DNA of 63,420 nt, counting the filler, from Octopus bimaculoides (lineage: Eukaryota): NCBI RefSeq assembly GCF_001194135.2. It is 5 parts of 5 records of this genome, joined end to end, with 100 filler letters (N's around TTAATTAATTAA, not from the genome) between each part and the next. Parts side by side here need not be neighbours in the genome. Positions count along the whole stretch, not along the records: positions 34,606 to 44,859 come from NW_026420234.1; 4 more parts are not named here. The stretch is one strand, 5' to 3'. Both the position numbers and the translations under genes were made by a program. Positions 1-63,420 of this stretch are shown one piece after another. A model generated the notes under the pieces. That model searched no databases. It had not been told where the DNA came from and was given only the letters and a program-made list of their open reading frames with translations. The stretch's first letter is position 1; the number at the start of each line of letters is the position of its first letter.

Positions 1-494
1 ATTTTTGAATAGAACTTATTTTCGATAATTTCAATTGATTTTAATCGATTTAAATTTCTTTTCTATTTGAAAATTGGTTATGAAACACGTGTAATCTTTT
101 TATTATATTTATCTTATGATATTTACTTTACTTTATATTATACTCATTTATTGTGCTTTTAATTATTAATTTTTCTATATGTGATAGTGGATTTTCATCG
201 ATGAGTTCTTGAAAATTGGTTATTTTCCCTAAAACTATATATTTTATATATACTTTATCTATAAGGCTCAATTTAATTTTAATTTTTTATAAATTGATTT
301 TAATTGAGTTTTTTACCTGTAATTTTGGATTTTCTCCCTAATATTATTATATATATATATACACATAGTATATGTAAATATGTATATATGTGTGTGTATT
401 TAATGAGACGATTTATAAATTAATATATATACATATATATATGTATATACACTCACACACACACACGCACAAACACACACGTACATTAGCAAGC

Positions 495-760
495 AGGCAT
501 GGCTCCGTGGTAAGACGCTTGCTTCGCAACCACATCGTTTCGGATTCAATCCTACTACATGGCACTTTGGGCAAGTGTCTTCTACTATAGCTCCAGAATT
601 TGGTAGACGGAGACTGAAGGAAGCCCATCGTGTATATATACGTGTCTGCAGGTGTTTGTGTGGCTTTGTATTTGTGCTTGTCCCCATTACCGCTGGACAA
701 CCGTTGTTGTTTTGTATATGTCCCATGACACAGCAAAAGACACCGATGAAGTAAGTAGTT
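495..760 (+). mobile_element. tRNA-derived SINE, family B (GCATGGCT..GTGGTAAGA head), diverged copy
   Basis: Has the A/B-box-like head 'ggcatggctccgtggtaagacgcttgc...ttcggattcaatcc' and body 'ttgggcaagtgtcttctactatagc'. These are shared with copies at 10040, 13289, 33879 and (minus) 6752, 34210. Ends are approximate. Confidence 0.8.
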
Positions 761-2070
761 GGTTTAAAACATCGGTGAAATTACAGTATTTCTGACACTT
801 CAAGTTAGCTAAATCGTTTGATTTTTCGGTGACTACTCTCGACAGCAAATGCGTTTCTCCTCCAACAAATTCGAGGCCTCCAAAAAAGTACCACTCAATA
901 TGAAGCAGACCACCAAAGCCGACAAGCCACAATTCCTGTAGAGAACAACTAGAAGATGACCACAAATTATAGCTGGGAGGTGTTGAATCTCCACCGCAAT
1001 ACATTCAAGCACACACGCTTTTCCAGGATCTTTCAGATTCCAAATTACAACCAACATTTTCATCAAGCTTTTTCAATTAGGGGTGAAGCAGAATTGTAAC
1101 AACTGATAACCGAACTGGTATATTGTTTCTATATTAGTGTTACGCTCCCTGCATAGAACAGTGTCTTTGTTACAGTCTCCAGATCATCAAAGTGTTGGAT
1201 TCTCTACTATGCACCGCGTTTGTCAAATAGAACGAACTTGACGTTAATGTACAAGCAATATGCCGGATCGATTATAAAATGTATCACTTCTGCTTGAGCC
1301 CAAGTTCTCTACAACATACAGATATAAACAAAAGGACACGTGACAGCACAAACTGCATCATCTTGATGGAGTAGTAGTAATAGTAGTAGTAGTAACATTT
1401 AAGCACATGGCTAATAATAGATGAATTTGTCATCGTTAATGTGATTTCATAACAGTGTATAGTGATGGAAAATGTTAAGTGTATTCTATATTTTTCTAAG
1501 TTCAAGAAGATTATATATTTCCTCATGTGTATTATGAATGCATTAATATTTTGAGACTGTGATTTTTATTGCAACTTTCTCCATTTCCATATCCGTATCT
1601 AACAATACAGAGACGATACTGTCACTCAAGCAAGCATCCTAGAGCGCATTTAAAGAAAGAACATACCAGTGGTTCACAAATATGCTATCTCCTCCTTTTG
1701 TCTCTTCTACCCTTACTACAGTGGCCACTGCTCTTCAAACGTAACTTGTCTCATGCCACCACAGAAGTTGTGAATTTATTCCTTCTCAGAATAACGTCTC
1801 TGATATTCCCTCTTTATGTTTCTTTTTCTAATGATTTGTAGACACGTGGTATTTCGTTAAGCAACAATAATATACAATTAAGTATAATAAACATTTTTAT
1901 AAGTCAACACTGCATTCTATTGTGTTAGGAGTGCGCTTCTACATTACTTGTTAAGGTTATTTCTACAGATATTCTATAGAAACTATTGCCAGCACTAAAT
2001 TTTGCTACTACGTTTCGTATACGTGACGTCAGATCTAAACAAACAATGAGGTCGAAAATGGAAAATGGGT

Positions 2071-2125
2071 AATGGGCGTATATGCCATATTTTGTTGGGG
2101 TTTTGTTCCTTCATCAGCACCCATC
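2071..2125 (-). ncRNA. Degenerate type-I hammerhead ribozyme motif (left arm)
   Basis: Minus strand reads gatgggtg-CTGATGA-aggaacaaaaccccaac-AAAA-tat ggc ata-TA-cgcccatt. Helix I pairs over 8 bp (with G.U) and helix III tat/ata pairs, but G12 is mutated to A and stem II is eroded. Confidence 0.55.
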
Positions 2126-2519
2126 TAACTCATTAATCCTCCACGAACACATTGCTTAAATAACCACTATATATAGCAGTGTATAGTTATTGGATATACC
2201 TATTCTACATATTAAACGCATTCCTGGAAGCTGGTGCATAAATACTAATGACTTGTAGGGACGTGGTATTTCGTTAGCAACCATGATATATGGCATATAC
2301 GCTTATTACCCATTTTTCATTTTATAAAAACGTTTAATATACTTCATAGTATATTATAGTTGCATAACGAAATACCACGTACCTACAAATCATTAGTATT
2401 TACATACCAGCTTCCAGAAATTTGTTTAATATGTAAAATTAGTATATCCAATAACGTTACACCGCTATATATATATAATGGCTATTTAAGCAATGTGTTC
2501 GAGGATCGTTAATGGGTTA

Positions 2520-2580
2520 CATTGGTGCTGATGAACGAGTAAATCCCCACGAAATATCGCATATACGTCTATTACCCATT
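2520..2580 (+). ncRNA. Degenerate type-I hammerhead ribozyme motif (right arm)
   Basis: CTGATGA at 2528-2534 and GAAA at 2551-2554, then tat-cgc-ata-TA (AUA cleavage triplet). The 3' strand cgtctattacccatt partly pairs with aatgggttacattggtg. Stem II is eroded. Confidence 0.55.
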
Positions 2581-4597
2581 TTTCGTTTTCGATCTCATTG
2601 TTTGTTTATATCTAACGTCACGTAGCAAAAATTAGTGCTGGCTATAATTTCTATACAATATCTGTAGAGATAACCTTAAAAAATGATGTTTCTTTTTCTG
2701 TAGCTCTCAACTAAAGAAATATTAGCGACATTGATTTCATCGGTCTCGTAAGGCCAGTGAAAGTTATGACAATCCGTTTCCCAAATCCCACTTTCTTCCC
2801 ACAAATATATATCAAAATGCAGTTGCTGGCTGATTAATAGGTATAGTGAGTCAACCGAATTGTTAAAACTTGCAAAGTTAGGAGTTGTTAAATATGCAGT
2901 GAACATCATTTCATGATAACCAGTGTTGCCTGCACAATGGCAGGCTTGCCCTTTAATACTAGCTGCTTTGCCAATTATTTAGCATTAAGGCACTGGAATT
3001 TGGGAAAATATTGGGAAGAAGAGGTAATTACAATAATAAATTAAGGAAACGATAAGTTTATACCTTTGTGCAAAGTCACACATCTGCTGATAAAACACTA
3101 ACATAGCTGGTTTCATGAAAGAAGCAGGAGGCGTTTTGCTTATTTTTACAAGGGATGATGGTTTTAATAATAAATTCGTACGTTCTGGGTGAGAAAAGAA
3201 TATATGATTTCAAATTTGATGAGAATGATTATTCCTCTATTAGTTCATATATAAATGGTTATAGATTGCTGAAAGTGAATTGCGGATTACATGCTTTAAA
3301 AAATTCACTTAAATCCTTTAACATTCTGAATTCAAATCCCTTTCGAGTGAATAAAATGAATACCAGTCCAACATTGGGTTGATTTAATTTACAGTACAAA
3401 TTATTCTAAAATTTCCGTCTTTCTGTCTCTGACCGAAATTGGTGTTAAAAATGATAGGAAGGCGGGATCTCAGAAATAGCATAAAAGAAATTTAATGCTT
3501 TATATCTTTGGGACTTCATATGTTATGAGTTTGTATCCAAACCAGACTAAATTTTTTTATTTCGTCTGAGATTCTAGTTTCCATTAGAATGAGCAAATGT
3601 GTCATTGCACCAGTATTCAAAATAAATACCAGTATAACAATTCCCAAAATTGATATTATGAACTATATGAATTTATACAGAATGTTTTAGTAGTTGATGA
3701 GCGGCAGCATAATCCCGTGATTTCAAGTTTCAATTATTGTAACCGTTTGAGTTTAAAATTTTATATTGATACATTGACTGCAGTAAACAATTATCTATTA
3801 GGTCAGTTTCTGCAAATTTTATGAACCATTGTATTAAAGCAGCAGAAGAAGTGAAGACAGATATAAGAATTTTTGTTTATATTGTATGTAATCTTAACAG
3901 AAACGTTTTACAGAAGTGTCAGTTTTGATAATTTGATTTCATCGGTAGATGAAATGAGACAACATAATTCTAAATTAGTTGCTATAAAAAGCAGAAATAA
4001 ATTTCGAGATCAAGATTAACATTTTCGATAATAAATAGGATAGAATAATCCTTCAAATTCTCCTGGGATGTGGACTTAAAGCAAGAATTTACTGCAGTTT
4101 AGACAAACTGGGAGCAAATGATAGAGGTGAGGAGATATTTTTGACTAATGATGAAACAAAATATTTGCAGATGATTTAAAACTTCAAAATGCAAAAAAAA
4201 AAAAAAAAAAAATTTGCTTAATTCTTTGATATATTGTCACCGAAAATGCGAGAAATCGAATATACTGAATGCAGACACAGTCGATAAATTTATTGAGAAG
4301 TATAAAGTCATTCTTTACCACCAAGGCAAAAAAAAAAAAAATGTGAGAATATACTCTTTTCTTCAAAAATGATAAATCTTCACGGGAATTTAATTATTTC
4401 TATTTCCCATGGTACAGGAAGCCTTTATTCTTCCTCAACAGTAATCGTTAAACATAACGATTCCTATTAAACACAGTTTGCTTAGTAACTGTGTTCATTT
4501 GTTACACACTTCAATCAATTTCCTTTTCAATCAGAAAGGTTTCATTTCTGAAGCGCAAATTATTTGAATATGGAATACACAAAAAATGTGTGCGCGC

Positions 4598-4628
<31 letters not shown>

Positions 4629-4868
4629 TGTTGCGTGTGTAATTTTTGTATTTGTTTCCAAGATTCTTGTTGTAATATCGTGTGCTAAAATATTTGTTAC
4701 GTCCTTGGGATTATTTGTTACAGAGTCTTTCCGTCGCCTTTTGCAATCTATACTATAATGGGGGAAAGCTGCTTATTTAATAGGTGTGTAACAATTACTA
4801 AAAGTACTAAAAGAAAGCGATTATTAAAGGGTTGACCGTCTGCAGCACTAAACCAATATATACACAAA

Positions 4869-5075
4869 GGCGGCGGGCTGGCAGAAACGCTAGCACTCCG
4901 GGTGAAATGCTTAGCTATCTGTCTTTACGTTCTGAGTTCAAATTCCGCCGAGGTTGACTTTGCCTTTCATCCTTTCGGGGTCGATAGATTAAGTACCAGT
5001 TGCGTCCTGAGAGCGATCTAATCGACTGGCCTCCTCCCCCAAAATTTCGGGCCTTGTGCGTAGAGTAGAAAAGAA
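4869..5075 (+). mobile_element. tRNA-derived SINE, family A (GGCGGCGAGCTGGCAGAA head)
   Basis: Head 'ggcggcgggctggcagaaacgctagcac...ttctgagttcaaattccgccgagg' and body 'gactttgcctttcatcctttcggggtcgat'. At least 8 related copies occur in the window. Confidence 0.85.
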
Positions 5076-5164
5076 TATATACACAAACAGGCTGCACAAG
5101 CTTCTTCAACAGTGACACACTCGCGCACACAGATACACATATAAACAAATGAAAGACAATGTGC

Positions 5165-5209
<45 letters not shown>

Positions 5210-5317
5210 GTTTTCGTGCTGCATTACTTTTGCGAAGTTTTGTCAGTGAATGGGTCGCGGTTTCAAAGCATTGAAAATATTTTGGCACAAATGAAATTTT
5301 AATGTTGAAGGGAAACT

Positions 5318-5510
5318 GGTACTACTTAAATACAGAGGTACTACTTAAATACAGGTGTTACGTACAAAACATTTTAATGTATGCTATGTGGATGTGTAAT
5401 GACACCTTAACCCTAACCCTAACTAACCCTAAAAACTAACCCTAAAACTAACCCTTCCGTTCATGTCGTTACGTAGATGCATGAGGGCCTCTATATTTAA
5501 GTAATGCCCT
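5318..5510. mobile_element. Small TIR-bounded (MITE-like) element with internal (TAACCC)-like repeats
   Basis: ggtactacttaaatacagagg (5318-5338) is the near reverse complement of cctctatatttaagtaatgccc (5488-5509). Both sides are flanked by GAAACT (5312-5317, 5511-5516). Confidence 0.6.
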
Positions 5511-6351
5511 GAAACTAACGGTTTCTGTGTGTTCTTGAATGGCTAACAAACATCTACTCTGCAATTGGTTTTTGTCTCAGCACACGACCTCAGATCAAGT
5601 TACTTTTAAAATCACTGTGGATAAATGCCAGCAATGACCTTCTCAGGCTCTCCATTATTTTAATTTCTAAACATAAACAATCGGGGACAAGGAGTGGGGT
5701 TGCGAAAAATTCATAATTTCTCAAATTTTCTTTTTTATAGCATATAAATGTATTTATGGGGAAAAATATTGAAAAACATCAATACATGCGAGAATGATAA
5801 AGAAACGAGGAAGGTTGTCATTGGATTTGCTAGAAAGAACAGCCAAATTGCCCTTAAATTACTCACTTTTCCCTCTGAAAATATTAACAATTTAAGAAAA
5901 AAAAAATTACTGAAAATGCTCTTCGCATGGTTTTGAAGTGCAAAAAAAAAAATTGACCAAAGATCACACGCGCACGCGCGCGCGCACGTACACACACACA
6001 CATATATGCAAGCGTTCTCAGACACACTCATTCACATCCCACCACGCTGATACAAACAGACATACCTGCGCATCATATCAATAGATGAACACATACACAA
6101 GTACTTTCACTAACATATCTACATATATCTTTTTACCTACAGATACGCATGTCCACGTACACACACTCATACGTCATACATATATATATGTGTGAATACA
6201 ATACATTTCCTAATATATATGCATATATAAGTGCATGTGTATATATGTATGTATATGTAGTACTTGTATGTATGGATACGTACCAAATCCATTTTCCGTT
6301 TTCCTCATCAGTTATATATATATATATATATATATATATATNNNNNNNNNN

Positions 6352-6391
<40 letters not shown>

Positions 6392-6751
6392 ATTTCAGAA
6401 TGGAATTTATGATTATTTAATACATCACTACGCGCGTTTCCACAAGTCATATGACTTTAACGTCAGAGTCCATATACTTCGGATGAGTACAGTATAGTCC
6501 GTATTATTCTGGGCCATCCGGTTGATCATCATCATTGATTCATTTCAGCAGGTGATACTGCATTAGTGGATGTATCACAGAGGGGTGTTTATCCCTTCTT
6601 GCCAGTATGAAGACCAATCTAGCTATGTGGGTATTTCGTCGGTATAACCATGGTGCAGCCCCGAAAAACTGACTCACTGGTCAGTATCATTAGACGGTAG
6701 CCGGCATAATGAAATAGGAGCTTTATTTGCATCCCCGTAACGTTACCATAA

Positions 6752-6985
6752 ACGAATTTAATATATATATTCTTTTCTTTTATTCTTTTACTTGTTTCAG
6801 TCATTTGACTACAGCCATGCTGGAGCACTCCCTTAAAGGTTTTTAGTAGAATAAATCGACCCAGGCCTTATTCTTTTTAAAGCCTAGTACTTATTCTATC
6901 GGTCTTTTGCCGAACTACTAAGTTAAGGGGATGTAAAAACATTAACACCGATTGTCAAGCGGTGATGGCGTACAAAAATAGGCAC
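6752..6985 (-). mobile_element. SINE family B, 3' half, running into a gap
   Basis: Reverse complement of the family B tail: 'ttcttttacttgtttcagtcatttgact..gccatgctggagcac...ttattctatcggtcttttgccgaac'. Confidence 0.8.
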
Positions 6986-7298
6986 NNNNNNNNNNNNNNN
7001 NNNNNNNNNNNNNNNNNNNNNNNNNNNNNTTAATTAATTAANNNNNNNNNNNNNNNNNNNNNNNNNNNNNNNNNNNNNNNNNNNNTGTGTGTGTGTGTGT
7101 ATGAGTGTATAGAAAGAGTGTGTGTGTGTGTGTGTTTATACATCTATACGTGTCTGCCATACTAAATATTTTCCTCCGATAAGTTTAAGATCTTATATTT
7201 TAAAATCATCATAAAATTTGTTTTCTGCACATACATATACATATGGATATACAAAAACATACACGTACGCACACACACGTGTATGTTCACTCAGATAT

Positions 7299-7330
<32 letters not shown>

Positions 7331-7382
7331 GTCGGTATGCACATACCTGTACGTATATATGCATATACTCATTTACTATTTG

Positions 7383-7413
<31 letters not shown>

Positions 7414-7535
7414 CGTAAACGTACAGAAATATGAAGATAATATGTCAATGTATATGTTTATATACAAATATCCGTATGTTTGTAGGTGTATGCCGATGTA
7501 TGCGTATGGTATATATGTATGTATATGTATATATA

Positions 7536-7614
<79 letters not shown>

Positions 7615-8120
7615 GCCTGAACGCCAAATGTCAAGCGATGACTTCAAACAGTTTGATGGTGTCTAATTCTTTCACCCATATATCTCACTTTCACTTTCAT
7701 TCTCTCCTCTGTCTCTCCCCCTCTCGCTCTCCACTTTCAATCTGCCACATTCTCTCTCACATTCCCTAATCTTTCTTTCTCGCACAATCTCTCCCACCTA
7801 CCCTTCCTCCTCCTCCTCCTCCTCACTTCTCTTCTACGATTTCACACGATTCATTTCTTCATCGTTAAACGACGTTACTGTTGCTCTTCGTTTTCCTCAT
7901 CTCTCCCCTTTCGATGTTGATTGCTATTTTGTTTTGCTTTAGCGCATTTCAACCAATTAACATACGTCATTGCAATGACGTATGTTCTACATATGACATT
8001 GCTGGTTTATGTCGGTCACAGATCAAAGGAATGCTTAGCGATCCCTGTCGACATGACGCTATACATATGTGCTTCGCTATGTTATATTTAATATTTATCT
8101 ATACATAAATATTATGAAGG

Positions 8121-8167
<47 letters not shown>

Positions 8168-8890
8168 AACACACATACAACAAACATACACACGTTATTT
8201 CCTTTTTTCTCTTAGTTTCCTGTCTCTCCCCATATGTGTATGCGTTCATGTTTATACATATACAAATACTTATTCATACCTCTATGTATACATATGTGCA
8301 TACATATCCATGTATGAATGTATATTTATACATACATATAGTTGTGCACGCGTGTGTGACTGTGTGCGTATGTATGTATGTATAGCCTAACCCATATTTT
8401 TACCTTCCATATCACATTGTGTGATAATAACAAATATTTGATGCTATACTATGCAATATATAGGAAAAATCTTATTATGAAGTACAAGGTAACACGATCT
8501 AATAAAAAAAAATTATATTGAAACACTACTTCCATCCAGTTATTCTACTGATTTTTATGAATATACGTGATTTATGGACCTGTTATAAGTATATATGTAC
8601 GCATATGTGTGTGTGTGTGTGTGTGTATGAGTGTAGACAAACATGAAAATGCATACGTAATGGTATTATCGGCGAGTATAGTGTTTTTACACTCATACAA
8701 AAGCCACAAATGCAGAGTGTGTGCGTACGCATACATGTATATATGTACGTACGTATGTGTGTGTTTGTATACAGACATACCCCTGTATATATATATATAT
8801 ATATATNNNNNNNNNNTATAATATTTTACATATACTTATATACTTATACAATATTTTATAATACTTTCATATCTATATATTATATTATTT

Positions 8891-9070
8891 AACACATCTA
8901 CGACCTTGTTGAATTATTTTATATAGCACATCTATGACCGTGTTATATTTATTATATAACACGTTTACAACTATTTAGTATTATTTAATACAGCACAACT
9001 ATGACCGCGTTGTATTATTTAACATAACACATTAACGACTGTGCAGCATTATATAACACAGATATTGACC
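8891..9070. repeat. Degenerate ~34-bp minisatellite, 5-6 units
   Basis: Units start aacacatctacgacc / agcacatctatgacc / aacacgtttacaact / agcacaactatgacc / aacacattaacgact. Confidence 0.65.
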
Positions 9071-9716
9071 TAATAGCCAAAGGATTCGATTCATTGGTCT
9101 CGTTGTCAATCAAAATAATTATTTCTTTAATAATTACCATGTTTTTCTTAAATTTTTTCTTTCACTTTAAACATAAAACAATCCAGTGTTGACTATAAAA
9201 TTCAATTCATTAGCACCCAATGTTTCGATCAAATTAAGCGTTTCTCCATACAATACGACATTGGAAGTTCGAACAAAACAAATGATCGTAAAAATCAGTA
9301 TTAATTGAAAGTGTTTAAAATATTTTTTATCGTAATTACAGAGAGGCTGTAATCGATTTTATTCGTTTAGCTTGCTTTTTCTCTTTGTTTCCATTTTAAT
9401 TTTAATTTTGGCAGCCATTCATTCGAATCAACTGTATTACGATATATTATTAAAAGAGCTGTATAAATTTATAATATAGCAATGTGAGCATGCATTTATC
9501 TGCATGTGTGTGTATGTGTGTGTGCGAGAGTGTGTGTGTTAGAGTGTGTGCGTTAGAGTGTGTGTGTATGTATGTGTGAAAGAGTGTGTGTATGTGTGTG
9601 AGAGAGTGTGTGTAAGAGCTGTGTGTGTGTATGTTTGTGTGTGTGTGTGTGTTAGTGTGTGTGTATGTTAGTGTGTGTGTGTGTGTTAGTGTGTGTATGA
9701 TGAGAGGGAGACAGAC

Positions 9717-9749
<33 letters not shown>

Positions 9750-10039
9750 CATAAATGAATCAATACCTCCAGCATCATCATGTCGTAGCTATGGTTAGAA
9801 TTACTGAATGTCACACACATTCACATGGGAAATGTTGACTCATAACAAATAACTGAACAGTTGATAAACATATACATACAGTGTAACATCACATATGAAA
9901 TATAGGGAGAAGAAAAACTTCGATTAATTGAGATTATTCATAGATTTAGTAGACAAAAATTCTCTCTGGGAGTATAACTAAAAAAAAACTAAAAGGAAGA
10001 GAAATAACTCTACTCTAACAGAATCACGTGATCGAAATT

Positions 10040-10207
10040 TTGTGGTAAGTAGCTTGCTTACAAACTACATGATTCCGGGTTCAGTCCTACTGCGTGGCAC
10101 CTTGTGCTAGTGTCTTCTATATCCTCGGGCCGACCAAAGCCTTGTGAGTGGATTTAGTCGACGGAAACTGAAAGAAGCCCGTCGTATATATGTATGTATG
10201 TATGTAA

Positions 10208-10247
<40 letters not shown>

Positions 10248-10440
10248 ACCCCCAACATCGCTTGACAACTGATGCTGGTTTGTTTACGTCTCCGTAACAT
10301 AGCGGTTCGGCAATAAAGCGAACGATAGAATAAGTACTAGGCTTACAAGGAATAAGTCCTGGGGTCGATTTGCTCGACTAAAGGAGGTGTTCCAGCATGA
10401 CCGCTGTCAAATAACTGAAACAAGTAAAAGAATAATAGAA
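10040..10440 (+). mobile_element. SINE family B, near full length with internal (GT)n
   Basis: Head 'gtggtaagtagcttgctt...ccgggttcagtcctactgcgtggcacc', central (TA)/(GT) microsatellite, and tail 'gactgaaacaagtaaaagaata'. Confidence 0.85.
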
Positions 10441-11553
10441 TGTGGGAAACATTGCATCACACATAATACAAAACCTCATTAAAATACAAATCCAGAGCCG
10501 AAGAAAACACAAACATCGGTGAAAAAAGAAAGAAGAGGTAAAAGAGGAAGAAAAACAAAGAAAAAACATCAATCCAACACTAAGTGCTTCAATTATCCGC
10601 ACATCACAAGATTCAATGGAACCTACTGAAACAAGACAACTCGTTCGTGGCATTACCACAGCCGACGACGAAGCTAAGGCGTTTTAACAGCCAAGCACCC
10701 TCGTGGGCACCACCTGACACCTCAGTAAGGTGAGCCGCCAACAATGACAAGAACCTCGCTCGTGTTTGTGCTTCTTCCATTTGGATTTGGACTTTAATGC
10801 GGTTTCGTATCATATATGAAGGATATACATACGTGTTATATATGGAAGTATTAAATTATCTAAACAAATAGAAGATAAGTGCGTTTTTTAAGATACGATA
10901 CTACCGACGTTTTTGGAAAATTGCAGCTAACTTTGACATTGTTTCAGTTAAAAACATTATTGTACTTCTGAGTATATGGAAAGAATGTATTAACTCATTC
11001 TAAGAAGCTTGTGAGACAGCTTTTTGCTATTTTCTGCCTTAAATACTTATAACACTGGCTTAACTATCAATCTGGCTAAATACCTTGCCGCATAAATATC
11101 TGATGTTAACTTTCTAACGATCCATGCTCTAAGTAAGTTAGCAATAACTTAATTGCCTCTTTAACTGCCATGAAACAAAATTATTTTTTGTTAGCCATTT
11201 AACGACACGATAAGATTGACTTAACCTGATATGCATCGATTACATACAAAATCAAACTTTCGCCATAGATGCCCCGTTTTGGACGATAGAAAATTGGATA
11301 CTAGTAAGTTTATTCCTATAACATGGATATTAAAGAGGCTAAAGGGAAGTAATCTGGCTTCAACAATACATGTGTTATCGCGACAGAATGTCGGTTTTCC
11401 AGTAGCATATGTTCTGATTTAATAGTAAATCCTACAGTTTCACAGGAATATTATGCATATACGCCACTATAAACTTTCACACAAGTACAAACACACTCAT
11501 GTAACTCATATATCTGAATGTGTAAGTGCACGTGCATGTGCCTTTAAATAAGC

Positions 11554-11602
<49 letters not shown>

Positions 11603-13288
11603 TATAAGCATATATGTATGCATACACATGTATACAGATATATATAAATACATATCCACATATATACATACACACACAAAAATACATATATATATATACA
11701 CACGTATGCATGTATGTATGTATGTATGTGTGCATGTATGTATGTATGCATGCATGCAAAGAGAGCCATTTTTGCTTAAGCTTCCGACATGAAATTTGAT
11801 TTAGCTCCTATAAATTTAATAGTCAAGCGAAGCCCCACATTTAATAATCTAACATTTGTCGTTCAGATTGGATTATTGTCCTGAGATATTTCCATATATT
11901 GAAAGAAAGAAAGAATGGAAAGAAAGAAAGAAAGAAAGAACGAAATGAGAGGAGAGGAATCGCACACAGCGGAGAAATAGAAATGAGAAAGAGGAAGAGG
12001 AGGGAGTCAAATAGAAGAAAGAACGGACGAAAGGAAATAAATGTTTGAGAAAGAGGGGAGATAAAGAAAGGAATGAGGGAGAAAAAAGAAGTCAAGAAGT
12101 GTGGAAGAAAAGAAGAAAGGAAGCCAGTAAGATAGAAGAAAAAAATGTCTAAATATTTGAAATCAGCCACGAGATGGCGTGTAGGTATGGATGTTCAAGA
12201 AGGATTTTGAAGCAAATATAGACGAGATGGGTATCACAAATATTTTGCTGCTGTTTTTTTTTTTGTTAACCTTAGTCCAGACCTGATCTGACAGATTTAT
12301 GATACGAGGCATTCCAGTCGTGACCACCTCGCCTGTTATGTGTCTCTACTACTTCTGAAAACATTGTGTCGGGGTATTTTTCGTAACTGCAAAGTATCTT
12401 CTAGAGGGAGATTTGGTCGCTATTTCTTACACAAAGTGAAAAACGTTGAGATAACTTCATTGATGTGCCATTGGAAATTTGATTCGTTTTGCTGTTCTTG
12501 TTTAGCCTCTGGTTTGCCTTGATCTGGCAGAGCACGACTAAAAGCGTTATAGCCATGACCATCATGTCTTTTTAAGGAAAAATATGAAAACCATTATCCA
12601 GAGTGTCCTTCCTTTATTTCTTTCCTCGGGACTATAAGATTTTCAAGCAGACAAGTTGAGCCAGTAATGCGTATGCTCTGTTACCACGTGGGTATAAGGT
12701 GCAACAGTGTGGTACATGTTATTGCTTATTCTAGACCATCAAATATTTCGGTCATCACTAGTTTGTCTGTGGCTGTTATTTCTAGATGTCAGCGCTTCGT
12801 AGAGGTTATCTCCTTTGGCTTGTTGTAACGGAGAGAGAACATTGATAGTGTTCGTGGCGGCGGCGGCGGCGGTGGTGGTAGAGACGGTGATCGCGGTATA
12901 GGTGTTGATGTTATTGGTGATGCTAGCTGTTGGACGGTTGTGATGGCTGTGGTAGTGATAGTATATCTCATGGCTGGTGGAGGCGCCGATGATATTGCTA
13001 GTATTGCCGATGGTGGTTGTGACAGAGGGTGTATTAGCAGTGGTCGTTATCGTGGTAGTGGTTGTTGTGATGTTCCTGCTGATGGTAATTGTGATGGTTG
13101 TGGTGATAAAGTTGCTGATGTTGGTTATGTCTAATATAATATACGTTGTCGACGTTTCGAGCCTACGCTCTTCAGTAACACACACACGCACACACAAATA
13201 TATATATGGGTGCTCTAGTATGGCCGCAGCCAATGGTTTGAAACGCATAACAGAATAATATAATATACTGTGTGTGTGTGTGTATATA

Positions 13289-13446
13289 CAGGTGTGGCTG
13301 TGTAGTAAGAAGCTTGTTTCCCAACCACATGGCACCATGGTTCCGTGCCTCACTGTGTGACACATTGGGCAAGTGTCTTCTACTATAGCAGACCAAAACC
13401 TTTTGAGTGGATTTGGTACACGGAAACCGAAAGAAACCTATCGCGC

Positions 13447-13500
<54 letters not shown>
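13289..13500 (+). mobile_element. SINE family B, 5' half
   Basis: 'aggtgtggctgtgtagtaagaagcttgtttcccaaccacatgg...gggcaagtgtcttctactatagc' matches the other family B copies. Confidence 0.8.
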
Positions 13501-13509
<9 letters not shown>

Positions 13510-13644
13510 TACATACATACATACACGTGTGTGTGTGTGTACACTTCTATACATTATTAGTTATTAGATTTTTGTAGTTTGATTAGCACTCTGGTTTTTA
13601 TAATTTTTCCGCTTTTAAAACTTTGCTTTTTTTTTTAATTCCAG

Positions 13645-13781
13645 GATTCTTCACCAAAGTCCACAGTCAAATGCAGGATATTATCGATGTCACAGATACA
13701 AGAAGGCTTTTATCAGAACAACTTAACTCAGCCAAAACTGATGTGAAGCAAAAAAAAAAGCAGAAAAAAAATTATGTTTAA
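13645..13781 (+). CDS. Candidate 3'-terminal coding exon of an unidentified gene (xFFTKVHSQMQDIIDVTDTRRLLSEQLNSAKTDVKQKKKQKKNYV*)
   Basis: A long polypyrimidine tract ends in ttccAG at 13644, followed by a phase-1 frame open for 44 codons to TAA at 13779-13781. No homology was recognised. Confidence 0.3.
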
Positions 13782-14749
13782 ACAAAATTTACGATGAAGA
13801 TGATGCCTGGAATATAATTTTCGAAACGTTTGATGGAGGATTAAAAACCTAATTTCACCCCAACTTTGCAGTTAAATTTTAGATCTCCATCATTACTCTT
13901 AGTATTATGGCTGTTGTTAGTGCTGTCATTATGTTGTTGTTGTTGCTGCTGATGTTATTATGGCGTTATTATTATTCTACGAATATTGTTTGTTTTTTTC
14001 TGTTATTGTTATTTATTCTTGAATCTCATTTTGTTGTTGTTTATTTGTGCGTTTTTGGTTATATATTTCTCAGTTTTCTTGTAGTATATCCCCATGCATA
14101 TCCCAACTCGTTATGGCCTCAAGAAATTATTTTGCACTTTTTTTGTTTTAAATTTTAAAGCTATTTCTTGGATGCTGGAAGGAGTATTTTTGGTCAATTT
14201 TCCGGGTGGGGAGCCAGAGAGATTTTGATTTTTCTCATTTTTGTGGCTTTAATCTTATGCATGTTTGTGTTATACTTTTCTTTTCATTTCAATTTTTTGT
14301 GTCTTTATATTTCAAAAATTTATTTTTAAAGGGGGCGGGATGCAGCGAAGTACTAGTTCTTTCTTTTCTATATATTTGTTGATGACTAGATTAACATTTT
14401 TTTCCCTATTTTTCATTTTAAAGAAATTTTTCCACCCTTCGAAATGCGCCAACCTCGACTATCCACTTCAACACTCTTCTTTCCCCTTCATCCATAAATT
14501 TCTCCCATATTGTTTTTAATTTATTATTGTTTAGTATTTATATTTATTTCTTGTATTTTTATTCTCACATATATTTAATTAAACAACTTAAAACAACACA
14601 ATTTTCTTAAAATGCAAAAATGCAAACGACAAACCAATAAAAAGAAAAACGTCACTTAAAAATTTGAATATCTATTCATAATGTCCTTTATATATTTACT
14701 CAAATATTAATCCTTACGTTATCAATGTTATTATGAAATCATATTGTAT

Positions 14750-14793
<44 letters not shown>

Positions 14794-15459
14794 GTACGTA
14801 CATACATAAATGTTACGTAAGTGCACTCACGTGCAAGCGTAAACGCATTCGTTCTTTGTTCTACGGTAAGTGTCCCTTTACGAAGGAAATAAAACAGGAA
14901 AAAATAATAATTTAGAACATAACTGAAACTCAAACAATCTAAGTACAAAACAAAATATAAAACATAAACCCCTATTACATCATTTCTTCTATACGCAGTT
15001 ATTAACCCATTTTTCAGTTGCAATTTTTTTCAAGTATTAGCCCAGGCTATATCTAGCTAAGCAAAATGAAAAGTTATGTAATAAACTTTATTCGTTGATT
15101 CACGTTTTTGTTTAAAATGCTTTAGTATTTTTTTTTTATCTTTTACCTTTATGTATTTTTAACGAAATTCTATTTGCCTTTTTACATATTTTTACTTGAG
15201 AAAACATGCAAAAAAGCAAAAAATAGAAATTTTAAACATCTAATTTTCTTTACGTAATAACGAATATATTTATGCAAAGAGGTGTATAGAAACCGTTTGG
15301 TACTTAGCAGAAACGGCAAAGACATTTTCCTCGAGTCAGACGATACTATCTCTAAAAAGAAGGATTTCATATCAAACAACTCGGAGATTACCGACGAGGA
15401 TGAAACTGCTTCCTCGCCGGGAAGAATTGTCCCTTCTATTCTAACTATAAATAGAGAAA

Positions 15460-15770
15460 GAGATAGATAGATAAAGAGATAGAGAACGAAATAGATAGAC
15501 AAAGAGACGGATAGAGAAAGAGACGGATAGAGAAATAGATAGACAAAGAGACGGATAGAGAAAGAGACGGATAGAGAAAGAGACGGATAGATAGATAGAT
15601 AGATAGATAGATAGACAGACAAATAGATGGCGGGAGGGATAGATAGATAGGTAGACAAATGGATAGAGGGATGAATAGATAGACAGACAAATGAATGGAG
15701 TGATGAATAGATAGATAGACAAATGAATGGAGAGGTGAATAAATAGATAGATTGATAGATTGATAGATAG
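15460..15770. repeat. (GATA)n-derived compound repeat with a 16-bp sub-unit (gagaaagagacggata)
   Basis: Directly visible tandem units. Explains the SLSIY-type pseudo-ORFs on the minus strand. Confidence 0.8.
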
Positions 15771-17689
15771 GCCAATGCTGAAACCTCTACGTGGACGTCA
15801 GTCTACAAGGAAAATCAGCCAAATCTCCCTCAAACGATATTTTAACGGTTAGACCCAGAAAGTACAGCGTGGTCAGGGTAGGGATATAATTTGAACATGA
15901 GTTTGTTTAGTTTATTCTGATCTAGGGCCATACTGTAAACATCACAACAGCAGTATTGCCTGTGTTTCATTAACATCACTGCTGCCCCATGACGACAAAC
16001 AAGATAATGGAGCTGTAAATAAATTGTCTAGAAAATAGAAAAATAGAAATAAAGAAAAGACGGGATGGTCACGGCTGAAATATTCTTTAGATCTCGGTTC
16101 TGCTCGTTCAGAGTTGACCTGGGGCTAAGTAAGAAAAAAAAAACAGTAGCAGAAACAACAACAAAGCTTAATGTCCATGTTTTAATAACGAACAGCGCAT
16201 CTGAGAAACTACGATTGACCTAAGACGACGTAATAGCTAACTTATGCCTAAATATACTGTGCGTAAAAATAATAAAACATGGGATGGCCATGGTTAGAAT
16301 GCCTTTGATCATAGGTTTGCTTAATCAGGGCTGAACTACGTCTAAACATCATTAGCAAAAACCAAAGAAAAAGACTATTAAAAAGAGTGTGTTTTTGTTG
16401 AAATACTGTCTAGTGAAGAGAATCTTAAAAAAATGGAAGGCGAAATATAGAATTCAAAGACTTCGTTCTTTCTCATTTCTTTATCGCCATTTCTTCACCG
16501 TTTTCAGTTCTGCTATTCGTTTATTTATTTATTTGTTTATCTTTATTTATTTTTTTTTTCTTCTGCAATATCTATGAAAATTTGTCATTCAGGGGTTTAA
16601 AAGTTTAATCTTATTTTTACATAATGGCCCACGCCGAAAAAAAAAAATGGCTAGTTTTTCGTTTAAATTACGTAAAATTCCAATTTTTATTTTCTTTTTC
16701 TGNNNNNNNNNNNNNNNNNNNNNNNNNNNNNNNNNNNNNNNNNNNNNNNNNNNNNNNNNNNNNNNNNNNNNNNNNNNNNNNNNNNNNNNNNNNNNNNNNN
16801 NNNNNNNNNNNNNNNNNNNNNNNNNNNNNNNNNNNNNNNNNNNNNNNNNNNNNNNNNNNNNNNNNNNNNNNNNNNNNNNNNNNNNNNNNNNNNNNNNNNN
16901 NNNNNNNNNNNNNNNNNNNNNNNNNNNNNNNNNNNNNNNNNNNNNNNNNNNNNNNNNNNNNNNGATGATGATGATTATGACGACCATACTTTCGAACGCT
17001 TCATTTTAATTTTAACAAAAAGAAAAATAATATTTAATAAAACGTAGTAGTAGTAGTAATAATAATAATAATAATAATCGTTCCGTTTTATCCTACAGTG
17101 CTTGTTGTTGGTATTGTTTTTGTTGTTTTTTAAATTTTCGTTTTCTTTTGTCTTTCTTTTCTTCTCCTCCACTTAGGAGTTTTACGTTTTCTATTAACTT
17201 TAAGTATACTTCTATTTACTTGTTTAAGTTTTCTTTTTTTTTTTCTTTTTGTTGAATTTGATTTCTATTTTTATTAAACATTTATGAAATTTTACGACAC
17301 CTTTGTTTTTTTTTTACAAGATTCTCTTCGTATTTTAGTTTTGATTTTGTCTATTGATTTTTTTTTTTTTTTGAAACTTTGCAAACATTTAAGCATTTGA
17401 TTTGGTGGAGGGTTTTATCTTGTGTTTTTGTTTATTTTTAGTTGGTCTTTATGAGGCGGCGGGAGGGGGTGGGTGCATTACATAAAAACATAAAATAATG
17501 GTTATTGTTTCTGTTCTTTATATTTTTTCCGTTTCTTACGTAATAGTGTTTTTCGGCAAAATATTGGCTATCAAAAACATTGCCAGTGCCATATATTATT
17601 ATTATCATTATTATTATTACAAACATCAGTAGCAACAAGAAAAGCGACGGCAGCCAAAAACTCCATAGCACGTGGAGTATGTCCGTCAC

Positions 17690-18014
17690 CATCATCATCG
17701 TCAACTACAACATCACTAACACCATAATGGCCAACAAGCACCATTATAATACTAGTATTACTACATCAAAGCCACTATCGCCAACAACACAGTATTACAA
17801 CCATCATCATCAGTACCGATCGTACTTCTACTACCAATATCACGGCTACCACCAGCGACACCATTACTACAAATATATCCAACGTTTATCGTTGTCATCA
17901 TCATCTCCGCCATTACAGTTATTATCCCTCCTCCACCTCGACTGTCAACACCATTCACCATCACCACCAACTTCCATCATAACCGTCAATATCAACCACT
18001 ATCACCCCCAGCAT

Positions 18015-18046
<32 letters not shown>

Positions 18047-18290
18047 TTGCAATCGTCTCCAATACCACCACAACCACTACCATCATCATCATCATCATCA
18101 TCACCAACGTCACCACCATCGCTGCAATCACCATCTACAATACCATCACAACCATCATCATCATATTCCTCACCAACTTCACCGCAACCATCACTCTCCA
18201 TTATCTTTCTTAGCAACGCCATTACCACCACCACCACCACCACCAGCAGCAACACTATCACCACCACTACCGCCGCCATCACTACCAACA
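17690..18290. repeat. Degenerate (CAT)/(CAC) trinucleotide low-complexity tract
   Basis: catcatcat and caccaccac runs; overlapping His-, Ser- and Val-rich ORFs arise in several frames. Confidence 0.8.
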
Positions 18291-18462
18291 CCAAATTATG
18301 GCTGAACTTTCACTGCTAAATAATATACGCCATGTTAATAATGTCTAAAAAAAATCTTAATGTGATCATTATGTAAGTGTACCCATAATCCTCAATGGAT
18401 GACGGCTAACCTAAATTCTCTTTCAGGAGTTTTTCATGATGTTGTTTCCGGATATTTGTTAG

Positions 18463-18520
18463 CATTGTTGGTATTATTGCTGATATTTTTAATATTCCAC
18501 TACGCATGATTCGTCAGCAA
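18463..18520 (+). CDS. Candidate 58-nt internal exon (xIVGIIADIFNIPLRMIRQQ)
   Basis: Acceptor tttgttAG at 18462, an open non-repetitive frame, and a strong donor CAA|GTAAGA at 18521. No family was recognised. Confidence 0.3.
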
Positions 18521-18742
18521 GTAAGAAATTGTGTTGGGTAATCGTATATGAGCTTGTGGTAGAGCGCCGTTTGTATGAGTTTATATATATATATATATAC
18601 ACGAGAAAGATTGACTCTCATAAATGTTTGAATATCCTTTTCATAGTGAGTTAATGTTTTACTCTTTTATATATAGCTAAAGACATATATTCTAAGCACA
18701 CGTCTGCTTATGCGTTAGTATATGTGTATAGTATGTATATAA

Positions 18743-18786
<44 letters not shown>

Positions 18787-19933
18787 CACACCCAAATACA
18801 TATATGCATACACAAATATACATGCAAACAGATATATGTGTGTGTACGTATGCATATATATGTTTTGTTTATAGAGATATTTCATTATTATGTTCAGTAC
18901 TGCTTTCATCATGGTTACTATCATCATCACCGTCGTTATCGAAGTCATCGCTGATGTTTACACATTTGTATGGTGTTTAAATTGTTCTAAATGATGTGAT
19001 TTTGTTAAGAGTTATCTTCGTTGCTGCTATATTTGTTCTTCTTTACTGTTATGTTAGCAGTCTTAATATCACTGGGTGCTTTTCACTGCTTAGTCGACCA
19101 CTCCCTATTCTACGAATTCATATATATCTATATATATATATATATATATATATNNNNNNNNNNNNNNNNNNNNNNNNNNNNNNNNNNNNNNNNNNNNNNN
19201 NNNNNNNNNNNNNNNNNNNNNNNNNNNNNNNNNNNNNNNNNNNNNNNNNNNNNNNNNNNNNNNNNNNNNNNNNNNNNNNNNNNNNNNNNNNNNNNNNNNN
19301 NNNNNNNNNNNNNNNNNNNNNNNNNNNNNNNNNNNNNNNNNNNNNNNNNNNNNNNNNNNNNNNNNNNNNNNNNNNNNNNNNNNNNNNNNNNNNNNNNNNN
19401 NNNNNNNNNNNNNNNNNNNNNNNNNNNNNNNNNNNNNNNNNNNNNNNNNNNNNNNNNNNNNNNNNNNNNNNNNNNNNNNNNNNNNNNNNNNNNNNNNNNN
19501 NNNNNNNNNNNNNNNNNNNNNNNNNNNNNNNNNNNNNNNNNNNNNNNNNNNNNNNNNNNNNNNNNNNNNNNNNNNNNNNNNNNNNNNNNNNNNNNNNNNN
19601 NNNNNNNNNNNNNNNNNNNNNNNNNNNNNNNNNNNNNNNNNNNNNNNNNNNNNNNNNNNNNNNNNNNNNNNNNNNNNNNNNNNNNNNNNNNNNNNNNNNN
19701 NNNNNNNNNNNNNNNNNNNNNNNNNNNNNNNNNNNNNNNNNNNNNNNNNNNNNNNNNNNNNNNNNNNNNNNNNNNNNNNNNNNNNNNNNNNNNNNNNNNN
19801 NNNNNNNNNNNNNNNNNNNNNNNNNNNNNNNNNNNNNNNNNNNNNNNNNNNNNNNNNNNNNNNNNNNNNNNNNNNNNNNNNNNNNNNNNNNNNNNNNNNN
19901 NNNNNNNNNNNNNNNNNNNNNNNNNNNNNNNNN

Positions 19934-19964
<31 letters not shown>

Positions 19965-20015
19965 CTATTTCTAGCGCATTAATTGTCCACGTTAGTGGTC
20001 GATGTTATTTTTAAA

Positions 20016-20048
<33 letters not shown>

Positions 20049-20084
20049 TAAAATAACCACATGTATTTGGATAAACTCTGAAGA

Positions 20085-20800
20085 ACTATTTTTCCAGATA
20101 CTCAAGTGAATTCGGCCAGGGGTTACATTCATATGTAGGGCTGTTATCTATATGGTTGTTAGCCATATACACTGTAGTTTTAGTCAAGCAATTACCATTA
20201 AGAGCGACGTTGCTGGGGTCTACACAATTATATTTTGGATGGTGTTCATTTCTATTGACTTTGAAGAGATTGTTCACTTCATATTAGCTTATCAACAAGA
20301 CTAGGTTCTTATAACAAGAATAGTAAGCCTTCAGGATGCTTTACTGGGTATTCCATAATTCCTATACTCCCAGGGAAAATGTCTAGAGACTAAGTTCAAG
20401 AATTCACTCGCTACGTTTGTCTCTATGTTCATACTCAATGTCCGACTGAACTGCAAAATCCTTCTGGTCCAACTTCAGCGACATCTACCGGGAATATTTT
20501 CAGTGCCCTGGTAATGGTTCTGCTTTAGGGTGTCTTTGTCAGGTGAGGTTGTATTGAAGGCCGCCTCATCCAACGACTATGAAGAGATTAGCTTACTTTT
20601 ATCATGAACAACATACCGAAAGATTACAAGCGAATGATTGGAATTTTCATTCACACAGAATCGCCTTTCACTAGGCTTGTGATAAGGCCTAAAACTGCTA
20701 GTTGCTAGTGCTAAAGTAGCTTCTAAGAAATTGATACTACTAAGATTCGTATCATAAGTGATGTTTAAATTCATTCAGTGGAAGAATGTAATGAGATATT
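20085..20800 (-). mobile_element. Penelope-like element remnant (RT thumb to GIY-YIG linker), frameshifted
   Basis: Minus-strand peptides NLNITYDTNLSSINFLEATLALATSSFRPYHKP..CVNENSNH (PLE 'FLDVTL..FRPY.KP..YV...SNHP'), ILKAYYSCYKNL (PLE 'K.SYSC..N') and NGNCLTKTTVYMA (PLE 'C.L.G.CL...VYKA') occur in the expected order. Confidence 0.85.
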
Positions 20801-21255
20801 TCCTAAATCTGTCTAAACCCGTACTCCGTTCATATTATGGTTAATAATAAACCCTTTCGCTTTCCAGCCTCTTATCAGATATTAGCACCATAATCATCTT
20901 ACCACCACCGCTACTATAATCATCACAGCCACCAGCGCTATTGCTATCATACTATCACTACCGCCGCCAACCTGCCAATGTTTCCCTACGTAAGGCTTCT
21001 TTTTATTCAGTTTTATTTAACTTGTTAGTAATATTCGTTTTTGTTTTCCTTCGACGGTCAATTCAATCGATTCCATTAATTATCAAATCACCTTCAAATG
21101 TTTATTTGATCATTTGCAATTATTCCTCATTGCACCATTTAAAATAATTATCAGGTGACGTGAAACTCAGAATCAAAGGTGCAATTCTTCGCGGAGATTG
21201 GGCAGTAGTCTTCGCATTTGCTAAGTTCTTCATCTTCAGTAAAACAATTCACATT

Positions 21256-21548
21256 GGCGCGTGGCTTGGTGGTTAGGGTAATCAGCTCATAATCGTAAGA
21301 TCGTGAGTTCGATTCCCGACGTCACGTTGTCTCCTTGAGCAAGACACTTCATTTCATGTTGCTCCAGTCCTCGCAGCTGGCAAAAATTAGTTGTACCTGT
21401 AATTCAAAGGGCCAGCCTTGTCACATTGTGTGCCGCGCTGAATCTCCATGAGAACCACGTTAGGAATAAGCGTATCTGTAGAGTGCTCAGCCACTTGCAC
21501 GTTAATTTCACGAGCAGGGTGTCTCGTTGATCGGATCCGACAGAGTGC
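21256..21548 (+). mobile_element. tRNA-derived SINE, family C (GGCGCGTGGCTT.GTGGTTAGG head)
   Basis: A box 'tggcttggtggttagg', B box 'gagttcgattccc', and core 'ttgtctccttgagcaagacacttcatttca'. Confidence 0.85.
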
Positions 21549-21718
21549 GAGGAAAAAGCAATCTACATACACATATAAATGTGGAAATATATATATATAT
21601 ATATACATGTATGTATATGGTCTTCCTTGTATCACGCTACTGAACCTCCACCCTTCACAACTTATTTCAGCACCACATGTGTATGTATATATTTCTCTCT
21701 CCCCCTGAGTGTGTGAAG

Positions 21719-21974
21719 GTGCGTGGCCGAGTAGTTACTTTGTTGTCCTCACGATCGCTAGATCGTGGGTTCGATTCCCAGACCGGGCGGCGCGTTGTGT
21801 TCTTGAGCAAAATACTTCATTTCACATTGCTACAGTCCTCCTTTCGATCAGAGTGTGAATGCTGCCTGGGCCGCCTAACCAACAGTGTGACGCTATTCGA
21901 AGGCTAAAACGATACAAAGCGCACCATGACCAGCGATGTGAATCAGCATCTCATAGTCTGGTCGGTCATGTGAT

Positions 21975-21975
<1 letters not shown>
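21719..21975 (+). mobile_element. SINE family C variant with a different 3' half
   Basis: 'ggtgcgtggccgagtagtt...gggttcgattcccagaccggg..gttgtgttcttgagcaaaatacttcatttcac' resembles the 21256 copy in head and core only. Confidence 0.75.
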
Positions 21976-22032
<57 letters not shown>

Positions 22033-24639
22033 TGTGTGTACGTGTGTGAATATATATATATATACATATATATATGCATACTGGCATCTGTAATATATAT
22101 ATATATATATATATATATAATCTGAGTAAAAACAAATACAGAAGAAGGGTTTTGTATGATCGTGTATAGAGGAATATATTTTATTTAAAAGAGTTCCAAC
22201 TCTGTTTTTTATGTTTTATGTATATTCTTCTAAAATTAATGTGGGATATAGAATATGAAATATACAATATATAATATAAAAATGGATGGTACGATGAAAT
22301 GAAGTTTTGAATGTCTTATTGAATATATGGAATATGTCTTATTGAATATATGGAATATTGAGTGTTCAATATAAAGGATTAAATATATAAAGGCGAATAC
22401 GTATTTTCCATACCTTGTGGTATTTCATCATGGCCGGTATGACAGACTTTAACAGACTGTAACAGACTGGCTGGTTTTCTGTCTTTTATACCTATTCCTT
22501 TGGACATCAGCAGTATGTGTATGCATACTGGCGTCTCTGTGTGTGTGTGTGTGTGTGTGNNNNNNNNNNNNNNNNNNNNNNNNNNNNNNNNNNNNNNNNN
22601 NNNNNNNNNNNNNNNNNNNNNNNNNNNNNNNNNNNNNNNNNNNNNNNNNNNNNNNNNNNNNNNNNNNNNNNNNNNNNNNNNNNNNNNNNNNNNNNNNNNN
22701 NNNNNNNNNNNNNNNNNNNNNNNNNNNNNNNNNNNNNNNNNNNNNNNNNNNNNNNNNNNNNNNNNNNNNNNNNNNNNNNNNNNNNNNNNNNNNNNNNNNN
22801 NNNNNNNNNNNNNNNNNNNNNNNNNNNNNNNNNNNNNNNNNNNNNNNNNNNNNNNNNNNNNNNNNNNNNNNNNNNNNNNNNNNNNNNNNNNNNNNNNNNN
22901 NNNNNNNNNNNNNNNNNNNNNNNNNNNNNNNNNNNNNNNNNNNNNNNNNNNNNNNNNNNNNNNNNNNNNNNNNNNNNNNNNNNNNNNNNNNNNNNNNNNN
23001 NNNNNNNNNNNNNNNNNNNNNNNNNNNNNNNNNNNNNNNNNNNNNNNNNNNNNNNNNNNNNNNNNNNNNNNNNNNNNNNNNNNNNNNNNNNNNNNNNNNN
23101 NNNNNNNNNNNNNNNNNNNNNNNNNNNNNNNNNNNNNNNNNNNNNNNNNNNNNNNNNNNNNNNNNNNNNNNNNNNNNNNACTAAATTATCCTTTCATGGC
23201 ATGAGCATGCGCAGTATTTCATTATTAAGTTAATGCAAAAGGTGTCGAGACAGACCGATGGTGATTGGCAGCAGGTGGGAATGAGTGGGGTGGGGAGGAG
23301 AAAGGGAACGATATGGGTATGTGTGTGTCTGTGTGTGCGTGTGTTTGCGTAAATGTTTGTGCTTGTATACATACAAGCGTACATAAATACAAAAGTGTAT
23401 ATAAATATATGCATACGCTTGACATACATGCACATATACACACATATTTACACGTACATGCATACACTTAAACTATATATATATATATATATCTTGTTAT
23501 GTTTTAAGTTTATAATTCTTTGTTGGGAGGTGATAGGGCGGGGTGGAATACGAATGTTTATGTTTGTCTTTGTTTTGTTGGGTTTTTTCCTCGTTTATCT
23601 TCCTTTTCTTTTTTTTTCTATTTTTCATCACACACCATTTAGCTATGGTGGATTAAGTATTGTTTAATAATGAAAAGATAGAACGAACACAACAACAAAA
23701 ATTAATAACAAAGGCACAGTTTTTAAAGAAAACAAAAAAAGCAATATATGAAAAACGGAAAAGTAAGGATATAGAGTTAGCAACATGAATCATTTATCGT
23801 TAGTTTCGTATTAAACAATAACTAATGCAAAAACCGGAAAGACGAAATGCAAGAAGTAGAATAATAAACAAGAGAATAAAAATAGGAAAGATAATATTAC
23901 AATGGAAAACTCTAGAATATAAAAGAAAAAGGAACCAAGAAGAAATACAGAGAGAATGGTAACAAAAAACATAAGATGGGGTGTGGTTTGGATAAGGAAA
24001 AGGATTATCTTTAGGGAGTTTCTTATCTGACAGATTTCGGTTGCATTTAATTATATCAGTTCCTGCAGTAGTAATAGTAGTAGTTGTTGCTGGAACCAAG
24101 ATCTTGGAATCCACCAAAAGAGAAAAAGAATGAAATCAAATGAGAGAAGAGAAAGGCTCAACAAAAAAAAAAAACCTCGTCTTCCATTAACATTACCATA
24201 CAGTCAATGCCATACGTCTATAGAGTCACCAATTGCTCTACAAAGTCATTAATGGCATCACCATAAAGGAAGTGTTCAGCAAAGAAAAAGCGAAATTTTC
24301 GAGTGTAAGATAAAAGCGAAGACGGCGTTGTTGCTTAGTCTTGAGTCAGCCCGGTTCGAACAGATATATAATCAAAGTGCTTCCAGTCATAACTTGACCG
24401 ACATCTTTTGCTTAAGACACAGTCTCGTACTACATTATCCAATGTTTTCTTTGCCGTGTTTGTTGGTCCTGTTATTGTCACTATTGTTCTCGTTGTTGTT
24501 ATTGCTTTATCGCTTACTCAGCGGTAGCTGAGACTCCCTTGTAGTTTCAACATGCAGTGTTACAGTCTACGCATGATATATAGGCTCATAAATAGGCGAG
24601 CAGACAGAGCTACGACAGCCCAGCGGTTAGCCGAATAAA

Positions 24640-24730
24640 AAGATGCACTGTGTGCCACCCGGTCCGAGAATCGAACTCATGTCTTTATGGTGTCATGAGC
24701 TCAGCGTCCTAACCACTAGGTTGTGTGCCT
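24640..24730 (-). mobile_element. SINE family C-like tRNA head, truncated
   Basis: Minus strand 'cctagtggttaggacgctgagctcatgacacc...gagttcgattctcggaccggg' has A/B boxes but no complete cloverleaf or CCA context. Confidence 0.6.
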
Positions 24731-26626
24731 TCAGTTCTAGCATTAGTAAGAAGAAGAGGGGGAGAAGGAGGGTGTGGAAAAGGAAAGGAAGCGGAGAAGG
24801 GAAGGAAGAAGAGGAGGAGAAGGAAGGAGGGGAGGAGAATGGGAGGAAAAGGAGGAGGAGAGAAGGAAAAGGGGGAACGAAAAGAGGAGGGAAATAACAG
24901 AGGAGGAGGAAAAGAAAGGAGGAGGAAGAGGAAGTAATGGAAGTCTGATTGCGCTCCGTTCATGTCTTTCTCAGAGACGCTAGAGAAGAATTTAAGTTAA
25001 AACCTTTAACTTGACCAGAATATCGAAACCTGGACTCGATCTGCTTAGAAATACAACAAGCACCCAATACATTGAGACTAATGTGGGCGAGTGACCCGTA
25101 TTTTAATAATAATAATAATGAAATAAATATCAGTAGGCTTGCCCCTAAACTACTTCCGGGCTTAGAACTTTCAAAAGGTAAAATGCAAGTCTAATAAGAC
25201 TGTTTCACAATTTCATCTTGATTGAATCTTTAATACTTTCTCGGTTCATATCACAAATAACTTTGTCTTGGTGTATAAACTGGTGTATAAATGCTGCCGA
25301 GCAAATGCTCAAGGCAAAAAATATTTCCACCATGTTCTATTGTGCGTAACATAATTTTCGTCTAATACTATTCGACCATTTTTGGCTAATATTATTTGTG
25401 AAACTATATGTTAGTTTCAAGAAGCAACCATAAGCTTACCAGCATGCGTTAGTAATAACTGTTAGGCAAACTTTTATGTACAGAACGATCTAATGTATGA
25501 GTGTGCGGGGATGGGGTAGGCGCAGAATGGCTGGATGGTTAAGAAATTCGCTTTCTACCCATGAAGGTCTTGGTTTAATCCTACCGTGTTATTGCGTGGG
25601 CAAGTGTCATTTTCTGTAGCTTCGATTTTCGATCCCACTAAGTTTGTGAGCGAAGTAGAGTAGAAGAAAAATGTGAACCAACCTGTTGGATGGATTGTAT
25701 CTGTTGTTCAAGAGTACCGTATTGTTATGTACCGTGACACGCTGATTCTATTAGAGACATCCGTTTATTAAACTAAAGATTTGGTTGTTTGATCAGCTGA
25801 ACAAGTTGTTCGGAAAATGAAAGTGGCCTAGCATTCCACAGACACGTGTATGTCTATGTAGACAGAAAGAGAGAGAGAGAAAAAGAGAGAGAAAGAAAGA
25901 GACAAACAGGCAAATAGATAGATAGATAGATAGGGATAGATAGGTAGATATAGGTAGATATAGATAGCTAGGTAGATATAGATAGCTAGGTAGATATAGA
26001 TAGCTAGGTAGATATAGATAGATAGGTAGATATATAGATAGATCGCACATAGTTTATGTGCGACCGATAACGTTTACATTATTAGAGCAGTATTTGTTCT
26101 GGCTCTTCACATTCCGGGTTCAAATCCCGACTTGGTTGTCTCTGCTTTTTATCCATTCGGATGTTCGGTATAATAAAATAAAGCGCCAGTCAAGTACCGG
26201 GATTGATAGCATCGACTAGCCTTACACTTAAATGTTGCTGACCTTGTGCCTAATTTAAGGACCGAATACGTAAATGCGTGCATGCGTGTGTGTATGTGTT
26301 TATGTGTACCCATTAAATACAAACACGTACATATACATAACACAAAGACAAGGAGCGGAAGAGAGGAAGAAAATCGTATATGGACGCTAGTTAAGTCGTC
26401 AGTATTAACGTATTTAATGCATTGAGCAGCTAAAAAGCTAATTAAAAAATTTATATATAGACAGTTTACTTGTATCTTTCTGTCTATATATTCTTTTCTC
26501 TCTCACATACACACTCACTCATACGCACACACACTTCTTTCACTGTTTCCCCCCCCCCACTACTCCCTACCTCTCTCTGTACACAAACACACAAACATCA
26601 TATATCACATGTATATACACAAAGAT

Positions 26627-26687
<61 letters not shown>

Positions 26688-27298
26688 CACACACACACAT
26701 ACACAAATACACTCATTCATATTTCTTCGTATTTCTGAAGAGCAGCGTATTGTTTGGCTGAAGTCAAGTGGAAAAAAAAAAGTAGAAAACCTTTATCAGT
26801 GGAGCGTAACGAATATATTTTGTCTGCCTTCCATTATAGATGCCTCTATCAGCACTTTATTATAAGTGTCAGCAATGATGCTGTACAGGGTGGCGGCGGC
26901 GATGATGATGATGATGATGTTGATGTTGAGGAGGAGGAGGTGCACGACGATGACGACGACGGCAGGAGCGTTGAACATTATGGTGGAGGTGGCGCTAGTG
27001 GTGGATGTTATGATTTTGATTGTAGTGACGGGAATGGCGTTGGTTGTGATGGCGGCTGCAGTGGTAAACGCGATGCTGTTGTTATAAAAGTGGATATGTA
27101 GTAGTAGTAGTAGTAGTAGTAGTAGCAGTAGTAAATAGGGAACAGACGAAGGCAATGGAAAAACCGGTGATACGATATAGAGTGGTTAGCAATTGTAGTG
27201 GTGTGATGAGTTGTGTTGTGTGGTGTGGTGTGGTGCAGTACGGCATAGTATGGGGTAATACGGAGTAGTATGCTGCGATACTGTGTGAGTGGAAAAGT

Positions 27299-27450
27299 GG
27301 GGCCTTGTGTCCATGGTGTTCGATTCGTGACGAAAAAGTTCTGAGTTCAATTCCTGGATCGAGTGAGTTATTGTTTCCTTGCGTAAGGTACTTCATATCA
27401 CGTTGTCCCAGTTTACTCAGCTGTAAATGAGTACCATCTGAGGGCCGATG
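27299..27450 (+). mobile_element. Old SINE with family C-like core
   Basis: 'gagttcaattcctgg...ttgtttccttgcgtaaggtacttc...ccagtttactcagctgtaaatgagtacc'. Confidence 0.6.
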
Positions 27451-27696
27451 CAGCTTTCTCTTCATCTGGTTGTCAGATTTTGGAAGTTCCGCTCATTTAG
27501 GAGTAGGAATGGAGTCGAGACAATGCCTGTGTCGGACGCAAGTGTGATGGTCTCCTTTGAAGATCGACTGCTTGGGGTTATTATTATCCTTTCTTCCCCA
27601 CCAAAATTAATCATCGGTTGTACGACCAATGAAATTGGAGTTTAATGCTTTAGTCTAACTGAAGGATACATAACCTGGGTTTTGTACACCGCGCTC

Positions 27697-27774
<78 letters not shown>

Positions 27775-29069
27775 TGGTGACCGATTCTGGAAACGAAGTC
27801 TGGTAAGTGAGGGGTTTGGTCTACAAGAGTAAGTGTATGTTACTCAAAATTGGTCTTGACAGAGCAATTCAGATCGAGCTGACCTGTAATCAAAGGAAGT
27901 CAAGTCTTGATCATCGTGCCCTTTTTGCCTTTAAAGTTCACCCAGTGCTCCTTATTCAAGAGAGTAAGGTCTTGTTTGAGGGAGACAATACTTTGCAGAC
28001 CTAGTGACCCCGTAAGAGATCTATTTCTTGCAATGATGTCGAAACTATAACACGGGTTACAAGTAATACCAACATGGATCTTCGGTCACAAGCATTAGGC
28101 TTTGAAAAAAAATTCCTACAGTATCATGTTATGATGGATGTTTACCCCAAATACGTTTTTATAGTAATGTATTATCTCTATTATAATGAAGAAAACTGTA
28201 TACTCAGTATAGAGTATGTAACTTTTATTAAAAGACAGCAATTATTAAGATCTGCACTGTCTAGAATACATATAATCGCTGGCTCGGGAACGAAATTTGT
28301 TAAGGGTGTGCTAACCTAGGTCTAAAATTCCTTTACAAACAAGGTCTTATTGCTTTTGTTAGTTATTTTTGTTCTTTGAGAAGAATCCAAACTTCAAGCT
28401 ACTTTTTGCAGATCCCTTTTTACAGTTTTCTGAGCCTGAGAAAAGTGAGTTTTTTTTTTGTGTTTTTTTCTCGCCCATTTCAAAGCCTAGCCAGCCTCAT
28501 GGGCCCGGTTTCCGGGTTTCAATGGCGTATGTGTATGTGTATGTGTATGTGTATGTGTGCTTGCGCTACTTGCACTCCGTGTTCCTGGACCCGCGCATAT
28601 AACGCGTGTTAAAACAATGTTTACATTTAACTAAAAAGACATGCATACATTTAAGTGACACTGTAATAACAGGATAACGAAAAAATATTGTAATTTCGAC
28701 ACGCAAACAAAATGTTCACAATTACAGTCGTTATTGTTTCAAACTGTTACTAAGCTGTCACTTCCTCCGACATATAACGTCATGTGACCGTCGTGTGTGA
28801 AGAGAAGGAGAGTTGTTGACGTTGCATATAGTCTTTTGAAAGATATTTCTTTTTTTTAGTTTACTTTATGTTGAATAACAAAGGTTTGCCTGTGTCTTGT
28901 CTTTTCCGTTTATTATCTTATTTCCTTATTTAATTGCTTAAAACTGATTTCGTTATTGTTTAGCTTCAAGTCAATAATCAAAGGAATTCAAATTTTACTG
29001 TTTCTCTCTATTTTTTCTTTTCCTTTCTTGGCATAGTATATCTTGAATGACATTATCCAATATGTACAA

Positions 29070-29810
29070 GACGGCGAGCTGGCAGAATCGTTAGCACGTC
29101 GGGCGAAATGCTTAGTGGTATTTCGTCTGTCTTCATGTTCTGAGTTCAAATGCCACTGGTGTCGACTTTGCCTGTCATCCTTTCGGGGTCGATAAATTAA
29201 GTACCAGTTACGTACTGGGATCGATCTAATCGACTTAATCCGAATGTTTTAAAGAAGAAATGCATCGTATTATATCGTATAGTACCAGTGAAACACTGGG
29301 GTCGATGTAATCAACTAGTCCCCTCCCCACCAAATTCAGGCCTTGTGCCTAATGTAGAAAGGATTATTATTATTAATATTATTGAAGGCGGCGAGCTGGC
29401 ATAATCGTTAGCATGCAGGGCGAAATGCTTAGCGACATTTCGTCCGTCCTTACGTTGAGTTCAAATTCCACCGAGGTCGACTTTGACTTTCATCCTTTCG
29501 GGGTCAAGAAAATAAGTACCAGTTGAGCAATGGGGTCGATACCCGTTCCCCAAAAATTTCAGGCTTTGTGCCTGAAGCATTATTATTATTATTATTAAGG
29601 CGGTGAGCTGGCAGAATCGTTAGCACGCCGGGAAAAATACTTAGCGACATTTCGCCCGTCTTTACGTTCTGAGTTCAAATCCCACCGAGGCCGACGTTGC
29701 TTTTCATCCTTTCGGAGTCGAGAAAGTAAATACAAGTTGAGCAATGAGGTTAATGTAATCGATTTACCCCTCCCCTTAAATTACTGGACTTGTGCCAAAA
29801 TTTGAAACCA
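29070..29810 (+). mobile_element. Head-to-tail cluster of SINE family A copies (~29070, 29283 partial, 29387, 29599)
   Basis: Three heads (g[a/g]cgg[c/t]gagctggca[g/t]aatcgttagca) separated by (ATT)n-like tails. Confidence 0.85.
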
Positions 29811-30669
29811 ACGTATGTCCAGCAATGTTTATGTTGGTAATTCTGATGGATATCGGGAATTGTAATTCTGTAATTCTGTTAACTCTTGATGAGAGTGATG
29901 CCAATCAGGCTGTTGTTTCTTCTTTTTGCTTTTTTCTTAATTAGTGAGTATTTTTATTTAGTTCATTAACGTTTATTGTCTATTTTCAAGACAGATTGTC
30001 TGAGTCGAACGTACAATAATGGACAGCTTGTCAGAGTAGATTTTGAGAAAGTCTGACACGAGTCGTGGGAGATAGATGTGTCTAGTTGGATTGGTTGCTG
30101 TTGCTGCTGATGCTGTGTAGCCCTAGGTCAGCAAGTTTATGATTAAAGGCATTCCAGCCGTGATCATTCCATCCGTTTTATATGAGCAAAGAACGCAAAG
30201 CAACATAAACCGAATATGTTCTTTTCTAAGTGTTGCGCCGTTCAACCCCGCCTCCCTCCCTCTCTTGATTTTTCTCTCCTTTCTCTTCCTCTCCTTCCTT
30301 CATATCGTTTTCCCCTCTGCCCCTATCCTTCTCTATAATTCTGTCTTTCTCTTTCTTTTTTTTTCTCTTCAGTCTACACCTCTCCCTCTCTACGTTCAAC
30401 CGACGTTCCAGACGTGAGCAACCTGTTATTTTTTCTCAATGTCAGGTTGTGTTCTTTTATCTTTTGTCTTACTTTCATTGGTTTCATTTATCAGATAGCG
30501 ACCATGCTGGGGCACCGCATTGAAGAATCTTTAGTCGAATGCACACTTAAGGCAATAAGGTTTAATTTGAAGGAGATTTAGCTGCTACATCTGTAAAGCT
30601 CGTGAGACCGCCGGAGAGTTCCAGTGTTGGTTGAGGACATGTTTTGTATATAGGGCTTGTCATTTTTTG

Positions 30670-31335
30670 TTGATGACGATAATGATGACAACAACGATAA
30701 TGACGACGACGACGATAATGATAATAATGATGACGACGATGATGACAACGACAATAATGATGACGACGATGATGACAACGACAATAATGATGACGACGAT
30801 GATGACAACGACAATAATGATGACGACGATGATGACAACGACAATAATGATGACGACGATGATGACAACGACAATAATGATGACGACGATGATGACAACG
30901 ACAATAATGATGACGACGATGATGACAACGACAATAATGATAACGATGATGACAACGACAATAATGATGACGACGATGATGACAACGACAATAATGATGA
31001 CGACGATGATAACGACAATAATGATGACGACGATGATGACGACGACAATGACGACGACAATAATGATGACGACGATGATGACAATAATGATGACGACGAT
31101 GATGACGACGATGATGACGACAATAATGATGACGACGATGATGACGATGATAATGATAACGATGATGATGACGACGATGATGATTACAAAGATGATGATG
31201 ACGATGATAATGATAATAATGATGACGACGATGATGATGACGACGACGATGATGTTGACGACGATGATGATAATGATGATGACGATGATGTTGACGACGA
31301 CGATGATGATTACAAAGATGATGATGATGATGCTG
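30670..31335. repeat. (GAT/GAC/AAT) trinucleotide satellite with a 30-bp higher-order unit (gatgacaacgacaataatgatgacgacgat)
   Basis: About 8 near-identical 30-bp units from ~30740 to ~31020, with degenerate flanks. Confidence 0.9.
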
Positions 31336-31759
31336 TTGCTGACATTGTCAATGTTGCTACAAGTGCTGCTAGGGTTGCTGATAATTGACTCCAGAAAAAG
31401 CAAAAACAAGTGTTAATATAAAGTATATTTTTTATAGTTGTTGCTGTTGCTGTTACCGATGCTGCTTTGCTACAACTGCTGCTGCTGTTAATATTTTTGA
31501 TGTTATTCTTGTATTTCACAAGGTTTTAGCAATTTTTCTACTCGCATTATCCAGATATTGTTATTGTATATTTGGTGTTGTTTCTGTTTGTTTTTAATGG
31601 TTGCTGTTGTTGTTGTTGTTGTTTTTGCTGGGGTTTTTTTTAGTTTTTTTGTTTATTGTTGTTTATTGTTTTTGATGTGTTGTTGCTGTTGCTGCTGCTG
31701 CTGCTGTAGAAGTGGTTATATTTTCAGTAGGTTTTATTGACTGTTTTCAGTGACAGGAA

Positions 31760-31900
31760 GAGAGAGAGAGAGAGATAGAGAAAGAGAGGCCGAAAGAAAG
31801 AGACAGAGGTGAAGAACGTGGGTATCAGAAAGAGCAAAATAAATTACAGCAAAAAAGACAGGAAACAGCAGTATTTTATGAAAGATTAGTGAAAAAGAGA

Positions 31901-31964
<64 letters not shown>

Positions 31965-32185
31965 AAGAAAGAGAGAGATAGAGACCGAAATAATGTGAAA
32001 GAGAGAGTGGAAGGGGAGATGAGAAGGATGAGAAAAGGAGAGAAAAGAGATGATAGGGAGAAAGAAAATGAGAAAAAGAGAGACAGATAGAAAATGGCAG
32101 AGCAGAATAAAGATATAAAGGCAAAACGAGGGAGGATGGGAAGCAGAGGTAATGGATACAAAAAGGGAGTGGTAAAAGCGAGACA

Positions 32186-32229
<44 letters not shown>

Positions 32230-32715
32230 AAAAAGAAAAAAAAAGAAAGAAAGAGGTGAAAGGAAAATGTCGAAAATATGGCGAAGACATGAAAACAGAA
32301 GAATTGTTTCAGTATTTCACTGAAGAAATGAAGGGGAACTAACTGTGTAAAGCATGTAGCATGAAACAAAGATAAATGACTTTGGAGGAAGATTAGAGAG
32401 AGAGGGTGAGTTTAAAATAGAGAATGCAGGACAAAGAGAACGGGAGTTAGAGAGTTAGAAGTGGTGCGAGAGTGAGTGAGAGGTATTAAGGGAGAGAAGG
32501 CGAATGAAAATGAAAGAGTGAATATAGAAAGGAAGATAAATGGTTATAGGGAGATGGTTAGAGTAGATAGAAAAAAATGGGTCCAAAGAGAAAGAGAGAG
32601 AGAGTGAGTGAGTGAAATAATAAGAGGGTAAGTGAGGGAGTAGGAGGAATTAAAAAGACCACTCAAAAAAATGGTGGAATTAAAGAGAGTTGTAATGAAT
32701 GAGAGCAAGTGAGTG

Positions 32716-32758
<43 letters not shown>

Positions 32759-33080
32759 GAAATAAAGGGAGAGAGATAAGGGATAAGAGAGCTGGTGAGG
32801 GTCGAGGGAGAAAGGAAACGGAAGTGGGGGAAGGGGAAGTGGGGGAAGGGGAAGAACAAAAAACAAAAAAAGAAAATAATTGTAGAAATTCGTAAGAGAG
32901 AATTAGAAAAGTAATGGAGGTTAACAAAATTGAACCATACTGCATGAAATAAAGATAAATGGTAAGAGGGGTAGATGAGGGAGAGAGGGGGGAAGAATAA
33001 TGAGCATGACAGAGAACAAGAGAGAAAGATAGAGAGGGAGAGAGGTAGAAGTAAATAGTGAGTGTAAGAGAGAAGATAAC

Positions 33081-33117
<37 letters not shown>

Positions 33118-33420
33118 CAAGCGAGAGAGAGAAAGAAAGACATATAAAGAGAGACATATATACAAAGAGAGACATATATACAGAGAGAGAAAGAGAGAGA
33201 AAGAAACAAGGTGTGCAGAAAGGACAATGGGAGATAAAGGTGGAAAAGAGAAAAGGAGTAAAGGAAAGATGAGAGATTAGCAGAATGATAGGTGACAGGA
33301 AGAACGAGAGAAAGAGATAGAAAGAGAGTAGGAGAGAGAGTTAGGAAGAATGTGATAACGTGAGAGGATAATAGTGGCTAGGGAGGGAAGGAAGGAAGGA
33401 AGGAAAGAAACACAGATAGA
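31760..33420. repeat. Purine-rich low-complexity tract with (GA)n and (GAAA)n
   Basis: Strong A/G strand skew over ~1.6 kb; gives the SLSLS/FLSF pseudo-ORFs. Confidence 0.8.
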
Positions 33421-33835
33421 CAGATCTTGTGGTTCTACCACAAGAAGCAAAATGCTTCGGTTGGGGCAGAAGTGAGAGAACGGCTCAAATTTTAAACTGA
33501 CTTCAAAATCTAAAATTGTGGAGACAAGAAAAGAGCCTCGAAAAGGCTTGAATGGAGGAGTAATTGACATTTGTATTGGAATGAAGTTGCATGTAAAAGA
33601 TGCTGTTTCGCAGGAATCATACACAGATCTTTAAGGTATTAAGTAGTTAAACGCTGAATGTGTCATATTTTAGACAACAGTTCACCACAAGGTTAGTGAC
33701 TGTTTTATATTTTTGCATCAATCAATAAGGACCGATTAAAAGTCAGAATGGGGGCAGAGTCTACGCGGCACTCAACCGATTATACAAAACTACCTCGAAT
33801 TACACACAACCATATGAAGTGAAGAATTGCATATT

Positions 33836-33872
<37 letters not shown>

Positions 33873-34090
33873 ATAGCGCATGCGTGGCTGTGTGACAAGA
33901 AGCGAGCTTCCCAACCACATGGTTCCGGGTTCAGTCCACTGCATGGCACATTTGGCAAGTGTTTTCTATTGTAGCCTCGGGCCGATGTATGTGTATATGT
34001 ATGTGTACATGTATGTGTGTGTATATATGTATGTATATATATATATATATATATAGTATTAATAAAATAGATGGAATGAGTAAAAGATGT

Positions 34091-34145
34091 TATTGGGTAC
34101 GACACATGTTTCGACCCGTTCTGGGTTTCTTCGGGTACATCAATA
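34091..34145 (-). ncRNA. Minimal type-I hammerhead-like motif of Penelope type, with core substitutions
   Basis: Minus strand reads tattgatgtac-CCGAAGA-a accc agaac gggt c-GAAA-c atgt g-TC-gtacccaata. Helices I, II and III all pair; U4>C and G10.1>A deviate from consensus. Confidence 0.7.
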
Positions 34146-34209
34146 GAAAGTCTCACTAGAGATTTCTGGAGTCGGCTTACGTACCGCCATATGTCGATCA
34201 AATTCGAGA

Positions 34210-34505
34210 ATTTTAAAGCCTAATATTCTATTGGTCTTTTTTGTCGAACCGCTAAGTTACGGGGAAGTAAAGACACTAGCATCGGTTGTCAAGCGATAGT
34301 GGTGGTGGTAGTGGGGGGGGGGGACAAACACAGACACAAATATATTTATATATACGACGGGCTTCTTTCAGTTTCTGTCAACCAAATCCACTCACAAGGC
34401 TTTGGTCGGCCCGTGGCTATAGTAGAAAACACTTGCCCAATGTGCCATGCAATGGGATTGAACCCGGAACCGTGTCGTTGGGCAGTAAACTTCCTACCAC
34501 ACACC
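34210..34505 (-). mobile_element. SINE family B
   Basis: Reverse complement of the family B head and body ('gacgggcttctttcagtttc..ccaaatccactcacaaggctttggtcggccc..gctatagtagaaaacacttgccca'). Confidence 0.85.
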
Positions 34506-34861
34506 NNNNNNNNNNNNNNNNNNNNNNNNNNNNNNNNNNNNNNNNNNNNTTAATTAATTAANNNNNNNNNNNNNNNNNNNNNNNNNNNNNNNNNNNNNNN
34601 NNNNNTATATATATATATATATGCGCACACACACGCACACACACACATATATGTACACTCTTAAAATAAGTTCAATAAAATTGCTCTTACTCTGATAATA
34701 TCAAAAGAAATCAAACACAATTTATACGGTATAAAATATATCATGCATGCAAACATTATACAAATTTGGAACACAGATCTATTATCATTTTCAAAGATAT
34801 GAACAAAATATTTATTTTCTAATGATTCAAATGTATGTGCACTATAAAAGATTATTTGCTA

Positions 34862-35760
34862 TATTGAATGTTTGGTGTGACCGCTTTTGCTTTCAATGAC
34901 TGCATTTAGTTTTCTGGGCATAGAGTCTACTAAATTTCTGCATATAACCGATGAAATCGGCTTCCATTCATCCTGAATTATGTCTTTCAACTGTATTACA
35001 TCGCAGGGTTTTTTCTCCTCAACCTACCTTTTCAAATCACCCCACAGATGTTCTCTTGTGTTTAAATCAAGTGACAAGGTGGATAGCTTTAGTTTTTCTA
35101 TCTACTAAAGTCTTAGTTGTCATTTTTGAAGTTTGTTTCAGGTCATCATCATGTTGGAACATGGAATGTCTTCCTAGTTCCTTCATGCTTTTCAACATTG
35201 TTTTCTGCAATGTGTCATGATAAAGTCTTGAATCCATTGTTCTCTCAATAAATGTGAGTCCTCCCACACCAACCACATTCATGCATTCACAAAGCATAAC
35301 ACTTCCACCGCTGAATTTCGCGGTAGTCATGGTGCACTTGTCGCTTGTATCTTTACCTAGTCATCACCATACTCGTTTAATACCATCAAGTTGATTTTAG
35401 TCTTGTCAGAAAAAATAATTTTATTCTAAAACTCCTTCCCCTTACTCACATAGGTTTCGGCAAAAGAAAGATGACATGATTTATGCCTGGTAGTGAGGAG
35501 AGGCTTCCTATGAGGAATGCATCCATGAAGACCACACTATTTCAAAGTTCAGCAAACTGTTTGTGCGGATACGCTCTTTCCACAAACAGAAGACACTTCT
35601 TGGGCCAAAGATAAAGCAGTACAACACCTGTCGTCCTTCATGCAACATTAGATGTGGCGAATATCATGCACACTTAAAACAGTAGGACGACCTGGACAAT
35701 GTTTATTGCTTAGCCGTCCAGTAGCTTTGTACTTCTGAATTACTTTGGCAACTGTGTTTA
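34862..35760 (-). mobile_element. Tc1-family transposase pseudogene
   Basis: Minus-strand peptides GRPTVLSVHDIRH, SVSAQTV..LHGCIPHRKPLL, IIFSDKTKINL, AKFSGGSVML, MFQHDDDLKQTSK and PRKLNAVIESKSGHTK follow the Tc1 order, with stops and frameshifts. The element probably extends to ~34650-36050, but TIRs were not resolved. Confidence 0.9.
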
Positions 35761-37432
35761 CGCTAATATGTATTCATTTGATAATTAACTTGTATCCTAA
35801 ACCATTCTTGTGCAAATTAAGAATAATTTTCTTCAAATCTTCAGACAATTCTTTTCCTTTTGGTGCAATTTTAATGACAATGAAGAAGATTTTCACCATG
35901 GTACACAAATTAGAATTCCCGCAGATGCAATAACAATTATAGTGCAAAAATGCCAGGAGAAATAATTCATTAGAATTGAAATTATTAGCAATATCTGAAT
36001 TTTAAAAAAGTGGATAAAATATTGAATATAACAAATTTCCTTTTGGGTGTGCATATTTTAAAAATGTTTGAAAATTAATATTTCATTCATATTTTTAAAA
36101 TGTTTATTGTTTTATGTTCTAATTTGTATAATACAATATATCTTTTATATTTCTAATGACACATATTTTATAAATTTTTTATATTTTATATTTTTATACA
36201 TTTGCATATCCTTTCATATATTTTATTAGTGTTTATAAATTATAAATAATTTTGTGGACAATTTATAATGTTTTTTTTGTATAATTTAGTGGATATGGGA
36301 ATTTTTATTTTATTATACTTTTTGATCATGCAATATATTCATTAAGTATTTACATGCCCCAATTGATTCTAAGTATTGTATCTGAATGTATCCACTTATA
36401 TACATTTAGCATGCTTCTAATTCAATTACCCCATATATTGGATACCATTTTTTACAATATCCTATATTTATCCATCTGTAATGAAGAGAATAGTTCTTAC
36501 ATTAGTTTAAAATATACTATGAACTTCTATTCATATGATAATTTAATTCCGTTATACATTCACTATAGAATGTTTTTATAATGTATAGAAATACAGTGTT
36601 TAAGAAAAGTCTTATATTGATTTAAATTTTCTCACTTTAATATTATAAATTTGCTAAGTTATATTATACTACCTCCCTCATCCTTCAATTTTAAATTCCA
36701 CCCCTAACATTTATATTATCCCCATGGTTTTTCATTATATTATCCCTTTAATATGATAATCAAAATAAATATTGACCGTCCCTGTCCTTCTTTCTTCCAA
36801 TTATCACCCATTCTTCATCAGGCATTCCCTTACTACTCACACTATGCCCTACCCTTTTGTTTAGATAAAGCTAGGCATATGGTTCCTGTACAGTGAGAGT
36901 CTAGTAGATTGTCTGACATTAATTGATTCATTACCATTAACTAGAATACAGTTGACAAATCCCTATGGATTTGATTCTGAATGGTTGACACTACATTCTA
37001 CATAAAGGTCACCACTCTTTTTATCCTGACCCACACTATTTCTTCTGCTACTCTCTAAATTATAGTAGACTTAACGAGGTATGCACTATTTTCTAAACTC
37101 ATTCTGCCACAGATATGACAAAAGAAACAATGTAAATATTTTGAGTTCCATTATTGATGTGAATATGTTAAGGAAATGGTTGTATCCTTTATGTTTGAAG
37201 TTTATGCGGTCATCTGACAAGAATGGTTTCTTTCAAATGACAATGTTTCCTTTAATCAATTAAAGGAGTTGCTTGAAACGGCTGTAAGGAATTGACACTT
37301 ATACATCTTTGTTACTCATATTTTATAAATACACACACACACTCACAATGCAGAGACATAGATTCACATGCATACTTATACACTATTATCATCTAAATAT
37401 GAACACATATTAATGACACAAACATGAATACA

Positions 37433-37620
37433 TTCATCATCATCATCATCATCGTTTAACGTCCGCTTTCCATGCTAGCATGGGTTGGACGATTTGACTG
37501 AGGACTGGTGAAACCGGATGGCTACACCAGGCTCCAATCTAATTTGGCAGAGTTTCTACAGCTGGATGCCCTTCCTAACGCCAACCACTCAGAGAGTGTA
37601 GTGGGTGCTTTTACGATCTT
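37433..37620 (-). mobile_element. 3' end of an RTE-type LINE (non-autonomous tail) with (GAT)n tail
   Basis: (CAT)n followed by 'cgtttaacgtccgctttccatgctagcatgggttggacg...' matches copies at 38139, 42741 and 44528. The RTE assignment is inferred. Confidence 0.8.
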
Positions 37621-37779
37621 ACTTGGCTTGCCGGGTCTTCTCAATGCTCAAAACTCTGTAACCTGAAACAAGTAATTTCCATATTAATAATGGATGAAAT
37701 TTTGTTGAAGCAAATATGTTTCTTCCACTGAGTAGGTTATATAAGGGGAGGAAGGGGTATCAGTTACATCAGTACATGA

Positions 37780-38130
37780 CTGGTACGTCATTTTATCGGC
37801 CCCAAATGGATGAAAGACAAAGCCGACCTCAGTGGAATTTGAACTCAGAATGTAAAGAGCTGGAAGAAATGTCGCAAATAGTTCGGCCAGCTTACTACCT
37901 TTATAATATTTCTTTTTACTAATAGGCACAGGGCCTGCAATTTCGAAGGAAGGGGCTATTTGATTACATCGACAACCTCCCCAACCCCTGCTCAACTAGT
38001 GCTTATTTTATTGATCCCTGAAAGAATGAAAGGCAAAGTTGACTTTGGTGGGATTTGAATTAAGGATGTAACGAGCCAGAAGAATACCCCTAAGCACTTT
38101 GTCCAATCCATTAACAATTCTGCCAGCTCA
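37780..38130 (-). mobile_element. Two diverged SINE family A copies
   Basis: 'ggatgaaagacaaagccgacctcagtggaatttgaactcagaa' and 'gaatgaaaggcaaagttgactttggtgggatttgaa...ttctgccagctc' are reverse complements of family A. Confidence 0.75.
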
Positions 38131-38138
38131 TCATCGTT

Positions 38139-38428
38139 TGTTCATCGTTTAACGTCCGCCTTCCATGCTAGCATGGGTTGGACGATTTGACTGAGGACTG
38201 GTGAAACCGGATGGCAACACCAGGCTCCAATCTGATTTGGCAGAGTTTCTACAGCTGGATGCCCTTCCTAAACGCCAACCACTCAGAGAGTGTAGTGGGT
38301 GCTTTTACGTGCCACCCGCACGAAGGCCAGTCAGGCGGTACTGGCAACGGCCACGCTCAAAATGGTGTATTTTATGTGCAACCCGCACAAGAGCCAGTCC
38401 AGGGGCACTGGCAACGATCCAGGGGCCA
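38139..38428 (-). mobile_element. RTE-type LINE 3' tail, longer copy
   Basis: Same sequence as the 37433 copy, extended by 'gtgccacccgcacgaaggccagtcaggcggtactggcaacggccacgctc'. Confidence 0.8.
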
Positions 38429-38761
38429 TCATAATAATAATAATAATAATAACAATCTGGTTAGTGGTATCCAAAGAAGCGGAATGTCTTCATTTGTTTA
38501 GAGAAAAACAAAAATGTTGCACAAATCATCCAAACTATAACAAGTGACGCAAAAAAAAAAAGAAAACGAAAATACCTACATTAACTGTCATAAAACATGT
38601 TGACAAAGAGACTGATCAGACTCATTGAATTCATTGCCTGCTATTTTCATAGGTTATCTAACAAATGTTAGATTGCATTTCTACAATCTGTTTGACTTAC
38701 TGATAATGATAGTTTTGCTTTTTATTAATAACATTCAGTTGACATATTTTCTTCTTTCCAG

Positions 38762-40107
38762 AGAATGAAATTAAAGCAGTAAATAAATCCAGTATTGAAG
38801 AACTTAAGAAAGTTATATGTGAAGTTCTTGATGACAACAGAGGTAGAATAAAACGTGATCAGTTTTGGAATAAGGTGGCTGAGAAGCAAGGACATCATGT
38901 GAATCCCTCAGCCTATGGTTTCAGTAACTTGTATGAATTTCTGAAGCATTTCTCTGATGTTGTGGTAGAGGTGAGTGACAAGAATGAGTTATATATACAG
39001 AAGAAAACTTTGAGTGATTTCAATGAACCATCTATTGACAGAAACTCATCTTACTTAGGTGAGAACATATATCACTTTCCCTCACTTAATGAAACAATAA
39101 GAAGTAACCCATCAAAGCCATCTCTAGCAGAAGTTAGACACAGATTTTGTGACATTCTTATGAACTCTCCTCAGGGCATGCCACTACAGAAAATGGTGGA
39201 TAACTATAACAGAATATATCAAAAGACAACATTTAACTTGTTAGATTATAATGTCAGTAATTTTGAAGAACTTTTTAAGTTGCCTGAGTTTCGGTGTTTT
39301 AGTGTTTTAGTACAGAACAATATGATAATGATTTATTTGAAAGAACACAATACTCCCAGCCATAACATATATTATCCCACCATAGTTAATCAAATGCCAG
39401 TTCTTAAATGGGGTGATCCAGCATTTTCCACCATGCAACAACAGCCACATGTTACTGATAGTTTCCACCTCACACCTTTCTCGAAACTCCCCCCACCGAA
39501 AATGAATGAAAAAGAAATTTTAGTACCACCTTTAAGTATTGCCCCTGGAGAGACTCTATCTAAAGAACGTCTTGACAAAATAGCCAAAGAATGTATTGAA
39601 ATACTTTCTGACAATAATGAATGTGTGTCTATTCAAACCATTGAAAATCTTTTCCTTCAACGCCTTAGAAGAAAAAACTTACGAGAACTCGGTATTCGTA
39701 GTTTAGATCATTTGCCGTCAGTTCATGATCATAATCGTTTGGCCTGTAAAGTTAATGCTTATATTCAAGCCTTTGTGACAGTTCGGTCTGTCTGTACACT
39801 GAAAGAACTGGAAGACTGTATTGCACTTTATGTTAATGAAGGCAGTTCTTTTCAAAGCCTCAAACTTGGACCTTTACATAAGATGCAAATTGTTTTTGAT
39901 TTATTTAAATTTCCTCCTGGTGAAGAAAGTTTCCCAGAACTCTCTACAATGGATGTTTTAGATAATATAAGAAATTTTCTTAATGAGAATAATTGGTATA
40001 AAAAACATGAAATGCATGAAGTTATGTCTTTTTTGACGAAGGCTTTTCACTGTAGAGATCCATTTCACCTTGGAATTCGCTTGCGGAGCCTTCCACTTGC
40101 TATTGGG
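38762..40107 (+). CDS. Internal coding exon of a NO VEIN-like protein with two N-terminal LOTUS (OST-HTH)-like domains
   Basis: Acceptor ttttcttctttccAG at 38761 (phase 1), a stop-free frame of ~448 codons, and donor GGG|GTAAGG at 40108. LOTUS-like 1: IEELKKVICEVLDDNRGRIKRDQFWNKVAEKQGHHVNPSAYGFSNLYEFLKHFSDVV. LOTUS-like 2: LAEVRHRFCDILMNSPQGMPLQKMVDNYNRIY..NLLDYNVSNFEELFK. The C-terminal block KVNAYIQAFV..VCTLKELE..SFQSLKLGPL..LGIRLRSL resembles, from recall, Arabidopsis NO VEIN KINAFIHCFV..IVTLHDLE..SFDDLELGPL..LGVRIQSL. Confidence 0.9.
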
Positions 40108-41119
40108 GTAAGGATATATTTGTTTATTTAAATTTTGGAATTGTTTATCCTTTTCTTATTTCAAGAAATTAATGACTTGCAAATAGTTTCATATTAATTG
40201 ATAACACAATTATGTGACAATATTGATTTTGCTTTATTTCCTTTATTTTTGATTATTTTTTTTTTATCTCTTGTTTTCTTTCAAGCATAGGCAAGGGTTT
40301 TATTTTTTAAAATTTAGGTATTTATGTTGTTGAAAAATTGTTTTCATAACTAATTGCTCTCTTAGCCCTCTTAACACTGCTTTTGTTTCAATTAATTTTG
40401 AAACTAATGAAGAATTTAGTAAATAATTATGTCTTTATTAAGCTGGCATTTGGAATAGCAATTAACATGAAATTTTATTCAAAGGTTTAAATTTAGATCA
40501 TTTTAGATCATGAACCCAGTGTGTTTCAGGCAGGTTGGTATCAAAAGGATTAGAACTGATTTCTCAACTGTGAGATGAAGATAGTTCATGTCAGCTAGAC
40601 AGACTAAGGTTAGCAGTATGTTGCGTCTTGTGTAAGAGGCCTTCAACACAATGGCTATAGTCAGGCTTGAATTCATATCTACATAGCAGTTGTTTTTGCT
40701 GAAAATTATGCTTAATAAGTTAAATAAAGTAAAAAATATATTTAGTGCTTTTGATGGCAAGTTGGCAGTAGCCAGCCAAAAATTTTATCAGTGAATGTTA
40801 CCAACCCAGCCAGAAATTGCTAAAATAGCCTAGTCATATTTAAAGGAGAATTTCAGTGCAAATCTCTTTTTGTCCTGTTTTGATCTTTTTGAAATGTTTC
40901 ACTATGGACAAAAATTGGAAACCAGTTTATGTTGCCAAGCAGTGAATTTGAAAGAAGAAAAATCTGAGAAAATTTATGGCAAGCATAAACACTTCATGTG
41001 TGATTATGAATTGGATATATCTTTTTCCAAAAGTAAAACAATTTTGTCAACAGTTCCATTAGCAATATAAAAAAATAATGAATTTGCACTTGAATCATCA
41101 TTATCCTTATCATCATCAT

Positions 41120-41335
41120 CATCACCACCATCATCATCATCATTAACATCCATTTTCCATACTTCCATGGGTTGGACAGTTTGACAGGAGCTGGTAAGGC
41201 CAGGGGCAGTATCAGGCTCCATTGTCTGTTCTGGCATGGTTTCTACAACTGAATGCTCTCTTCCTAAAACCAACCACTTTACAGAGTGTACTGGGTGTTT
41301 TTTATGCAGCATCAGAACCAGTGCATTTTACATAT
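41120..41335 (-). mobile_element. Older, diverged relative of the RTE-type tail
   Basis: (CAT)n followed by 'attaacatccattttccatacttccatgggttggac...ctctcttcctaaaaccaaccactttacagagtgtactgggtg'. Confidence 0.65.
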
Positions 41336-41629
41336 GCTTGGAAGAAAGTTAGGAATGTGAGCATTTTTAGGAATATTGTGTGTGTGTGTGTGTGTGTCTC
41401 TGTGTGTGTGTGTGTGTGTGTCTGTGTGTGTCTGTGTGTAAATCTGATTTAGAAATATGTTTTTCAAATTTACCTTGTTTTTATTTTTTATTTACCTGTA
41501 AGATGCCATATAAATTTTGATTTGTATTGTGAATCTATGTATGCATGTGAATTGATTTCATTTAGTTGATGGCACATTTCATAGTTTTCTTCAAAAGCAA
41601 ATTCCAATAGTTCATTCTGCATTAAGTTT

Positions 41630-42525
41630 GACCATTTTAGGTCCCTTGAAGGCCTTGGTAATCCTTACCCTCTGCTCATCCGTCATATTGCAGCTGGATT
41701 TGTTGGTCTCTTGTTCCACCATGCCTCACACAAAGAAGTCGAGTGTGTTGCAGTCAGGCAAGTTGGGAAACCAAATGTCAGGTGTTGTGTGATCAAAGAA
41801 ATTCTCTGATTGCCAGGCCTGGGTCTTCCGGCTGGTGTGGCAGCGGTAGAGTCTTGCAGCTACCTGGTTGATCTAGGGCTTCACCACCTTGCACAGAACA
41901 CAGATGTAGTTGTTGTTGTTCGGCTTGAGTCTATCAGAGAAGATGTAGGTTGGTATGATCTCACTGTCACTGCTGACAACACCAGAGACGCTGGAAATTA
42001 TGTCTGCATGATTCTGGGCATGTCCTTGGGTGAAACAACGAGCCACCTGTTGTTCTGGGAGTTTGATCTTCTGATTTTGGCAGAAATTCTTCTTGTCAGA
42101 GAAGGACCACATCATCTCTGGCTCTAGCAGGTGTTACAACTTGTTGCTCAGCTCTTGGTGTGCTTGAATCACTTTTCCTGCATTGCCTTGGACAGAAATT
42201 TTCCTTTTACCTTGTTTGAAAGGATGCGAATGTTTTCCAGCCTAATGAGCTTTTCATCCACACCTTTCTCCCTTGCAATGGCATGCATCAGCTTACTTGA
42301 TGATCTGGATTTTAGTGATGAATTCTGGCATTCTGATGGTGCCAGATTGTCGATCATGGGTTTTCCTCTCTGTTGTTGCCTTATAGTTGAATCCTGAATC
42401 TCCCAGCCCTGTTCTGATCTTTTCCACCATACTTCTGCTGATGTTGAGAAGGTCTGAAATTTCTTTGTTTCTTGTTTGTCCTTTCAGTGCAAATTCCAAG
42501 GAGGATTCCATGCCTCTCCCACAAG
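41630..42525 (-). mobile_element. DD37D (maT-type) Tc1/mariner transposase pseudogene
   Basis: Peptides EISDLLNISRSMV (HTH), AIAREKGVDEKLIR, WSFSDKKNFCQNQK and QDS..CHTSRKTQAW..IWFPNLPDCNTLDFFV. There are 37 residues between the second and third Asp once one 1-nt frameshift is allowed. Confidence 0.8.
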
Positions 42526-42709
42526 GAGTGAGCGAATCAAAATTTTCTATAGTCAGTTATTCTGCAAAAAAATAAAGTAAAGATGATTACTGTTTTTAAG
42601 AAGAAAAAGATCGACAATGAAAAAAAAAAAGCATAAAATTAGCAGTTGAAAATTGCAAACAAGTACCATCTGCACCCTGTATATGGTTACTGATGCATTT
42701 GTACATTGA

Positions 42710-42740
<31 letters not shown>

Positions 42741-42902
42741 GAGTGGTTGGCGTTAGGAAGGGCATCCAGCTGTAGAAACTCTGCCAAATCAGATTGGAGC
42801 CTGGTGTAGCCATCCGGTTTCACCAGTCCTCAGTCAAATCGTCCAACCCATGCTAGCATGGAAAGCGGACGTTAAACGATGATGATGATGATGATGATGA
42901 TG
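42741..42902 (+). mobile_element. RTE-type LINE 3' tail with (GAT)n, inverted relative to the 37433 and 38139 copies
   Basis: 42741-42878 is the reverse complement of 37453-37590 with one mismatch by eye. Confidence 0.85.
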
Positions 42903-43625
42903 ATATATATATATANNNNNNNNNNNNNNNNNNNNNNNNNNNNNNNNNNNNNNNNNNNNNNNNNNNNNNNNNNNNNNNNNNNNNNNNNNNNNNNNNNNNN
43001 NNNNNNNNNNNNNNNNNNNNNNNNNNNNNNNNNNNNNNNNNNNNNNNNNNNNNNNNNNNNNNNNNNNNNNNNNNNNNNNNNNNNNNNNNNNNNNNNNNNN
43101 NNNNNNNNNNNNNNNNNNNNNNNNNNNNNNNNNNNNNNNNNNNNNNNNNNNNNNNNNNNNNNNNNNNNNNNNNNNNNNNNNNNNNNNNNNNNNNNNNNNN
43201 NNNNNNNNNNNNNNNNNNNNNNNNNNNNNNNNNNNNNNNNNNNNNNNNNNNNNNNNNNNNNNNNNNNNNNNNNNNNNNNNNNNNNNNNNNNNNNNNNNNN
43301 NNNNNNNNNNNNNNNNNNNNNNNNNNNNNNNNNNNNNNNNNNNNNNNNNNNNNNNNNNNNNNNNNNNNNNNNNNNNNNNNNNNNNNNNNNNNNNNNNNNN
43401 NNNNNNNNNNNNNNNNNNNNNNNNNNNNNNNNNNNNNNNNNNNNNNNNNNNNNNNNNNNNNNNNNNNNNNNNNNNNNNNNNNNNNNNNNNNNNNNNNNNN
43501 NNNNNNNNNNNNNNNNNNNNNNNNNNNNNNNNNNNNNNNNNNNNNNNNNNNNNNNNNNNNNNNNNNNNNNNNNNNNNNNNNNNNNNNNNNNNNNNNNNNN
43601 NNNNNNNNNNNNNNNNNNNNNNNNN

Positions 43626-44520
43626 GCGACAGGTTGCCCCTGGAAACCTCCCTATGCTGATGACTATGATCTCATAGCGAAATCAGTACCGGGACTAGAG
43701 ATGAAATTTGAGATGTGGAAGCAAGGTTTAGACTCAAAGGGCCTAAGAGTCAATGTTGCAAAAACCAAAGTCCTAGTAAGTAGGAAGGCGAACACATCAC
43801 AAACCCCTTCAGGCTGATGGCCCTGCTCGATTTGTAGAAAAGATGTAGGTAGAATCTCCTTAAGATGTACCCAGTGTAAGCTATGAACACAGGTGCAGCA
43901 ACATCAAGGGAGGGTTAACCAGGAAGATAGCTTTCGTGTGCAGCAGATGCACAGGGGCAATAAACACCACAGATGCTCAGAAAACTGATTTCATCTCATG
44001 CCAGGGGTAGTAAGGGTGGATGCTTAGAGAGTGTTACCATTAGAATAAGAATAGCCTGGGCAAAGTTCAGAAAGCTCTTACCTCTACTGGTGACAAAGGC
44101 CTCTCGCTCAGAGTGAAAGGTAGATTGTACGATGCATATGTGCGAACTGCCATGCTACACAGCAGTGAAACAAGGACAGTGACTGCTGACAGCATGCATA
44201 GGCTTGAAAGAAATGAAGCTAGTATGATCTGCTGGATGTGTAATGGCAGTGTGCACACACGACAGAGTGTAAGCGCCCTGAGAGAAATGTTGGACATAAG
44301 AAGATCAGATGTGGTGTGCAAGAGAGATGGCTGAGATGAGGAGAAAGACCGAGATCTCTGGAGATATGCTGTGATTGAGAAGACCAGGCAAGTAAAGTGA
44401 GATCACAGCCATAGCCTACACCAGTGTCACATAACCCATTTAAAAAGTACCTTTGAATCGTTGGGCGACATGCCTTGCTTGAGGAAACCTATTGAGTCAA
44501 GTAAAATCAAAATCAAATGA
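43626..44520 (+). mobile_element. RTE-clade LINE fragment (RT C-terminal half, Cys-rich insert, C-terminus), degraded
   Basis: PYADDYDLIA (YADD motif), KQGLDSKGLRVNVAKTKVLV, WPCSICRK, KGRLYDAYVRTAMLHSSET and DRDLWRYAV. The 5' part is lost in the gap. Confidence 0.9.
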
Positions 44521-44527
44521 AATCACA

Positions 44528-44830
44528 TCATCATCATCATCATCATCATTTAGCGTCCGCTTTCCATGCTAGCATGGGTTGGACGATTTGACTGAGGACT
44601 GGTGAAACCGGATGGCAACACCAGGCTCCAATCCAATTTGGCAGAGTTTCTACAGCTGGATGCTCTTCCTAACGCCAACCACTCAGAGAGTGTAGTGGGT
44701 GCTTTTACGTGTCACCCGCACGAAAACGGCCACGCTCGAAATGGTGTCTTTTATGTGCCACCCGCACAAGAGCCAGTCCAGGGGCACTGGCAACGATCTC
44801 GCTCAAAAACCCTACAAAGGCCAGTCAGGC
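44528..44830 (-). mobile_element. RTE-type LINE 3' tail copy
   Basis: (CAT)n followed by 'ttagcgtccgctttccatgctagcatgggttggacg...'; same family as the 38139 copy. Confidence 0.8.
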
Positions 44831-44959
44831 GGTATATATATATATATATATATATATATNNNNNNNNNNNNNNNNNNNNNNNNNNNNNNNNNNNNNNNNN
44901 NNNTTAATTAATTAANNNNNNNNNNNNNNNNNNNNNNNNNNNNNNNNNNNNNNNNNNNN

Positions 44960-44989
<30 letters not shown>

Positions 44990-44995
<6 letters not shown>

Positions 44996-45160
44996 CCTTT
45001 GTGTCTGTGTTTGTCTCCCCACAACCGGTTGACAACCGTTGTTGGTGTGTTTACGTTCCCGTAACTTAGCAGTTTGGCAAAGAGACCGAATAAAAATTCT
45101 TCAAGCCGGTGCCCCAACATGGCCGCAGTCTAATGACCGAAACAAGTAAAAGATATAAGA
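44990..45160 (+). mobile_element. SINE family B, 3' half
   Basis: 'ttgacaaccgttgttggtgtgtttacgttcccgtaacttagc...ccgaaacaagtaaaagata'. Confidence 0.75.
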
Positions 45161-45973
45161 TACGTTCAACTGGTTTGTAGTTCGAATACGACCGACTGAT
45201 GGATATGCTTGGAAAAAGATTGAAGCTTGAATTTGTCTGTGTGTACATAAGATGGAAGGGTTTCTTCTCCTATATTCAAGCGGAGAAAATCTGAGCATAA
45301 ATTGTGGTTCCTATCGCGACCATTGCGCATAAAATACAGTTACTACCTTAACATTGTATGAATTTACCTTTGCAACGACACTATTTTTATTGTATTACCC
45401 CTTTGTCTTTTAGGTACTGAATATATTTTCATAGCACAATGGAACTGTTCGTTCTTGTACATGAAAACGAATGGATATGTTGTGTTAGACTAAGATTGAA
45501 AATCATTCATAAGAGATTTCAAATGAATACTGTCATCTCCCGAAACAACATTATTTAAAAGCGATTTGGTTGCCTTTTGTAGGAGTTCGAGCGATTGCAT
45601 TGGTGTTCCTCGTTGGCTTATATATTTCTTAATAATCGAAAAATCTATCTTAGTCTTTGTGTTTGTTTGTTCAATTAACATATTTAATGCAAAAGTCATT
45701 AACATGTTCACTTGAAATACCGTAATTTTCCACATGCAAGTGGATGTACTATATTGTGTAAACATGTCGTATAAATATTCAAACAACGTTATTATCTTTT
45801 CAAATCATGCTGCATTTCACAGGAACTTTTGGTCCTCCAACGTCGTCTATGTATATAAGTTGTCCTACCTGTTTTTGGTTGTAAATTTTCGTTTGGAAAA
45901 AATCGACTCGTATGCTGGAAAATACGGTAATCATGCAGTGAGAAAGTAATACACACACACACACACACGCACG

Positions 45974-46028
<55 letters not shown>

Positions 46029-46439
46029 GAATAAAATGACTTGTGGTATTCAGTTACTGCTCTTTACATTCTGAGTTCAAATCCTGCTTAAGCCAACTTA
46101 AACTCTCATATGTTTTCCGGTGAGTGTGAGTCAATAAATGCCTCAGAAATCTATAACAGTGGACTGGCAGAATAATCACGACGTCAAATGAGCTTTCACG
46201 CAGTATTTTGTTCTGACTCTTTGCATTCCGCGTTCAAATCCTACCGCAGCCAAATAGGTGGTAGACAGTCCATCGCTTGGTTTGACACCACCACTTGGTC
46301 CTTACGTACAATTAACTGAATTCACTCTGTTGCAAGCATTCTGACCAGAATGGTCATGGATCTGTCCTTCTTCATGACAAAGCAATGAAAAAAGAGGAAA
46401 AGCCATATAAATCAGAGTTAAGAAATGAACATTTTCATT

Positions 46440-46790
46440 GAAGTCGAAGTCGCTGGAGCCGCTCGATATGAAACGCCTGCCACACATCCCGGATCAATAC
46501 GCCAGAGAGTAGCTCATCATTGTTTTCCCAGCACATACATATGTTATTCTCCGAGCACTACACGTAGTATTACCATATATTGACTCTCAGTGCTAAGTCT
46601 TGGAGTGATGAGATCGGGATGGTGCACACTGTGGCTGGTAAACTCTTGTTTCCTTTCTCGAATGTTTGTGGTCAACAACTGTAGACGTGCGAAGAGGGTA
46701 ATGATGTTCATGCTTTTAATCTACGAGCTCTTCTGAACCGTACGCAGCACCCTGGTGTAACATCCAACCAGTGATTTTCCCTGAACTGCA
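46440..46790 (-). mobile_element. Old non-LTR retrotransposon C-terminal remnant (RTE/RTE-X-like)
   Basis: Minus-strand LVGCYTRVLRTVQ...TTNIRERKQEFTSHSVHHPDLITPRL and NNDELLSGVLIRDVWQ resemble the LINE C-terminal pattern 'LDG.YTR.LR...IRERR..FAGH...HP' and 'DRD.W'. Confidence 0.6.
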
Positions 46791-47545
46791 ATTGAAGTGT
46801 TTCTCACCCATACAGCGAAGATAAAGACGTCGCATGCGGTCTTCCTACTGGGCTCAGATTTTCAGATTTTTTCTCATATCGTGCTGTGCCTTCCTAACAG
46901 AGTAATGAACTTAAAAGGCCCACGGAGCTTATATTTTCCTTACATTTACTACAATAAAATAATTTCATTCATCACACTTACTATCTATTTGCATTTCAAC
47001 GTGGTCATTCGACCTGCTAGAAGTAGCAAGTAAAAAAAAATCTCCCTCAAATCATACCCTCCTGTCAAACAAGAAGGATACGTTGGATAATGTGGTCCTA
47101 GGTTCATAATCATAGATAAAATGACGGGATAATGATGGGTGGAATGCTTTTGAACATAAGTCTGTTATATCTGCTTTTGCGAAACCATAGGATTCTTTAA
47201 AACCTTGGTTGGGAAACTCTAGCTTATAGAGTGGTGTATATAGAAGCGTATGTCATTATAATCCAATGATATATAGATGTCACAAGATGGCTTTCATTTG
47301 ACTAGGTGAAACATTCGTGTGTGTGTGTGAACAAATGCAGGGATCAATATATGTGTTGATCTGAGACTAAACAACACGTCTGTTTATGACATCAAGTCTG
47401 CGGTTGTAAATTTTGATAGATCTATCATTAAATGCCAGTTAATGATGCGATCCAATATTCTAAAGTTTTTTTCTTCAGATCTCTAGAAGCTTAATGAAGT
47501 GTTCCACCTCATTTATTTATATATCGATCCCGCATTTGTTCACAT

Positions 47546-47587
<42 letters not shown>

Positions 47588-49033
47588 TTCACCTTGCCAT
47601 GTGATAACCACCTTGTGATGAGATATTTGGATATAATCCAATAGAAGGCATACGCTTTTACGACGCATGCGCAACTCCCTAAGTCAATGTTCCTCCGCCA
47701 CGGTTTTTTGGAATCCTGTGGTTTTGCAAAAGTTAGCTAGGATTTTTGCAGTCCGTAGCTAGCGAATCCTCATGAGTTTGATTGGAGTTCTTCGAAAGGT
47801 CACTAAGGATTCCTTAGAAATAGTGATAGTCTAATTATAAGCTAATTTCATGCAAATGCGTTTTTGAATATTTTTTTTTGTTTGATTACATGTTCATAAT
47901 TATAGTATATCTCTCCAGTGAAAACGCGTGGGAGTACTTGGAGAAGTACTAAGATGCACTAGGGATGATGGGAAAAAGAAAGGCGAGTGCATTAGCCGGT
48001 CTTGGATGGCAGTATTATATATCCATATAGATTTAGAGTATGAGGATATGAGGAAATGTTGTAGCAAGAACCGTTGTAATTACAGTGAAGTAACGCGTAG
48101 CAACATGCCGTAAAGTGCAGCATTACGCTACAACTCGTAGCAATACGCTGTAACGCGCATTAATGAGCTGAAAGACATAACAATATGCAGTTAGCATAAT
48201 AGCGAATTTTGTAAATTAAATTAAAATTTTTTGTTTTCTCATTAGCATAACAGGTAATTTTATAAATATTTATAGTTTACCGTGGGGTAATATAGTAATT
48301 TTTGTCAACGTAATGCAATTTCATGCATATCAATAGATATTTACCGGTATGCAGATAAGCGAAATAACACATTCTCGTGTGACAGTAAGCGTACTTCTAA
48401 TGTTTTCTTTTTCTTTCGTTCATAAATTTTACTTATTACATCAATCATACTCATAACAACTGCATCAAATTCCGTTTAGTTCGACTTTGCTTTTCATCCT
48501 TTCGAGATCGATAAAATAAGTACTTGTCGGATACCAGCGCCGATGTAATCGACTCGCTCCCTTTCTCCTCAAATTGCCAAAATTTGAAACTATTATAACT
48601 ACTGAAGTCCCGTTGGGACACGTCTGCTTCAGGATTAAGGGAACTTCTATGTGACCGTTTGACCTGTTAGAAACAACATCCAATCGGTTTTAAACAATAC
48701 ATTTCCGTCTTAATTGAGTAAAGGTAGCATTACATCATATACTCTTAGATAACTCTGAAAGGACGGGTTGGGATGGGAATGTATGGCCAGAGGTCACAGT
48801 TAAAATCTTTGTTTTTGCTCCAGAATTCAAACAACAGCAATACTTTTCTGTGCGTCCTTTTATTCGTGCGAAACAAATTGTGAGAAACCGAGGTATGGAC
48901 TAGATGCTACATTACCACGCTCGATCATATATTACCAAACAGCATGTATTGAGCACTCTTATATTAGTGTATAAATATGTAAACGAACACACTATACATA
49001 CAGAGCACTAAATGCCCATACATTCATATACAT

Positions 49034-49082
<49 letters not shown>

Positions 49083-52000
49083 ATACATACGCACGTATTC
49101 ACTTGAAATATGTTTTAATCCTTCTCTTTTCATCACTTAGTCTTTCTTTTCACTCTCCCTGTTACACGCATTCCATTTCCCCCTCTCTCTTTTAATCTTG
49201 TCTCTTCCACGTTTATGACCTAATCCCCTTCTCTCTGTCTCTCTCTACCTCTGTCTTTCTCTCTCACTCTCTAATAGTTGCTTTTTACCTTTCATGCTGT
49301 ACATAAGCTATTTAATTAAGGTTTATGATGTTTGCAATGTTTCAAGTTTGTATAAAAACAAACAAACCAAAAGAAAAAAATCTAAGACAAAAACATAAAG
49401 AAATCTAGACTAAAAATAAAGGAAAAGATCCCCAGCACAAAAACATTAATCAAGAACAAAATATCAACTAGAAAAACAAAAACAATAAAAACATGGCCTC
49501 CGGCTTCTCGGGGTGTCTGCGTCATACATTGGTCGTTCTAATTGTTAGACCACCAAATCAACCTAATCGTTTTAGTTGCTACAGTCTGGGGGAGTGGTAG
49601 GAGTGAGCAATAATAGTAACGATAGCAGTAGCAGTAGCAGTAGCAGTAGTAGTAGCTACAGCAGCAGTGAAAAGATCAAGAACAACTTCAAGACCAACGA
49701 GCCAATAAGGATGCCTTTACGTGTCTACTTGTTCTGCTAGAAGTAGTTGCTAAATTTCCCTCAAATCATACCATACAACCCTTAAATAAAGCACAAATTG
49801 CACAATGAATAATGTAGATTTAGACTCTAAAATAATGAGATGGCAGATTTGATCAAATTTACGCAAAAAACAGAACAAAACATAAGACAAAAAACATTGA
49901 CATAGCCAACAACTGCAACAGTTATGATACAGAGAAGAGTAGCAGTGACAAGAACTACAACTAGTAAAAGAATCGTAACAACGAGATAACAGCAAAACGA
50001 GATGACAACAATAACAGCAGCAACCTCAAGATATAAATGGTGAGAATAAGGAAAGTATTAAAGGATGGTGAAAGCGGAGTCAACACTAGGCTCCGGCCGT
50101 TGCTGTTACTGCTGTTGTTAATGCATATATTTGATACCATAGAAATTAGTCTATCACTCGAGAGAAGGTGATTATAATATCGATATAGTATCGAATGGAT
50201 CAATATTTAACTGTTTACTAGGAGCAATCATCGTCTCTCTATTTTCCTCTATCAAACCAAATATCATACATAAAGGCAAGGTGTGGTGGAAGGTGAATTT
50301 AAACATCCATGCTCCTTTCTTCAGAAAATAATAATAACAATAAAAAATGGAATGCAACAAAATTATCCAATTAAGCGTCTGGAATTTGAAAGACTGAAAT
50401 TAATCTCAAACTGAACAATTAAAGTATACCCATAGACTATGTAAATGTCAGATGAGAGATCGTCACTAAATGTAACCACTTCGATAAATATTTCCTAAAA
50501 CACCGGAAGATTACATTCTAGTCTGATTAAACGGATCAATACTTAACTACTTGTTAGGAACACTCACATTATCTCTATCTTTTGCTCTATCTATGAGACA
50601 CGCCTTATGTTTGTAATTTATCCTGCATACATAAGGAACAGTCTTTTCCTAGACATGTATTAAATACACTCCCGTGTCCTGTTTTTACTTTTCATGTTAC
50701 CATATGAATTCCTTACAGCTTATTTAGGAACAGTAAAGTTCCTAAATCCATTATCAACTTTTGTAGGTCTTCATAGTCTCAGTCTCAGGATGAAATGATG
50801 TTGGCGTGTGTTTACGCCCTCTTTTTATAGTAGGCAGAACCAATGTGATTGGTGTAGATCTTACCTCCGGAATTAGTCAGGTGTTTATTGTTTGTTTCTG
50901 ACTTGTGTATGGTGTCTGTGTGTTTATTGTAGTTGTGCTCTATTATGAGTATTGATCATTAATCGTTTCTTTTTGTAGGGAATTCGTGGTCTATTAGTTA
51001 GTTTGAATACCTGTTTGTTGATAAAAGCCAACAATAGAAATCCAAACAAACTAATAGACCAAGCAATAGAACAATGCAGGAAAAAATACACCGCAACAAA
51101 TACATCACATACTACACCCATTAAAAATGCACAAACCATACATAATGTTATTATATGAATCAAATGCACACTGAGTATAGACTAGATGAATTCATAGGAA
51201 AATATATAAAGAAAACTTAATAAAAACGATAAAACTAGACTTCAGGTGTATATTCAATATATAGATATATGCAAACGCACGCGAGCATTCACGCATTATA
51301 TATATGTGCGTCTGCGTATGTATGTATGTATGTATGTATGTATGTATGTATGTATGCGAGTGTCCATGTTTATATACATATTACTTATAGCTATGTAAAG
51401 TGCTAGGGATTTAGAATATCCTTTTTCCATTTGAAATTTTTGGATTTTGAAAACATCTTATAGGTTTCCTCTTTGTGCTTGCATGCATGTTTGTGGTTGT
51501 GTATGTGTTTGTGTAGGACTCTGTGTGTGTGTGGGGGGGGGGGGGCGTGTGCCCGCTATAAATATTTCTGATTCAAGGGATAAGTTATAAACTCGGGTTC
51601 GGGATTCGGTAGCGTGAAGCAGATCAGATATTAATTACTTTCCAGGATAGGACGCCAGTCTCAACCGGATGACTACCGATTTTTCGCAGATTTGATGCTC
51701 TGTCTTAGTAGTTAACTCAAACAGAATCAATATTATAGTTTTTATTGTATTTGCTTAAACCCTTGTCAGTAATCAGTAAATTAATCAATGTTATAATTAT
51801 ATCGATTTTCAAACGCTTATTTTCCGTTAAGAATATGTTTTAGATTTTAAGCGCAATAAATGGAAATCATTTATCATCTGTGACTGTCTGGTTTTTCCGA
51901 TAAACATTGATTTTGTACAATTGATAAGGTTGCATCTTTCTGCTAATGCATGCCGGAACCTGTTTACCCATCAGTTAACCATACATTAATTCAAAGAGTT

Positions 52001-52864
52001 GTTGTTTAGCCCAGGGCAATTTGATTCAATAGATCTATGGCTAAGACATTCCTGTCTTGGGCATCTTTTCTTTTATTCAAGCAGTGTGTTGAGCGACCAC
52101 CGGTTGATTCTCTGATCCGTTGACTCAATTCATTGATAGTTGTGAATAGAGTTATAGAATCGGTAGACAGTCCATTATTTTCATCCTTCTGCGTTTGGAG
52201 CTCAAAATCTCCAAGAATAAGCACCAGTAATATGCTGGAGTCGGTTCGGCCAGCTATACCCCGTTCCTAGTAAAAAAAAAAAAAGAATTATCTTTTCAAA
52301 CTGTAATTATTTACAAATATATATTTATCTGATTTACAACATGTACTAACAAAGCCGTCTCTGGCAGGCGTGTATAATTTGATAGATTTACACACACTTG
52401 CTAAACATTTCCTGCCTTTGACTCAATAGAACACCAAATATGTGACATAGAGAGGGTTGCACCAGCACTCAGCTGGTACTAGCCCTCAGCTGAGCATATT
52501 GGATGAANNNNNNNNNNNNNNNNNNNNNNNNNNNNNNNNNNNNNNNNNNNNNNNNNNNNNNNNNNNNNNNNNNNNNNNNNNNNNNNNNNNNNNNNNNNNN
52601 NNNNNNNNNNNNNNNNNNNNNNNNNNNNNNNNNNNNNNNNNNNNNNNNNNNNNNNNNNNNNNNNNNNNNNNNNNNNNNNNNNNNNNNNNNNNNNNNNNNN
52701 NNNNNNNNNNNNNNNNNNNNNTTAGCACAACACCCCAGCTATTAGGCCACGCGCCTCTCCTAAATTAAACGCTCTCTGTCTGTCTGTCTGTCTGTCTGTC
52801 TCTGTCTGTCTGTCTCTCTCTTTCTTTCTCTCTCTCTCTCTCTCTTTCTTTCTCTCTCTCACTC

Positions 52865-52910
<46 letters not shown>

Positions 52911-53917
52911 TCATACACACACATATTGATGAATGTGAGCATGCATATGTGTATTTACACCTAATGCATGCATTTTATGAAACGAATTTTGTATGCTTCA
53001 GATAATTTTAACTGAGGAGTATGGGTATGTGAGGATATAGAAACAGTACAAGTAGAGTCATTGACTTTATAGATATATTGTCTTATATTATTATTCACTC
53101 AGTGCTAGTTGGAGTAAGGGGAGACGATAAACTATGTGAGATGAGATTTTTTTTTCTAACATTATTTATGGCTGCTATCTTATCCTCTTAAATTTGAGAT
53201 AATTTGAGATGTATGGAGAAAATCCATATCGAACCACTGTGTGATTAGGATTATTAATAAAATAAACAAAAAAAAAAAACGAAAAAAAAACCCAACTAAA
53301 AAAGAAAAAGAAATCCATGCTTCAAAGTATATCGGGCGCCATGAGATTTCTCACTTTGAGAATGTCGCTAAAACCGCAGAACATTTATGTCGACTGCTTC
53401 CTAACAGGGTCACTAACAATCTAAATAGAAACTAAAATTTCAGTGATATATTTCTGGGAAATAGTTACAAGCTGGATCTGGAGTTTGACGAAAATCCCCT
53501 CAGTTCCGTTAAGTTGCTTCGTAGTTTATTTCGTTTTCTAAAAGCGCTTAACCAGTTTGGTTCGGCAACGACTTCAGACATAGGAGAGCGAAGGTTAATG
53601 CTTGTTTTTTCCACCCCACTTCTAATTCGGTGGCTGATGATACTAATTAAACGGCTTGTAATTAAGAAGGTTAATTGTTCTGTTGCCCATCAAGAATGCT
53701 AAGTGCATATCATTAAGACTGTTTCTATTTAAATATAGTACTGAGAGATCCGATCTAAAATCTGCCCAGAAGCTATATTTGAATGAATAGCTTAACTGAG
53801 CTAGACCGACTTTCAGTGTGGAGAAAATATAATATTCAACATTTAAAATAGTGCACACAGAATAACCTAGAGTTTCTTTTAAGAAGACAAGTCATGTTTA
53901 CTTCCGTTGCAACCAGT

Positions 53918-53920
<3 letters not shown>

Positions 53921-53985
<65 letters not shown>

Positions 53986-54086
53986 TAGTTTTATTTTTAT
54001 AGCGTGCTTTCACTTCACTACCGAGCGCAGCTCTGTGTGCCTAGGGTATGTGCTGTGGTTTGCTGTGATGCTGTGGTTTGCTGTTA

Positions 54087-54131
<45 letters not shown>
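53921..54131 (-). mobile_element. ~100-bp non-repetitive insert (53983-54084) between two (TAA)n arrays; probable non-LTR 3' UTR remnant
   Basis: The flanking (TTA)n arrays are seen directly. The identity of the insert is inferred from its position and tail polarity; it has no ORF. Confidence 0.45.
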
Positions 54132-54132
<1 letters not shown>

Positions 54133-54134
<2 letters not shown>

Positions 54135-54655
54135 TGGTTTGGCTCAGGTTCGGTCTTATTTCCGGTAGGAATTATGTGGATAGCGGGCTACTACCTGTAA
54201 CCTTAGGTATCCACAAGTTTTCAGCAGTATTTCAAGTGCTTAGAACCCTCCTAATAATCCTTGCTGTCCCTAAGAGACAAACTTTTTGTAAGAGTTCTAC
54301 TGGGCATTCTATTTCAATCTCCTTCAGCCATTTGTTGATCTCTAGTCGTTCCTGCGGATTTCTCTTGATTGGTTTATCTGTCGCTGGGCAGATGCTTGAA
54401 AACCTCCTTTTTCATCCCATATTCTCTTCATGAAACCTCTTTTATTTGGCTCACTTCCCAGCCAACATTCTATTATTATTTTGCTTACATCTCTTTTCCC
54501 ATTTCCTTCTTTTTCTTTTGCACTTTGGACTGCGATTTTGGTCCTGATGAATAGCTTGATGACGACCTTCTGGAGCTTGATCAGATACTCCCTGCCTGCC
54601 GTGCGCGACACTTTCACTGTCAACATTTCCAGTCCCGTTAGCAGAGTTGTGGTTA
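54133..54655 (-). mobile_element. Internally deleted R4/Dong-like (RLE-type) non-LTR retrotransposon
   Basis: The N-terminal block IIIECWLGSEPNKRGFMKRIWDEKGGFQASAQRQINQSREIRRND abuts (junction ~54345) the C-terminal block KWLKEIEIECPVELLQKVCLLGTARIIRRVLST*, followed by a short UTR and (AAT)n tail. Confidence 0.75.
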
Positions 54656-54796
54656 TTATTTAATTTTGACATCGCTCATTTAGAAGTGGCATTTGTAAGG
54701 TTGTGCAATCACCAGTGTATTCATTGTGACACCATCACTAGGTGGGTTGCTAGCAAAGGCTCCGAGAGTCCACACCTGCCCTCGTATACACTGTTT

Positions 54797-54930
54797 CTAG
54801 TGCCAGTACTTATTTCATTGACCCCCAAAAGGATGAAAGGCAAAGTCGACCTCGGCGGAATTTAAACTCAGAACGGGAAGTTAGATGGAAATATCGCTAA
54901 GCATTTCGCCAGGCGCGGTAACGATTCTGC
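54797..54930 (-). mobile_element. SINE family A
   Basis: 'ggatgaaaggcaaagtcgacctcggcggaatttaaactcagaac...gctaagcatttcgcc..aacgattctgcc'. Confidence 0.8.
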
Positions 54931-55770
54931 CATACTATTACTAATATTATCGTACAACATGCCAACACGAGCGTACAAGACGCCAGCAATGCTGTACATC
55001 ACACCAGCATGGACACACGACACACCGATGTTGTTATATAACTCTATAACATACTAAGAGTGGCATAAAAATACATCAATGTCACCTTAAAACAATTACA
55101 TTAGAGCCAATGAAGGAATCTCTGTGTGATTGCTCGCCTATGAGAAATAGTTTTAAATACAGAAAATATTTGATAATATAGACATAGATACACTATCTAC
55201 GAAGAAAAAAAAATTGCATTAGGACACTTTTGAGGAAAGGTCTGCTGCTCAACTTAGGATTAAACGAGGTTAATACTATCATACAATATTCGGATAGCTT
55301 GTAGAGGTTGTCGCATATTGTGAAATGATATCATTGTATACAATTATGTGTGTAATTGGTACGTTATGTAGACATAGATGTGAAGTAGACAATGTGTGAA
55401 GTAGGTGTATGCGGGCATGTGCAAACGTGTGTAGGCGCGTGCATGACTGTTACATATACAATAGAGTCTCATATCAAAATATGAAACAATGCAAGCATAA
55501 AAAAATGCTTACAAAACAAAATCAGTCAATCGATACACACAGACACTCACATACACATACACATACAGACACATACATAGACGCACAGACAGACAGACAG
55601 ACACACACACACACATACACACACACTCGTACATGCATGCACACATAGTGTCTGTAAGTGCATAATATATGTTCGTGTTCATTACAGTTACAGTATAGTG
55701 TGTAATCGTGTGAGTGAACATGAGCACACATCTATACGAACAAGCACATATGCTCACATATATGTGATGA

Positions 55771-55815
<45 letters not shown>

Positions 55816-56052
55816 CATAAATATACAGGGATTAGCATTGAGTTGCTTCTCCAACATACTGAAAATTTAGAAATAGCAGTCANNNNNNNNNNNNNNNNNN
55901 NNNNNNNNNNNNNNNNNNNNNNNNNNNNNNNNNNNNNNNNNNNNNNNNNNNNNNNNNNNNNNNNNNNNNNNNNNNNNNNNNNNNNNNNNNNNNNNNNNNN
56001 NNNNNNNNNNNNNNNNNNNNNNNNNNNNNNNNNNNNNNNNNNNNNNNNNNNN

Positions 56053-56084
<32 letters not shown>

Positions 56085-59000
56085 TGTATGTATACACACA
56101 CATACACATACGCATACACACATACACACACGCATACACACATAACTTATATATTTACACACGCTGCAATATGGCCATTGGGAGCTGCTTTTTTGTTGTC
56201 GTTTTGTATGGAATTCGTGTTGGGCCTACAAATCGATATCTTAATAAAGGAATAAATACAGAAAACTGAAGCAGTTTCTGCGTACATCGTGTGTCCTTTA
56301 CAGTGTTTCAGTGGTAGCTACCGATATGTTAGTTATTGGGACATTGTATCCGGCTAAAACTAGGCAAATTTGAACGCCATGTGGCGTTGAGTATATTATT
56401 CATCTTTTACCTAAATAAAGGTCAGGTTTAAAAAACTATCACACACAAAAGCAGAAACTAAAAAACTAAAGTAAAGCAGCAGCAACAGCAACAACAACAA
56501 CAGCAGCAGCAGCAGCAGCAGCACTATTCGTTACAGCAACAAGAGCAACTGCCGTGGGATTGAGCATGCTCTAATATAACGACTCCGTTGCTGGAAAGTA
56601 CAATTGTATATTTCTTGATTAGTTACAGTGAAATATTTAATTAATGCTTATGCAAGTTAATGAAACAGGAAAGTCGGGTACAATATAAAAAAAGACTATA
56701 TATGTAATAACTAAAAAAAAAAAAACAAAAAAAAACAATAGAAGCACTAATAGTTCCACCGTTGCCACCGCTTCCACTACAAGCAACAGTAACAACTATT
56801 CAGAAACCAGNNNNNNNNNNATAGAAGCACTAATAGTTCCACCGTTGCCACCGCTTCCACTACAAGCAACAGTAACAACTATTCAGAAACCAGAGTTAGT
56901 CATAAAAACCTTTCTGTTTTCAGTCTTTGTTTTCTTTTTTGGTCTTTTTTTTACCCCAATTGTTCTATTGTCATTGTTAATTTTTGATCAACCGGAGAGC
57001 GCCAATCTCCCAACCCCCAAACACTAGTTATCCGTCCTTTTCATTTCGAATTTTAAGCATAATGTTGTGTCTACTATGGAAAAGTCGATTACTTTTACTT
57101 ATGAAGCTACTACAGACGTGCTTCATTCATGTTTTGTGTTCACACTGGAGATCGATGTTTTGGCGAGAGAAATTTAAAGTGGTTTTGTTAGTGAATTCAG
57201 TGAAGTACTGCGAAAGAGTACCAATGGAGCGGAAGTGGAAACTGAGTTGTCAGAGTTGGTAAGATAAATGAAAGAAAGGTGAAATAGGTATTAGTAGAAT
57301 AGAGTGAAAGTGGTGTCAGAATTGATAGAGAAGTTGTGATTGCTGTTGTTGTTGCTATTGTCGTTGTCCTTGATTAACCTTAGATTTGCCCTGAACAAGT
57401 AGACCCATGATCAAAAGTGTACCAGTAGTAACCATTTCGTCTCTTTTTTTTCATGCATCGCAAACTCCTGACTACATTACTGAATGTATTCGGTTCTTTA
57501 AAAGTCGCTAGGGTGTGATCTGAGGATGATTTTGATACTTTTTCTAACGATCACATAAAATCTCATCAGGATCGAGAAATGAAAACAGAATGAAATTGTA
57601 TGTGAGAACTGGTAGAACAGAGACTATCAGGATTGTTAAAAGGTAGTGGGGGTATGTGCCAGAACTAGTATAGAGTCTATATAGAATCTAAGTAGAATCG
57701 CTATCATAATTGGTAGACTGTAGTAAATGTATGTGTCACAATTGGTATGGAATCTGTGTAGAATCTAAATAGAATCGCTATTATAATTGATAGATAATTA
57801 TGAAGATGTGTGTTAGAATATATATACAAAATAGAATTTCCAGTTTTAGCTGATAATCTTAAAATAAACTGCAATAAAACACTCCAGTTGGTTTTATCTC
57901 TGTATATTTCACTCACTATAAAATATCGGCAGTTTTGGAAATGTTATGTTCTTCGATAGTGTTGGGATCCAACAAGTTCTCATCCAACGATTGCGGAAAT
58001 CTATTTTTGCAATCGTTAATTTTCCTTCATGTTGAAATTGAACTTAGAATAATCTGATAACTCTCATTAGTCTCTCCAATTGCTAGTCATTAGTCTCTCC
58101 TTCTATCTTAAAAGATCTCGATTTTATAGTCGAGCCTTTTTAGAATCTCTAAATTCCTTCATTTATGTAAAGAACCCCTCCGAGTGCACACATAAAATAG
58201 GATGTACATTTTTTTAAGGTTTAGTACGAAGATAAAGTGCAGCATACATAACTCTTTCGCAAGATCCGAAACTTGTTCAAATTTCTGCAGCAGAATGAAC
58301 ACCATTAAAGGCAACAGTGTTAAACTAGACGACAGAATAAGCTATATCACCTCCATTTAGGTACCAGTCCATCTGATGGCTTTTCACATTGCTTCTGTGT
58401 AATGAATTTCATCACAGGGATTTGCTACACCAAGGGATTAAACCGAAAAGCACGTTATTACAAAGTAAATTTGGCCTTATAAAAACACATATACATTTTT
58501 TTCGTAATAAATGGTATCCATCAAAGGGTGTTTGGCTCTCACTTTAGGGAAAGTGAAAATAAAAAGTTCTATTCTTTCATAACCCCTTTTTAAACTTATG
58601 AAATTAAGAAATATGATTGAAGCAAAATGCGAAATAACTAAATATGGGATTGGAACCGTTTCCGATAGGTGAACTCTCTGACACTATACTCTCAGTGATC
58701 TACTCATAAATTCTCAATGTCATTTGCAGGCTAGAGACTGTAATTTGATCAAAGTTACAACGAAAAGTTGTTCGCCTGAGGCAGCCATTTGAGATACGCA
58801 GAAATGTCACGTGATACAAAGATATTTGGATGACTTCCATTATGCTTTTCATGAAAGTTAGCCAAATATTTATTCCGAAATTTAAAATATAAGTTCTCAA
58901 ACAGGCTGAGGACCTTAGGCAAGTTGTGTGATCTGTCTCGTTCATAGAGATAGAAAGTTATACAAACACATACATACATACATACATATATCGACACACA

Positions 59001-59387
59001 ATCGTAAACGTATCTGCATAAAGACATACATACGCGCATACAGATGCGCGCACACACACGGACGCACGCACACACACATACTCACATACACACACGCACA
59101 CACAAACGAACATATATGTGATACACTTAGAATGCCTACCGTTTTTATTTCTCCGGTTGAAACTCACACTGATATTCGTGTCAGTTTTTATAAAAATGTT
59201 CATATATGCATCTCTAAGTAAGAAAGTATGCATAAGTATATGCACGTATTAGCAATTGTGCGCTTATAAGTATGTATATGCAATTTATCCATATTTATAT
59301 GTGCAAATGCATGCAATGTATAATGATTTTGACGACTCTCTCTCACTCTCTCGCCCTATAACACACATATATGTATGTGTGTGTATG

Positions 59388-59424
<37 letters not shown>

Positions 59425-59455
59425 GCATGCATATATATATGTACGTATATATGTA

Positions 59456-59500
<45 letters not shown>

Positions 59501-60429
59501 NNNNNNNNNNNNNNNNNNNNNNNNNNNNNNNNNNNNNNNNNNNNNNNNNNNNNNNNNNNNNNNNNNNNNNNNNNNNNNNNNNNNNNNNNNNNNNNNNNNN
59601 NNNNNNNNNNNNNNNNNNNNNNNNNNNNNNNNNNNNNNNNNNNNNNNNNNNNNNNNNNNNNNNNNNNNNNNNNNNNNNNNNNNNNNNNNNNNNNNNNNNN
59701 NNNNNNNNNNNNNNNNNNNNNNNNNNNNNNNNNNNNNNNNNNNNNNNNNNNNNNNNNNNNNNNNNNNNNNNNNNNNNNNNNNNNNNNNNNNNNNNNNNNN
59801 NNNNNNNNNNNNNNNNNNNNNNNNNNNNNNNNNNNNNNNNNNNNNNNNNNNNNNNNNNNNNATATATATATATATATACATGTATACACACATGCAAGTT
59901 TATGCATATAATGCATATGACTAAAAACCTATTTTGCTTGCAGAAACGAGACTGTTTACAACTAAAACATGCTGCTCACGAATTACATGTTTATAGACAT
60001 ACGTTGTTTAATTATAGTTAACTACACATTCATAACATCCATAATGCATGCACACAGGGAACTGGTAATTACTGTGTACATCAAACGTTATTCAAATTAG
60101 TGGGTCAAAGAATTTAATCCTGTTAGATCTTTCTGACCTTCGTTTGTTTTCCTTGACGTTGCTGAAATTGTGACTGGTTTCCCACGAACCTTTCTTGAGG
60201 GACTGTCATGATCTCGGTCACTTATACACCATGGTAACCAGCCCTATGAGTCTCAGGACTTGAGACAGTTCTATGGAATTGGTTTATACGTTATTGACCC
60301 ACAGAGCTAGGTTCAAGTTTTTCAGTACGAAAAATTAACTATTGTACATTAGCCTTCTGGCATATGAATATATTGCATGAATTTTTGTGAAATAAATAAG
60401 GTTTTCCTAAAGCGGCATATTCTGTCCTC

Positions 60430-60548
60430 AGCTAGTATTTATTTTATCGAAATCGAAAGAATGAAAGACAAAGTCGACCTCGGCGACATTTGAACTCAGA
60501 ATTTAAAGACGGACAAAATGCCGCAAAGTATTTTGCCCGGCGCCGCCT
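60430..60548 (-). mobile_element. SINE family A
   Basis: 'gaatgaaagacaaagtcgacctcggcgacatttgaactcagaatttaaagacggac'. Confidence 0.75.
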
Positions 60549-60630
60549 TATACACCCGCCGATATATATATAAAAATAATGGAAAATGGAGACAAACGCT
60601 CAAAATGTTATTTAAATCATTTATATCACC

Positions 60631-60723
60631 ATATTACCGACATATGTTTCGATAGATGCATTAAAATAAGCCCGAGAGGATGAATAATATGGAACAATGC
60701 ATCAATCTTATCAAGGAAAATAT
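60631..60723 (-). ncRNA. Type-I hammerhead ribozyme motif with U3:A8 core variant and long stem II
   Basis: Minus strand reads atattttcc-TTGATAA-gattgatgcatt[33 nt]aatgcatctatc-GAAA-c atat g-TC-ggtaatat. All three helices pair and the cleavage triplet is GUC. Confidence 0.7.
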
Positions 60724-60783
60724 AAACAACAGTGTGCATCAATAAGATCTGTTAAAATGACTTATTGATGCACAGTGTTGTTT

Positions 60784-60876
60784 ATATCCTCCCTGATAAG
60801 ATTGATGCATTGTTCCACATTATTCATCCTCTTAGATTTATTTTAATGCATCTATCGAAACATATGTCGGTGATAT
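60784..60876 (+). ncRNA. Type-I hammerhead ribozyme motif, mirror copy with C3/A8 mismatch
   Basis: atatcctcc-CTGATAA (60793-60799)-gattgatgcatt...aatgcatctatc-GAAA (60857-60860)-c atat g-TC-ggtgatat. Confidence 0.65.
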
Positions 60877-63420
60877 GGTGATTTAAATGACTTAAATAGC
60901 ATCTTGACCGTTTGTCTCCACTTTCCATTATTCTTGTTCTCCAAAATACGTTTCGCTTATTTGACATCTGGCTACCTTGTAATTGTTTCTCTGGATCTTT
61001 CCTATAAATTGAACATTCCTATATATATATATATANNNNNNNNNNNNNNNNNNNNNNNNNNNNNNNNNNNNNNNNNNNNTTAATTAATTAANNNNNNNNN
61101 NNNNNNNNNNNNNNNNNNNNNNNNNNNNNNNNNNNATGTATATATATATATTAAAATAAGTAATAGGATGGCAAGTATTTCAAACGTCTCCATTTAACTG
61201 AACGTTACAAGCATTACAACAATTTAAATACAATGCTATCTTCAGTTGCAAAAATATGGGTTGTCAACAGACAAGATATATTAATATAATTGTTCTCAAA
61301 TAATTCAGCAGCGCTAGAGGTTGAAAGAATTTCATGTTGCCACTATTGTACCAAGAATAAGCTAAAAGAATAACTACAATTTTGGAGTAGTATGGAACAC
61401 AGTGGCGGGGGGTTCTTAGGATGGTAATTCATTTCTAATTCTTTTTATCTACATTCTTATCTAACAAAACACACACACACACATATATGCCTGCCCTTTT
61501 AATTGTTGTTTCTCTTGTCCGCCTTGTATCGTCTATCTCTCCGAACGTTTTATTGTACTCTATTGCGTTTTCGTTCCATTAATATATATATATGTGTGTG
61601 TGTGTGCGTGTGTGTGTGCAAGCACAATGTAAGGGCGCGCATCTTTGATGCAATTCTGAAGTACCATTCATTCTAATGGCTAAAATCGCAAACATTATGT
61701 GAATTTTCACGACGAGATTTTTCATAAACTGGCGTTGCAAGCTAATTTTTTACCGAAGCAATTGTAACAAATCATAAAAGATCCGTTAAAGAATTTCCTT
61801 GTCATATTATTTCGATTATAATTTACTCTTCGCCAAACCAACACAATGGCGCTACCGTCATATAACCAGGACTTTTTCTACACTTTCAGAATTTCGGTAT
61901 AGGCCTGGAATGCGACAGTGTTGATAGACCAAAACTCGGGTTGAGTGCTTCCCTGGAAATGCCCTACACTTTTTACCCTACCAGGACCTAATATATATAT
62001 ATACATATAAAGATATATATATATATATATANNNNNNNNNNNNNNNNNNNNNNNNNNNNNNNNNNNNNNNNNNNNNNNNNNNNNNNNNNNNNNNNNNNNN
62101 NNNNNNNNNNNNNNNNNNNNNNNNNNNNNNNNNNNNNNNNNNNNNNNNNNNNNNNNNNNNNNNNNNNNNNNNNNNNNNNNNNNNNNNNNNNNNNNNNNNN
62201 NNNNNNNNNNNNNNNNNNNNNNNNNNNNNNNNNNNNNNNNNNNNNNNNNNNNNNNNNNNNNNNNNNNNNNNNNNNNNNNNNNNNNNNNNNNNNNNNNNNN
62301 NNNNNNNNNNNNNNNNNNNNNNNNNNNNNNNNNNNNNNNNNNNNNNNNNNNNNNNNNNNNNNNNNNNNNNNNNNNNNNNNNNNNNNNNNNNNNNNNNNNN
62401 ATATATATATATATATATATAAATATAAATCCAGAATATAAGTTTCCATCAGTAGTCACTGGCATAAAGAAGCTAGAATGCATTCAGAGATAGAAAGATG
62501 GCTAAGATACAATTAAAAAAAACAACAAAAAAACATGAAATACCGTTTTATGTACTGTCCTGCTTTACAAAGAATTTTCAAAGAAATTTCAAATCTGCAC
62601 TGTCTATTCTGTAACTCTCCAAGAATTTTGAAAGCAAACTACCAATTTATTCATTTTGACATTTACGAATGAAATTCCTTCCTAGAATTTAGAAGATAAT
62701 AAGATGTGGCAGAATTATAAAACATTTCATTAGTTCTTAAACCTTTTACCGAATTTAATTATTATGTTGCTTAGTTCTTTATCATTCAATATCCAGAGAT
62801 ATTTTGACAACTAAACAGTACTGCAACCCAAAACATTTCTGAAGGCATAATTATGTTAAATGTATCTACTTTAGAATGTATTATCAATATAACCGGAAGA
62901 CAAATATGGTGTGCTATCAAATATGATAATAACCAAAGATATTATCGCATGACATATAAACGCCTTGCTAACGTGTTTGCCAATGTGTGCAGAATGTTCA
63001 GTATGGCTGCAGTAACATTAAGAAATTTGCGGAGACTGTATAAAACCGGTGAGAATATTAATACAGCGGTTTGTAGAGTTTCTGTTAGAAACGTCGTAGC
63101 CTAGTAATGATATGAGGAATACTTTTATATCTGTGATTAAGATAAATGCTTTGTATATTACAGACTGAGTCAAAACTAAAAAGAGGGTTGTACCAAACAA
63201 AATAACTTTTTTTATATATAGATTGATAGATTGATAGGATAAACAAAAAATTTTGTAATTGAAACTAATCTGCTGTACGACGACATATTTACATGCAAAG
63301 AGAAATTGAGCATACAGGTACCAGTATTATAAGCATTGTCCTTTGTTAAATGTCGAGTGAAACTAAGATGCATTATCCGTATATATGTGTGTATGTGTAT
63401 ATATATATATATATATATAT

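Follow-up and report, generated by a model that had tools for sequence, protein, structure and literature searches.

Gene structure and sequence conservation

The analyzed window comprises 63,420 nucleotides, filler included, of the Octopus bimaculoides genome (assembly GCF_001194135.2), in which positions 34606–44859 derive from record NW_026420234.1. This piece contains, on the plus strand, an internal coding exon of 1346 nt (38762..40107), consisting of two bases that finish a split codon followed by 448 codons (start phase 1, end phase 0). By comparison with orthologues, the complete gene product would comprise roughly 2,900 residues, and the exon would encode its front end: two LOTUS domains, a linker with short motifs, and a conserved block from the N-terminus of NO VEIN (NOV) proteins, referred to here as NOV-N. 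This arrangement of two LOTUS-type domains, a Pro-rich linker and a NOV N-terminal block on one exon had been read correctly in an earlier note on this DNA.

In the translation of 38701–40160, a single open frame extends between a TGA stop at 38740–38742 and an intronic stop at 40129–40131. The 3′ splice site (38745..38761, plus strand), read directly as tattttcttctttccAG, has a polypyrimidine tract and an AG at 38760–38761 (ttccAG acceptor). The 5′ splice site GTAAGG (40108..40113, plus strand) was also read directly, in the context GGG/GTAAGG after 40107. Gene callers that ignore this donor run on to the stop at 40129–40131. The acceptor context recurs in Logan contig L004, from a relative whose protein is 85% identical, and there too the frame reads on into the intron; protein P0001 is likewise 85% identical to the exon product. 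The final residue of the coding block is common to the exon and to the Tegillarca and Argonauta gene models, and the next exon in the proteins of these two molluscs begins with V(I/L)K(R/K)AQRD.

Residues 92–506 of the Argonauta NOV-like protein (P0057) align with 38791–40110 at 57% identity (tblastn E-value 8e-152), and the best homologues of the exon product reach an E-value of 2e-209. The dN/dS ratio against L004 is 0.40 for the whole exon, 0.30 for NOV-N and 0.60 for the linker, its highest part; by this measure the exon is under purifying selection. A chance open reading frame is ruled out, because 448 codons are open in DNA of 33–36% GC, homologues are found with E-values down to 2e-209, and dN/dS is 0.40. 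Positions 38762–40107 are a true exon of a cephalopod NO VEIN family gene. On sequence comparison, this gene belongs to the metazoan NO VEIN family as an orthologue or close paralogue; with 57% identity to Argonauta, it may be a paralogue instead of the orthologue.

No second exon was detected within 34606–44859 by tblastn with all homologues, including the full-length Argonauta NOV-like protein, and an Rfam scan of the same interval returned no RNA families. SINE-like repeats and pieces of transposons surround the exon. The LOTUS exon expected upstream and, expected downstream, the “KRAQRD...” exon would lie either outside the piece or inside an N gap at ∼42930–43620. A third LOTUS domain is probably encoded on an exon upstream of the piece, as in Argonauta.

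LOTUS domains

The first LOTUS/OST-HTH domain (exon residues 7–82; 38782..39009, plus strand) is recognized by Pfam OST-HTH (PF12872) with 31.4 bits over residues 13–75 when the whole exon is searched (gathering score 23.8), and with 26.7 bits when the segment is searched alone (residues 12–75 on profile positions 7–68 of 71). The AlphaFold model of this region (pLDDT 84–96) is a winged helix-turn-helix with a β-hairpin wing and the element order α1-β1-α2-α3-α4-β2-β3. A Foldseek search with the whole-exon model identified TDRD5 (3s93) with a TM-score of 0.82–0.83 and an rmsd of 2.0 Å for 80 columns, the aligned part of the query not being given in the output. Other LOTUS structures, namely TDRD7 (3rco), Tejas (8wxs) and MARF1 (5yad), match with rmsd values of 2–3 Å. 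The E-values for these LOTUS structures are modest (0.05–0.35), because the whole-exon query holds several domains. DNA-binding winged helices (STIV F93, Cdt1 and TFIIIC) score like LOTUS in the same search. With phmmer, the whole exon and LOTUS1 found only chance-level matches among PDB sequences (E-values 0.14–2), and angiopoietin-related protein, caltractin and CKAP5 were dismissed on this basis. Residues 83–114, past LOTUS1, have pLDDT values below 50, and Argonauta lacks 17 of them.

The second domain (exon residues 117–194; 39112..39345, plus strand) is a divergent LOTUS-like domain in which the helical core is retained and the wing is uncertain. Searched by itself, this segment has no match to PF12872. 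A family LOTUS HMM iterated from the first segment does detect it, with 48 bits and an E-value of 1e-14. A 4-sequence LOTUS2 profile searched against 177,635 PDB sequences returned TDRD7 (2ly1; E-value 0.08), MARF1 (5yad; E-value 0.24) and nothing else, and phmmer aligns LOTUS2 with LOTUS domain 3 of a homologue from a shark. In the AlphaFold model (pLDDT 77–88) the wing appears as a helix, and the tail past the domain is Pro-rich and disordered. The family HMM, the PDB profile, the phmmer alignment and the model support LOTUS2 as a candidate LOTUS-type domain, unusually divergent and missed by Pfam. Of the LOTUS domains that the earlier note had placed at 38794–39000 and 39121–39345, the first is borne out by Pfam above threshold, and the second has no Pfam match alone and is supported by these four other results.

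Linker and short motifs

LOTUS2 is followed by a disordered Pro/Gln-rich linker (residues 195–254; 39346..39525, plus strand) with pLDDT values of 34–48 and with 9 Pro and 4 Gln in its 60 residues. It contains the segment LKWGDPAF (39403..39426, plus strand), a conserved WG motif that fits the pattern x-W-G-x-[GPE]-[AV]. Among animal NOV homologues, 24 of 127 N-terminal regions carry this pattern, compared to 0.25 expected and a maximum of 3 in 200 shuffles. It occurs in cephalopod, bivalve and gastropod homologues, within the N-terminal region and always upstream of NOV-N. GW/WG motifs are able to dock Argonaute/PIWI proteins, and we take LKWGDPAF to resemble such Argonaute-binding hooks.

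Another short motif, FPSL (39076..39087, plus strand), is of the [FW]PxL type and lies between the two LOTUS domains in a stretch with pLDDT below 50. The stricter pattern [DE][FW]PxL is found in 40 of the 127 N-terminal regions (1.7 expected by shuffling, maximum 6 in 200 shuffles), and the looser [FW]PxL in 57 (15.9 expected, shuffle maximum 25). The octopus motif is preceded by His rather than Asp or Glu, and fits the looser pattern alone. A peptide-string search with FPxL gave irrelevant matches only.

The NOV-N domain

The remainder of the exon (residues 255–448; 39526..40107, plus strand) encodes NOV-N, a conserved all-helical domain of ∼190 residues. It aligns with residues 11–193 of a lycophyte protein that bears SACS and NOV_C domains (P0158) with 31% identity and a BLASTP E-value of 2e-19, in keeping with the earlier assignment of 39550–40107 to NO VEIN. 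A NOV-N profile detected 440 proteins at E≤0.001 (150 of these matches were listed), including full-length plant and animal NOV homologues of 2,500–3,300 residues, and the names among the matches include NO VEIN-like, wu:fj29h11 and “NO VEIN C-terminal domain-containing”. Word-indexed protein searches gave only N-terminal fragments ending at the same exon end; an exhaustive search of representative sequences reached the full-length proteins. In every full-length protein scanned with Pfam, NOV-N is N-terminal to SACS and NOV_C. The alignment covers plants, Hydra, fishes and molluscs, with LGPL and LG[IV]RI.S as the most conserved motifs.

The AlphaFold model of NOV-N has a pLDDT of 91.7 and a pTM of 0.83. 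The domain has no Pfam model, and a Foldseek search of its model against the PDB found no neighbor (best E-value 1, TM-score at most 0.27). Comparison of NOV-N with LOTUS by hhalign gave a P-value of 0.0013, or 0.0036 with cephalopods left out, at a probability of 19% and with 0.011 as the best of 30 column shuffles; an internal repeat within NOV-N has a P-value of about 0.001. These values are no more than suggestive of an origin of NOV-N from LOTUS.

Domain architecture and distribution

The closest full-length relative among the matches listed is the Argonauta hians “protein NO VEIN-like” (P0057; GAB1610178.1), in which Pfam identifies SACS (PF25794; 52.3 bits, residues 1208–1315) and NOV_C (PF13020; 64.1 bits). 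Both domains are also present in all other full-length homologues scanned. The layout with LOTUS and NOV is found in 78 of 106 informative homologues among the matches listed, and its carriers among these matches are molluscs, a crinoid, a hemichordate, a shark and ray-finned fishes. LOTUS copy number ranges from one (Denticeps, Anneissia) through two (bivalves, Haliotis, gar) and three (Argonauta, Saccoglossus, Erpetoichthys) to four (the shark). Plant NOV proteins begin directly with NOV-N, without LOTUS, and no LOTUS domain was detectable in the full-length homologue of the acanthocephalan Pomphorhynchus.

Several of these proteins carry automatic names, those of the OST type in UniProt: “HTH OST-type domain-containing protein” in Potamilus, Tegillarca and Denticeps, and “protein NO VEIN-like” in Argonauta. 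Literature searches found no paper that joins “NO VEIN” with “LOTUS domain”, or “LOTUS domain” with “sacsin”; “OST-HTH” and “DUF3883” occur together solely as an unrelated co-mention, and an architecture with an ATPase goes unmentioned in the OST-HTH paper of 2010. As judged from homologous sequences, the LOTUS-NOV layout is widespread in animals and in the databases, without description in the searchable literature. The novelty that the earlier note had seen in the fusion is thus largely removed by its presence, with automatic annotation, in most informative homologues listed, and the suggestion that LOTUS domains on NO VEIN proteins were undescribed holds for the searchable literature and fails for the databases.

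Knowledge of NOV comes from a single developmental mutant of Arabidopsis. Plant NOV is described as a nuclear developmental factor needed in cell-fate decisions, with a role in auxin-related patterning (PMC12289216, citing Tsugeki 2009); a role of this kind does not by itself indicate RNA surveillance. Animal NOV homologues are uncharacterized, and in an acanthocephalan a NOV/wu:fj29h11 homologue shows a female bias and tracks worm size (PMC12690905).

The ATPase-nuclease core

The GHKL ATPase and NOV_C (DUF3883) domains that the earlier note had expected downstream were found in the orthologues, with catalytic-looking motifs intact. The ATPase matches the Pfam Sacsin domain and the NCBIfam model “sacsin N-terminal ATP-binding-like”. 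Its nucleotide pocket, ELIQNADD...GYIGxKGIGFKSVF, is intact in orthologues, with ELIQNADD invariant. The P[YF]D...EVK motif of NOV_C is invariant as well, and the catalytic-looking motifs are constant from plants to cephalopods.

A homology absent from the earlier note concerns this core as a whole. Residues 1165–2862 of the Argonauta protein match positions 5–1291 of the 1302-position TmtA profile (PADLOC PDLC03972) with an E-value of 4.7e-137, and the NOV cores of gar, Hydra and the lycophyte match the same profile with E-values of 1e-114 to 1e-143. These profile alignments show the ∼1,700-residue GHKL-to-NOV_C core of NOV orthologues to be homologous end to end to TmtA, which we take to be a protein of the bacterial anti-phage system Tiamat. 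Tiamat was reportedly validated as a defense system by Millman et al. in 2022; the name Tiamat does not occur in the text of their preprint. Tiamat__TmtA matches in Arabidopsis and Octopus bimaculoides are entered in a DefenseFinder supplement table (bioRxiv 10.1101/2022.12.12.520048). DUF3883 (NOV_C) is a restriction-endonuclease-fold domain (PMC3710099). The exon product itself has no PADLOC TmtA match. Since the orthologue cores match and the exon does not, the exon is not part of the TmtA-like core, and the N-terminal extension of ∼1,100 residues (LOTUS, NOV-N and more) looks like a eukaryotic addition to it.

Functional implications

We lean slightly towards the explanation that LOTUS-NOV proteins are nucleic-acid surveillance ATPase-nucleases of prokaryotic defense ancestry that gained LOTUS domains in animals. 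In such a mechanism, minimal-type LOTUS modules would hold the enzyme on RNA or on RNP particles, with G-rich or G-quadruplex (G4) RNA as the putative ancestral LOTUS ligand. The GHKL module, by binding and hydrolyzing ATP, would gate a conformational switch or dimerization, and the NOV_C domain would cut nucleic acid. The protein would have descended from a prokaryotic defense ancestor, and its RNA/RNP-targeting LOTUS domains would have been acquired in animals. LOTUS domains from different phyla bind RNA that is G-rich or forms G4 (PMC7498356). Counting against this explanation, the ATPase and nuclease parts are taken from orthologues, with one exon alone in 34606–44859, and LOTUS2 is below the Pfam threshold with its wing modeled as a helix.

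Binding of Vasa by LOTUS needs a C-terminal extension, which forms helix α5 on Vasa (PMC5458760). No conserved extension of this type is visible after either LOTUS domain in the AlphaFold model and the Argonauta alignment; its absence from the model is weak evidence, because the eLOTUS extension of Oskar, too, lacks order when the domain is free (PMC5458760). As no conserved extension for Vasa binding is visible, RNA tethering is preferred to Vasa binding, and would be the better guess for what these domains do. A germline or RNA-silencing role would be plausible.

It is unlikely that the protein is instead a regulator that works in the nucleus on chromatin or DNA, in the manner of plant NOV or of MORC-type GHKL ATPases, and in which LOTUS and NOV-N would be generic winged-helix adaptors that bind DNA or protein rather than RNA. 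Plant NOV is reported as a nuclear cell-fate factor (PMC12289216), and plants possess NOV-N but no LOTUS domain, so that the core function would be independent of LOTUS. Bacterial relatives presumably act on phage DNA, and DNA-binding winged helices obtain Foldseek scores similar to those of the LOTUS matches. At the sequence level, however, the matches are specific to LOTUS and not to other winged-helix families, and one systematic study found that LOTUS prefers RNA G4 to DNA G4 and does not bind dsRNA (PMC7498356).

A germ-granule scaffold, in which an extended LOTUS domain recruits and stimulates Vasa/DDX4 and the ATPase-nuclease acts in nuage in piRNA-guided transposon control, is unlikely. 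Such a role would suit the ancestry of a defense protein and the concentration of LOTUS elsewhere in germline proteins (Oskar, TDRD5/7, Tejas and MARF1). The helix-forming extension that Vasa binding requires is, however, not conserved past either LOTUS domain. The conserved WG motif in the linker points in the same direction as a germline role, although one WG by itself makes a weak hook for Argonaute. The female bias of the acanthocephalan NOV/wu:fj29h11 homologue (PMC12690905) also fits, but it cannot be credited to LOTUS, because the Pomphorhynchus homologue is without a detectable LOTUS domain.

A more far-reaching proposal, decidedly unlikely when taken with all its parts, is that LOTUS-NOV is an unrecognized ancient bilaterian surveillance effector, a Tiamat-derived GHKL ATPase-nuclease aimed at RNA/RNP by LOTUS. 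As parts of the same doubtful whole, the WG motif would dock Argonaute/PIWI and [DE][FW]PxL another partner, the effector would serve germline or antiviral genome defense and perhaps be lost in some lineages, and NOV-N would be a degenerate tandem of LOTUS-like helix-turn-helix modules. If that were true of NOV-N, plant NOV too would contain a cryptic LOTUS-type targeting domain.

That the exon is a pseudogenized or transposon-captured remnant outside any expressed NOV gene is very improbable: it does lie amid SINE-like repeats and transposon fragments, without a neighboring exon inside the 10 kb piece and with a dN/dS of 0.40 that is not very low, but its frame stays open for 448 codons in AT-rich DNA, its two splice sites are intact with a downstream boundary common to other molluscs, the dN/dS ratio falls well short of 1 and has its minimum in the domain that is most conserved, and introns of 3 kb or more are usual at homologous loci (the next exon in L002 is about 2.9 kb downstream, and the Tegillarca gene extends over 19 kb). 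The pseudogene reading was rejected on the open codons, the splice sites and dN/dS.

Several points follow for the family. Animal NOV proteins usually bear LOTUS, a module that elsewhere characterizes RNA regulators of germ granules and oocytes, and the NOV enzymatic core is a whole-length homologue of a bacterial anti-phage protein, with motifs intact from plants to cephalopods. A giant orphan protein thereby gains a concrete hypothesis, that of an RNA- or RNP-targeted ATPase-nuclease, and NOV would join the cases of prokaryotic defense proteins kept in eukaryotes. As a zebrafish orthologue (wu:fj29h11) exists, this hypothesis is genetically testable. The exon at 38762–40107 adds one further, cephalopod member to a layout that was already in sequence databases, unremarked.

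Comparison with known systems

Among proteins that share the LOTUS fold, TDRD5, TDRD7/Tapas, Tejas and Oskar resemble the exon product in this fold (Foldseek TM-scores of 0.72–0.83 to 3s93, 3rco and 8wxs), and differ by their Tudor or OSK domains and by a Vasa-binding helix, conserved among them, at the C-terminal end of LOTUS, of which no conserved counterpart is visible in the exon product. MARF1 is similar in that a single chain unites a nuclease with several LOTUS domains of the minimal type, and its structure 5yad was found both by the LOTUS2 profile, as one of two PDB matches, and by Foldseek with the whole-exon model. However, its nuclease is an NYN/PIN-like RNase rather than a restriction-endonuclease fold, it has an RRM and no GHKL ATPase, and its homology to LOTUS-NOV is confined to the LOTUS domains. 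Pfam scans of the exon, P0057, P0038, P0044 and P0045 found OST-HTH, SACS and NOV_C alone, and no Tudor, OSK, NYN or RRM domain; membership in the TDRD/MARF1 group was ruled out by the absence of these partner domains.

Among GHKL proteins, sacsin has three repeats of the ATPase module, whereas LOTUS-NOV orthologues have one. Pfam gives a single SACS match per full-length homologue and found no DnaJ, HEPN or ubiquitin-like domain in the orthologue; sacsin orthology was ruled out on the single SACS match and the absence of DnaJ and HEPN. MORC proteins differ by their S5 and CW domains, which were not detected in LOTUS-NOV orthologues. The whole TmtA profile is matched by the GHKL-to-NOV_C core of the orthologues, whereas the exon is unmatched by TmtA models.

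Plant NOV, including Arabidopsis NOV (At4g13750), is like the exon product in NOV-N (31% identity, for the lycophyte NOV), and like the animal orthologues in its sacsin-type GHKL and NOV_C domains with identical catalytic-looking motifs. It is unlike the exon product in lacking LOTUS and in its only described role, auxin-related patterning (PMC12289216). The direct homologues are the metazoan NO VEIN-like/wu:fj29h11 proteins, such as those of Argonauta (GAB1610178.1), Mizuhopecten (XP_021342125.1), Lepisosteus (W5MY83) and Heptranchias (XP_067859939.1). The number of LOTUS domains varies among them, and LOTUS2 of the exon is unusually divergent, but all share the same order of LOTUS, NOV-N, GHKL and NOV_C.

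Exon structure and conservation

The sole long open frame on either strand of the piece studied (34606–44859, NW_026420234.1) extends from a stop codon at 38740–38742 to another at 40129–40131. It contains the exon at 38762–40107 (plus strand, 1346 nt), which consists of two bases completing a split codon followed by 448 codons and ends in phase 0. Direct reading gives a textbook-type acceptor, tattttcttctttccAG/AG, at 38760/38762 and a donor, GGG/GTAAGG, at 40107/40108, both on the plus strand. As the G+C content of the local DNA is only 33–36%, 448 open codons are not a product of chance. A genomic contig of a related animal, whose protein is 85% identical, matches it in acceptor context and in reading through beyond the donor. 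Compared with this contig, the dN/dS ratio (Nei-Gojobori) is 0.40 for the exon, with values of 0.30 in the C-terminal block and 0.60 in the linker, and the exon is under purifying selection.

Neither an upstream LOTUS exon nor the next downstream exon was found in 34606–44859. An assembly gap of ~690 N is located at about 42930–43620, 2.8 kb downstream of the exon; the gene could have its next exon within or past this gap. The exon is a genuine feature, and its description in the earlier note as two LOTUS segments, a Pro-rich linker and a NO VEIN (NOV) N-terminal block is correct.

LOTUS domains and linker

An AlphaFold2 model of the exon product (29-row alignment, mean pLDDT of 76) consists of three folded units with disorder between them: residues 6–82 (pLDDT 84–96), 115–192 (77–88) and 255–448 (∼90). 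Unit 1 exceeds the Pfam OST-HTH/LOTUS cut-off of 23.8 bits, scoring 31.4 bits within the exon and 26.7 bits by itself, and in its model the elements follow the LOTUS order, β-hairpin wing included. The top Foldseek matches of the whole-exon model include TDRD5 (3s93), with a TM score of 0.82–0.83 and an rmsd of 2.0 Å for 80 columns, and other solved LOTUS domains, those of TDRD7 (3rco and 2lh9), Tejas (8wxs) and MARF1 (5yad). The E-values (0.05–0.35) are modest because a domain of ∼75 residues is embedded in a 448-residue query; generic winged helices score beside the LOTUS domains in the same search, whose output does not give the aligned part of the query.

Unit 2 has no Pfam match when searched alone. 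A profile of this unit and its three closest relatives matches 2 of 177,635 PDB sequences, both LOTUS proteins (TDRD7 2ly1, E = 0.08; MARF1 5yad, E = 0.24). An HMM seeded with unit 1 gives it 48 bits (E = 1e-14), and the third LOTUS domain of the shark homologue aligns with it by phmmer. Its helical core is confident in the AlphaFold2 model, with the wing modelled as a helix. On these four independent results, we call unit 2 a predicted, divergent LOTUS domain. Of the segments proposed earlier, the first LOTUS domain is recovered and the second is supported as a divergent one; the Pro-rich linker is also recovered (residues 195–254, Pro/Gln-rich and disordered).

NO VEIN N-terminal block

The assignment of the C-terminal part to the NOV N-terminal block is borne out by residues 11–193 of a lycophyte NOV, which are 31% identical to it over 190 residues (E = 2e-19), and by an exhaustive HMM search with the block (10-sequence alignment), which identified 440 proteins from plants and animals, 70 of them below 1e-30. 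Many of these are 2,000–3,300 residues long with the block near the N-terminus, and a Sacsin-type GHKL domain (PF25794) and NOV_C (DUF3883, PF13020) are present in all full-length proteins scanned with Pfam. Source names among them include “protein NO VEIN-like” (Argonauta hians, Anneissia japonica, Protopterus), “protein NO VEIN” (Hydra), “wu:fj29h11” (Lepisosteus, Heptranchias) and “Protein NO VEIN C-terminal domain-containing protein” (Mizuhopecten, Owenia, Mytilus, Dendrobium). Word-indexed searches returned fragments only, such as Tegillarca granosa KUTeg_019576, all ending at the exon's own boundary; such fragments stem from gene callers of the prokaryote type, which run on into the intron.

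The block (39526–40107) matches no Pfam model. Modelled alone with AlphaFold, it has a pLDDT of 91.7 and a pTM of 0.83, and Foldseek found no structural neighbor in the PDB (best E of 1, TM ≤0.27). Its first module (exon residues 265–326; 39556–39741) is weakly LOTUS-like, with 30 bits by the family HMM, in cephalopods only, and an hhalign P of 0.0013 (0.0036 without cephalopods; best of 30 column shuffles, 0.011). A weak internal repeat was also detected (P ∼0.001). As a lead, the block may consist of helix-turn-helix modules in a degenerate tandem array.

Distribution of the LOTUS and NOV layout

The closest full-length relative is the 2870-residue NO VEIN-like protein of Argonauta (GAB1610178.1), whose residues 92–506 cover the whole exon with 57% identity (E = 8e-152). 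Because residues 1–85 of this protein form a further LOTUS domain, an upstream exon of the gene in the window probably encodes a third LOTUS domain.

Pfam detects OST-HTH in the N-terminal regions of NOV proteins from Argonauta (40 bits), gar (65 bits, two domains), the shark Heptranchias (119.5 bits, four domains), Denticeps (26 bits) and the pipefish Stigmatopora (35.5 bits); it is the sole recurrent Pfam family among 63 N-terminal fragments, being found in 17 members. In 78 of the 106 proteins with at least 120 residues upstream of the block, that region contains one or more LOTUS domains by the family HMM, which is more sensitive than Pfam. Haliotis, Mizuhopecten, Potamilus, Sinanodonta, the crinoid Anneissia, the hemichordate Saccoglossus and the bichir relative Erpetoichthys are positive by this HMM; no LOTUS domain was seen by Pfam or the family HMM in homologues from Hydra, plants, the annelid Owenia or the acanthocephalan Pomphorhynchus. 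Since the layout occurs across molluscs, Anneissia, Saccoglossus and fishes, it is old, dating at least to the protostome–deuterostome ancestor unless gained twice.

The earlier note held that annotation of the architecture across most metazoan NOV homologues would lower its novelty, and the layout is indeed widespread and already in automatic annotation: the Potamilus, Tegillarca and Denticeps proteins are named “HTH OST-type domain-containing protein” in UniProt. We found no papers combining NOV with LOTUS in the literature searched, the text of the founding OST-HTH paper names no NOV-type architecture, and a 2025 paper (PMC12690905) describes the metazoan NOV homologues as uncharacterised without exception. 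The family is catalogued but unstudied, and its layout is known to databases and new to the literature searched.

At 26340–29235 of Tegillarca granosa CM056603.1, the gene KUTeg_019576 (721 residues) ends shortly beyond the homologous exon and is adjoined by a 235-residue gene. As ORFs continuing the NOV sequence lie directly downstream, the two look like a split model of one long NOV gene.

ATPase-nuclease core and homology to TmtA

Among the 15 full-length homologues compared, which range from plants to cephalopods, the Bergerat-fold motifs E[LV][IV]QNADD, DVGxST and GYIGxKGIGFKSVF are invariant, as are the NOV_C motifs GxxGE, WxN, P[YF]D and EVK, in a PD-(D/E)xK-like arrangement. The GHKL and DUF3883 parts anticipated for the full protein are present in the orthologues scanned with Pfam. 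DUF3883 has been described as a novel restriction-endonuclease-fold domain (PMC3710099).

In a PADLOC scan, residues 1165–2862 of the Argonauta protein match positions 5–1291 of 1302 of the model PDLC03972 of the bacterial protein TmtA (E = 4.7e-137), which is likewise matched by the gar (E = 1.5e-143) and Hydra (E = 2.6e-114) proteins. The lycophyte NOV spans a further TmtA model, PDLC03966, over its full length (E = 2.1e-116). The exon product has no match in PADLOC; the exon appears to be part of a eukaryotic N-terminal extension before the TmtA-like core. TmtA is reportedly the only protein of Tiamat, an anti-phage system of Millman et al. 2022; Tiamat is not named in the preprint text searched. 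Supplementary data of Cury et al. (bioRxiv 10.1101/2022.12.12.520048) contain DefenseFinder “Tiamat__TmtA” matches from Arabidopsis and Octopus bimaculoides (KOF75943.1), which go undiscussed in the main text. The Tiamat homology adds interest to the layout.

Short motifs and surrounding repeats

Two short motifs show strong enrichment in the disordered N-terminal regions of animal NOV homologues. The motif [DE][FW]PxL is found in 40 of 127 such regions (1.7 expected from shuffling), including those of Hydra, Owenia, fishes and molluscs. In the exon, HFPSL (39076–39087, plus strand) has a histidine before the phenylalanine and so conforms only to the looser [FW]PxL form. A literature search on FPxL peptide strings found nothing relevant. 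The second motif, x-W-G-x-[GPE]-[AV], is present in 24 of the 127 regions (0.25 expected); it lies upstream of the NOV block, in homologues from cephalopods, bivalves and gastropods. This motif, whose copy in the linker is LKWGDPAF (39403–39426, plus strand), recalls Argonaute-binding GW/WG hooks.

Five copies, some partial, of a SINE-like interspersed repeat (75–99% identity) surround the exon in both orientations, at 37434–37615, 38127–38420, 41143–41185, 42740–42899 (minus strand) and 44526–44800; one ends ∼340 bp upstream of the acceptor. Rfam gave no match to tRNA, 5S or 7SL in 34606–44859. Directly after the N run, short plus-strand ORFs at 43620–43817 and 44113–44334 resemble the C-terminal end of reverse transcriptase (RVT_1, E = 0.014, under the Pfam cut-off) and are probably a truncated non-LTR retrotransposon fragment. 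An 87-residue ORF at 35067–35330 (minus strand) resembles by eye the C-terminal part of a Tc1/mariner-type transposase (...FQHDDD.K.TSK...), with no significant match in Pfam.

Functional implications

The domain identities, family, conserved motifs and purifying selection are established; the function proposed here is unproven. We favor a mechanism in which minimal-type LOTUS domains would tether the protein to RNA or RNP, the GHKL module would serve as an ATP-gated switch, and NOV_C would act as a nuclease. A DNA- or chromatin-directed role, like that of plant NOV or MORC proteins, is a serious rival. The Vasa/piRNA role of the LOTUS domains suggested in the earlier note is a less probable rival: Vasa binding requires a conserved C-terminal LOTUS extension (PMC5458760), and none was seen after the LOTUS domains of the exon product in the model and the Argonauta alignment. 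This difference, together with the binding of G-rich/G4 RNA, which PMC7498356 describes as the ancestral property of LOTUS, is why we favor tethering to RNA or RNP. The nearest functional analogue of such a LOTUS-NOV protein would be MARF1, in which LOTUS repeats are joined to a NYN RNase.
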